A DNA stretch of 63,287 nucleotides, counting the filler, from Hyphochytrium catenoides (Eukaryota; Protista; Hyphochytriomycota), in NCBI GenBank assembly GCA_900088475.1. It is 9 parts of 9 records of this genome, joined end to end, with 100 filler letters (N's around TTAATTAATTAA, not from the genome) between each part and the next. Parts side by side here need not be neighbours in the genome. Positions count along the whole stretch, not along the records: positions 10,594 to 16,612 come from FLMG01002570.1; 8 more parts are not named here. One strand, given 5' to 3'. Position 1 is the stretch's first letter. Every line of letters begins with the position of its first letter. The translations under genes were made by a program, and so were the position numbers. Positions 1 to 63,287 of this stretch are shown piece after piece. The notes below the pieces were generated by a model that was given only the letters and a program-made list of their open reading frames with translations, was not told the DNA's origin and made no database searches.

Positions 1-10899: not shown

Positions 10900-12840
10900 T
10901 AGAGACAACAACCCTTTGACTAACTAGCGCCGTCCTTATTAGTGGTAGTTTCTTCTATAAAAAGTCAGTGTTCCTGCCGCAGCCAAAGGGTCATTCTTGG
11001 AGAGTGGTGGCGAGACTTTTCTAATAAAACAAGCATGACGCCAATCCCACTGCCTCTTATTGAGGTGAGCCTACGATCACTCGTCAGGTCGAATCGTATG
11101 AGGTGTTTCTGTCCCTTCTAGTAACAGATCTTGCTCGTCAGACGCCCATGGCTCATTATGGAGCTAAGGTCTGGCTGCTGCTCTTCAGTTTCCTCCCCGG
11201 GTCAGAACGGTATCAGATGGGGTGATAAGGGAAGATCTCTTTCCGTGGCCAACTGTACTTCCCTTGTCACCCTCTCGCTCAGCTTGAGCTTAAACAAGGA
11301 GAAGAAGGCAGAACGTAAGGAGGACAAGGTCGGGGCTAAGCCTTCTGCCATGGGGGCGATGTAGCTTTATGAGGAAACTAAAGATAAACAGAGAGGGACC
11401 CAACTCCAACAAGTGGCCACCCAGACCGGTGATGACAAGAAGTGCAGAAAAGCTTGGGGTTGAGGTGGACGGCAGAAGAGAATAGACAAAGATTCAATAA
11501 TAGTAACTTCGAAGAAGGTAGCATCCCCATGTCAGAAAATGAGAAGAACGCGGCGACAAAAGGATTTAGCGGGAGTAAGCTAAGATGTGGCCAGATGGGT
11601 CTTCCACCTTTCTATCTCGTATGATGTCAGCTGTAAGGTTGAGGGAAGATTTGTCTCTGAGATGGAAGGATTGACGGCTGGCGGTAAACCTCGCGTTCCT
11701 CTTGGAGCAGGGCCCACGATCTAACCTGATCTACTACCATTCGATGACACTTTCCTTTACCACCATGATGATCATCACTCTTCCATAACGAGCTGCTACT
11801 TAGTAGTAGGGTACATGCATTAACAAGAAGCCGAGTAAGTGAACGTGAGGACAGTGCAGAGGGGCCGAGTGTTCGCAGCAGCACCAATAGTAAACAGGAA
11901 CCCAGCTCCCTAGTGAAAAATGAGGAAAGCAAAGATATCGTCGAAGAATATTGGAACAGAGAAGCAGCAAGACCTGATCTCTTTAAAGGAAAAATGAGGA
12001 GACAGCGTAGTACCTAGCGGAAGAATATCTGTTCTGAGAGAAGCGACACAAATCAATGTAAGCGTCTAACAGCTCAATTTTGGGAAAGAGGGGTCATAGA
12101 AAGGCAAGGGTGCTCGACATGGAAGCTCCAGGCGAACCACCTGAAGTCCAAACTCCAGGAAGTTGCTTTGACGACGGTGTTGTCGGGAGCAACAACAAGA
12201 CAGAGGGAGAAGGATCTGTTGATACTATTATCAGAATAAACGGCTCACCCCGACCCAGCAGCAGTCGGTATCTATTCTAGCCAACAGCTCTCATCTTGTC
12301 TCGCTTCTTTGGTCCTCTCGTCTCCTCTCCTTTCGATTCTTCTTTTTGTTCAGATACCCCATGCCGCCCCGCCCCTGCTAGCGGACAGAGTATATGAGCA
12401 ACTAGCGTTATGTTAAGGTTAGCTGTACTGACATGCAGCAACAGCGCCGCCCGTCACAGTTTCTCCTACTACGCATGCTTTATCCTTGTTTACGCCGTTA
12501 CCATTCTTTCTCCACTCATTGTCTTGTGCCTGCGTTGCTTGTCTTTCCTACTGTCTCGCTTCCGTGTCGAAGCAGTCCTCTCGTTATGATTGCACATTGT
12601 TGTCCTGAACAGGAAGGTCACTAACATTGGCATCTGCTTGCTACGAATGGCGGCGAAGGGCCTTTCAAAATTCTTTCTCTTTTTTCTGCTCCCTTCTCTG
12701 AACTTTCCTCCTACGTTGCACGTCTCTTTCAACGTTGCACAGCTCTTTCAACTCCTCTCTTCCCTACTTTATTTACGATCGCAGTGCAATGATGGTCTCC
12801 ATTAGCTCTCTTATGCAGATTACACTGTCACTGAAGCTTC
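10900..12840 (+). mobile_element. Degenerate L1/Tx1-type LINE ORF2 fragment (endonuclease to mid-RT); left arm of palindrome
   Basis: Decayed motifs occur in canonical order: GGD (~11352), RIxR (~11560), WRxNLAFLL (~11679), NGSPRPSSSRYLF (~12239, cf. KSPGPDG...F), and an NG-like segment (~12790). Many stops and frameshifts; left boundary approximate. Confidence 0.6.
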
Positions 12841-12849
12841 TTTCCGGCT

Positions 12850-15767
12850 GCAGAAGCATCTGTCGGTCTTGTTGTCGGTGTGCCTATAGTATTGTGCGTG
12901 ACAGAGCTGATGGAGACCATTGTACTGCTGGATGTAGAGTAGGGAAGAGATGAGTTGGAAGAAGAGCCGTACAACGGCCAAGGGAGACAGCTGTATCCAG
13001 AGAAATTCAAAAAGAAGACTTGCGGCGCAAGTAGTAGTAGCACAGAATCTTCGCGAGTGGTGGAACAGCTTCGCCAGACCAACGATGACTGTAGGAAAGA
13101 GAGGCAATGCAGGCAAAAGGGACCCAGTGGAGACAGAAGAGTAGCGGTGTAGACCAGACGAATGACAAATCGGGGCAAGACTCTGTCTCACTCCTGTCGA
13201 TCCTCGGCCTGTGGACTGCATGTTACTACCGTTAACCTTAATTATATCGCGCTATTCGCCCACATCGTCTGTCCGTCATCAGGGACAGCAAGAAGGGAGG
13301 ACTCAAAAAGCAAGAGTCGGAAACGCGAGGAGGCGATAGGAGAAACGAAGCCAGTGGAGGGCGGAAAAATGATCAGAGTTGCTTATAATAGATGCGGATT
13401 GCCGCCGGGTCAGCCGAACAAAGCAAACAGATCCTTCTTGTTGCTGCCAACGACGCTGTTGGACAACGGAGGCTCTTGACTACCGCTCTCAGTCCTTCAC
13501 TGTCGGATGCACCAGCATCGAAGCAAGGTCAAGACGTCGCTTCACCTGGAGCTTCCTCTTCGAGCACCATTGCCTTTCTATGGCTCTGTTCCCCAAATTG
13601 AGCTGTTGACTCTTACATTCCCTCTGTCTAGATCTCTCCAAACAGTTCCTCTAGGTATTACCCTGTCTCCTCACCTTTCTTCGCAGTGATAAGGAATAAG
13701 GCCTTGCTGCCTCTCTTAACGATAGTCTCCAACCTTCTGTTTGGTTGACTCATTTTTCACTGCGAGTTGATGGATGCTTCTTGTTCGATGCTGCTCCGAA
13801 CACTTGGCCTCTCTGCATTGTCCTGATGACGTCCACTTCATCGGCCTCTCTCTCTGCATCCAATCTGTTGCATGCACTTTATTAAGGCTCTGGGAAAATA
13901 ATGATCATGGTAGTATTGAAGAGTGTGCTTGAATGGATGAAGATCTGTGTGAGAGCTTAACTTAGATGAGCTCTAGGAGGATGCGACATAAAGGACATAG
14001 CGGCCTCCTGGGTCTCCTCCAAGAGGAACGCGAGGTTACTGAAAGACGTTTTGGTCTGCCACTTCTGAGACAGATCTTCCCACAGCCTTACTGCTGGCGA
14101 CATACCTCCTCCTCCAACCCCGACTATCATATCTAGAGGTTATTGCTCAGGAGGACGATCACTGAAGAGAGCGCGGTGACCCTTTGCTAGTCACTCTGGC
14201 ACTGACTCCAGGATCTATAAGAGAGTAGTGCCCGTCACCCTCATAGTAGACAGCAGGTGCCAAATAGTCACCTACTCTTATAAGAGCAGTGGCCTATAAT
14301 AGCTCGCCAATCTAGAGTTAGGCCCCAGGATCAATGAGCGAAGTGGCCAGCTTCCCGTCACTCTTCCCTTGGGCCCCAGTACGATATGGAGGTGGTTGAT
14401 GGCCTTCTTAAATGGAAAGACCGGCAGAGCTCAAGCGACGCGACACTCTCAACAACACCTGCTGCTGAAGATGGAAGAAAAAGAAGAGTGGTTCAAAGGA
14501 ATTTGGCCAGAGGAGACGTAGTGCTGTCCGGACCAGCAGCAAGACCTTGGCTCCAATGATAAGCCATGACCTTCGGTTGAGAAAAGTCTGTTAGGTCTCC
14601 AATTTGAAGGAGAGTTCATAGAAGGCAATAGTCTTCGTCGACGTGAATGTTCCAGGTATAGCCGCTCAGGACTAACTTCTGAGACTTGATGACACTGCTG
14701 GTGCATCTGAGACTAACGGACTGACTGATAGTACGATCGAGGCGTCTCTTCTTGCTCTCATTTATTAAGAAGGTCCTGCTTGATTATTCTATTTAGATAT
14801 GGCCAGCTCAGCAACAAACCAGATTAGACCAAGTCAAAGCCCTTCACGCGGGCCAAATGCCGGTTTCTACTAGTAGGTTGACGAGGTGCGAGTCTGATGT
14901 ATTGAGTAACCAGGGCCTTTCGCCTCTCTCCTCTCCACGTATGAAGCATCTGGCCATAACTCATCAGTCTCAAGTGCGCGCGCCTCTAATCATCATGTTT
15001 CTAAGATTCATGTCAAGTAGGTTCAAGTGGGGAGCTTCCTTTCATTTATGTTCTAGTCTCTCCTGGTTGTTAATGAAGCAGAGGTCTCTGCCTCCTCACC
15101 CAACGGCCTCTCCTACTCTACACGATATCTCCAATCTTCGTTATGGGTTTGCCCTATCTCGTGCTAGTTGTCCTGTCTCTCTTGCAAAATGTTTGCTGGC
15201 ACCGGCGATGTCTCTGTCTCTTTTTCTTTGACATAAGTAATCCCTTTAGCCCACTGGTTTGCTTTTCTCGTCACTCAGCATCATCGTGCTGAGCTCCTCT
15301 TGACGCAGCCAAAACTTGCCTACGGTTGCCGTCTTGTCGGTTTTTCTATTCCCCTTCTCCTCTCTTCGAGAGAAGATCAAAACAAGAGAGTTTTCTAGAT
15401 GAAGACAGAGGGAGAAGTGGTGCTATATGGAAGGTGGACAGATTAAGGACAACAGAGCTGCTAATTAGTAGTAATGACGATGCCAGGTAAAGGAAAGTAA
15501 GTGGAGAAAGTAAGGAAGAAAGACACCAGGAAAGTTCCGCTGCGCTATGTACAACTACTAACGCTTGCCTTCGCCCGCCCGGCACTGAAGCCAAGCAAGC
15601 GCCACCACACGCCGCCACCTGCGCCCACCCAGTACTGATCGACCGCACGCATACTTATTACCTCCTAGCAGCAGCAACAGCAGCAGCAACAGCAGCAGTA
15701 GCAAGAGCAGCAGCAGCAACAGCGGCAGCAGCAACAGCGGCAACAGCAGCAACAGCGCCGACAGCAT

Positions 15768-15805
<38 letters not shown>

Positions 15806-15930
15806 ACAGCAACAACAGCAGCAACAGGGCAGCTGGGCCTGGGTGACGGCGGGGCGGCGGAGCGAGGACTGAGTTTGAAAGGTCATCGTCTGTCTCCTCC
15901 GTTGTGAGGACGGCGCCTTTCTCTTTCATT
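12850..15930 (-). mobile_element. Degenerate L1/Tx1-type LINE (ORF1 remnant, endonuclease, RT N-terminal half); right arm of palindrome
   Basis: Minus strand shows TGWAQVAA (ORF1 SYA/SWAxVAA-type motif, ~15620), ETGQLARD (decayed zinc knuckle, ~15165), VKGF and QEET (endonuclease start, ~14850-14745), NLAFLL (~14030) and VIVGLAKLFHH...YNG (cf. D..KAFD...NG) in ORF 12820..13221. Confidence 0.62.
15665..15826. repeat. Imperfect (CAG/CAA)n trinucleotide tract
   Basis: About 54 triplets of cag/caa/cgg; lies inside the LINE ORF1 remnant. Confidence 0.9.
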
Positions 15931-17966
15931 AGACGCAGAGCGATGACTGAGTCCCAAGCATGTCCCTAATATTATCTATGGGATTCGGTACTACTGCTGC
16001 CTCACTGGACCTTCGGTCTTTCTGCTGCATCTTTCCCATGATCTAACCCATATTATACGCCTACTAAATCCGCACTCTGTCTCTCTCGAACCGATCTACT
16101 GTACGAAAAAGGGGTCCTAGGTAAAAACTTTATGCATCAAACCCCCCAGAAGGCTAAGATACTTGCAGATTTGTATAATTACCTATGCCAATTAGACAGA
16201 GCGACAGAAGCCCTAAACTTCAAGCAGCGGAGATGACTAAAGAGATACTTGATGCGATATCTAAAAGTACTTGGGAAGAAACAGAAGACGATCTTATCCC
16301 GAACCGACGCCAGACAGAGTAGCAAAGACCCTATGGCCTATTCAGACAAGGAATACGACTAGATATTTCGCAAATTGGGACAAGACTAAGATCAAAGGTT
16401 CCAGACAGAGTCTCCAAGAGTAGCATGTCTATATGGTATTAAAGGTGTAATGGCACAAGACAGAGTGGTAACGATGTGCTTGAAGAAGTCTAATGGAGAT
16501 CTGAAAGGTTTCATACGTAGCACCGACCGGCTGACGGACAGCACGAAGATCGGAGTGGAAAGAGAGAGAGAGAGAAAGAAAGAGAGGAAGAAAGAGAGAG
16601 AAAGAAAGAGAGNNNNNNNNNNNNNNNNNNNNNNNNNNNNNNNNNNNNNNNNNNNNTTAATTAATTAANNNNNNNNNNNNNNNNNNNNNNNNNNNNNNNN
16701 NNNNNNNNNNNNATCTCTCCCGGCGTGATCTCAGTGTCCCTACCCTCGATCGGTTGCTCGAGAAGCGATGAACCAAGTCAGTCAGTCAGTCACTTCCATA
16801 CCATCCTCAGAAGCAGCAGGTTGGTTGACTTGGTGACTGGAGAGAGAGCGATCATGGCAGCTCGCTGTCATCTCTCCTCCAGTTGAAGTTTGTGCCTGAG
16901 AGATGCTGGCGCCCTTGCCATCACACAGCATGAAGCACTCTGTCTCTTCCTTCTCCCGTCAGTTTTTTCAACGAAAGACCAATATCGTAGGATAGCGGGT
17001 AACGGATTCTATATCCTTACTTATTCCGCCCGGTGGAGGTAATTAGCGGCTTTAATTGCCGTTCCTCCTGATCGTATTCTCCTATATGACCCCGTGAAGG
17101 ATCCTGGCATGGGATCCAGTTTCTACTGTTTCTGTGGGTCTCTCTCTCTCTCTCTGTCTCTCTCTTTCTTTCTCTCTTTCTCTCTCTCTCTCTGTCTCTC
17201 TCTGTCTCTCTTTTCTCTCTCTCTGTCTCTCTGTCTCTCTGTCTCTCTGTCTCTCTGTCTCTCTGTCTCTCTGTCTCTGTCTCTCTGTCTCTCTGTCTCT
17301 GTCTCTCTGTCTCTCTGTCTCTCNNNNNNNNNNNNNNNNNNNNNNNNNNNNNNNNNNNNNNNNNNNNNNNNNNNNNNNNNNNNNNNNNNNNNNNNNNNNN
17401 NNNNNNNNNNNNNNNNNNNCTTCCTGTCTGGGTTTCCCAACCACTTTCTTCTGTCAGTCTCTGCGTCTCCAGCACCTTGGCGCCCTTATTAATTATCTCT
17501 TTCTGTCTCTGAGCCTTCCTCTCTCCACCTGCTCATGTCACTCTGACTGCTTCAGCCTCCAGCCTGCCTTGTCAGGCTCGGCCAGCTGATTTTCCCAACC
17601 TTGTTAATCGCCCCTAGTCACTAAGGTCAGCACTACTAACCGCCAGGTAGATTGCCAGAACTGAAGCTGCTTCTCATTACAGCAGACGTTCGCTGCCTTC
17701 AGCAGCAGCAGCAGCAGGTCAGAGAGGAGAAGCGACTCAGAGAAAGAGGAGAGATAGCAGAGAGGCAGAGGAAGATCTCAAGAGGAACGGCACGATGGGA
17801 GCTCAGCTCAGCACACAACGGCAGCTCGTGATCGGAGGTGTCCTCCTCCATCTAGCGGTGATCGCCNNNNNNNNNNNNNNNNNNNNNNNNNNNNNNNNNN
17901 NNNNNNNNNNTTAATTAATTAANNNNNNNNNNNNNNNNNNNNNNNNNNNNNNNNNNNNNNNNNNNN

Positions 17967-18564
17967 TCTGAGGAATGGGCTGTCGGGAGTAGGAGGAAGA
18001 CATTGCTGCCATAGAAGAGAGAGAGAGAGGATTTCTCTCTCTCTCTCTCCCTCCGGCGATCATTGGCCCATTCATAATGTTTCTCTGCATGTCTGCAGGA
18101 GACATTCCTGGCGTGATAGGAGATGCGCTCATCAGGGGAGGAGGAATGGAAGGCACAAGGGCAGGAGAGGCAGGGGGAGAGAAGGTGTTGGGAGGAACAT
18201 CTCGGTTCTTGACGCTCCGAAGCTCTGCGGGAAAGAGAGAGAGAGAGAGAGGGTGAAAACAGATGGAAGATATTAGAGAGCATGGAAAAAAGAGAGATAA
18301 GGGTTTTGAAAGAGAAAGAGAGGACAGAAGGAGAGAATTGAATACAAGGGCGTGAGAGAGACGTCAGATGCATAGAGAAGAGAGAGAGGGAGAGAAAGAG
18401 AGAGGGGGACAGAGAGAGAGAAAGAAGGAGAGAGAGAGAGGCAAACAGACGAAACGGGGGAGCCGGACAACAAAGAGAAGACGAGTGAAAAGGACAATTT
18501 TCAAATCGCTGATGCAAGGCACAATCTTTCTCTTTCTCTCTCTCTGTCCCTCTCTGTCCCTCTC

Positions 18565-18600
<36 letters not shown>

Positions 18601-18870
18601 TGGCCGTCCTTACCCGTGACTCTCTTGGCAGCATTCTTGTTCTCAAGAATAAGGTCATAGCAAACTCTGAGCTCATTTCTGTCTCCTCTGTCTACCATTT
18701 CTTGGACTTTTGCTGGTGTTAGCGCGGTGTTGGCTCTGGCCTGGTAAAGTTTGACTATCTCTTCTAGGACATCTCTGTCTATGGAATGAACTTGGCTGTC
18801 GATGGTCTCGGGAAGACGCTGAAGATAGGGAGGAAGATTCGTCTGGAACCAGGGATGTTGTCTACGCGGT

Positions 18871-18901
<31 letters not shown>

Positions 18902-19407
18902 GAAAAAGAGGACGAGAATAGGGGATGGGGAGAGAGAGGATTTTTGAGAAAGGAGCGGAAGAGAGAGAATTGAAGAGAATAGAGAGAGAGAGATATTAGT
19001 ATATTTGTGTATCAGCAATTAACGAGAAGTATTGAAAGTCAAGACAAAGAAGGAGGAAAAGGCGACAGGGAGAGAGAGATTGCTAAGAGAGAGAGAGAAC
19101 ACGTATGAGGAAGACGGAGCACCTGAGAAAAGAAAAGAAGCGTGATAGGCGAGGGCAACCGGTAAGAGAGGAAACAAAGCACTACTGAGAGCAAAGGAGG
19201 ATGAGTAGTAGTAGATGAAACAGAAGGCTAGAGCAAAACCGGATAACTCACCTAATCTCCGGGATGGTGATGCGCTTCATAGAATCTACCACTAACATTC
19301 TCATAATCAGGTCTCTCGCCATTTCGTTGAGATGGCTGGGGAGCGTATAGAGACCGCCTTTTATCTTTTTGAACAGGTTTGGAATGCTCTCATCATCAAA
19401 AGGGAGG
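17967..19407 (-). CDS. SNF1: AMPK/SNF1/SnRK1 catalytic alpha subunit (internal exons; both ends lost at contig edges)
   Basis: Exons 19407-19252 (LPFDDESIPNLFKKIKGGLYTLPSHLNEMARDLIMRMLVVDSMKRITIPEIR), 18861-18614 (QHPWFQTNLPPYL...NELRVCYDLILE, UBA/autoinhibitory-like region) and 18224-17967. GT-AG junctions keep the frame. Confidence 0.92.
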
Positions 19408-19899
19408 CTTTAGACATGGTCACCCAAATAATTGCCGAAAAAAGAGATCAGGTTAGTACTGTAAACTATAGAGATGTCACACTTTAGAGATTTTTGTAGA
19501 TTCCTAAGTTTGTATGCAGCCTTTTGCAGATTCTCTTCAAATAGCAGTCGAACGAAAAGTCATACAGAATCTCTTCTCTTCTGTCCGAGAGAAAGAAGAA
19601 AAGACGCCCTCAACTCTACCTTCCACATAGCAGTGCATATAGAATNNNNNNNNNNNNNNNNNNNNNNNNNNNNNNNNNNNNNNNNNNNNTTAATTAATTA
19701 ANNNNNNNNNNNNNNNNNNNNNNNNNNNNNNNNNNNNNNNNNNNNACAGACAGACAGACAGACAGACAGACAGACGCGGACGAACAAATCCGAAAAAAAT
19801 TCTGCACCGCCTGACGCAAAAACCTAAACAAAAAAGCTTCGCCCTTCGGGCTCGCCAATCAGTAGACCACATAACCTTAATAAGAGTGTCTTCAAATCC

Positions 19900-21948
19900 C
19901 ATACATTATAACAGTGAGAAGAATGTCCAGAAGAACACAGGAACAGCGGAGGAGAGAGAGATGATGAGGGAAGCTGGACCGAGCAAAGATCTCGAGACCA
20001 GACTCCCAGGACCCAGCATTTCATTCAGAGAAATCTCAATCATAGATCAATACCCAGTCCCTTTTTTGTCGTTTCATCTAGATTGTGCTCATACAGAAGC
20101 TTCAAGCATTGCCACCCAGCTCTGTAAAGTTCATCATCACCTACTGTCCATCCAAGGACATGACCGCTGATATCCTCACCAGACACTACCGATTCCACTG
20201 TTCCAAGCCTTACTCCCTCAGCTAGGAATAGTACCCAACATACCCACCCCACCGTATGATCATCCTCTCTCTCACAATCGAGCCCCTCAATCTTCTCTTA
20301 CCTACAGATTTGGAACTACGAGGGAGGTGTTGAAGTATGGACTATCTGAGTCTCGTTATATAGGACTAAGACGTACGAGACCAACTGTCCAAGTTACAGT
20401 CACAAACTCCAAGTAGAAACAGAGATATGAAGGAAGATTTGGACTCTAATGCTAACTATGGGTTATTACTAGGAGAGAACAGGTCCTCTCTATTAGGAAC
20501 ACAACCCAGTAGTATTCAGGATAAATCCAATGGGGTGTTGAGTGCTACAATGGTCGTTGTCAAGAGTAGCGTGGTCACTCTCTATACATACCTAGCTCTC
20601 AGGGACATAGACGTTACGGGTACACCTGTGTTATGGGAGAGAGAGGTGTGAGGAGAATTCCGTGAACTCTTCTCTTGAGCGCCGGAGTAGTACAGGAGAG
20701 AGAGATGATCAGGGAAGCTGGGACGAGCAAGGATTTTGAGAGCAGACCAAACCGACCTCATGACTCATTCAGATTCAGAGAAATCTCAATCATATATCAC
20801 TACCCAGTCTCTTTGTCATCGTTACATCTGTTGGAGTCTGAGGGCACAGCTATGTGGACTACAAGCTGGCAAGCTTAAGTACCCAAGTCTTAGCTCAAAA
20901 CTCCCAGTAGAAGCCGAGATATGAAGCAAACGAAATGTCCCTCTTTATATCTATGGCATATGGTTAGTACCCCGAATACCTTCAGGACTGACTATTCTAG
21001 ACAGAGATATCTCCATAACTCCATATCTTAGACTTTATTAGGAATAGTTGGAATAGTCAGAATAGCTCTAGATTATGGGACCCCAGTTGGGCTTATAAGT
21101 GGAGCACTCTCATCTAATGACATTGTCCAATCATCCCATATTGGCATTGCCACCCAGCTCTAAACTTCATCATAGGGTCCCACAAATTAGAGACTACCCT
21201 TTCTGGCTTAAAAGCCGAGCAGGAACTCATACTATAATTGTCTCCGAATCCCACACATTCATCAATGCTCCTATTCGACTCTCGGTGCAAGCTGATGCTA
21301 ATTGGGCTAGTGACCCAGCTGACCGCAAGCGTATCACAGACTATTTATTGAGCCTCAACGGCGGTGCTTTTGCGTGGAAGTAAAAGAAACAATCTCTCCG
21401 ATCGTCGTCAACGACGGAAGCGGAGTGCGTCTCTCTTTGGTCCGCAAGCCAGGACGCAGAGCACTTCAGCGTATCCTGAGCGAGCTTGGCTTCTTCAACC
21501 AGCTGCCCAATCCTACTAGATAGCCAGGACAACCACAGAGCGAGATTGCTTTTTGCTCCTCTTCACGACCAAGGTCAAAGACTTTAGATGTCAAGCACTG
21601 TATTCTGCAAGAGAAGGTAGCCAAGCCAACTGATGATCCTTTCACCAAGGATTCTCGACCTCTCTCTTACCTACAGACACTTGGAACTGCGGGGAGGTGT
21701 TGAGTTGTCGACTATCTCAGTCTTACTTCATAGGCTAAGATGTACCAGACCAACTGTCCAAGTTGTAAACCCAAAAACTCCAATCGGAGTTATGGCTTAT
21801 CCCTATGGGACTCCCTACTATTAGAAATAGAACACAGTATTATGCAGGATTGGTATCCACTAGGGTCCCACAAGCTAGAGGCTACCCATTCTGGCCTATA
21901 AGCCGAGGAGGACCTTTCATAACATTGTCTCCGAATCACATACATTCA
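19900..21948 (+). mobile_element. Cluster of rearranged Ty1/Copia LTR-retrotransposon remnants
   Basis: RNase H at ~21285-21620 reads QADANWASDPADRKRITDYL...GGAFAWK*KKQS...SSTTEAE...DVKH. Polypurine tract plus TGTTG LTR starts at 20328 and 21698. Direct repeats at ~19945-20070/~20695-20830 and ~21170-21261/~21860-21948. Confidence 0.88.
21698..21948 (+). repeat. Probable 3' LTR of the Copia remnant
   Basis: Preceded by the purine tract gcggggagg and begins TGTTG. Candidate CA ends at 21924 (AACA) or 21948. The 5' half matches 20328 onward and the 3' half matches ~21170-21261. Confidence 0.65.
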
Positions 21949-22956
21949 TTCTAAGCTGAGAACGTTGTCCTCGTCTTTTCGGTCCATCTGCTCCTGCACT
22001 TTGATCCATACGTCCGGCGTAGGCTGACTCTTGTCCTTCCAGTAGCGACAGGAGCTCATCAGGAACAAGGGAAAGCAGTTTGTTGATCATCTCCCAATCA
22101 TTATTCTTCCGGTTCTTCTTGCTCGTCTTTGAGAAATTCTTACTGGTGAGCGAGTGTGGGCAAACATAACCTGATGAGTTTTACAGAGCTGAATGGCAAT
22201 GCCTGAAGCTTTCCTCACACTGACTACTGCACATTATTCTTCGTTCAATCATCATCTACTTACGCTATCCGCTTAGCTAGCAACTAGTACTGTACCGTCC
22301 TCCTCAGGATTACTTCCTGCCAAGGATTTCATTATACACTGTTGGTAGGCACAAAGGAGGAAGCCCTAGAATGGGCCCCCGATATTTGAATGGAAGTCGT
22401 CTGTAGTGGAAAGTAAAATTAGAGATAGATAGCGGGCGAGGTGCAGGGATACGTTCAAGCCTTCATCTTCCCTACTTTATTACCTCCTTTTTGCCTATCA
22501 TTTATTAGTTATGATAACAGAAGAATACACTTGCCTGCACATCGTACAATTAGACTCTAGTGTAGTGTAATCATCATGGAGGAGCTACGCATAAGCTTGG
22601 AAAGCATGAGACAATCTTTGACTGTATCGAGCAGTTTATCACCACCACTTGGAAGAGCTCCTCCTACGTCTTAGAGCACGTGCTTGTTGATGTCATTGAG
22701 AGGGGCGAAGCGCTCTAAACACAAGTAGGACTACTGTGTAGTAGCCCTACATCATTGACCCGATAGTGGTAGGAATGTCCTTCATAGCAAGCAGCCAACT
22801 TTTATCATTTAAGGCAAGAGAAGGCTATTAAGCTCTATTACGGCTGTATGTACACTGGCAAAAAGGCGAATGTGAAGCGGGGGTTGTCTTGCCATCACTT
22901 TTTAGGTACAGCTCCACCCTTAAATTTTGCCACTGCAACCACGTCGTAATCCTCAA

Positions 22957-23410
22957 TCATAGATAAGAGAAAGCATCTGAGGCTGTCGCGCGGACATAGG
23001 GGTTCGTTGTGCCTTCTGGACAATCGCTGACGGTTGCGCACACTCCGTTGCAGGAGGAGTTTTGCAGTCCCTCTTTGTTCCCATACGTGCCTTGGGGGCA
23101 AGGCTCCTGTTTGGAGCTTGTAGATCCCTGAGGGCTACATCACAGAGAGAAAGGACAGACAACAAGATGTAACAAATCCGCTACCTAGAACCGCTGGCTA
23201 GGTGGGCACTAATAAAGTAAAGGAGCTTACTTTGGAAGAGGGTATTGGAGTTAAAGAGACGAGTACCGGAAAGAGAGACTACGATCACATACACCTACCA
23301 GTAATGGCCTTTAGCGCAGAGTCCACTGCAAGTAGAAGTCGATAAGCCACTTGTCCCACCCCACGCGCCCGGTGGGCATGGTGTTTTGACTCCTCCCTGG
23401 CAATATGTCC
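22957..23410 (-). CDS. C-terminal exons of a Cys-rich CPxG-repeat (ephrin-receptor-like/GCC2-GCC3-type) extracellular protein
   Basis: Exon 23410-23299 (GTYCQGGVKTPCPPGAWGGTSGLSTSTCSGLCAKGHYC) and exon 23134-22957 (PQGSTSSKQEPCPQGTYGNKEGLQNSSCNGVC...YL*) join in frame through a split Cys codon. The 5' end lies beyond the linker. Confidence 0.82.
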
Positions 23411-23704
23411 CTGATAGATAGAAAGGTAGTAGGACATGTCCTCCCATTAGTGCACGATGGGATAGGTTTGCCAAATAATAAGCAGCAGCAATTTTAGGCA
23501 AATGAGATATGGAAGGTCGTCCTTTATCTAAGGCCAGAAGGCTATAAGCATTTTACTAGATGTGATGAGACGAACAGTTGAGGTACACGCACCACGAGAT
23601 GACTNNNNNNNNNNNNNNNNNNNNNNNNNNNNNNNNNNNNNNNNNNNNTTAATTAATTAANNNNNNNNNNNNNNNNNNNNNNNNNNNNNNNNNNNNNNNN
23701 NNNN

Positions 23705-26531
23705 GAATGTCGTGGTAAAGAGACAGATCAACCACTGCGTCGCCACCAGCTCCAGCGGAAGCCCCGTAAGTGCGGCATGGTGGTCAATGGCAGGCAATCG
23801 ACTCCGAATGAGCTCCTTAAGGACGCGCATATCCGCTTGCGTGTCTATCATTGTAGGCGTATAGTAACCAGGGTTTATGTCTTCGCAGATGGTCGCTAAG
23901 AGCCAGAATGTGGTCTCCTCCTCCATGGAAACTAACAAGAAGCCTGCAATAAAGTTCATGCCTTGGCAGTAGCCCACTGTGGAATTATGCAGCGCGTAGG
24001 CCATTAAGATGCGAGCAAGCTTCTCTCGTCCGTCCAGAGTGTTTGTACGCGTCTTGGCGCTGCCAAACGTGCGGTTGATATCCAGCTCAATCTGTCTTTT
24101 GACCGTGTCATCCAACTCAGTTGCCGTTCTCTTTACAAGAGAGCGATAATAGTGCTCTGGCTTCTCGTTGATCTTACAATCGGCTCCTGAGAGCTTGAGG
24201 TACATCGTCTCCCGCAGGTGGCGAGGTATGCCTTGCCATACCAGGCGACGGAGAACCGAACGAGAAGAGCGTGACGAAGTTGTTGATGAGGAGGAGTGAG
24301 AGCCGCTCTTGTTATGGATGCTCTCAAAAGTTGGGCCTACGAGATGACACGACAGGAAACGCGGTCAGAGCTGTTTCGAAGGTGTGGACGGGCTAAGCGC
24401 CAAGGAGAGGATAAACAGTGACATTGCGCTAACGGGTCAAGAGAGCTATTTTCAAAGGACGAGGTGAACTGGGACTCCGAGCAAAAAAGGGGCTGAAAAC
24501 CAACGGAGACGAACGTCTGTGTGATGTCAGAGGAGATACCGCGCAGTTGTCTCTCCAAAAGACATCTAGTGAGCGAGAGAGGAAGAGGGAGAAGAAGGAG
24601 CACAGGAGATGCTATCTTATCACCTCAGCACTAGACAATTGACTCGCAAGAGAAAGCGTAAGAACAAGGGAACGAGGTACTAGAAAGTCAGAGCACAGAG
24701 AGAGAGCGATGCGTGCGATAAAAGGCATACACAGGGCCCTACCATTCTGTAAGTATCTGTCCCAGTTCTCAATTTGTCTCCTCTCTCTACATTGAAGGTA
24801 GGACTGAAGGTGAAGCCACTGCTGACGGGCTTCTCTCGGTATCTTGAACCCATAGAAGTCATACATAATCTCACACTCCTTCTCTCCTTCTCTCTCCTGT
24901 TGCCATTCCTCCGCAGTCTGACAATCGAGCGGAGGATGGAGAGGGTCTTCTATGTAAAACGTCCTAATACGTATTTCTCCTGTTGAGACTCCTGCTAGAG
25001 AGTACCAGCTATCATTCACAGGAGAGGAAGAGAAACAAAGAGAAGTTAGAGGGAGAGAGACACTTCCTAGTGCCTCATCCACAGTTATAAGCCCGTTTGA
25101 CCCTCGTCTTAGCGCCATCTCCCCGCCTCCTCCTCTCTCTCCCGACCCAGAGGGCTTTGGACTTGCAAAGCTCGACCTGCCCACCACACGGCCAGAGGAG
25201 GAAGATGAGACAGTTACGACGTCCGTCCCATTTGGAGACCAGAAGGAGGAGAAATCTTCAACTTCTCCTGAAGCTTCAAACATATCAAAAACGTAGTTGC
25301 TCTCGTTATACACTTCTACATGAAGAGCTTGCGGCCGCGAAGCGGCAGACGAGGCAGAAGAGAGATCAAGGCGAAAGCTGGAACCAAAGGCTGGATTGCA
25401 GTCTCCACAGAGCGTAGACGTTCTATAAGCTGCATCCCCCAGCTTTACCACGGCGTAGGGATCTGGGTAACGAGAGGAAGAGAACCAGTTGCTCTCCAAG
25501 TTCCTTGCCTGTATAACCTCTACGACCAGGTGCCCCGTCGGGGAGGAGAGAGAAAGTGAAGAAAGAGAAGCACGCGACCCTGCTCTCGATCCCGAGGAGC
25601 GTCCGGCCGTGGGCGAGCCCTCAAATAGCTTTCTCTTGAGTGGAGAGCGGTACCCTGCGGCTTGTCTGTTCCTTTCTCTGAGAAGCTGGGCGGCTCCTCC
25701 TTTGGCAGGGCCTGAGAGTGATGAAGAGGAACTGGTGGGTGCCTCTGACTCTACTCTCTCATAGCGAGTGACGTCTCGTTTGCTCCTGTACGCCGCTTTC
25801 GGTCCGTCACTGATCTCCATCACAATCTCAGTAAAGCTGGAGGTCCTCTCTTCTCTCTCTCCCCCGCTTGAGACCCTTGGCACAGTGCTGGGCCCTACGA
25901 CAGGCTTTCGAGGCGATATGGGCGGAGGCATACCGTTCAACGAGGAGAGAGGAAGCGAGAACCTTTCTCTCCGCCATGAGGAGCTTCCCCGAGCGTAGTC
26001 TTCTCCTTCCTCCCCTCGTCCTGCCGCGCCCGCCGTGTTTCTTCGTCTCTGCTTCGTCTTCTCTACACTTTTCAAGAATTGCAGAGCCTTAAGCGGGCTT
26101 TGGCCAGTAAGCGAGCCGGTAGAATAGTTCCTCTGCAAGCCGCCTCCGTTGCTGTCTTCTCTCTCTTTCTCTGCTCTCTCTATCTCCATCCTCTCTTCGC
26201 GTCTCTCTACTCGTCGTCTCAAGATATGGTTGTCGCTGGCTCGTCTGTGGAGCGAGCCCTCTCTCTCGGGGAAGGCACCACCATTATCACGTCTTCCTTG
26301 CACAGGGTAAGGCGGCGGCATCCGCAAACTGTCGTGATTTCTACTCATGAAAGCTGAAGAGAGGGAAGAGGAAGAAGCGCTACTTCCAGTCACCCTTGAG
26401 ATGCTTGGGTCTCGGTGTTCCAGAGGTAGATCGCTCTGGTTCGGGCTCTGGTCAGAAGGTAAAGGACAAAGAGCGACAGAAAAGGGAGAGGGGTTAAGGT
26501 AGGGGCGCCGAGAGAGAGAGAGAGAGGAGAA

Positions 26532-26601
<70 letters not shown>

Positions 26602-27078
26602 GAGGAGGGAGAAGGGTGTTACTTGCCAGAAACTGGGGCGGTATGTGGGATATTAAGAGGAGAGGAGAGAGGACCAGCAGGAGAGAGAAACAGCAGAAAG
26701 AGTAGCGAGAGCAATGAAAAAAGAGTTAACTCAGTCCCATGGCAGTGATGTCTCTGCTCTTACCGCGTGCTCGCTGTTATTCCTGGTTCCTAACTCAAAG
26801 CTTGCATACGTTAGCCGGTGGTGCGCATCCTCAGCTGCAGGATCCACGTCTTCTGGAGCCTCGGCTCTCGGTCTATACTCTTCTCCTTGCTTCTTTCTAT
26901 CGTCCGCTCCCCGTCTTCCCCTCAATCTCTCTCCTCTGAGTTCTCTCCTCTCCGTCCATCCATGGACACTCCCGCTTGCGTCCTCTCGTCCCGCCGCCCT
27001 GGTCGTCCTTACGTCAAAGGCCGGCACTTGGAGGTGCCGCAGCGCTTGCGGGTCAGCGGGATAATGTAGCGCATTCAT
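23705..27078 (-). CDS. C2-domain plus TBC (Rab-GAP) domain protein, 3'-truncated
   Basis: C2: LVVEVIQARNL..PDPYAVVKLG..RT..NP.F..LHVEVYN..LGSVSLPL..WYSL. TBC: DFYGF, LRRLVWQGIPRHLR, QIELDINRT (Arg finger), GYCQGMNFIA (Gln finger), QWLICLF. Probable exons 27078-~26765, ~26447-~24742 and ~24336-23705; start codon uncertain. Confidence 0.9.
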
Positions 27079-27784
27079 TCAGTCAGAGCAGAGACGGGAA
27101 GCATCGGATCTCTACGGAGAGAAACGGAGAAAGAGAAGAATGAAAGAGGAAGCTTTTGAAGACAGAGACAGAGTCTTCAGCTCTAAGGCAAAGCTCTTGG
27201 ATAGAAAGATCTCTCTGAACTGCGGGCAGAGTGAAGCATTCTTGAGCTCTGGAAGCAGGCGAGCAGCGGGCGCAGCAAAAGGATGGTACCTTTAGGTACA
27301 TCAGCTCTTCAACTGTTCTCTCCTCTCTTTCATCTCTCTCTCTCTTGGTCTCTCTCTCTCTTCGATTCGCTTTTCTCTCTGGTGGCAACAAGGGAAGCAA
27401 AGAAAGGAAGCTCTGGTTAGAACTAGGGAACCCGCACAACAGCTCTGGCCAAGAGGAGAGAGAGAGAGAGAGAGAGAGAGGCGAGCGTGTGAAGGCAGAG
27501 GTTGGTTTGTCCAGTCTTTCCTTTCGTTTTCTTGTCTCTCTCTTTCTCCCCCACAGCGCCGTGTTCTTCCCTTTTTGTTGTTGTCTCTCTCCCCTTGTTA
27601 CACATGCCAGCTTCTCTCGCAAGACAGAGGGCGATTGAAGAGGAATAACACAAGGGCAAAAGGAAGGAGGCAAACGGAAGAGAAGAACAAAGCTTCTCTC
27701 TCCTCAGGCACAAGTAAGGAGGAAACGAGAGACAACGAACGCAAAAGAAAGAGACAATGCAAGATAGACTACGGCAGGACATTG

Positions 27785-27944
27785 AAGAGACAGAGAGAGA
27801 GAACGAGAGAAATAGAGAGAGGGAGAGAAAAAGGGAGAGGAGAGAGAGAGAGAAAGAGAGAGTGAGAGATAAAGACAGAGTGAGAGAGACAGGAGAGACA
27901 GAGAGACAGAGACAGAGACAAAGAGAGAGGGAGAGGGAGAGGGA

Positions 27945-28005
<61 letters not shown>

Positions 28006-28030
28006 GGAGAGAGAGAGAAAGAGAGAGACG
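27785..28030. repeat. Compound (GA)n microsatellite, representative of dozens in the window
   Basis: Pure and compound GA/GAGACA/GAGAGG runs. Similar tracts at ~9950-10020, 17140-17323, 26510-26600, 28525-28715, 33960-34205, 38198-38325, 41905-42015 and 62980-63090. Confidence 0.95.
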
Positions 28031-28547
28031 AAAAGCTCAAAAAAACTGAAAGCGAGCGAGCAACAAGGCGGGGCAGAAGGTATGAAAGGAAGCAGAAGAG
28101 GGGGGTTAAGGATAAGGTTCTTATAGGAGGTAAGCCTAGAGTTCTGGTAGATAAGCGGAGTATCTCAGGGTAGGTCGAGCCGACTTGATAGAGAGACAGA
28201 ACAATACCCACAAACCCACGCACCTTATTCCCCTTGTATTTAGACCCCAAACTCACGCTGTCAGCTGTACATTATGGACGATATTGCTAATGCCACTATA
28301 AGAATATGTACTGCGCTATTCCGGAATCCAAAGGCTCTTGGTCATAAGAACCAATCCCAGGTTTCATTTAATCGAAAGCTTTATAAATTGCATGAGCCTC
28401 GTGCCAGTTTATTTATACAGAAATGAAACAAACAAAGCATAAAGAAATAATTTATTTGTTTCAAGAGGTTACGAATACCAGTTTTGGGTGCACTGCACAA
28501 CCACACTCAAGTTGGACCTCTTCTTCTCCTCTCTCTCTCTCTCTCCT

Positions 28548-28600
<53 letters not shown>

Positions 28601-29216
28601 GTCTCCCTCTCTCTCTCTCCATTTCTCTCTCTCTCTCTCTCCATCGCTCTCTCTGTTCCATCTCTGTCGGTATCTGTCTGTCTGTCTCTGTCTGTCTCTG
28701 TCTCTCTGTCTCTCGGCTCTCCACAGCTACTTCACTCTGTTTCTCTCATCGTGTCCACGCTAACCGATCCGTCAAGAGACCTAAGAGGAGTCAGTGTCAG
28801 CGCCTGATGGGTTAGGCATGTTCGTTGGCTTCTGCTCTGTTTCCCAGCCCATCCATCTCTTCTCCTCCTCTCTCCTTCCTCTCCCTCCTCCTCCTCTCTC
28901 CTCCAGGCAGCAGCAGCAAGGGATTGATTGATCACTCTTCACCTCCTGCGAGCATGCACTGATCGTTATCCATCTGATCGCTCTACCAGCGGCACCGACG
29001 CAACGTTCTCCATCTTCTGCATCTTATCAAGCCGCTCCAACGAGGGAAAGACCTGCCTGAGGACTCACAAGCCCGTCCGAAGAAAAGTGACACGGGGAAG
29101 AAAGGAGAGGAACGTGGATTAGAGCCTTTGCTAACCTTCAAAGGACAGGAGGAAGAAGAAAGGACTTGGTCGCGGTCGCTGCTATCTCTTCGCCTCTCTT
29201 TCTCTCTCTCTCCATT

Positions 29217-31474
29217 ATGCCGCCATCGAAGGGAAGCCCCGAGGAGCTACTGAACAAGCTCAGGAAGCTCCCGGAGAACAAGATCTGTCCGAACTGCGGC
29301 GAGGAGAGCAAGTTTGGCTTTGGAGATGTCTGCGTGAAGGAGAATGTCAACACTTTCATCTGTCACAACTGCAAGTCCTCTCATCAGGCCTATTCCCATA
29401 GATGCAAGGTGACATAGCGGGCATCAGCAACTGTCTCTATTCTCCCTCCTGGTCTTTCCCTCTTGGCTTTCTCTCAACAGCATTCTCTCTCTCTCTCTCC
29501 TTCTCTCTCTCGCTCTCTCTCTCGCTCGCTCGCTCTGAGTGTTTATGCTCTCTCCTCCTATGACGTGCCGGTGCTGGAAAATAGTTCTTTTCTTATGCGA
29601 TAGTCTCTCCCCGCTGGTCCTGCTCTTATCGCTCTCAGTTGAACTAGGACCTCTTCTGCTTAAGACTTGCTCTCTCTTAGAGTAGCTCCTCTTTAGCTCG
29701 CAGTCGATCTTCTTTGCCTTTCAAGCTTCTCCATCCGTCGAGCCGAGGTCAAACTGGCCCTTCAATAACTTTGTAATCTCTCACTCTCTCTTCTTCTTCG
29801 GTTCAGTGGCCTCTCCATCTGATCACCTCCGCTTCGCTCTCCCGCATCTACTGCCACTCTTGTCCCTGTCTTCGGGGCTATCGTCTCTTCTGTCACGTGC
29901 TCGTTGTGTCCCCTCATAGAGCGTTACCATGTCCAACTGGGCGATGGAGGAGGTAGAGAAGCTGATGGAAGAGAATGCCGGGGGAAACAAGCACTGCAGA
30001 GAGACCTGGCTAGCCAAAGCAGACAGTCAGACAGCCGTTCCTCGCCCAAAGCCCGGAGATAAGATCACTGTCTACAAAGAGTTTATTCAAGCGGCTTACG
30101 ATAGAAAGAGCTTTATGGCAGAAGGAGGCGTGGGGTCGTCTTCCTTTTCTTCCTCATCAATGAAGCAGAGCACTAGCAAGAAGGATCTATTAGTTGGCAC
30201 AGAACAGGACAGGGGCGCTGTTCCAGGCTCTCAGAGGCCGTCCAGGAGTCCATCAGGAAAGAAGGGAAGGGTGCAGAGGAGTCCCTCATCCAAGGCTGAG
30301 AGCTCGGGGACAGGTAACACAGGTTTGGACATCTCTAAGAAAGACAAACACAGGATGTTCTAATGCTCATCTTTCCCTCAGCGGATTTGTTAAGCTTCGA
30401 CGCCTTCGAGAGCAGCGCTTCAGCTTTTCCTCAACAGGCTGCCAGCCTGGACTTATTTGCCGCTCTCTCCCCATCATCGGTCCCTAGTTCACTCGCCGTT
30501 AGCCCCGCCTCTACCGCCTCTTCCTCAGCATTCGATGGTAGGTGACCAACGTTTCTCCCTCTACATGGATCAGTAGCTAACCATTTCTCCTGGCCCCACG
30601 TCTTGGAACATATGGGATTCTCTCCCTGTGCTATTCTTTCGCTCTGTCTTGCCCTCTCCGTCTCTCTCTCTCTCTGTCACTTTTTCCTCCCGATCTTTCT
30701 TGGTACGGCCTTTGACTGCCCTTAGCGTTCGGGCCCTTTAGCTCGGCTACGCCTACCAATGGCTTTCAGCAGCCGCTTCAGCAGCCTCTCGGAGCCTTCT
30801 CCTCTCCGCCTCCCCCTCAGCAAGTTGTTGCATTTCCTCCGCCTGCTCCTACGAGCTCCTTTGATCCTTTCGCTCCTTCCCAGCCGGCCTTAGCTCCGGC
30901 AGGACCGAGTGGACTAAGTGTTATGAACGGAGCGATGAATCGGGCTGCTTCCTTTTCTCCAGCCCCATTTGACGCGATGGCACCCTTCACGGTAAGTGAT
31001 GGCTCTAAAAGCGTGCACCGTAAGCCCTTTACTTGCTTTTTTAGTGATAAAGAGGTACCGTTGAGGGGACCTGACTCGTGGTGCCTGTTTCTGCTAGGCT
31101 CAGCCCATCGGAATCAGCGGTCAAGGTCAATCTGCCAGTTCTATCGGTACAAATGGAACTAGAGCTGTCATGCAGCCTTACCAGCACTTCTCGGGGATGA
31201 ATGGACACAATAACGGATTCACCATGGGAAATGGCTTCCACCAGCCTCAACAGGTAGGGAACTATCAAAGAAAACGCTTCCTCGGTTAGGTCCAATAGCT
31301 TTTGTTAGCCGCAGCCAATACTAACGTCCTCCTTGTTATACCGCTTTACTTTAGCCGATGATGCCTCCTCCACCGCAGCGAATGCAATTGTCCTCGATGG
31401 GAGCCTCCCAGCCAGTCACTTACAGCAATAGCAAATCCGGAGATCCGTTTGCGAGTCTAGGAGTCTTCAACTAG
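29217..31474 (+). CDS. ArfGAP-domain protein (AGFG/AGD14-like) with low-complexity DPF-containing tail
   Basis: Exon 1 reads MPPSK...LRKLPENKICPNC...TFICHNCKSSHQAYSHRCK and splices to SVTMSNWAMEEVEKL...GGNKHCRETWLA...EFIQAAYDRKSF. The tail has DLLSFD, FDPF and a terminal DPFASLGVFN*. Several GT-AG introns. Confidence 0.9.
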
Positions 31475-31983
31475 CATGCCGAGCAACAGCTCAGCCAGAG
31501 AGTCTCGAAAAGAAAGAGGTCTCCTTCTGACGCAAAGAAGTGGGCTTCGAGAGATAAAGAAAGGGATTATAGAGGGAGTTAGCAGGTAGTAGATATCCAA
31601 GCAGAGAGTCTCTGCAAGTAACAGATTAACTTATAACTCACGCAAAGGAAATAGCAGCCATCGCGCCAGTATTCTCATTAAGAGTAACGCGCTAGCGAGG
31701 GAGGACGATCAAAGAAGCTACCCCAGTCTCCCATATCTTAGCGTGGTGATAGTGGTCCCTTACTTTGTTGCAGAGGTCTTGGCACATTCTATCAAATTTT
31801 ATGTGCTTCGCCAAGAGTCAACTAGAGCCAAGTCAGAAACATGATGATACGACATTGCCAGGTAGACGGCACAAACAAAGCTATGGCTGAATAGAACTCA
31901 ATGTGGGCGAAAGAACTGGGAACCTCCTTCCTTGCAAAAAATCTCTCTGATCGCCGAGTACGGCTTGTCAATCCAACAGAGGG

Positions 31984-33382
31984 TCAGACACTGGGAGATA
32001 CAGTAAACCGATGGATCCCCAGAATGGAAGGTACCAAACAATTTTGATCCGCATCTTCTGCCGCGTAGAGTAGATTGTGAAGGGATGGGGTGGAAAGTAA
32101 GGAAAGATGCGAAGCGAGGACATGGGAGCAATCCGTCCAAAGAGGTGCAAAAGTTGCCAAAATGGTAGGGGTGGAGCGAAAGGCGTGGACGAGGATCTGC
32201 TTCAGTATGCTAGATATCAATAAATACAGAGAGATGGAACAACAGAGAGCACGGAAGGCAGCGTGCTTGCCAGTTACCCGCCTTGTCGACGGAGGTTGTG
32301 CTTGTGATGATTGCTTATTTGTTCACTGAACTCCTCCTCCTAAAGAAAAATTCGGTTAGAGAACGATACTCCCACCGCAAGAGACTCAAGGAATAGCTCC
32401 AGAGAGTGAGGGTCATGGCAGAAGATGAGGTTCCATCTGGCCGCTAAGGGAGAGGTCATGAAAGAGGTTGAAGGGGTTACAATGGGTGTGTTCATGCCAA
32501 AAAGAGGGCGAAAAAGGCACAGGAGGCGGGTGCAACACACCTGAACCCGGAGATAGAGCACAAGAATGACGAAGAGGATGCAGTAGAAGGGGCATGTCAG
32601 GTCTTGACGGTGAGCAGCTATCCATCTCAATCCTTCCCTAAATTGTTGAAGCGGAGATGGTACCGAAGATGCCGAGGAGGTAAAAGAGAGAGCCCAAGAT
32701 GAGGATGGGCCCAACACTGCATTTCCTGCTGCCCCATTTTCTCCTTTACTTCTAGAGTGACTGCTAGTCCTAAGAAGGGCCGTTGTACACGGTCAGACAC
32801 TGGTGGGACGGGAAGAGAACCAGGAGATTGGCGACGTGGAAATGAAAGATAGAAGGCCAGGAAGCACGCGGAAGGCTGCTCCGCTAGTCATGGAGAAGAA
32901 GAATAGACAGGCCTAACAGGCACTGAACAATCACGAAGAGGTTATGAAGGAAATGTGAGGCTCCACCTCCGGAAAGGCGTTTCTCCGTCTTCGTCTTCCA
33001 CCCGCAGATGGCTCAGCAACTCCCTGAGGCTTCGGTTAGGAATAAAGGCACCGGAACCACTTAGGTCTGCCCTGCCTAAACGCAGACAGAGCGTTAGAAA
33101 GAGACAACTGAATGATCCTTTCTTGAAGCGGCGCGGCGCAACGAAAGAAGAGAGGCATGAACATGGGGATAGAGAGAGATCAAGAGAAAGGTGGACAGAG
33201 AAAGATTGAGCGCAGTCCCTTCCAGAGAGATGTGTCACTTTGTACATACAGAAGGGGCAGCTCGGGGAACGGCTGAGGCAGGCTCTAAGGCAGGGCTCGC
33301 AGAAGGTGTTGCCGCAGCAGGAGGTCAGCACAGGGTCGCGGAAGTGATCAGAACAGATTGGGCAAGAGGAGAGATGATCCAT
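31984..33382 (-). CDS. RING-finger (RING-HC-like) protein with a C-terminal transmembrane helix
   Basis: CPICSDHFRDPVLTSCCGNTFCEPCL...CPFC splices to RADL...PNRSLREL. TM segment FYCILFVILVLYLRVQ is followed by exons EEEFSEQ... and EDADQNCL...SPSV*. The 3' exon model is tentative. Confidence 0.8.
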
Positions 33383-36300
33383 CCTCTTCTTTCTGCGTCA
33401 CTCTCCCTTACACTCTCCTTTCTCTACCATGCAGGTGTCTTCCCATGCAGTGGCGTGATCTCTCCTTACGATTGACCATGATCCTCTTCCTGGATTGAGC
33501 TTCTCCATCCGACGTCGGGGACAGTGAGTAGCATGCTGTTCTAACCGCAGATGTGAGCTCGATGGAGAGAGAGAAGGTAGGCGCAGACCGAGGAAAGACG
33601 CCCTTTGAAGAAGTCTAGGAGCGATGTGTCTTTCTACTAGGCTGCTGTCTTCTCTTCCATCTTTGTCCCTACTTCTTCTACTCTCTCTCTCTCTCCTCGG
33701 AAGATCGTCTCAGATCACCATCCTCCTCCCTCGCGCCTCTTGCTGCTCTGGCTCCGGCTGCTCTTTCAGCAAGAGTCAAGCTCTTATTCTATTGTTAGCA
33801 GAGCTGAGAGAAGATAGGAACTTGTTTGCCGTCAGACATACCAGAGTCCTCGGTACTGAGGAGGTGTGAGGCACGGAAAGTCGCGACTGAGATGTGAGAA
33901 GAGTGCTTGGAAGAGTGACAAGAGGCGGGAGTGAGAAGAGGAGGAACGAGAGAGGTGGGGAGTGGGGAGAGCGCAACAGAGAGAGAGGAAAGAGAGAGAG
34001 AGAAAGAGAGAGTGGGGAGAAAAAGAGAGAGAGAGAGACAGGGGGGGAGAGAGAGAGGCAGCGGGACGAGATAGAGTGGGGAGAGAAAGAGGGAGAGAGG
34101 ACAAAGACAGAAATAGAGAAAGAGAGAGAGAAAGAGAGAGAGAACAAGAGAGAGAGAGAGAGAGAGTGAGAGAGAAAAAGAGAGAGAGAGAGAGAGAGAG
34201 AGACAAGAGGAAACTTCCCACGATGGCAGAAAGCTACAGTAGTTCTACTTGTACCAACTTCTTGTCTTGCGGTGTTTCAACAAAGGCGCCCATTAATTAT
34301 CATAATAAAGAAGGAGCCATCCTAGGCGGGGAGGGGCAAGACCGGCGCGTTCATCCTCGCTCATCGATCCATCATCACTCCTCCTCAAGGAGACAAGAAG
34401 CAGCGTCCATACATAGAATCATACGGTGGGTCGTAGAAGGACAGATCCCTTCTTCGTACCATGGAATCGGGTCACCCATCGCCATCGGCTCAACAGCTAT
34501 GTTTGCATCGAAGCGGCGACTGGATTCATCAGCCAGGCAGCAGGGATATTAGTACCACGCTGCCTTTGGAGAGATGCCGGCCACTTCACACAGTCTCAGC
34601 GAAAGTTGTTGAACAGGCGCCTCTTGCCTGGAACTCTTCTTCTTGTCCTCCCATGACGCCGAGGTCGTAGTAGATTGGTATTCTGCTCTTTATTCTCCTG
34701 CTACCGCGTCGTCTTGTTCGGCTCTGCTGTTTGGCGTTGGCGGGTTGGCGGGAGGCATAGAAGGAATGCTCATCACCAGCTTTTCTTTTTCATTTCCCCT
34801 TGTTCTGTTCTTCTCCTTTCCCGTTCTCCTCTCTCCGCTGCTGCATCTTTGCTATCCACACTCTGAAGTTCTTGCTCTTCAGTCGTCTTCCTTGGCTTCC
34901 CTCACTGACGGGCGGCATCATGACCTGTCATCATAATCTGCTCTACCGCCGATGGTCGCGCTTCTTTCTACTGGTGATGGTGAACTCTCCCTCCACTATC
35001 TCTTGATATATAATCGCCGGCGCAGCCGTTGGTCAATCTACGACTATTAGGTTGATGCGGCCTTGGCGGTAGGCAGGTGGGCATCATCATCCAATAGGAA
35101 GTGAGGCTGCTTTGACGTGACTATGTGGCGCTGCTATCTTTCATAGTCGATGGACTAGTGACGAGTCTTTATCAATTATCATAAGCTATCATACATGTGC
35201 TATAGAGCGATGATATACACGACCGCCGCCATCCTGCAAGAGAAGTCTGTGCCGGGCATCTTTGAAAGTGTGAAGTGGGAAGCTCCCTTTCCTCTATCGG
35301 ACTGCTTCTTCTCCTTCCTCGTACCTTTCCCTTCTCAACCAAACATGACGTTTAGCCAAGATCTTAGCTTATTTTAAAAGGATCGCAAAATGAAGATTGA
35401 ACACGACGAGCCACCTCCACCTGCTTCAGCCTGAGCCCCAATCACATCATCGCCCTAATGAATGAGTGAACCCTTAGATACTCACGCGCGCAGCACGTGG
35501 CCTGAGATGAAGGTTAAGTATCCTTTCGTCTCAAGATGAAGCTGATCCGGGTGGTTCTTGAGGCCACTAGTAGATTCTTGTTGCTGCTCCCTTTGGTCAC
35601 TAAGCTTTGAAGCCTGCTTTTCAATGGCCTGATCCAGCGTTTCCTTAACCGTGGACTGCTGGTCTGAACGGAAGAGACGCTCTAACCTTTTCTGCACTAT
35701 GTCCTTTCGCTTCATGGCGCCGAAGTGTTTGAGAGGATTCCAAGAGGATTGCCCCGCGGCAATTTCTTTAAGAATTTGCTGACTTTGCTTTGGCTGGCGA
35801 GATCCGGTATACTTTTGACGGCAGGGTTTGGCGACGACGCTTCTTCTTCTACTTTTATCTGATCCGCTCCTAGAAAGAGCCCAAGCTCTTTCCCGGAAAG
35901 ACTCTCTCGAGCCGCCAAAGCAGTAAACAGCCATGGTAGATGTTTGTCAATCTGATTCCTGGAGAAGCTCATTCTGACACTAGTGAACTGTGCATCTATA
36001 AGAGCGTTCTGAAGCGCCGATTTAGCCCATCATTTGGGAGGAGGCGTAACTGTCCCGACGTCCGACATCGCAGAAACACAAGAGAGAGGATGGCCCGACG
36101 ACGATAATGGCGGCAGGAGGCACCGCCACCTGTACGACAAAAAGGTTATGGTCGCCATAGAAGATATCCATTTCAGATTTCCAGCAACTCTCGCAGACCG
36201 AAAGGGACCTGACTGAAGAAGGGAAGGCCAACAAGATAGCGCCGAAGCATGGCCACTTGTACTTTATCTGGACAAGTGGAGTGATCATGAATGAACCGCA

Positions 36301-38195
36301 ACTATTATTACTACCTTAATTAACTCTACAGCGAATCCCTAGACTATTCACCTGCAACGACACTAAGAGAGAAGCCCTCCAGCAACAGCTCCAGGAAGCT
36401 GATCCAGGGCCGCATTCTCGATCATCTGCACAGGCTGAGGCCGAGATCCGTCTGTAGGCAGTGGCCGTAATAAGTGTAGAAGGGGGAGACCCACACTACT
36501 CCCCCACCTGTCAGAGATGGCGTTGGCCGTTCTTTCAGCGTAGAATGAACCGTCTTCGTGGCTCCACCAAAGGAGGCCCACGCCCAGGGACGAAAAGAGT
36601 AGCCTGGCGTTGTTGCGGAGGACTCCACAGCTTTAGACGGCGACTTTCCTCCTACTATGCGCATGCTCCGCGGCGACGTAAGCTGTCTGAGCCGACCGCT
36701 TCATCATGGAGGAGTAAGATGGTAGATTGCAGTGGGGCGTGTCAGAGACATTAACATCGAAGAAGGGCGTGCAGACGTTCTGCGGCTTGAAGCCCTCAAT
36801 GGCCAGGCCATCACCACCTCCTGGGCGGCCACTACTCTTTGTATTAACCCTAAACTATGAATTATAATAAGGAAGAAGAAGAGTTTTCATACAAGGAGGA
36901 GGAGTGGCCTTCTATTTATAATAACAAGCAAACGAGTGAGTAGAGAAGAAGAATACTGTTTATAAAAGAAGAAGATATGCAAATATCTACATACTACGAA
37001 CAAGAGGAGGAACAAGGAAGAGAGAAAAGTAGTAGCTCTAGGGCAGAAAGAGAAAAACGAGGGAGGAGCATGAGGAAGCTCAATCACCGGGCCACTAAGG
37101 GCGGCAGGAGAGAAATCGAGGGGAAGAAGCGGGTGCTGCGGGGACACCACCGAGGAGGAGGACGGTGAGTTCATCTTCCTCATCACCAAGAATGCGAGAG
37201 CATCCTGCTGCTGCCTCGACGTCAGCTTCTTCTTCCCTTCGGTGCTGTTTGCTGAAGGACTTCTCTAGTCAGCTTCTTCTGCTGCTGCGACCCTCCATCC
37301 ACTACTACTATTCTAATTGTGTCTTCTGCTGAGCAAACAGGGTAAAGTATTAGTACTAGTAGTGTTGCAATCTTGCTGCTGTTGGTTGGTTGCAATTGCC
37401 CTTTCGCTCCATCTTCTACAGGAGAAAAGAAGAAAGCAGCTAAACAAGCTGATGACGGAAGAACACTTGTCCTCTTGTTGTCAAAGTGTAATAAGACAAA
37501 CATCTACCACCCGCGATTCCCATGATGATGAAAGGTGCGGTTAGTTGCATGTTGTTGTTGTTGACGGTCCACCACCATCATAGCAGCAAGACAGAGGAGC
37601 CGGTGGAAGAAGGATTGCTTTTTTTCTCCTCGTTGTTGTTGTCCTCGGATGGTAGCTGCTGTGATGAAGAAGAAGTACCTGTAAGCGCAACAAGGTAATC
37701 CTCCCAGCAGAGCAGCAGCAGCAGCACCAGCCTCAATAATCAACAGCGGGCGACCGAGCGAGGTCTGTCGTCGTCGCAGAATGAAGTTAAGAAGAATAGA
37801 CGACCGACAACAGAAGGAACCTGATGGACCAAAGCAGCAGCAGCAGATTGATGGCCAAAGAAACGCGATGATGATGATGACAAAGAGGGGATGACAGTGG
37901 AGGGAGGAGGAGGAACAGGAGGAGGAGTAGATTATTAGCAGAAGAGAAGAATTTCTATTCGAAGAAGAAGAGGAGTAATAACGACTGACGATAAGAAGCA
38001 GCAGCTTTTCGCCATACATTTTATTAGCCGTCAAGCTCGGTCACATTGGCTTTGGGAAATGATCCAATCAACTGAACGGTCACTTCACATCCCTGATCTA
38101 CATGGAATACATGGCGGATATCAGGAATGAGGATACAGATAACATGTTATTATTGTGATGATCATTCTTGGAGTGTTCTCTTTCTGTTTTTTTGG

Positions 38196-38263
<68 letters not shown>

Positions 38264-39105
38264 CCTGTCTTCTCTCTCTCTGTCTCTCTGTCTCTCTGTC
38301 TCTCAGTCTCTCTCAGTCTCTCTCTCCCTTATGCACACGCTCTGCTCCGTTTCCCCCTCCTCCTCTCTCCCCAACTTCAATTCTCTTCCTCTCCCCTCTC
38401 TTCTCCCTCCTCCATTACACTCCCTCGGAGAGTAGTAGAGAAGAACACGGTGGGGTAGAAAAGACCCAAGGAAGAAATTCTTCCACAAAAGATACGCCGA
38501 GCCATGGACGGAGTACAAGGAAGAAGCAGGAAGAAGAAAAGACAAGCAGGAACAAACGACAGCAGCACGGAAGGAAAACCGGCGGCAGGATGAAGACGAG
38601 GGGAGTGGGGCAGCTGCTACCGCCGCCCGACACTTCTCTCTTCTTCCTCTTCTTTCTTCTGTTCCCTCCGTGGCGTCCCCTTCCTTTTGCCGCTGCCGTC
38701 CTCGCCCTTCTTTTTCTGCTCATTGAAGAAAGATCACTGCCGGTCAGCTCGCAACAACGACAACGAGAGTCTTTCCTCTATTTCGTTTCCTAGTTGCAAG
38801 GCCGCATGGCATCAGCAGGAAGATAACATTATTAGCGCTTGGAGGCGTTCAGAAAGAGTCACATCTTAGTGTAAGAAGAGAACTACAGTCGAGAAGAAGC
38901 AAGTCCTGCAAGGAGAGAAGACGCGGACTAGAAGAGGTGAGAACGAAGAATTCTGTCTCCTTTCCTAGGCACCACCAGTTCCATACGTATATTGCCGTCT
39001 ATCTCTGTCCCTTTGCCTACCGCTAGAGACTGTAAGTGGCTACGTTTTGCTGTTCTCACGGTGTTTCTTCTGCTCTCTGTCACTTAGATTGGATAACTCC
39101 TAGCG

Positions 39106-39373
39106 ATGGTGAGTCACAAGACATCTGTGGCCAAGGATCTGGCTGTGAAGGTAATCGAACAGAGATGTTAGTGGAGATTGACAAGCTTTGGCCGTGGACC
39201 TCTTAGCCGTCACTGCGTCTCCTTTATCCGCCCCGATCCTTCATGACCGAGAGTCTCCTGATCCCGTCTCTTTGTTGCGCTTTCGCTCTATTCCTCTCTC
39301 CTCTCGCTCTTCTCGGCATTTCTCACCCTTCCCCGATTCCGGCTCTATGTATCTCTCTCTGTATGGTTTGGCC

Positions 39374-39408
<35 letters not shown>

Positions 39409-40212
39409 ATTCTCTCTCATTCTCTCTCTCTCTCTACGTCTCTTTTTCCCGCATTTACCTCTCGCGGTTCTTTTCCTAACTCTACACCACAGTCTGCCTC
39501 CATCAGGCAACAAGGCCTTAACACGTGTATACTCTCTCTTCTTCTCTGTCTTCCTGTCTCACGTTCAGGTCCTGACCTTGTACAAAGTGTCTCCAACTTC
39601 GCCACCAGACGTCGATTCCATCGTGGATGAGATTTATGCGCCAGATGCTTACTTCGAGGACACCTTTGTCCGGACCGCGAATGGCATTGAAAATGTCAAG
39701 GCGCAGTTCCGGCTTCTTCCTTTCGTCTTTCGAGAGACACATGTGCAGTTCCACAGAGGAGCGATGAGTGGGCCTAATCTCACAATTGATAGCACTGTCA
39801 CCTGCCAGCCCAAGCTGCTGCCCTCAATCTTTGCCATGCCAATAAGGTGAGCCCGTTAGGAACATGCAGGCAAAAGATAGATAAATAGAAAGGCGTAGAA
39901 AGGAGTGCAAAGTAGGTGATCTTAGCTAAGGTGCTGTCATCTCTTGCCTTCAGAATCTTTGCAGTCTGTGAGCTCCGTGATGGAAAGATTATCAAGCACG
40001 AAGACCACCTGAGCGCCCAGAGTCTCCTCTCGGCTCTGCCGCTGGTGGGCTGGGTTTACAATCGTATCAAGCCAGTCTTAGGAACAGTCACCTCAGTAGC
40101 GTTCCGAAGGACTAAAGCCAAGGGAACGGGAGAGAGAGGAGACAGCAGCCAGAACCCGGCATTAGGTATGGACAAGAAGAGGGGTAAACGGGGGACGCAA
40201 GTGGGTCCATGA
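39106..40212 (+). CDS. SnoaL-like/NTF2-fold protein, tandem paralogue 1
   Basis: Three coding exons (39106-39150, ~39569-39847, ~39954-40212): IYAPDAYFED..TANGIENVKAQF...RDGKIIKHEDH..LPLVGWVY. Confidence 0.88.
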
Positions 40213-41296
40213 GAGAGTCTCGAACATGCAAGGCAGCAGTCAAGGCCCTGGGCCATTATTGTCAATATTTCCTAAGCTATCCTTTATATGAGTCCTTATC
40301 TCCTCCTTTACGTCGTTCTATCTTGTCATGGAGGTCAGACCAAGGCTGAACAAGGAAAGGATTGGCACGAGCTCGCGACTGGTAAGTGAGTGGTGAGCTT
40401 ACTGGTCCTGGGGCGTTTATAAAACATGAGGTATGGAGATAAGGAACGTTGTGGCCATTCTATGGCAGAAAGGAAGGGAACTGTCGTGTGGCGGGAAGAA
40501 CAACGGAAGAGAAGAAAGTCCAAGATGAGTCATTTCAACAGCATCGATTCGTTGAGCTTTATTAATGTATATTGGTGCACCTCCCGCTACCGTTCTGTCT
40601 CAAGACTAACAACTCTAGTCTCTTCCTTCGATGCCCCTCTTCTCCCTCTTCCTTTTTGCATCTCTCAAATGGAAAGTGTTGCCTTCTCTTATGTTTGCTA
40701 GAGTGCATACCTTCCTGGCTCTTCAGTGAAAGAGTGAAGCTCAGGACTTGCAGCGCGCCAGAGGACGGCTTAGGATTCACTATATAGCACATGCTGTCCT
40801 GACGTACGGTGCACTCATCATCGCAATGAAATGTCCACGGACTTTAAGAGTCAAACGGTCTGAGAAAGAAAGGACAATGGAAAGTAGGCGTTGATGCCAA
40901 AGAGTAGCCCTATCGCGCCACTATCCTGCGAACCATCAAGGGTTGCCAGACGAAGGAAGGAAAGGACAACAGCTAATTCCCATGGAGGAGCAACGTGACC
41001 TCTTCTGATGTTGTGACGGCTAAGAGCTAGCCTGGAGACGATGTAGGCGAGGGAATGGGAGGACTGAGCGCATGGGCCAAAGAACTCATTGCATAGATAT
41101 ATAATCTTAGAGATATAATCTTCGGGTACGTTCAGAGCGTCTTTCTCCAATCTGCAGAGGCGATAAAATCTTTGCGGTCCCTTGCAATAATAATATTAAG
41201 CTTTCCTAGAACGATGTGTCCCAGATCTGATCAGCTCAGCAAAATGTGCCACGGGAAGAAGAGAGTACGACGAGTCTGCAAGAGCGATGAAAGAGT

Positions 41297-41327
<31 letters not shown>

Positions 41328-41963
41328 TAGTACTATCTAGTATCTAGCGCACATGGGCGAGGAGAGAGGGAGATCGAGAGAGGAGAGAAGAGAGAGAACC
41401 CGTTGGCCACTTCTTCTCTCCCCGCAGCTTCGTCCACAGACTTGAGAAGCGTATCTTTGTCCATTCTTATTAGCCGGTAACGGCCCTCAATGGCGTGTCA
41501 TCTTCCAGGTCTGTTCTTCATAGTAATAACATCAGAAACGGAGACCATTCCTCTTGTTTTGTAAGGGGACTCTTTACGTAGTAATATTTTGTCAAACCAG
41601 AGAAAGATACAGCTAAAGCGCGTTGGCTTTTATTTTGACCTCTCAGTTGTTTCTCTCTCTCCCTGTCTCTCTCTCCCTCTCACTGTCTGTCTGTCTCCCT
41701 CTCTCTCTGTCTGTCTCTCTCTCTCCTTTTTTAGCCCTCTCCCTCTCTCTCCCTCTCTCTCTCTCTCTCATTTTGTCTCTTTCTCTGTCTGTCTCTAGGT
41801 GTCCTTGAATCTGGTTCCTTTTCCTGCGTCCTCTGTCTTCAGGACAAAGTGCAGTTTGTACAAAGTCAACAGAGACAAGGCGGCCACCGGGAGAGAGACA
41901 ACGTGAAAGAGAGAGAGAGAGAAAGGAAAGTGAGAGAGAGAGAAAGGAAAGTGAGAGAGGCGA

Positions 41964-42018
<55 letters not shown>

Positions 42019-42331
42019 GATCAGGCCAAAAAATCTGCAAATGGAGACTGCGGATCAGGAAGAGAGACAGAAAGAAAGTTCATTGCCTTCTCTAAACGGA
42101 GACTCATTGTCATTTCGCTGAGCAAATCTCCAGTTAAGAACTCTTTATAGGTAAGAAAGGTCTTCTCACTAAGAGAAAGAGACACAAGTTAGAGAGAGAG
42201 AGAGACTCTTGCTAACCCTTAGGTAATCACTTAGAAGCAACTTCAATTTCCTCATCCTCTCTCTCTCTCTCTCTCCCCCACCGTCCTTCTCTCATTTTCC
42301 CCTTCCCCATAGCGTCACTGCACTCATCATC

Positions 42332-43509
42332 ATGACGAACAACAAATCTTCTGCAGCTAAGGAGCTGGCCGTCAAGGTAAAGTGATAAGAGAGAAGCTAG
42401 AACACCTCGCTCCGTTGGAGGTTGAACCTCCTCCTCTCGCCGGTGTCTCTCTCTTTCCTCTTTTTCTCTCCATCCTCAATCCTTTTCTTCACTCTCTTCT
42501 CCTCTATCTCCCGGTCTTCAAGACTACTTCGGTCCTCTTTTGCTGTTAGGCTGGGACCTTTGAGGCCGTGAAGCTGATATGATCATTGCCCGAGCATTGA
42601 CGGACTGGCCATTCTCTTCTCTGGGCCTTCTTCTCACTCACTGAGAGCCATACTATTGGGCCTTACCTTTTGGCCTGCTCTGTCTAGATGTGCAACCGTT
42701 CTCTCTCTCTCTCTCTCTTGAATGTTTCTGGCTCTCTCTCTCTCACTGATGCTGTCTTGCTTATTCTTTCCTCAGGTCCTCACGCTCTACAAGCTCTCTC
42801 CATCTGGGACGACGAACACTGATGCTATCATTGATGAGCTCTACGACTCTGAGGCCACCTTCCAGGACCCAATGGTCACGGCCAACGGCATTGAGAACGT
42901 GAAGGCTCAGTTCCGCGCTCTCTCTCTCATCTTCAGAGAGACACACGTGCAGTTCCACAGAGGAGCAATGAGTGGACCTAGCCTTACCATTGATAGCACC
43001 GTCCAGTTTCAGCCTAAGTTCCTGCCTAGATTCTTCGCTGTGCAGATTAGGTGAGCCTGCTGTCCTCTTTTACTTCTTTCTCCCTCCTCTTTTATTGTCT
43101 GTGTGTCTCTCTCTCTCTTCGGGGTCCTGTGAGATCTTGCTGTGCTTCACTATCACTCTCTTGGGCTGGTATTCGCCCTTTCTGTCTGTGCAGCTCCACC
43201 GCGTCCTTTCTCTCCTTTGCTTGGCCTTATCCTCTCAGCTTCCACATAAGACGTGAGGGCTTCTTTACACCTTCACCACTTCTCTCTGACACATCTGGCT
43301 CCTCCGTTTCCTTCAGGATCTTTACCATCTGCGAGCTGCGTGACGGAAAGATCATCAATCACACGGATCACTGGAGTCTGCAGACAGTGATCGGCTCTAT
43401 CCCTGTGGTTGGCTGGTTCTACGACAGGGTTAGACCGGTTGTAGGCAATGTCTCTTCTGTCATCTTCAAGAGGATTAAGCCACCTCAAGACAAGCCTCAC
43501 GAGCAGTAA
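42332..43509 (+). CDS. SnoaL-like/NTF2-fold protein, tandem paralogue 2
   Basis: Three coding exons with the same intron positions as paralogue 1: LYDSEATFQDPMVTANGIENVKAQF...RDGKIINHTDHW..IPVVGWFY. Confidence 0.9.
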
Positions 43510-44401
43510 GAGGAGAAGAATGTGGGACAAGGAAAACGAGGAGCTTGCACTGCGTCGAAAGGGAGCACAGCAGCAGCCTTTCTGGTGGTGCCCCATCCTC
43601 CAACAGCGACAGCTCCATCCTTTAGATAGTTATGCATTTTGAAGAGTAGCGCCAGAGGAAGAGACACAGAACAGAGAGAGAGAGAGAGAAGGAGATAAAG
43701 ATAGTATATAGCTAGGAGGCAAACAGCTTAGACCATAGGTTTAGCTAGAGAGGAATATGCTTAGGAGGCCCCAACCCACGGGTTCTAGTAAGATAAGCCA
43801 CAGATTGCCTAATCTCATCCATGTGTGTCCAGATCCGTTCATCTGTTCTGCCGCTCTGTCTTCAGTCCTCACCTCTCGTTGCCTATGTCTATCTCTAGTG
43901 CTAGCGGGCAGCAATGCCATACCTAAGAGACTTCACGTGCTCCTCTCCTGTCTTCCTGTGCATATCTCGCGTCCACTGCATAGGATACTAATGCCTCTAC
44001 GTTAATCGTTTTATAGCGCGAGCAATAGATAAGAGCAATGGTCTAGCGGCTTGGAGGTGCTATATACAGAAAGAGTCAATCTATGTTCCCATTCAACTGT
44101 CCTCTCTCTCGGTCTCTCCCCCTTCAATCGTTATGCTGTCTCTTCTCATTCCCTGACTCTTTCTTGCTCCTTCCTAAGCACTACATTCCCGCGAAAGCGC
44201 TAGTGTAGCGAAGATCTCATCATCATCAGGACGAACAAAGAGACTCCTCTGCAATTTCTTCTGCAGAGTCGAAGGGGGGGAAAGAGGAGAGGAAAGGATT
44301 GGACAAAGTCCTCGCCACGCTAATAGGATGGGAAGGAAAGGAGAGACCGACGGACAGAGAGAGGTGCTCCACCCGGTGCACCCTCTGTCTCTCTATTTTA
44401 A

Positions 44402-45511
44402 CTACTCTGGTATATGTGAATTTGGCTTGTTCCCCTGATAGTATCGAGGTCGGTGCGTACTCTCGGCCATGGAGGTCACCGTTTGCAACGTTTTTGACTG
44501 CGTGGGGGGTGGACTCTCTCTCAAAGGGAGAGAAGCGTCTCCATACATCCGCGGACTGTCATTTAGCACAAGTAAGCTGCCTGGCCTTCTCCGAGGAAGT
44601 GGAGCAGCAAGAGATGGCGATATCATCTGCATTCTGTATCGTGCCATGCCTGCCGACGCAGGTGGCTCCGTTCTGGCACCGTCGTCTCTTCCCATGAGGA
44701 GCTCGACCATCATCTGGTGGTTGTGCTTGAGGGCAATATCTAGCGCCTTTTCTCCCTTGAAGTTTCTTCGCTCTCTTTCTACCCTTCCATCTCTCAAAAG
44801 CACCTGAGCAGTGCTCACATGGCCCAGGTAACATGCCTTGTGAAGCGCTGTCTCTCCAAGTTTGTCAATCTGTCCTCCTGGGTCCACCCTGTGGTCTGAA
44901 AGAAGGAGAAGCAGGAGGGGATCCAGGCCCATCTGAGCAGCTATAAGCAAAGGAGTTTGTCCCCAGCTGTCATCCCTCGCGGGGGATATCCTCCCATCCC
45001 GTAGTATTAACTGGAAGACTCTCTCCACAGCCAGGGAATGCGCAGATGACGCGGCAGAAGAGGGAGAAGGGCCATAGCGATGATAGGAGGCACCTCTTCC
45101 CCCCATCTCACCACCGTACTTGAGCAAAGAGGGAGAGGAGGTAGGTGGAGAGAGACCCAGCCTGCAGATTTTATGCAGAACGGTGGACTCTTCCTCTGCC
45201 TCCTCGCGGAGGTCGAGATGGATTAAGAGCCAATCTACCGTCTCCACTCTTCCATTTATAGCCGCTAGTTGGAAGGGAGAGTAGCCATTCGTGTCCCTTT
45301 GCGTGGGGGAGAGTGCAGCTGATCGGAGAAGCATCTCCACTATCTCCCTCGCTCCTAGTGCGCAAGCCATATGTAAGGCATTGTGGCCAAAGCTGTTCTT
45401 GGTACTGGGGTCGGCTCTTCCGTCTGCCAGGAGACGATGGAAGATTCTTCCTGCCATCTCTTTCTCTCTGCTTCCGCTTGAAGATCCCCAGAGCGTGAGA
45501 GTCTTATGGAA
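44402..45511 (-). CDS. Ankyrin-repeat protein, 5'-truncated at linker
   Basis: Repeats FGHNALHMACALG, NGYSPFQLAAING, WGQTPLLIAAQMG, LGETALHKACYLG and KGEKALDIA, with DGR-D-P type spacers. Confidence 0.92.
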   Translation of the reverse strand, partial: FHKTLTLWGSSSGSREKEMAGRIFHRLLADGRADPSTKNSFGHNALHMACALGAREIVEMLLRSAALSPTQRDTNGYSPFQLAAINGRVETVDWLLIHLDLREEAEEESTVLHKICRLGLSPPTSSPSLLKYGGEMGGRGASYHRYGPSPSSAASSAHSLAVERVFQLILRDGRISPARDDSWGQTPLLIAAQMGLDPLLLLLLSDHRVDPGGQIDKLGETALHKACYLGHVSTAQVLLRDGRVERERRNFKGEKALDIALKHNHQMMVELLMGRDDGARTEPPASAGMARYRMQMISPSLAAPLPRRRPGSLLVLNDSPRMYGDASLPLRESPPPTQSKTLQTVTSMAESTHRPRYYQGNKPNSHIPE

Positions 45512-45611
45512 NNNNNNNNNNNNNNNNNNNNNNNNNNNNNNNNNNNNNNNNNNNNTTAATTAATTAANNNNNNNNNNNNNNNNNNNNNNNNNNNNNNNNN
45601 NNNNNNNNNNN

Positions 45612-46093
45612 GTCGGATAACGTCAGACTCAAGAAGCACCAGCGCCTCAAACGGAGCTTCTTCAAGAGCAGGCAGGGACATTTCCATGGAAGAAAACAAG
45701 AGCTCAATAACCCCGACGGCTGCTCCTCATCTGAGGTCAGGTACCACCATCGCATTGCCTGGAAGCGAAAGCAGCATTTCTTCATCGCGAGACGTTAGAA
45801 CCAAAGAGGAGGCCGAAGCGCGACTACTGTCGGAAGAGGCGGCGGGAGAAGAAGAGGATATATCATACGCTGAAGAAAGTTTTGAAGCTCTCAACACCCC
45901 TCAGAAAGTAGATAGTCCGTCAATGGCAGCTCCAGAAAGTGACAAGCAAGCCTCATCATTGGACATACATAATAGCTCCGACCTGGAGCAGTCTGCCGAC
46001 CTTAGTGTGGCGGAGGACGATGAAAACCTAGAGGAAGAAGTGATCTCCAATGGAGGAGACACTGGGGAAGCAAGTGATGACAGTGGCTTCTAG
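45612..46093 (+). CDS. Acidic low-complexity C-terminus of an unidentified gene (5' end beyond linker)
   Basis: The frame is open into a D/E/S-rich 135-aa ORF ending ASDDSGF*. Confidence 0.55.
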
Positions 46094-46655
46094 GTAGTCA
46101 ATAGGTCTACATGATTTATACTCCGGAGTAATTTATTTGACAGAGAAGAATGTGAGAAAACGAAGGAGAAAACCCAGTCAAAGACATTTCTCACGCTGTA
46201 GGGACAAATCAATGGCTATGCTCCTGGGGGACCCCAACCTCATAAAGCCGGTAACGGATATAAGAGTCCGCTAACGGGCATCGCTCTCCTACAGTTGTAA
46301 AACAGAGAATATACGTCGACGACAGGCCGATGAGTTGTTGTTGAGAATAGGCGGCATCAGCTGCGGCATCAGCACCAGAAGATCTGATTCTAGACACTCT
46401 ACCTCGCCTAGGACATTGCTGACAGACTTAGCTCAGCTTCAATAGCGGCATCAGTACTCTTCCACTGAAGCTGATAATAAAGAGGAGAAAGGTTGTCGCA
46501 AGCGATCGGAGTGCCAACTCTAGACCGCCACAGCTGCAGCTGATAGGTTACTAAGCATATAACCGCAAATTCGTGGCTGGGGCTAGGCCTCGCGGATCCT
46601 GTGACAGGAGACTCAGAAGTGCATTTCGTACAGCAGGAAAGACAGGCAGCTAGCG

Positions 46656-47305
46656 ATGGCGAGCGCAGTCAATGAAGCTGTTGCCGCCGAGGTGCAGAAG
46701 TTCCAGCAGCTGCAAACAGGTGCAATGTTGAGAACTTTATCAATTTCTAAACAGGCGTCTCACCTTCTCCTTCCTCCGGTATACTAGAGTTGACAGAGCT
46801 CGTCGGACGGCGGCAAACCCTTCAAAGCCAGCTAAATGAGAACTCAATGGTGAAATCGGTATGGCGGCAATGTTGGTTCCCTCCGCACTCGGCAAACACT
46901 CATATGTCCGAGCAGGAGCTTGACCTCGTGGAGGAGACTGCTACCGTATATAAACTGGTAGGGCCAGTTCTTCTCAAGCAGGACAGAGAAGAGGCGACAG
47001 AATCAGTAAAGCGTAGACTGGAGTTTATTGAAACAGAGATGTAAGTTTTGCTCATTTCTTAGCGCGGATGGAAGGTCCGTGGAGGCCACTAACCCTTCCG
47101 TTTTCAATGTACTCTAGGACAAAAGTGGCAAAGAGCATACAGTCGAAAGAAAACCAAGCTGATGAGATCAGAAAGAAGGTGAGAATGACCTTCAACCCTG
47201 CTCCATTTCCAATACTGAAGACTGCTCCGCATGCAGATCTCTGAACTCCAGATGGAGATGAAGAGGCAGGCAGCGGCTGCTGCTCAAAGTGTCATTGGGA
47301 GCTAA
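46656..47305 (+). CDS. PFDN6: Prefoldin subunit 6 (beta type)
   Basis: Five exons give MASAVN...LQSQLNENSMVKS|ELDLVEETATVYKLVGPVLLKQDREEATESVKRRLEFIETE...; QLNEN and VYKLVGPVLLKQ are diagnostic. Confidence 0.95.
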
Positions 47306-47477
47306 GCAGCAGTTTGAGTAAAAAGACTCTGAGCTATGCACTACTGATACAGTCATCGGGAGCTAAGCAGCCTTATTGGAGAAAGACCTCTGAGAAGAAT
47401 GCACCATTGATATAAGTAGTCGAACTAGAATATGATTGTTTCCTTGAAGTTCCCTTTCGACGTGCACGCTGTCAGAG

Positions 47478-48357
47478 TCATCCCTTAATCTTGATAGGAT
47501 CATTCTTCAGCTGGATGAAGACGCTTTTCATCCTGCTCAAATCAGTCTTATTCTCCTCTTTCTTGGCCTTGGTATCGACGTCCACCAGCCCTAATACCCG
47601 TGCCCATGGGTTATCACTCTCCAACTCCGCCTCAAGCCGCTCTAGGAGGGCTTGTTCCTCCTGTCGATTCTTGGCCTGTTTGGATTCCTTCATATGTTCC
47701 CGCTCAACGTAGAAAGATTCCAGCTCTCCTTTCGCCTTAACTTTTGCTTGCTGCCCTACTGCTTGCTGCTCTTTATCTTTTTCACTTAGTTTCGCCTCCC
47801 ATCTACTCATGAACTCCCTATGGCAGAAGAGTGTTAGATTCTAATTGGGGCTTGGAGCACCTAAACGGTAAACTCACGCTAAGGCATCAGGGCCGCTTGG
47901 GGATTCAGGTATAGGGGTAGGGATGGAGGCTTGGGGCAGTGGTGCAGGAGGCGGTGCAGGTTGTGAAGCTGGTATAGCAGGAGTTGCTTGTGGAGGCGCC
48001 ATCTCCGTCGGAAGTGCCATCGTGGGCATGCTAGGCATGGCAGACACTTGTGCAGGCCCCTGTGTTGGATCAAAGTGGAATGCATTTGCATCAACTGTCC
48101 AAAAAATTTTAGTGCCAATCCTGTAACTTCATAAAGCGACCGTTTTCCTTACTCTGTTGGTACTCGCCATCGTCAACCCCGAAGTGCTCTAGGGAAACTG
48201 GAGGCTGTGCTGCAGCATTAGGATCAATGGCCCCGAAGGTCGCATTGTAGTCAAAGCTGACAGGAAAGTGGAAGTACAGTGAGGATCCTGCAACAGGTAG
48301 AATAAAAGTTCCTGGGAGTTCTTACTCAGTGGGATCTGCTCCGAAAGGGTCAGACAT
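47478..48357 (-). CDS. CLC: Clathrin light chain
   Basis: MSDPFG N-terminus and Pro-rich linker, then REFMSRWEAKLSEKD...AKGELESFY...NRQEE...NPWARVLGLVD...DLSRMKSVFIQLK. Four exons. Confidence 0.9.
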
Positions 48358-49196
48358 TATATTGCTGGTCAGCCGGTGCTCTTCCTAGTGAAGTTGGGTA
48401 AGCTCGATGGATGCAGAACGCCTGACCTGCTTCTACAATCAGTGTGCCCGCTGGTGAAGATGGCCTAACCAAGGAGAACTCTGGCAGATGGAGGATCACG
48501 CACGGAGCACCGAGGGACAACAGAGTCGTACTGGAGCTCAAGAGCAATGCCCGAAAGCTCTGCGATCGCCGACGATTCAAGAGCAGAAAGCTCTGTCTGA
48601 AGCTTGACACCTCCGATCCGTTGTCAAACAAAAACCTTCACATCCCTCACTTCCTACAACAAAAAGGATCTCTCAAAATAGAATGAAAACGCCCTTTCGT
48701 CAACTGGAATTGGCGATTTACATGGTGAGATAGCCAAACATCCGTTTCTAGCATTAACCACAGAGTCCGGAATTCTGTGATTCGCTTTCTATATATCTAT
48801 AAACAGCCAAGATTGATCCTGGAGGAGCTCTGAAACTTGGTTGAGCTTCAACCAGATCTTCAGAATCCCAGATCTGGCTTTGAAGTCTGGGAGACCAGTG
48901 AGAGACTTGTTACGCAGCGCCGCAGGGTTGAGGCTTGATAGAAGGTCCTTGACGACGCTGTAACAGCTCTGACGCAGTCGCATACCCATCGTGACGTTGT
49001 CGTCACACTGATTAGAGGAGTATGGGAGAAGATGGGTTGCGCTAAGGAGGAAAGCATGTCAGCAGTGACTGCCCACTCGTCTGAACAACGGCTATTGAGG
49101 AGGGGAGCGAGAGCTCACCTTCTCACGATAGAACCTCTCCCCTTGCCTAGTGACGGCCTTAGTCGTTATTTTCCATAAACACTGCTGGTTGTTGCT

Positions 49197-52100
49197 ATGG
49201 AGCCCAACAGCAGGAGGGAACACGGAGTGGAGCTAAAAGCAGGGGTGGTAGAGTCTTTACAATCCAATAAGCTCTTGCTATCTACGGTGAGTGGGTGGCT
49301 TTATAGGCTATTATGTAGCAGTGTGACCTGACTATCTCCACGTAGCCTGGCTCTGCTCTTGTTATGGAGCCTGGAACAGAAGCCCCGATGCCAGATCAGC
49401 TCTTTCCCTCCCTCTCTCACCCTATTCGGAACAGGCTGCAGGAGCTAATCAGGTCTGCCATACCGGAAAGCGAGGTGATTTCTCTTCTTAGCTCGACCAA
49501 GCAAGCGCGTGGTAAGTTCACCTGCCTAACTATTCCTATACTCCTTCTGAAGCGTCCAGTGACAGGAGTGATCAATGGCGAGAGTCTTGTCACCCTTTCG
49601 CGAAAACTAGGGGAATCCTTACAGCGCGCAGAAGCATTTGCGGGATTTAGAGACGTGATATGCCATAAGCTGAGGGACGCGGGAAGAGAGCTTGTGGCAG
49701 AAGGCTTTCAGTCCGTCCAGGCTGACATCCACTCGGGTAATAATGGAAGAGCAGTGCGAACATAAGTGCTGATGAGAGGACACAGAAAGGAGTATATAGG
49801 AGTAAATAACGGAGGCGAGAAGAGCTGGAGAGGAAGAGAGACCAGAATAGACCAAAAGATTGACAAGAGCAAAGCTAATGGTAGGGAGATTCTTGCCTGC
49901 GAGCGGCAAAGTGCGAAAGCAGTGAAACCCGCGACCAAGCAGTTGCAATGCCTTGAGAGCTGAGCGTATTCCACTCTCTATCTGACAGATACCGAGACGC
50001 TTGAGAGCAAAGAGGATGTGAGCAAAATGGACGTGAATACTGACATTGAGGAGGGAGGAGAGGAAGATGAGGGAGATGGCTTTGGTTTGTTGTCCATGGG
50101 TTCCAGGTAAGGGTGAGTCCTCTTGGACTTGGTTGATGCTGCTGATGTGAATTCGCGTGCTAGTCTCCCGTCCTATGAGCTCTTGGAAGAGATTCTTAGG
50201 AAGCTCCAGCAAGGAGAAACAGAGGCAGTAGAAGAGGCTATGGGTCTACTATCAGAGGTGTGAAGAAATGGTCGTCCCTCTTTCCAGGTGGCTGTTCCTA
50301 CAGATGCTACGGTCTCTCTCTAACGGAGTCTTCTTCAGTATTCTCCAGACGACATTTTGTACTCCGAGCACGCTCGCGCGTTCCTTAGCGCATTTTGTTC
50401 CCTTGCCAGAAGCGACATCTTCTTATCCCCGGCTCTGTCTATGTCCAATCTCCGGTGGCTCTATGACTTCTGCAGATTCGGGTCAGCTGCAATGCGAGCA
50501 ATGGTGCTCATAGCTCTTTTGGAAGATGCCCTACACCAGGGCGACAGCGCATCAATGATCACCAGCTTCTTCTCTGCTGATAGCTGTGCTTTCGAGCCGC
50601 GGATTGCTAGAGTAGAAAATCAACTAAGCGCTCTCCCGAGAGGGAAAGTCGCTATTATATGCCACCTTCTGACAGTTCTACCAGGTGATTTCCTTCATCT
50701 TGCTCCAGATCAACAACGCACGCTCTTCCAGGTGGTGGCTCGATACCTCAAAGTATCCCTTACTAGGGTTGGACAGCAGGTGGCGGTCGTGACACAGAGA
50801 TATGAAGAACACTCCATCGCTGCGAGGGANNNNNNNNNNNNNNNNNNNNNNNNNNNNNNNNNNNNNNNNNNNNNNNNNNNNNNNNNNNNNNNNNNNNNNA
50901 CCCTCATATCAGGCCTTGGCTTGGAGTTGGCTATGTACGTCAACAAATGCTCTCCTTTTTGTTGGAAGAGGGCTGCATAGAGGCAATAGATGACGCCATA
51001 AGTGGGCCCAGGACATGCAACCTTACTTGCCTTCCGCAGGTCTCTACAAACCGTTCCGTCCTTCGCAGCTACCGGAAAATCTCGTTACTGACGCGCACCC
51101 CCTTCTCCTGCCGTGTACCCTACTGACTTCACCTCCTTACCTAGGCGCTGGAACTCGCGTGCTTGTTAGCGGACTACGAAGTTGAAATCTCGCTCTTGCA
51201 GCGTGAATATCCTTCATTAGTACCAGTTAACGTTTCTCACCCGGATCATGATGCAAATGAAGAAAAGTACCTGCCAGCAAGTAACACTAACAATAGACTC
51301 TATCTAGTGCGGGAGAAGAATTGTGCCCTTATGGACAGAATACGGAATTTGCAGCCTCCGTTCAGACCAGAATTCTGGCTCCCAATTGCAATCAACGTGA
51401 GCCTCCTTTGCCCTTAACACTAGCTATGGTTCTACTTTTATGGCTAATCTTCCTACTTCGTCTTGCTATTTAGCTGTCATTTATTGTTGTCTACTGTTCC
51501 TCAAACATAAGGATCCCTTTCCGGCAAGATACTGAGAGCTGTTAACCTACCCATTGGCTTCTTATATGTAGATCGCTGAGGAGAGCCTGGTCACGGATCA
51601 ATACGATGTGGCCATGGTATGTGCCATAAATGAAGAGGAATGGCGAATTCGGTCGTGTGTCTTGTTGAATGAAGATTCTTCTAACGGCTCCTACTCTTCT
51701 TTACTCGTTTTCCTTGTGCGCTGAATATCAGGCTGCCCTAGATTTTATTCAAGTATATATGGAGAAAAGGCCTGAAGGCTTTTCCCCAAGCTCTATCAAA
51801 TACAGCCTGCGGCTTTTGATCATTTTGTCTGAGGTACGGCTTCTGCCATCCGCTCGCACTGGACTGTGCATGTCTTTTAAGATGCCCTTCGTGTTGCCTT
51901 ATGCCCTTTCCATTCTTACCTCCTCATTTCTACCTTCAGAAGCTGGAGTCCGTCACTCTGTCTTTTCATGACGCATCGGAGAATGAAGATGCGGGTTTTG
52001 AACCCTTTGCTAGTACTTCACCCTTACCTTTACCGCTTGTGATGGGCACCATCACCTCTCTACTTGCGGCTATACACCGTCGGTGCCATTCAAGATCTCC

Positions 52101-54608
52101 ACCAATATCGCAAGAGACGGAGACGGCCGAACTTCATAGAGTGATGAAGAAGACCACGGCTGTGGCGGTAGCTTGCCTTGCGCAGTATTGCACAAGAGGA
52201 TATGCCGCTGCTACTGAAGAAAATCAAATGCTCTCTGTTCTTACTACCCGCAGCTTTCTCCTGTTTTGTTCCAAGAGCGCCGAGTTGGGTGTTCCGGAGG
52301 ACTGGTCCCTCACAGATGAAGCTCAAGAGCTCGGTTGGGTCCTTCAGGCAAAAGCACTCAGGAATTCATTGGAGGCAAGCATCTGTTTCTGCTTGCTTCA
52401 AGCAAGAGCTAGTGCCATCCTACGAACACACCCTGGTAAAAACACAACCTCTAGAATGCTAAGCTCAAATGAGCCTCAACTTGGACAGCGCCATCTTCTA
52501 TCTTCAATCTGGCTCCTTCGGCGCTGTATAACGGCAAGCCTTAGCTTCTCCACTCAACCATTTCCTTCCCTTGCGAGCGTATCTGCTCAACTAGCCATCA
52601 TGGCAGGCACAGACGATGAGCTGATGGCCTTTGGGACCATACAAAGGGAGCTGTTGGATAACTTGAGAGCAGCTCTAGAAAGCGGTGAGCCACCTGAGAT
52701 AGGAGGAATCGGGGAGGTCGAACATGGATGCATGGAAGATGCTGAAGATACGAGTAACCATGTTGCTTACTCTTTGTACCTCCTTAAGCTCCTGGCAATT
52801 TGTGGACGAGATTGGAGCAAAGATAAGGAAGGCAGCATCTTATACTTCATTCAAAATGCTCTCTTAGGAGAGCCAAAGAGCGGTCACTCTCCTCTGCCTC
52901 GCATCTCAAGCCTCATAGGCTTACGGCTCCTACGCTATGTAGCACAAACGCTGCCCTCAACTTCACTCACAAAAGTGCGGCATCCAGACACGCAACTAGG
53001 AAGTCAGTTGCAGGTGCTGGTAACAGAGATCCAAGAAACATTAATGACCGTCACGTGGGAGGACGAATGGACCGTGGAGGCGGCAAAGCTCAGTGCTGTA
53101 ACTCTTCTTCCCGTTCCAGAGCCTTCTAGCGCACAGGGGGTTGAAGGAGAAAAGAACGTAGACGGAACACGGCTGAATGCAGATAATATGCCTCTTGTCT
53201 CTCTTGTCCCTCAAATCGCCCAAGGGCTTGGCAACTGGGAAGAACTTGTCTCCATCCTTACCAAATATGCGCAGGGCCACCGAGAAGCCCAGGAGGCACT
53301 CTACTGTCTCATCATGGGAGAGCTAGCAAAACGTCCCATTCCACGGGATTCGTCGAATTCCCTTGAGGCGGGCTCATTTGACACATCCGTGGACGAGGAG
53401 TCAGCGTGGCAGTACTATAAGAGAGCGATAGGAGACATCAGCGAGAGGCAAAGGGATATCTTCTTGACTGGCTACAGAGGTAATTGACCGTGATTTCCCC
53501 GCTCTGATGGTTGGTTAAGTGTATTCGCTCTCCCTCTGTCCCTCGGCTTATGACATGGTTTTCTGTTTGCTCTATTCCGACTCTACAGCCATTGTTTGAC
53601 CCTTCGTATCTTCTCTCGCTTGTCGCATTCGCGTATCCGATTACGCGGACGTTAGCACTGGGACGGCAAGTAGATGTACACCCGTTGATGTTCCTTTCTT
53701 ATCTATTGAGTGGCTTGGATCTTCACCGGTAGGTGAGAGGGCTAAAGTTGGTTGGATGAGCCTTCGCCTGCATTCAATTTACTTTCTATCAATAACTAAT
53801 TCCCTTGCTTGTCTGCTCTCATTGTGGCCTGGGATCTCTACCGTTGCTACCTTGATAGAACATTAGCATTGTGGCGCTTGTGCCAAAGCCATGGCCTAGC
53901 TTTTGTCTCCTCTCATTTCGATAGGGTGGAGGACGAAGTCCACCTCCCAGCGTGGCTTAAGGTGGGCCTTGCAGTGGACAAGGCGTTAAAGAAGAAGCAT
54001 CACAAGGTAAGACGCAGTCAACCAGATCGCGCCTTATCTTCCTGTCCACAGGCGTTCCTATCCCTCATCAACTCATCCGTGAGCGAGTGCTTCTTTGATT
54101 AAGAAATATTCTGGGCCTATTTGGAGCTTTGTCTGGCCTCTCACGAAACTATTGCTTTCTTTCTTGATCCTTCAGCACCAGACTCAGGCACTTTGTCTTC
54201 TGCTTTTATTTTTTGACTTTGACAAGGTTCATCTTATAGTCTTCCTGTCTCTTTCCCTTCCTTCCTTAGCTCTGGGCAAGACTCAACACAAAGGTCCCCA
54301 TAGCTGTCATTGTATCTCACTGGCTGCGGACCTGCTGGCTCTTTCATTTACCATGGCCATTTACCATGAGCTACCTTGCTGTCTGCCTCCTATATGGAAG
54401 AGAATGGCAAGAGCACTGGCTTGTGGCCATATTCCTCAGCATGCAGTCGAAGGTTCAGCAGCTATCCTCTGCTTCCTCTTGCTTAGACGAGTTTGTCGGC
54501 CAGAGACTTTCTCTGCCCTCACTAGAGGAGTTTCTTGGGCTAGTCAACACTCTCGCCCAACGGGACAGGCTAGGAGACATAACCAGCCGAGACCATCAGT
54601 CTAGCTAA
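49197..54608 (+). CDS. TBC1D32: TBC1D32/BROMI (broad-minded)-like ciliary protein, highly diverged
   Basis: Multi-exon gene of >1000 aa. The last exon SHWLRTCWLFHLPWPFTMSYLAVCLLYGREWQEHWLVAIFLSMQ parallels the BROMI C-terminal pattern W..QCFWNYL.W....Y...C...G.DYQ.Y...A.F.H.Q as I recall it. An N-terminal helical region and YSPDDILYSEH are also compatible. Exon model partial. Confidence 0.7.
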
Positions 54609-56059
54609 TCCGCAAGACTGTTCCATGCACTGTTCAAGCAGACAATATGACAGGGCTTGCACGAAAAAGCTCAACAAAAGTTGATATATTGTAGGTCTAA
54701 AAAGGCGAAAGGCTCAGGTCTAGGAGTTAGACGAGCGCCAAAAGGCCCACCAAGCCAATTAATCTAGGCGAACAATACAAGGTAATAACACCATAGTACC
54801 GGTGTCCACCCAGCATGTTCGCCAATCCCAGAAGTCAGCGTAGAGAGACAATGCTAGATCTCGGCCCCTAATTTGTGGGCAGCAGTCAGAGCTACTTCTA
54901 CTGCTGGAAATGAGGATGGTCAAAACACCTCGAGTTCAGAGGACCGTAACATGCTGGATCCACCTACGTGCTCGGCTGGGCAGTCTTTGAAGTTCGTTCT
55001 TTGGTATGGACAGTATTAAACTACCTTCTTCACCGTCTCTCCTACAGCTCTAGATAAGAACTGTGCGGTCTTTCACGCATGCGGTCTCTGCTAGCATGGA
55101 AAAAGCAGTGCTTCATTCAATGGTTCTGCTGCTAACTAAAACGCTCACCAACGCAACGTCAGGGGAACATTAGAACTGACTCGGGTCAATCTGCGTCCAA
55201 CGCATATCTAGCACTAAAACTGTTGTCCGCGCTGACAAATAATAAAGAAGGGACCTGCAACTCGCAACTCTTTATCCATCTACTCTTCTCTCGTCTCCAT
55301 CTTCTACGATCACAAGCCTTGGACGGATGAGAGATTATCGGCAACTGGGTCCATGCAGATGACGATGGTGATGAAGGAAGGAGGAACAGCCCCGATTGCC
55401 CGCCGCGATCCGTCTATCTGTCCACTTTTTGACATGTGAGGCTGACAACAGCCACCCACGAAAGATTACCAGTGGAATCTTTCAAAAGGTACTAAGAAGA
55501 TTGTATTATGTCAGTGCAGTGGTTGATAGAATTCACTCTATGAAACCCTGGAAAGATTCCTCCCATCCAGATACCTTTCGCCTTAGCACGCTGATCAAGT
55601 CAAAATCAATGTTGCGCTAGACTCACAACAGTATATTATCATACATTAACGTTACAGACTCAGCTTGTCGGCTCCCTCACACACACAATTTGTATATCGT
55701 CTTTATGACGGCGAAGGTAGGTTGCCTGACAGTAGTTTGAGCTTTTGAAGTAGACACTCAGATGAATTGCTGTCAACGGCTCCTCTGGTGCAGCCCTGCT
55801 GTCCCGTTCACTCGCTTGTCATCCATCCTGTTGTCTGCTTCGCTGCTTCCTGGTCAGCATCCTCTGTCTCTGTCTCTCAAGAACACTATTATCCTGCTTT
55901 GGAGACTGCTTCGTAAGGTGTAAGGCATCTTCTAGGGCTTTCTGGGGTTAGAGAGCCAGGCAGAGTTATACGAAGGTGAGCTGCTATTCTGGATCTCTCT
56001 CCGCTGATCAAAGAAATTCTGAGAGTGCCTGGTGGCTGGACTACTCTTCTCCAGGAAGC

Positions 56060-57126
56060 ATGGAGGAAGTCATGGAGAAGATCCGCTTTGCCTTGGAGAA
56101 CCCTGCTCAGGCAGACTTCTCTGATCCGGTTCTTCTGGCTACTGCTGGCGCTGTTGCTGCCGGCGCTTTAGGTTGGTCAACCTTGAACTGTCCCCGAAAA
56201 GCCATGTGATGAGTGGCCTGACGTCGTAATCTTCAGGATTGCTAGTGATGATATGCGGCAGTGGGGGAGGCAGCAGGCCCAGCAAGGGCGCCACCACCAA
56301 GAGCACATCCCGCAAGAGCACATCAAGCAGCAATATTACCACTAGAAGTAGCATCAAGAAGAGCCAGCAGGAGGCCCAGGAAGTTGCAGAGAAGTCTGCC
56401 CCCACACCTTCCAAGAAGAAAGCAACTAAGAAGGATGAGAAGCGGCCATCCAAGACATCTGCAGCAAAAGCTCCGGTTCCATCTCCCAAGAAGGCCGCGC
56501 CACAAGAGGTATATTGAGTCCACCGCATTTTGCATTGCTCTCTCTCCTCTCTCTCGCATCTCCGTGTCCTTCTTTCTTATGGTCAGCCTCTTCTAGCTCC
56601 TTCTTGCCCTTTCAATTTGCCCTTCATGATAAAGGGGCTCATACTAATGCTTGATATAGTCTTCAGACTCAGACTCCGACGAGGAACCTATCGCTGCACC
56701 TGTAAAGAAGCGCGTACGAAAGAAGAAGAATAAGAACGCTGGTAAGTCGCATCTCTATCATAGAATGTAGGTTAAGCTATGGCTCCATATCTCTTCTTAC
56801 ATGCCGGGTAAAATCTATCTGCCAGACTCTACCACCACGTCGGAGAACAAGTCAACGCAAAACAAGCCCTCCGCTGAAGTTGAACTGCCACCGGTACGTT
56901 TTTGCCTCCTAGTCTGATGTATCTTCAAGCACCCGCTGGCTGCTCTTCTTGCCCCTTTTGACTGAAGCCACTCGGATTGTTTGGCGCGCTGTGTGCCGCT
57001 AAACGACCTTTACTTGTCCCTTCACAGGTTGAAGACGGATGGGAGCGGGTGTCTTACAAGAAGAAGAGAGCTTCCCGGGCAGTTCCATCTGAAGGGGCGT
57101 CTGAGAGCTTGGAAAAGACTGACTAA
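56060..57126 (+). CDS. Single-pass membrane protein with Lys/Ser-rich cytosolic tail
   Basis: Five GT-AG exons splice in frame: MEEVMEKIRF...VLLATAGAVAAGALGLLVMICG (TM)...KKKATKK...SSDSDSDEE..KKRVRKKKNK...EDGWERVSYKKKR...KTD*. Confidence 0.78.
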
Positions 57127-58072
57127 TGGACAACTGTCAACTTTCTGAGCGCCTTTCGCTCGGTCTGTGACCAACCTGCCAGGATACTCAGCTGCTTATA
57201 AGTGCGTACATAATGCTCGAATAATGCTCATACAGCCATCAATGCTTCATGGCCCCCTAGGGAGTCAATGGTGCCGTTTCTTCAGCGGGATATTTGTCCT
57301 ATAATGAAGAGAAAAGCCATAGAGAAGCCTGGGCGGGGCCAAGAGGTCAGTCGGTCCGCAGGATAAGGAAATGGCAAGATGAACGCGACACTGCACAAGA
57401 GATAGAGTCCGACGGGTGACTTTTTCCAAGAGAAGAGACAACATTGGAGCTCCTCTGAAGCTCCTCAGGCTGTCTCTGGAGGAGGGCAACGAAGACAAAT
57501 GATGAGAAGGCACGGGCAACTCTTGGCCCAACTATGAGGCGATGTGATGTGTTGACGAAGGGCTGGATTGCTTTGTGTCCAATCGGTCCACTATTCAGAA
57601 TAGCCTAAGTTAGTAATACGATGATGCCCACAATTGATGGACATGATATTAGATATTACAGCTTATTATTCAGGATACCGTATCCCGAAAGGTTTTGGGA
57701 TGTCATCATAATCTTCAAGCGCGGCCATTCTGCCCTTCCCCAGACCAGCGCCATCAGGATCAGAAGCATCTGGTTTCCTGCTCTGCACCGACCCGCCAAC
57801 AGCTGAACTATCATGGCAAAAGCACGCACCGACAACAGGTAGAAAGGGCGATCTCTCTTGGCCGCGCAAGCCCTGGCATCTCTGCCGATTGCACTCTCTT
57901 TCATGGCCGTCAAGGTTTCTGTGACGGTGACCTCAATCTCAACGTGGACTGCTTCGGCTACTCAGTAAGAGGTGGCGCGGTCTCCTACGGGCCGCTCCAG
58001 ACTATGTAAGCTGTCTTGCTCCTCGGCTGGATAGAGCGATAGGCCTGCCGCCTGGCTCCTTTACCTGCTACG

Positions 58073-58258
58073 ATGGAGGCTGGGGCTGGTAGAGGAGGCG
58101 AAAGCCTGCTATCTCTTGTGATTATAGCCTTCTCTGAGTCTAGCCTCAATGACTCAATCATCGCCTTCGCCAGCTATTGCTCGTTTTTCATCTTTGCATA
58201 CGTTTTCTTCTCCCTCTGGCTATTCCGGGATTATGAGGTCAAGGATGTCCTTGTCCAG
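58073..58258 (+). CDS. GPR89: GPR89/GPHR (GTG-like Golgi pH regulator), first exon only
   Basis: SFFIFAYVFFSLWLFRDYEVKDVLVQ followed by a GTAAC donor; FF...LF(R/K)DYEV is the family N-terminal signature. The remainder is lost at the linker. Confidence 0.82.
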
Positions 58259-58982
58259 GTAACTCGAAGCGTCTGATGGGCTGCGTCTCTTCATCGCGGC
58301 CTCGCTACCTTCTGCTTAGGCACCTATTGACCTTTATTTTCGCTTTTTCCTTCCTTTCGTATGTTCGCTGCCACTGGCTCCAGTGGCAGACTGGACAAGG
58401 CCCGTCTTCAATTTCCGAATCTGTCCAAAGTCTCGCCACCGTTGCCATTCAGTCGTCAACCTTTATCCCTGTCTCTAGTGATGTTATTCTGGCAAAGCCT
58501 TGTCACATGTTCGCACTGCCTTCTCCATTGGTTCTCTCGCCTCGGCTGTCTGGATACTTTGCCTCTTTCTCTTTGTCAACTATCTAGCTTTCTGTTCTCA
58601 GTCACGTTTCTTCTATCGGGTGCCTCCTCGCTTCTCTCTCTCCTTGTGTCTCTCTCTTTCTATGTCTCTCTCTCTTTCAGTATAACATGCTCCTGCCTAT
58701 CGTTACTCCGTCTGTCATGCCCTGGCAAGATCACGCTCACAAAAAAATAACTCCTTCCCTTCTCTTTTGTACTGTTGTTCGTCCATCCCCTTCTATCTCT
58801 ATTGCTCCATCTATCCCCCTACTCCCTCATCTTTTCGTTCATACCTTTCCCCATGTCCGTCTCTAGATACTCTTCTCTCTCANNNNNNNNNNNNNNNNNN
58901 NNNNNNNNNNNNNNNNNNNNNNNNNNTTAATTAATTAANNNNNNNNNNNNNNNNNNNNNNNNNNNNNNNNNNNNNNNNNNNN

Positions 58983-60037
58983 AGGGCTGAAATCGCTTCA
59001 TCAGAGGAAAGCCTGGACACACGGGCGAATGGAAGAGGCTTCGGACGAGCAGAGGCAGACCGAGGAGCTCCGGAAGCAGCTACATTCACATAGGAGCGAA
59101 CGGCGGGGACAACGCCAGGTGGCACCTGAGGGACTAGAGGAGGAGTAGGAAGAGGAAGAGAGGTGGCGACCGAAGACTGAACAGGAGAAGGACTAGGGAA
59201 AGAAGGAAGAGAAGCAGGAGGAGCGGTAGACGAAGCTGGAGTGACCGATGAGATCGAGGAGAGAGAAGCAGAAGGCATCACTGGCAGGGAGGCAGGCAAA
59301 GGAGCAGCAGGAGCCAAACTCCCAGACACCTCCATAGCAGAGGACGAAGAAGCAGAAGCAACTAGAGGGGCAGGCGTTACAGAAGAGAGTGGGGAGGTGG
59401 AAGCGTCGTTAGCTGCTCCCGAGCGCGCCTCAGAACTGCGGAGAGAGGAGTTCCGCAAATCTGCAACAGATCATCAGCAGCTTGTTCGTTAGAAAGGATG
59501 GGATCTTCTTTATTAGCAGAGAGAGCGACCTGAAGATTCGAGACCGAGCCGGTCAGCGAATTGAGAGCGGCTTCGAAGGCGTTGGATCGGCTGATCAAAG
59601 AGATTACCAGCTTTTCCAAGGTCCAGGCATGCCATGCCGGGCAAAGCGGTTCAGGTCTCGTCTAGAGATGGGCACAGGCTCATCCGGATCATCACAGTCG
59701 CTAGCACAGTGGTCAGCAGCCAGCGTTGAATGCAGGATCCTCCTTTGGATTTTCAGGAGGAGAAAAAGAGGAGAGTCTTCCTCTCAAAGTCTATGGCGAC
59801 TCTTCTACGCCTCTTACAAAGAGGAGCGTCAGCTTGCCCCTGACGAGCATCTTCGATCCCATCACCAGAATTCACCGAGCCCATAAGGGAATCATCCTCC
59901 TCCTCGAGAACTTCTTCTTCAACTCGACTGTCCATGACGGCCGTCGAGTCAGGCCACATCTTGGAAACTTCGCCACCAGCAGGTTCAAGTCCAATCGACA
60001 GAGAGCTCTTCGAGAGCTTCTCCACCTCCGATGCCAT
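58983..60037 (-). pseudogene. Frameshifted ORF1/gag-like 5' end of a probable non-LTR retrotransposon
   Basis: Three consecutive minus-strand frames (acidic MASEVEK..., coiled-coil FEAALNSLTGSVSNLQVAL, Ser/Pro/Ala-rich) end in RSYVNVAASG, an SYAxVAA-type motif common in LINE ORF1. No splice signals were seen to join them. Confidence 0.55.
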
Positions 60038-62096
60038 TCCTAGCTTAAAAGAACGAGGGTAAAGAGAAGAGAAAGGCAAGGTTTTTCTATCAAAAGATTT
60101 ATCATAAATGATGATGATTAGCAGAGTGCTCCTCATTCCTTCCTCTCTCTCTTCACCATTTACTATAGGTCTCTTATTGTATATAGATTACTTCTTCTTC
60201 AATGGTGCTCATCCTTGTTTCCAGTCATCAGCAGTAGGATGATTGCTCGTTGTTGTCGAGGTGCCGTCATAGAGCCTCCTGTTCGTTCGTCCAAGAAGAG
60301 CTCCTCCTCTTCTTTCCAAGAGTGAGACGAGCCCCGAGGAAGAAAGAGGACCACACCGGTATGTGCCTACTACCATCAAGCTTCATCGCTTATTGAAGCC
60401 CCTTCGTTCCATGTTTGGCTTGGACAGCTACTCTTTATGGGCCTCTTCCTTGTTGGTTGATGCATATTGAAAGACTGCGTTGGGTCTACGGTCTTTGTTT
60501 CCATCGCCTCACCCCGGTGCTTGGCGGGATAAACATGATAGATGAAGGTTTCATTACGACTGCTGGTAGGCGGAAGAGCCATGGTGTCAAGCTCCTGCTG
60601 GTGCGAGCAGGCTGATGTGATGATAATAGCTGAAAAGAAGAAAGGATCAATCGAAGGGCGAGCACTTGTCGTTAGGTTCCACTTTTTCTTTCTTTTACAT
60701 CACAGCCAGGCCCATGGCACCACCACCACGACGCGCTCCTCGATGAGACGAGGAATTTTAGGAAGTGCGATGCACGGCGACTATGGTGCAGTGAGAAAGC
60801 TAGGAAGTACCGATCGACCATTTTTCATTTGCTGGCAACAATCGCTGCTGTTGTGACGGGCCTTGGGCGCCAGGCAGCAGCTCCTCACACTAACAGCAAT
60901 GGTACTCGAAGGCCCGGCGATCGGCAACTAAATCCTTTGTGGGCGGCCAACGTGACACTTCCTTTACTTCCTCTATAATGATGGCTCGGAAGGTTGCGCA
61001 TCGTGCCTAAAATTGAACAATCGATGATGATAATTAACCGCCACCGCACTTGTCATTTAGGAGAAGGAGGAGAAACAGGTTGGGCGTCAGTATGGAGATA
61101 ATAGTATGGCGATCCTTGCAGGATTTGGTTGGCTGCAGGCAGGCAGAGACACCTCTTCCTAGCGCTGTTTAGTTCTTGTCGCCTGCTGACGGCTGCTTTC
61201 TCCATTTGAGCTCTGGGCTCTTGCTGTTAGTACTCATTATAATGTTTTCAAGCTGAAGGATAGCGTTACATGCATATTAATAGAGGAGAATTTGCCTGAT
61301 GATCAGAGAGATGAATGTACCTTCAACTTCGCCTCAGGCAAGGCAAATAGGTGGTCGAAGTGCTACTAGAGCACATTGCTTCTTTCTTGAGAGCAGTCAC
61401 CGGCCGAATTTCTTGAGAGCAATCACCGGCCGAAGATGTTATGCTAGAATTACTTGTCTCTGATTAGGGCCTGAGGGAAAGAAGACACCAAGGAGAAGCC
61501 ACGAGCATTGCCTATGAACAAGAGGTGGAGAACGGTGTCTTGTTGGTAGTACTCCGTCCTAACATGCACGGCGGCGCTAGGGAAGGCATATCGTTGACAA
61601 GAAGACGTTCTTTACTAGGGTTGTGGTGACAGCAAGCACCACTACGCAGTTGTGTCCGCTCTGCTCTTCGTAAAGCTCTTGGAGTTTCTCTCCATTCTTC
61701 TGCAAGGTGGCTTACACTCAGCCCGTTCGTTAGAGTTGAGTACATTCGTTGCAGTCATATTATTCATCCGCGAAGGTTACCGTCGTCCCTTCATTCAGGC
61801 GACACACGTCCATGTGAAGAGGAACTTCAACGGACAGCGACAACCTCTTTCCTGGGCCACGTCGTCAGTCTCCAAATGTATACTGAACACATCGACATTC
61901 ATGGAGGACTTGAGAGGACACCATTATCATTATCAAGCAAAAGAACTGGATCTACGGGAGCCAGCAAAAGGGAAAATGGATATTCCCTCCGTCCAACGAC
62001 GATAGCTCGATCGATCCTTTTGAATAGTTTTCTTCTTTACACAGGCTCACCACTCCGTCGTGTCGGTTCTACTAGTGGCCAGACAACACTTGCCAC

Positions 62097-62520
62097 TAGA
62101 AGCGCCCGGCCACGAGTGGGTCATTGGGGAAATCGACATAACTTCATGTCTACTTGGATATTTTTGGTGCTCTAAACGCCATATCGAAGACTTGGCTGAG
62201 AGCTTTCAAACGGTACAGTACCAGCGGATTGTTAATATCCTCCTTAGTTGCAGAGAAATTAATGAGTAGATTTGTTAGATAATGTATGGGATCCTTCCAC
62301 GAGTGGGTCACTCTGCAACGAAAGTTTCACGGCTTGCCCTGCAAATGCCCACATCATTGATTTGAAAAGGCTTTTCATTTTCCATACCGGCTTTTTTTCC
62401 CCAGTCGCGTTGTGTACCTAATTATAAGTCGGAGAATTTGGAAAGGTAATGGTGTAGGAAAAATTACTTTTTTGACCCACTCGTGGTAGGAATTGACCCA
62501 CTCGTGGCTGGGCGCTTCTA
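62097..62520. mobile_element. 424-bp non-autonomous TIR element (MITE-like)
   Basis: 29-bp terminal inverted repeats TAGAAGCGCCC(G/A)GCCACGAGTGGGTCA(T/A)T. An inner inverted pair of CCACGAGTGGGTCA lies at ~62297 and ~62473. Confidence 0.82.
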
Positions 62521-63287
62521 TTATGGTGCGGACGTCATTGGAAGGAAGAAGCATTAGTTGGATGAATCAATCATGGCCCTTATTTCTTGAAGCTAGCAGT
62601 CATCATTGACCTGATGTTCCAAAGTACATAGTAGAGTACCATCATCTCTATTGAACACGCCCTACTAAACGTGGTTATTGCCAGCGTTCGTGGTCACAAC
62701 CTTCCTTTGCTTGCATCAAGACCTACTGATAAGAAGACGCTTTATAATAATTGACAGCAGGAACATGATAGTTGAGCCTTGAGGACGCTTCAACATTTCT
62801 TTACTCCGTTGAGGAGGCTTGGAGTCGTAGGACCAACAAAGGGCGGGCTGAAGGAGTGGTCCAGTTGTAGGAACTCAACAATGACCGTATGTCTTCTACT
62901 CGGGAACTTGCACCTTCATCCGCCGCAGTTGGTCTCTTTCTCAAAGAGGAGAAAGGAAAAAGCGAAGAAGGAAAGGAAGAACAGAGAGAGAGAGAGAAAG
63001 AGAGAAGAGAGAAAAAGAGAGAGAAAGAGAAAAGAGAGAGGGAGAGAGAGAGACAGAGAGACAGAGAGACAGAGAGAGACAGAGAGAGAGAGTAAGAAAG
63101 AAAGATTGTCCCAACTTTGTGGATGATGGCGCTCAGATCTAGGAGGCAGTCGTTTTATCAGTCAGAAGATTCCCAGTATAGTCATAATGCATTCCCGAAA
63201 GTAGTTTCCTCCAAGTATTGCAGTTATGGTATTACTTTCGGTTGTCTCGCAAAAAAAGACAGAGCTTGCCTGTCTACAGGTACAAGG

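What the first reader, a model, noticed from the sequence alone, without database searches (positions are those of the whole stretch)
11120..14590. ~3.5-kb nearly spacer-less degenerate palindrome made from a LINE folded back inside its RT
Seen: colinear reverse-complement matches with a near-constant coordinate sum (~25.65-25.72 kb): 11146-11180/14534-14569, 11687-11707/14017-14037 (21/21 identical), ~11855-11885/~13790-13820, 12068-12135/~13543-13607, ~12525-12580/~13062-13118 and ~12748-12808/~12903-12958, converging on ~12845. The arms are substantially diverged. Both read as endonuclease-to-RT of an L1/Tx1 element ending at the same RT position, which favours one fold-back duplication over two insertions. 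Established analogy: maize Mu killer is an inverted duplication of a partial transposon whose hairpin RNA silences the family. Inference: a fossil hairpin-RNA 'killer' locus against a LINE family.
Basis: partly seen in the sequence, partly recalled or inferred. Interest (0 to 1): 0.75.

Follow-up and report, generated by a model that had tools for sequence, protein, structure and literature searches.

The report
Old non-coding palindrome, not a LINE

Summary
Positions 11121-14593 form a colinear, almost spacer-less inverted repeat (self-BLAST E 9e-124). Homology can be followed to a 12-nt loop at 12841-12852. In alignable blocks the arms are about 75% identical. Two islands, 425/420 nt and 145/97 nt, show no similarity at all.

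The LINE reading fails. All 83 stop-free pieces of at least 33 aa, in six frames, give no reverse transcriptase, endonuclease or other transposon domain in Pfam. No frame contains a YxDD motif. Stop density is at the random level in every frame. Arm differences show no codon periodicity, and most indels are not multiples of three. A HMMER scan of the longest piece against 1.84 billion proteins found nothing.

New finding: a third, older partial copy (14597-14787) abuts the right end. With it as outgroup the two arms are sisters, which fits one fold-back duplication.

No relatives turned up in any collection I could search, and the source organism is unknown (eukaryote-like, not vertebrate-like).

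Most likely this is an old local fold-back duplication of repeated non-coding DNA that is now decaying. A hairpin-RNA function cannot be tested here, and nothing specific supports it. Interest is low.

The parts
11121..12840 (+). Left arm of the palindrome
   Evidence: Self-BLAST minus-strand HSPs and global arm alignment. No protein domain in any frame.
12841..12852 (.). Central loop (TTTCCGGCTGCA), closed by a 9-of-11 stem 12830-12840/12853-12863
   Evidence: Read from the sequence and the arm alignment. The 65 nt between the last strong arm pair (I5) still contain this short stem.
12853..14593 (-). Right arm of the palindrome (reverse complement of the left arm)
11846..12145 (+). Best-conserved block of the left arm (partner 13531-13825). 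It peaks at 85% identity around 12059-12118.
   Evidence: Sliding identity; z = 62-67 against shuffles.
11186..11610 (.). Island A, left: no similarity to its mirror position 14110-14529, although the lengths nearly match (425 vs 420 nt)
   Evidence: Local and global alignment z = -0.4 to -1.9, and no direct-orientation similarity either. Base composition differs: A+G is 0.60 on the left and 0.46 in the reverse-complemented right island.
14110..14529 (.). Island A, right
12561..12705 (.). Island C, left (145 nt): no significant similarity to its mirror 12985-13081 (97 nt)
   Evidence: z = 0.4 to 1.7.
12985..13081 (.). Island C, right
14597..14787 (+). Third, more diverged partial copy (F) of the segment at left arm 12068-12250 / right arm 13419-13610. 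It directly abuts the right end of the palindrome and is inverted relative to the right arm.
   Evidence: blastn 13489-13600 vs 14724-14600. nhmmer E 1.5e-5 against the right arm and 0.009 against the left. Three-way alignment A2. z = 8.3 and 6.3. In the core, L-R 84%, L-F 57%, R-F 61%.
10802..10831 (-). Possible fourth scrap of the same block (matches 12127-12157 at 84% over 31 nt); weak
   Evidence: I14; z = 5.7. Too short to be sure.

Best explanation
This is an old, in-place fold-back (hairpin or template-switch) inverted duplication of about 1.7 kb of non-coding DNA. That DNA was already part of a local repeat, because an older partial copy sits right next to it. The duplication produced a palindrome with essentially no spacer. 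Since then the arms have decayed: about 25% mismatch in alignable blocks, many 1-2-nt indels, and two segments with no remaining similarity. The patchiness with preserved colinearity is best explained by a past period of arm-to-arm gene conversion that stopped at different times in different segments; this step is inferred, not shown. The element encodes no protein and is not a LINE. Today it is most likely a neutral relic. If transcribed through, it would fold into a long but very imperfect hairpin.
For: The arms are colinear, with E 9e-124 and block z-scores of 11-67. Homology is traceable to a 12-nt loop closed by a short stem, as expected when a short inverted repeat primes a fold-back. 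The arms are sisters relative to the adjacent third copy (23 vs 6 vs 3 informative sites). The arms are non-coding: no Pfam domain in 83 pieces, random stop density and no YxDD, ts:tv 97:147, 36 of 53 gap runs not a multiple of 3, no codon periodicity, tblastx alike in all frames, and no protein relatives. Divergence is far beyond sequencing or assembly error, and the non-homologous islands argue against a chimeric-read artefact. The central 1500 nt fold as one long imperfect hairpin, -633 kcal/mol. The longest perfect arm-to-arm run is only 21 nt, and 1094 of 1998 alignment columns match.
Against: Only one locus could be studied. No other copy and no source genome were found, so a mobile origin cannot be excluded. 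Uniform neutral decay does not predict 75-85% blocks next to equal-length islands with zero similarity, and the gene-conversion explanation for that is inference. The same pattern would arise from constraint on the blocks, or from two modular members of one repeat family. The third copy (and a possible fourth scrap) shows the sequence is repeated, which also fits a transposon.
Confidence: 0.55

Rival explanations
1. The palindrome is a non-autonomous foldback-type or long-TIR DNA transposon, or two head-to-head copies of one. On this view the palindromic shape belongs to the element, and the conserved outer 60 nt are transposase-binding ends.
For: The outermost 60 nt (11122-11183/14531-14593, 76%) are conserved directly next to a 425-nt non-homologous island, like terminal repeats flanking a variable interior. 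The ends read TA|ACAGA...TCTGT|TA, which would allow a TA target-site duplication. A third partial copy and a possible fourth scrap show the sequence is repeated. A weak ~75-nt sub-repeat lies in 11912-12060 (D8, D14).
Against: TA is itself palindromic, so it cannot be told apart from the repeat, and no longer duplication flanks the ends. No transposase remnant was found in any frame. The outer block is no better conserved than the inner blocks. There are no tandem sub-repeat arrays of the kind that define Drosophila FB ends. No other copy was found in any searchable collection, though those collections hardly cover eukaryotic genomes.
Confidence: 0.25
2. It is a functional long hairpin-RNA (hpRNA or proto-miRNA-like) locus. 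The conserved blocks would be kept complementary by selection for pairing, the islands would be unpaired bulges, and small RNAs from it would silence a gene or repeat elsewhere.
For: Equal-length islands with zero similarity lie between well-matched blocks, which suggests constraint on arm-to-arm complementarity. The central 1.5 kb folds into a single long hairpin. The best-conserved block recurs in a third copy that could be a target-like sequence.
Against: Mismatches that would still allow G:U pairing are not enriched on either strand: 53 and 44 of 244, against about 48 expected from the transition count. The longest perfect duplex is 21 nt, or 28 with wobble pairs. The three copies of the best block share no conserved local structure. 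There is no Rfam match above threshold. No target and no expression data exist.
Confidence: 0.08
3. One reading: a LINE (L1/Tx1) folded back inside its reverse transcriptase, acting as a fossil Mu killer-like silencer of that LINE family.
For: The palindromic geometry is right, and a single fold-back event is favoured.
Against: No RT or endonuclease signal in 83 stop-free pieces at E up to 1-10. No YxDD in any frame and random stop density. No coding signature in arm divergence. The longest piece lies on the strand and at the position where the model puts RT, yet it has no relative among 1.84 billion proteins.
Confidence: 0.03
4. It is an assembly or sequencing artefact: a fold-back chimeric long read or an amplification chimera assembled as a palindrome.
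For: Spacer-less palindromes are a known chimera shape (my own knowledge; not tested here).
Against: Such artefacts give near-identical arms after consensus. Here identity is 61-75%, substitutions are frequent (244 in 1150 good columns) and two islands are wholly non-homologous.
Confidence: 0.03

Closest known systems
Fold-back inverted duplications / palindromes formed at hairpin-capped breaks or by template switching (Tetrahymena rDNA palindrome, yeast and mammalian palindromic amplification; my own knowledge)
   Same: The inverted duplication is spacer-less or nearly so. A short inverted repeat sits exactly at the centre. The arms are colinear and are each other's closest relatives.
   Different: The known examples are young, with near-identical arms, and usually belong to an amplification. 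This one is very old (about 25% mismatch in the best parts), small, and carries non-homologous islands.
Maize Mu killer (PMC3440606, abstract: partial inverted duplication of mudrA plus TIRA; a ~4-kb hairpin RNA from read-through transcription is proposed)
   Same: A palindrome of about 3.5-4 kb that could give a long hairpin RNA if transcribed from a flank.
   Different: Mu killer is made of an identifiable transposon, and its arms are similar enough to yield siRNAs against it. Here no transposon identity could be found, the arms match in only 1094 of 1998 alignment columns, and expression is unknown.
Drosophila hairpin RNA (hpRNA) loci (PMC10317233, PMC10292708)
   Same: A long inverted repeat able to fold into a hairpin. 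Such loci arise by inverted duplication of the sequence they later silence.
   Different: hpRNAs are defined by endo-siRNA production and an identifiable target gene. Neither can be shown here, and the arm complementarity is much lower than I would expect of a working hpRNA (my own judgement).
Foldback (FB) transposons and other long-TIR non-autonomous DNA elements (my own knowledge)
   Same: Mostly inverted-repeat structure with little or no central unique DNA, no coding capacity, and the sequence present in more than two copies locally.
   Different: No tandem sub-repeat arrays in the arms, no unambiguous target-site duplication, and no dispersed copies demonstrated.
Sex-chromosome palindromes maintained by arm-to-arm gene conversion (my own knowledge)
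   Same: Gene conversion between arms would explain blocks of different identity with strict colinearity.
   Different: Those palindromes are tens of kb to Mb long, more than 99.9% identical, contain genes and have spacers. This one is 3.5 kb, non-coding and decayed.

Membership tests
LINE (L1/Tx1-type) fragment | Reverse-transcriptase domain (Pfam RVT_1) detectable in translation | tested here: not met
   83 stop-free pieces of at least 33 aa from all six frames of 11000-14700 gave no RVT hit at E up to 1; the 20 longest were also scanned at E up to 10. No YxDD-like motif in any frame.
LINE (L1/Tx1-type) fragment | Apurinic-type endonuclease domain (Exo_endo_phos) towards the 5' side | tested here: not met
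   No such hit in any piece.
LINE (L1/Tx1-type) fragment | Residual coding signature (stop depletion in one frame, codon-periodic divergence, in-frame indels) | tested here: not met
   38-61 stops per 1173 codons in all six frames, against about 55 expected. No periodicity, and 36 of 53 gap runs are not a multiple of 3. tblastx scores are similar in all frames.
LINE (L1/Tx1-type) fragment | Nucleotide or profile match to a curated LINE consensus (Dfam/Repbase) and other genomic copies | not testable with these tools
   No repeat library or source genome is available. The protein searches found nothing.
Mu killer-type transposon-derived hairpin silencer | Arms are an inverted duplication of part of an identifiable transposon | tested here: not met
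   The inverted duplication is present, but no transposon protein or family was recognised.
Mu killer-type transposon-derived hairpin silencer | Read-through transcript and siRNAs matching the family | not testable with these tools
   No expression data are available.
hpRNA locus | Long inverted repeat predicted to fold as one hairpin | tested here: met
   12100-13599 folds as one long imperfect hairpin, MFE -633 kcal/mol. Any inverted repeat would do this.
hpRNA locus | Duplex quality sufficient for Dicer products, or signs of selection for pairing | tested here: inconclusive
   The longest perfect run is 21 nt, or 28 with G:U. Wobble-compatible mismatches are not enriched. The equal-length non-homologous islands are suggestive but ambiguous.
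hpRNA locus | Endo-siRNAs and a target with homology to the arms | not testable with these tools
   No small-RNA data and no source genome.
Foldback / long-TIR DNA transposon | Target-site duplication flanking the inverted termini | tested here: inconclusive
   Both ends can be read as TA|ACAG...CTGT|TA. TA is palindromic and may simply be part of the repeat. No longer direct repeat flanks the ends.
Foldback / long-TIR DNA transposon | Multiple dispersed copies with the same termini | not testable with these tools
   Only local extra copies were seen. Seed scans of the metagenome, prokaryote-genome and viral collections gave 0 hits.
Foldback / long-TIR DNA transposon | Arms built of tandem sub-repeats (FB type) | tested here: not met
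   Within the arms TRF finds a short 5-nt run (12313-12331) and a 2-copy 19-nt repeat (12713-12752), the latter in the left arm only. One weak ~75-nt duplication lies at 11912-12060.
In-place fold-back inverted duplication | Arms meet with no or minimal spacer at a short inverted repeat | tested here: met
   12-nt loop 12841-12852 closed by a 9/11 stem.
In-place fold-back inverted duplication | Arms are each other's closest relatives compared with other copies | tested here: met
   With copy F as outgroup: L=R 23, R=F 6, L=F 3 informative sites; L-R 84% against 57% and 61%. Only one outgroup copy and 74 columns.

The most novel reading that the evidence does not exclude
The well-matched blocks, separated by equal-length islands with zero similarity, are kept complementary by selection. 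On this reading the locus is a long-lived hairpin-RNA gene whose small RNAs act on the repeat family represented by the adjacent third copy. That would be an old non-coding hpRNA or proto-miRNA locus in an unidentified eukaryote, not a neutral relic.
Probability: 0.07. Interest if true: 0.5.

Novelty: new member of a known kind. Interest (0 to 1): 0.15.

Why it matters
The main value is as a correction. The palindrome is real, but the claim that made it interesting (a LINE folded back in its RT, acting as a fossil silencer) has no support in the sequence. What is left is an ordinary decaying inverted duplication of non-coding repeated DNA. Two features could repay a look once the source genome is known. 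First, strict colinearity coexists with islands of no similarity, which could come from gene conversion, constraint or modular repeats. Second, an older inverted copy abuts one end, which suggests a locus prone to repeated inverted duplication.

Tried and rejected
1. LINE or any transposon coding content: Pfam scans of the 20 longest pieces at E up to 10 and of all 83 pieces at E up to 1 gave only chance hits (best NAR2, E 0.0035, among 83 queries). A YxDD motif hunt found none.
2. Protein relatives: a word-indexed search with 11630-12013(-) gave 0 hits. A full HMMER scan with 12823-13251(-) gave 0 of 1.84 billion. An exact look-up of 10 ATG ORFs found none in the collection.
3. DNA relatives: the best-conserved seeds gave 0 hits in metagenome contigs (two scans), genome contigs (two scans) and viral contigs (one scan). 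These collections barely cover eukaryotic genomes, so this says little.
4. RIP-type mutation: rejected, ts:tv 97:147.
5. An inversion inside one arm as the cause of the islands: rejected, no direct-orientation similarity.
6. A structured RNA in the most conserved block: RNAalifold on the three copies, both strands, gave weak energies (-4.7 and -2.4 kcal/mol). Rfam gave nothing near threshold and there are no tRNAs.
7. My own visual lead that 16390-16611(+) looks like the start of a gypsy-type RT: not supported by Pfam or PDB searches.
9. Source organism: not identified. CpG observed/expected is 0.68 and AG/CT dinucleotides stand at 1.35. That is eukaryote-like and not vertebrate-like. I do not take the contig for human.
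Full report
**Observation**

The piece (10594-16612) contains a genuine inverted repeat. Among them are 11687-11710/14014-14037 (96%, with a 21-nt exact run), 12095-12136/13541-13582 (88%) and 12068-12086/13589-13607 (95%).

A sensitive self-BLAST joins the pairs into one minus-strand alignment, 11720-13954 (61% identity over 2406 columns, E 9e-124). Two outer segments follow: 11619-11707/14017-14105 and 11122-11183/14531-14593, both 76%. Coordinate sums stay within 25674-25724, so the arms are colinear.

A global alignment of the left arm against the reverse complement of the right arm traces homology inward to 12830-12840/12853-12863. That is a 9-of-11 stem around the 12-nt loop 12841-12852 (sequence).

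Composition-preserving shuffles give z = 11-67 for the alignable blocks. The CT/GA-rich composition of the region does not explain the match.

**Anatomy of the arms**

Identity is very uneven.
- The good blocks are 11121-11185, 11611-11715, 11846-12145 (peaking at 85%), 12296-12560 and 12706-12823, each with its mirror partner.
- In the 1150 well-aligned columns, ungapped identity is 75%.
- Two islands have no detectable similarity, inverted or direct: 11186-11610 vs 14110-14529 (425 vs 420 nt) and 12561-12705 vs 12985-13081 (145 vs 97 nt).
- The two A islands also differ in base composition.
- Because the A islands have nearly equal lengths, colinearity is preserved across them. Uniform neutral decay does not predict this pattern.

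**Is it a LINE? No sign of one**

I translated all six frames of 11000-14700 and took every stop-free piece of at least 33 aa (83 pieces).
- Pfam scans found no RVT_1, no Exo_endo_phos, no RNase H, integrase or transposase. The 20 longest pieces were scanned at E up to 10 and all 83 at E up to 1.
- The best hit (E 0.0035 for an unrelated family) is what 83 queries give by chance.
- No YxDD-like motif exists in any frame. Stop codons occur 38-61 times per 1173 codons in each frame, against about 55 expected at random.
- The longer open pieces lie on the pyrimidine-rich strand, where stop codons are rare by composition.
- Arm-to-arm differences show no codon periodicity. 36 of 53 gap runs are not multiples of three, and ts:tv is 97:147.
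- tblastx between the arms scores similarly in all frame combinations, as expected for DNA-level rather than protein-level similarity.
- The 128-aa piece 11630-12013(-) found nothing in the word-indexed protein search.
It has no relative among 1.84 billion representative proteins.

Both arms are non-coding as far as these tools can see.

**A third copy**

Directly abutting the right end lies a third, more diverged copy (F) at about 14597-14787 on the + strand. It corresponds to left arm 12068-12250 and right arm 13419-13610.
- Support: blastn, nhmmer E 1.5e-5 and 0.009, the alignment, and z = 8.3 and 6.3.
- In the 74-column core, L-R identity is 84%, against 57% (L-F) and 61% (R-F). Informative sites split L=R 23, R=F 6, L=F 3. 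The two arms are therefore sisters and F is an older relative.
- Just beyond that core R and F still resemble each other while L does not (e.g. the 31-nt stretch at columns 117-147 of alignment A2). This suggests L-specific change or replacement there.
- A possible fourth scrap (10802-10831, minus strand, 84% over 31 nt, z 5.7) is too short to trust.

So the sequence belongs to a local repeat, and the locus has undergone inverted duplication at least twice, or else holds several copies of one element.

**Relatives elsewhere**

I found none.
- Exact-seed scans with the best-conserved blocks gave 0 hits in metagenome contigs, prokaryotic genome contigs and viral contigs.
- Ten ATG ORFs are not in the protein collection.
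- Rfam and ARAGORN found nothing meaningful.
- The collections I could search hardly cover eukaryotic genomes, so this absence carries little weight.
- No stop-free stretch in the whole 6-kb piece exceeds 144 aa. CpG observed/expected is 0.68, and AG/CT dinucleotides are over-represented. This looks like eukaryotic non-coding DNA and is not vertebrate-like. I do not take it for human.

**Most likely explanation (confidence about 0.55)**

An old in-place fold-back duplication of about 1.7 kb of repeated non-coding DNA.
- Shown: the spacer-less centre with a short stem, the colinearity, the sister relationship of the arms, the lack of coding capacity, and the age (about 0.3 substitutions per site between arms in the best blocks, by Jukes-Cantor from 75% identity).
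- Inferred: the mechanism (a hairpin-capped break or template switch at the short central inverted repeat), and a period of arm-to-arm gene conversion ending at different times as the cause of the patchy identity.

Its present function is most likely none.

**Rivals**

- A foldback-type or long-TIR non-autonomous transposon (about 0.25). This would explain the conserved outer 60 nt next to a variable island, the possible TA flanks and the extra copies. However, the TA is ambiguous, the arms lack sub-repeat arrays, and no dispersed copies could be shown.
- A functional hairpin-RNA locus (about 0.08). The central 1.5 kb does fold into one long hairpin, and the island/block pattern could reflect selection for pairing. 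But G:U-compatible mismatches are not enriched, and the longest perfect duplex is 21 nt. The best block has no conserved local structure, and there are no expression data.
It is contradicted by every coding test above.
- An assembly chimera (about 0.03). It does not fit 61-75% identity with non-homologous islands.

**Comparison with known systems**

In geometry the locus resembles fold-back palindromes and Mu killer. The abstract of PMC3440606 describes Mu killer as a partial inverted duplication of mudrA, with a proposed ~4-kb hairpin RNA made by read-through transcription. The locus also resembles Drosophila hpRNA loci (PMC10317233, PMC10292708).

It fails the defining feature of a Mu killer-type locus, because no transposon can be identified in the arms. 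The defining features of hpRNAs (small RNAs and a target) cannot be tested here. It is best filed as one more decayed inverted duplication, a known kind.

**Verdict**

Of the interpretation, only the single fold-back event holds up. The LINE identity and the silencer inference are not supported. Interest is low (0.15).

Noticed in passing
window 15667-15827: An imperfect CAG/CAA trinucleotide array of about 160 nt (TRF periods 9 and 15, 78-79% matches). It reads as poly-Q, poly-Ala/Thr or poly-Ser on the + strand and poly-Leu on the - strand. No Pfam support for a gene around it.
   Followed up: partly
window 16561-16612: A GA-rich microsatellite (AGAG/AGAAAG units) runs to the right edge of the piece.
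   Followed up: no
window 10594-10660: The piece starts with an A11 run and several AATAAA-like motifs in an AT-rich stretch (38% GC). This could be the 3' end of something cut by the piece's edge.
   Followed up: no
window 12713-12752: A 19-nt tandem duplication (ACGTTGCACAGCTCTTTCA, 2.1 copies, 90%) is present only in the left arm. The right arm has one copy, so the duplication arose after the arms separated.
   Followed up: partly
window 11912-12060 (mirror 13640-13761): A weak duplication of about 75 nt inside the best-conserved block (GAAAAATGAGGA... and GAAGAATAT... motifs repeated 74-77 nt apart). It is present in both arms, so it predates the palindrome.
   Followed up: no
window 11194-13893: Alternating purine-rich and pyrimidine-rich strand blocks (GC and AT skew of +/-0.2-0.3) mirror each other across the centre. 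This skew explains the longer stop-free stretches on the pyrimidine-rich strand.
   Followed up: partly
window 16390-16611 (+): By eye, a stretch (...KKSNGDLKGF...) recalled the start of a gypsy-type reverse transcriptase. Pfam and PDB sequence searches gave no support, so it is probably chance.
   Followed up: yes
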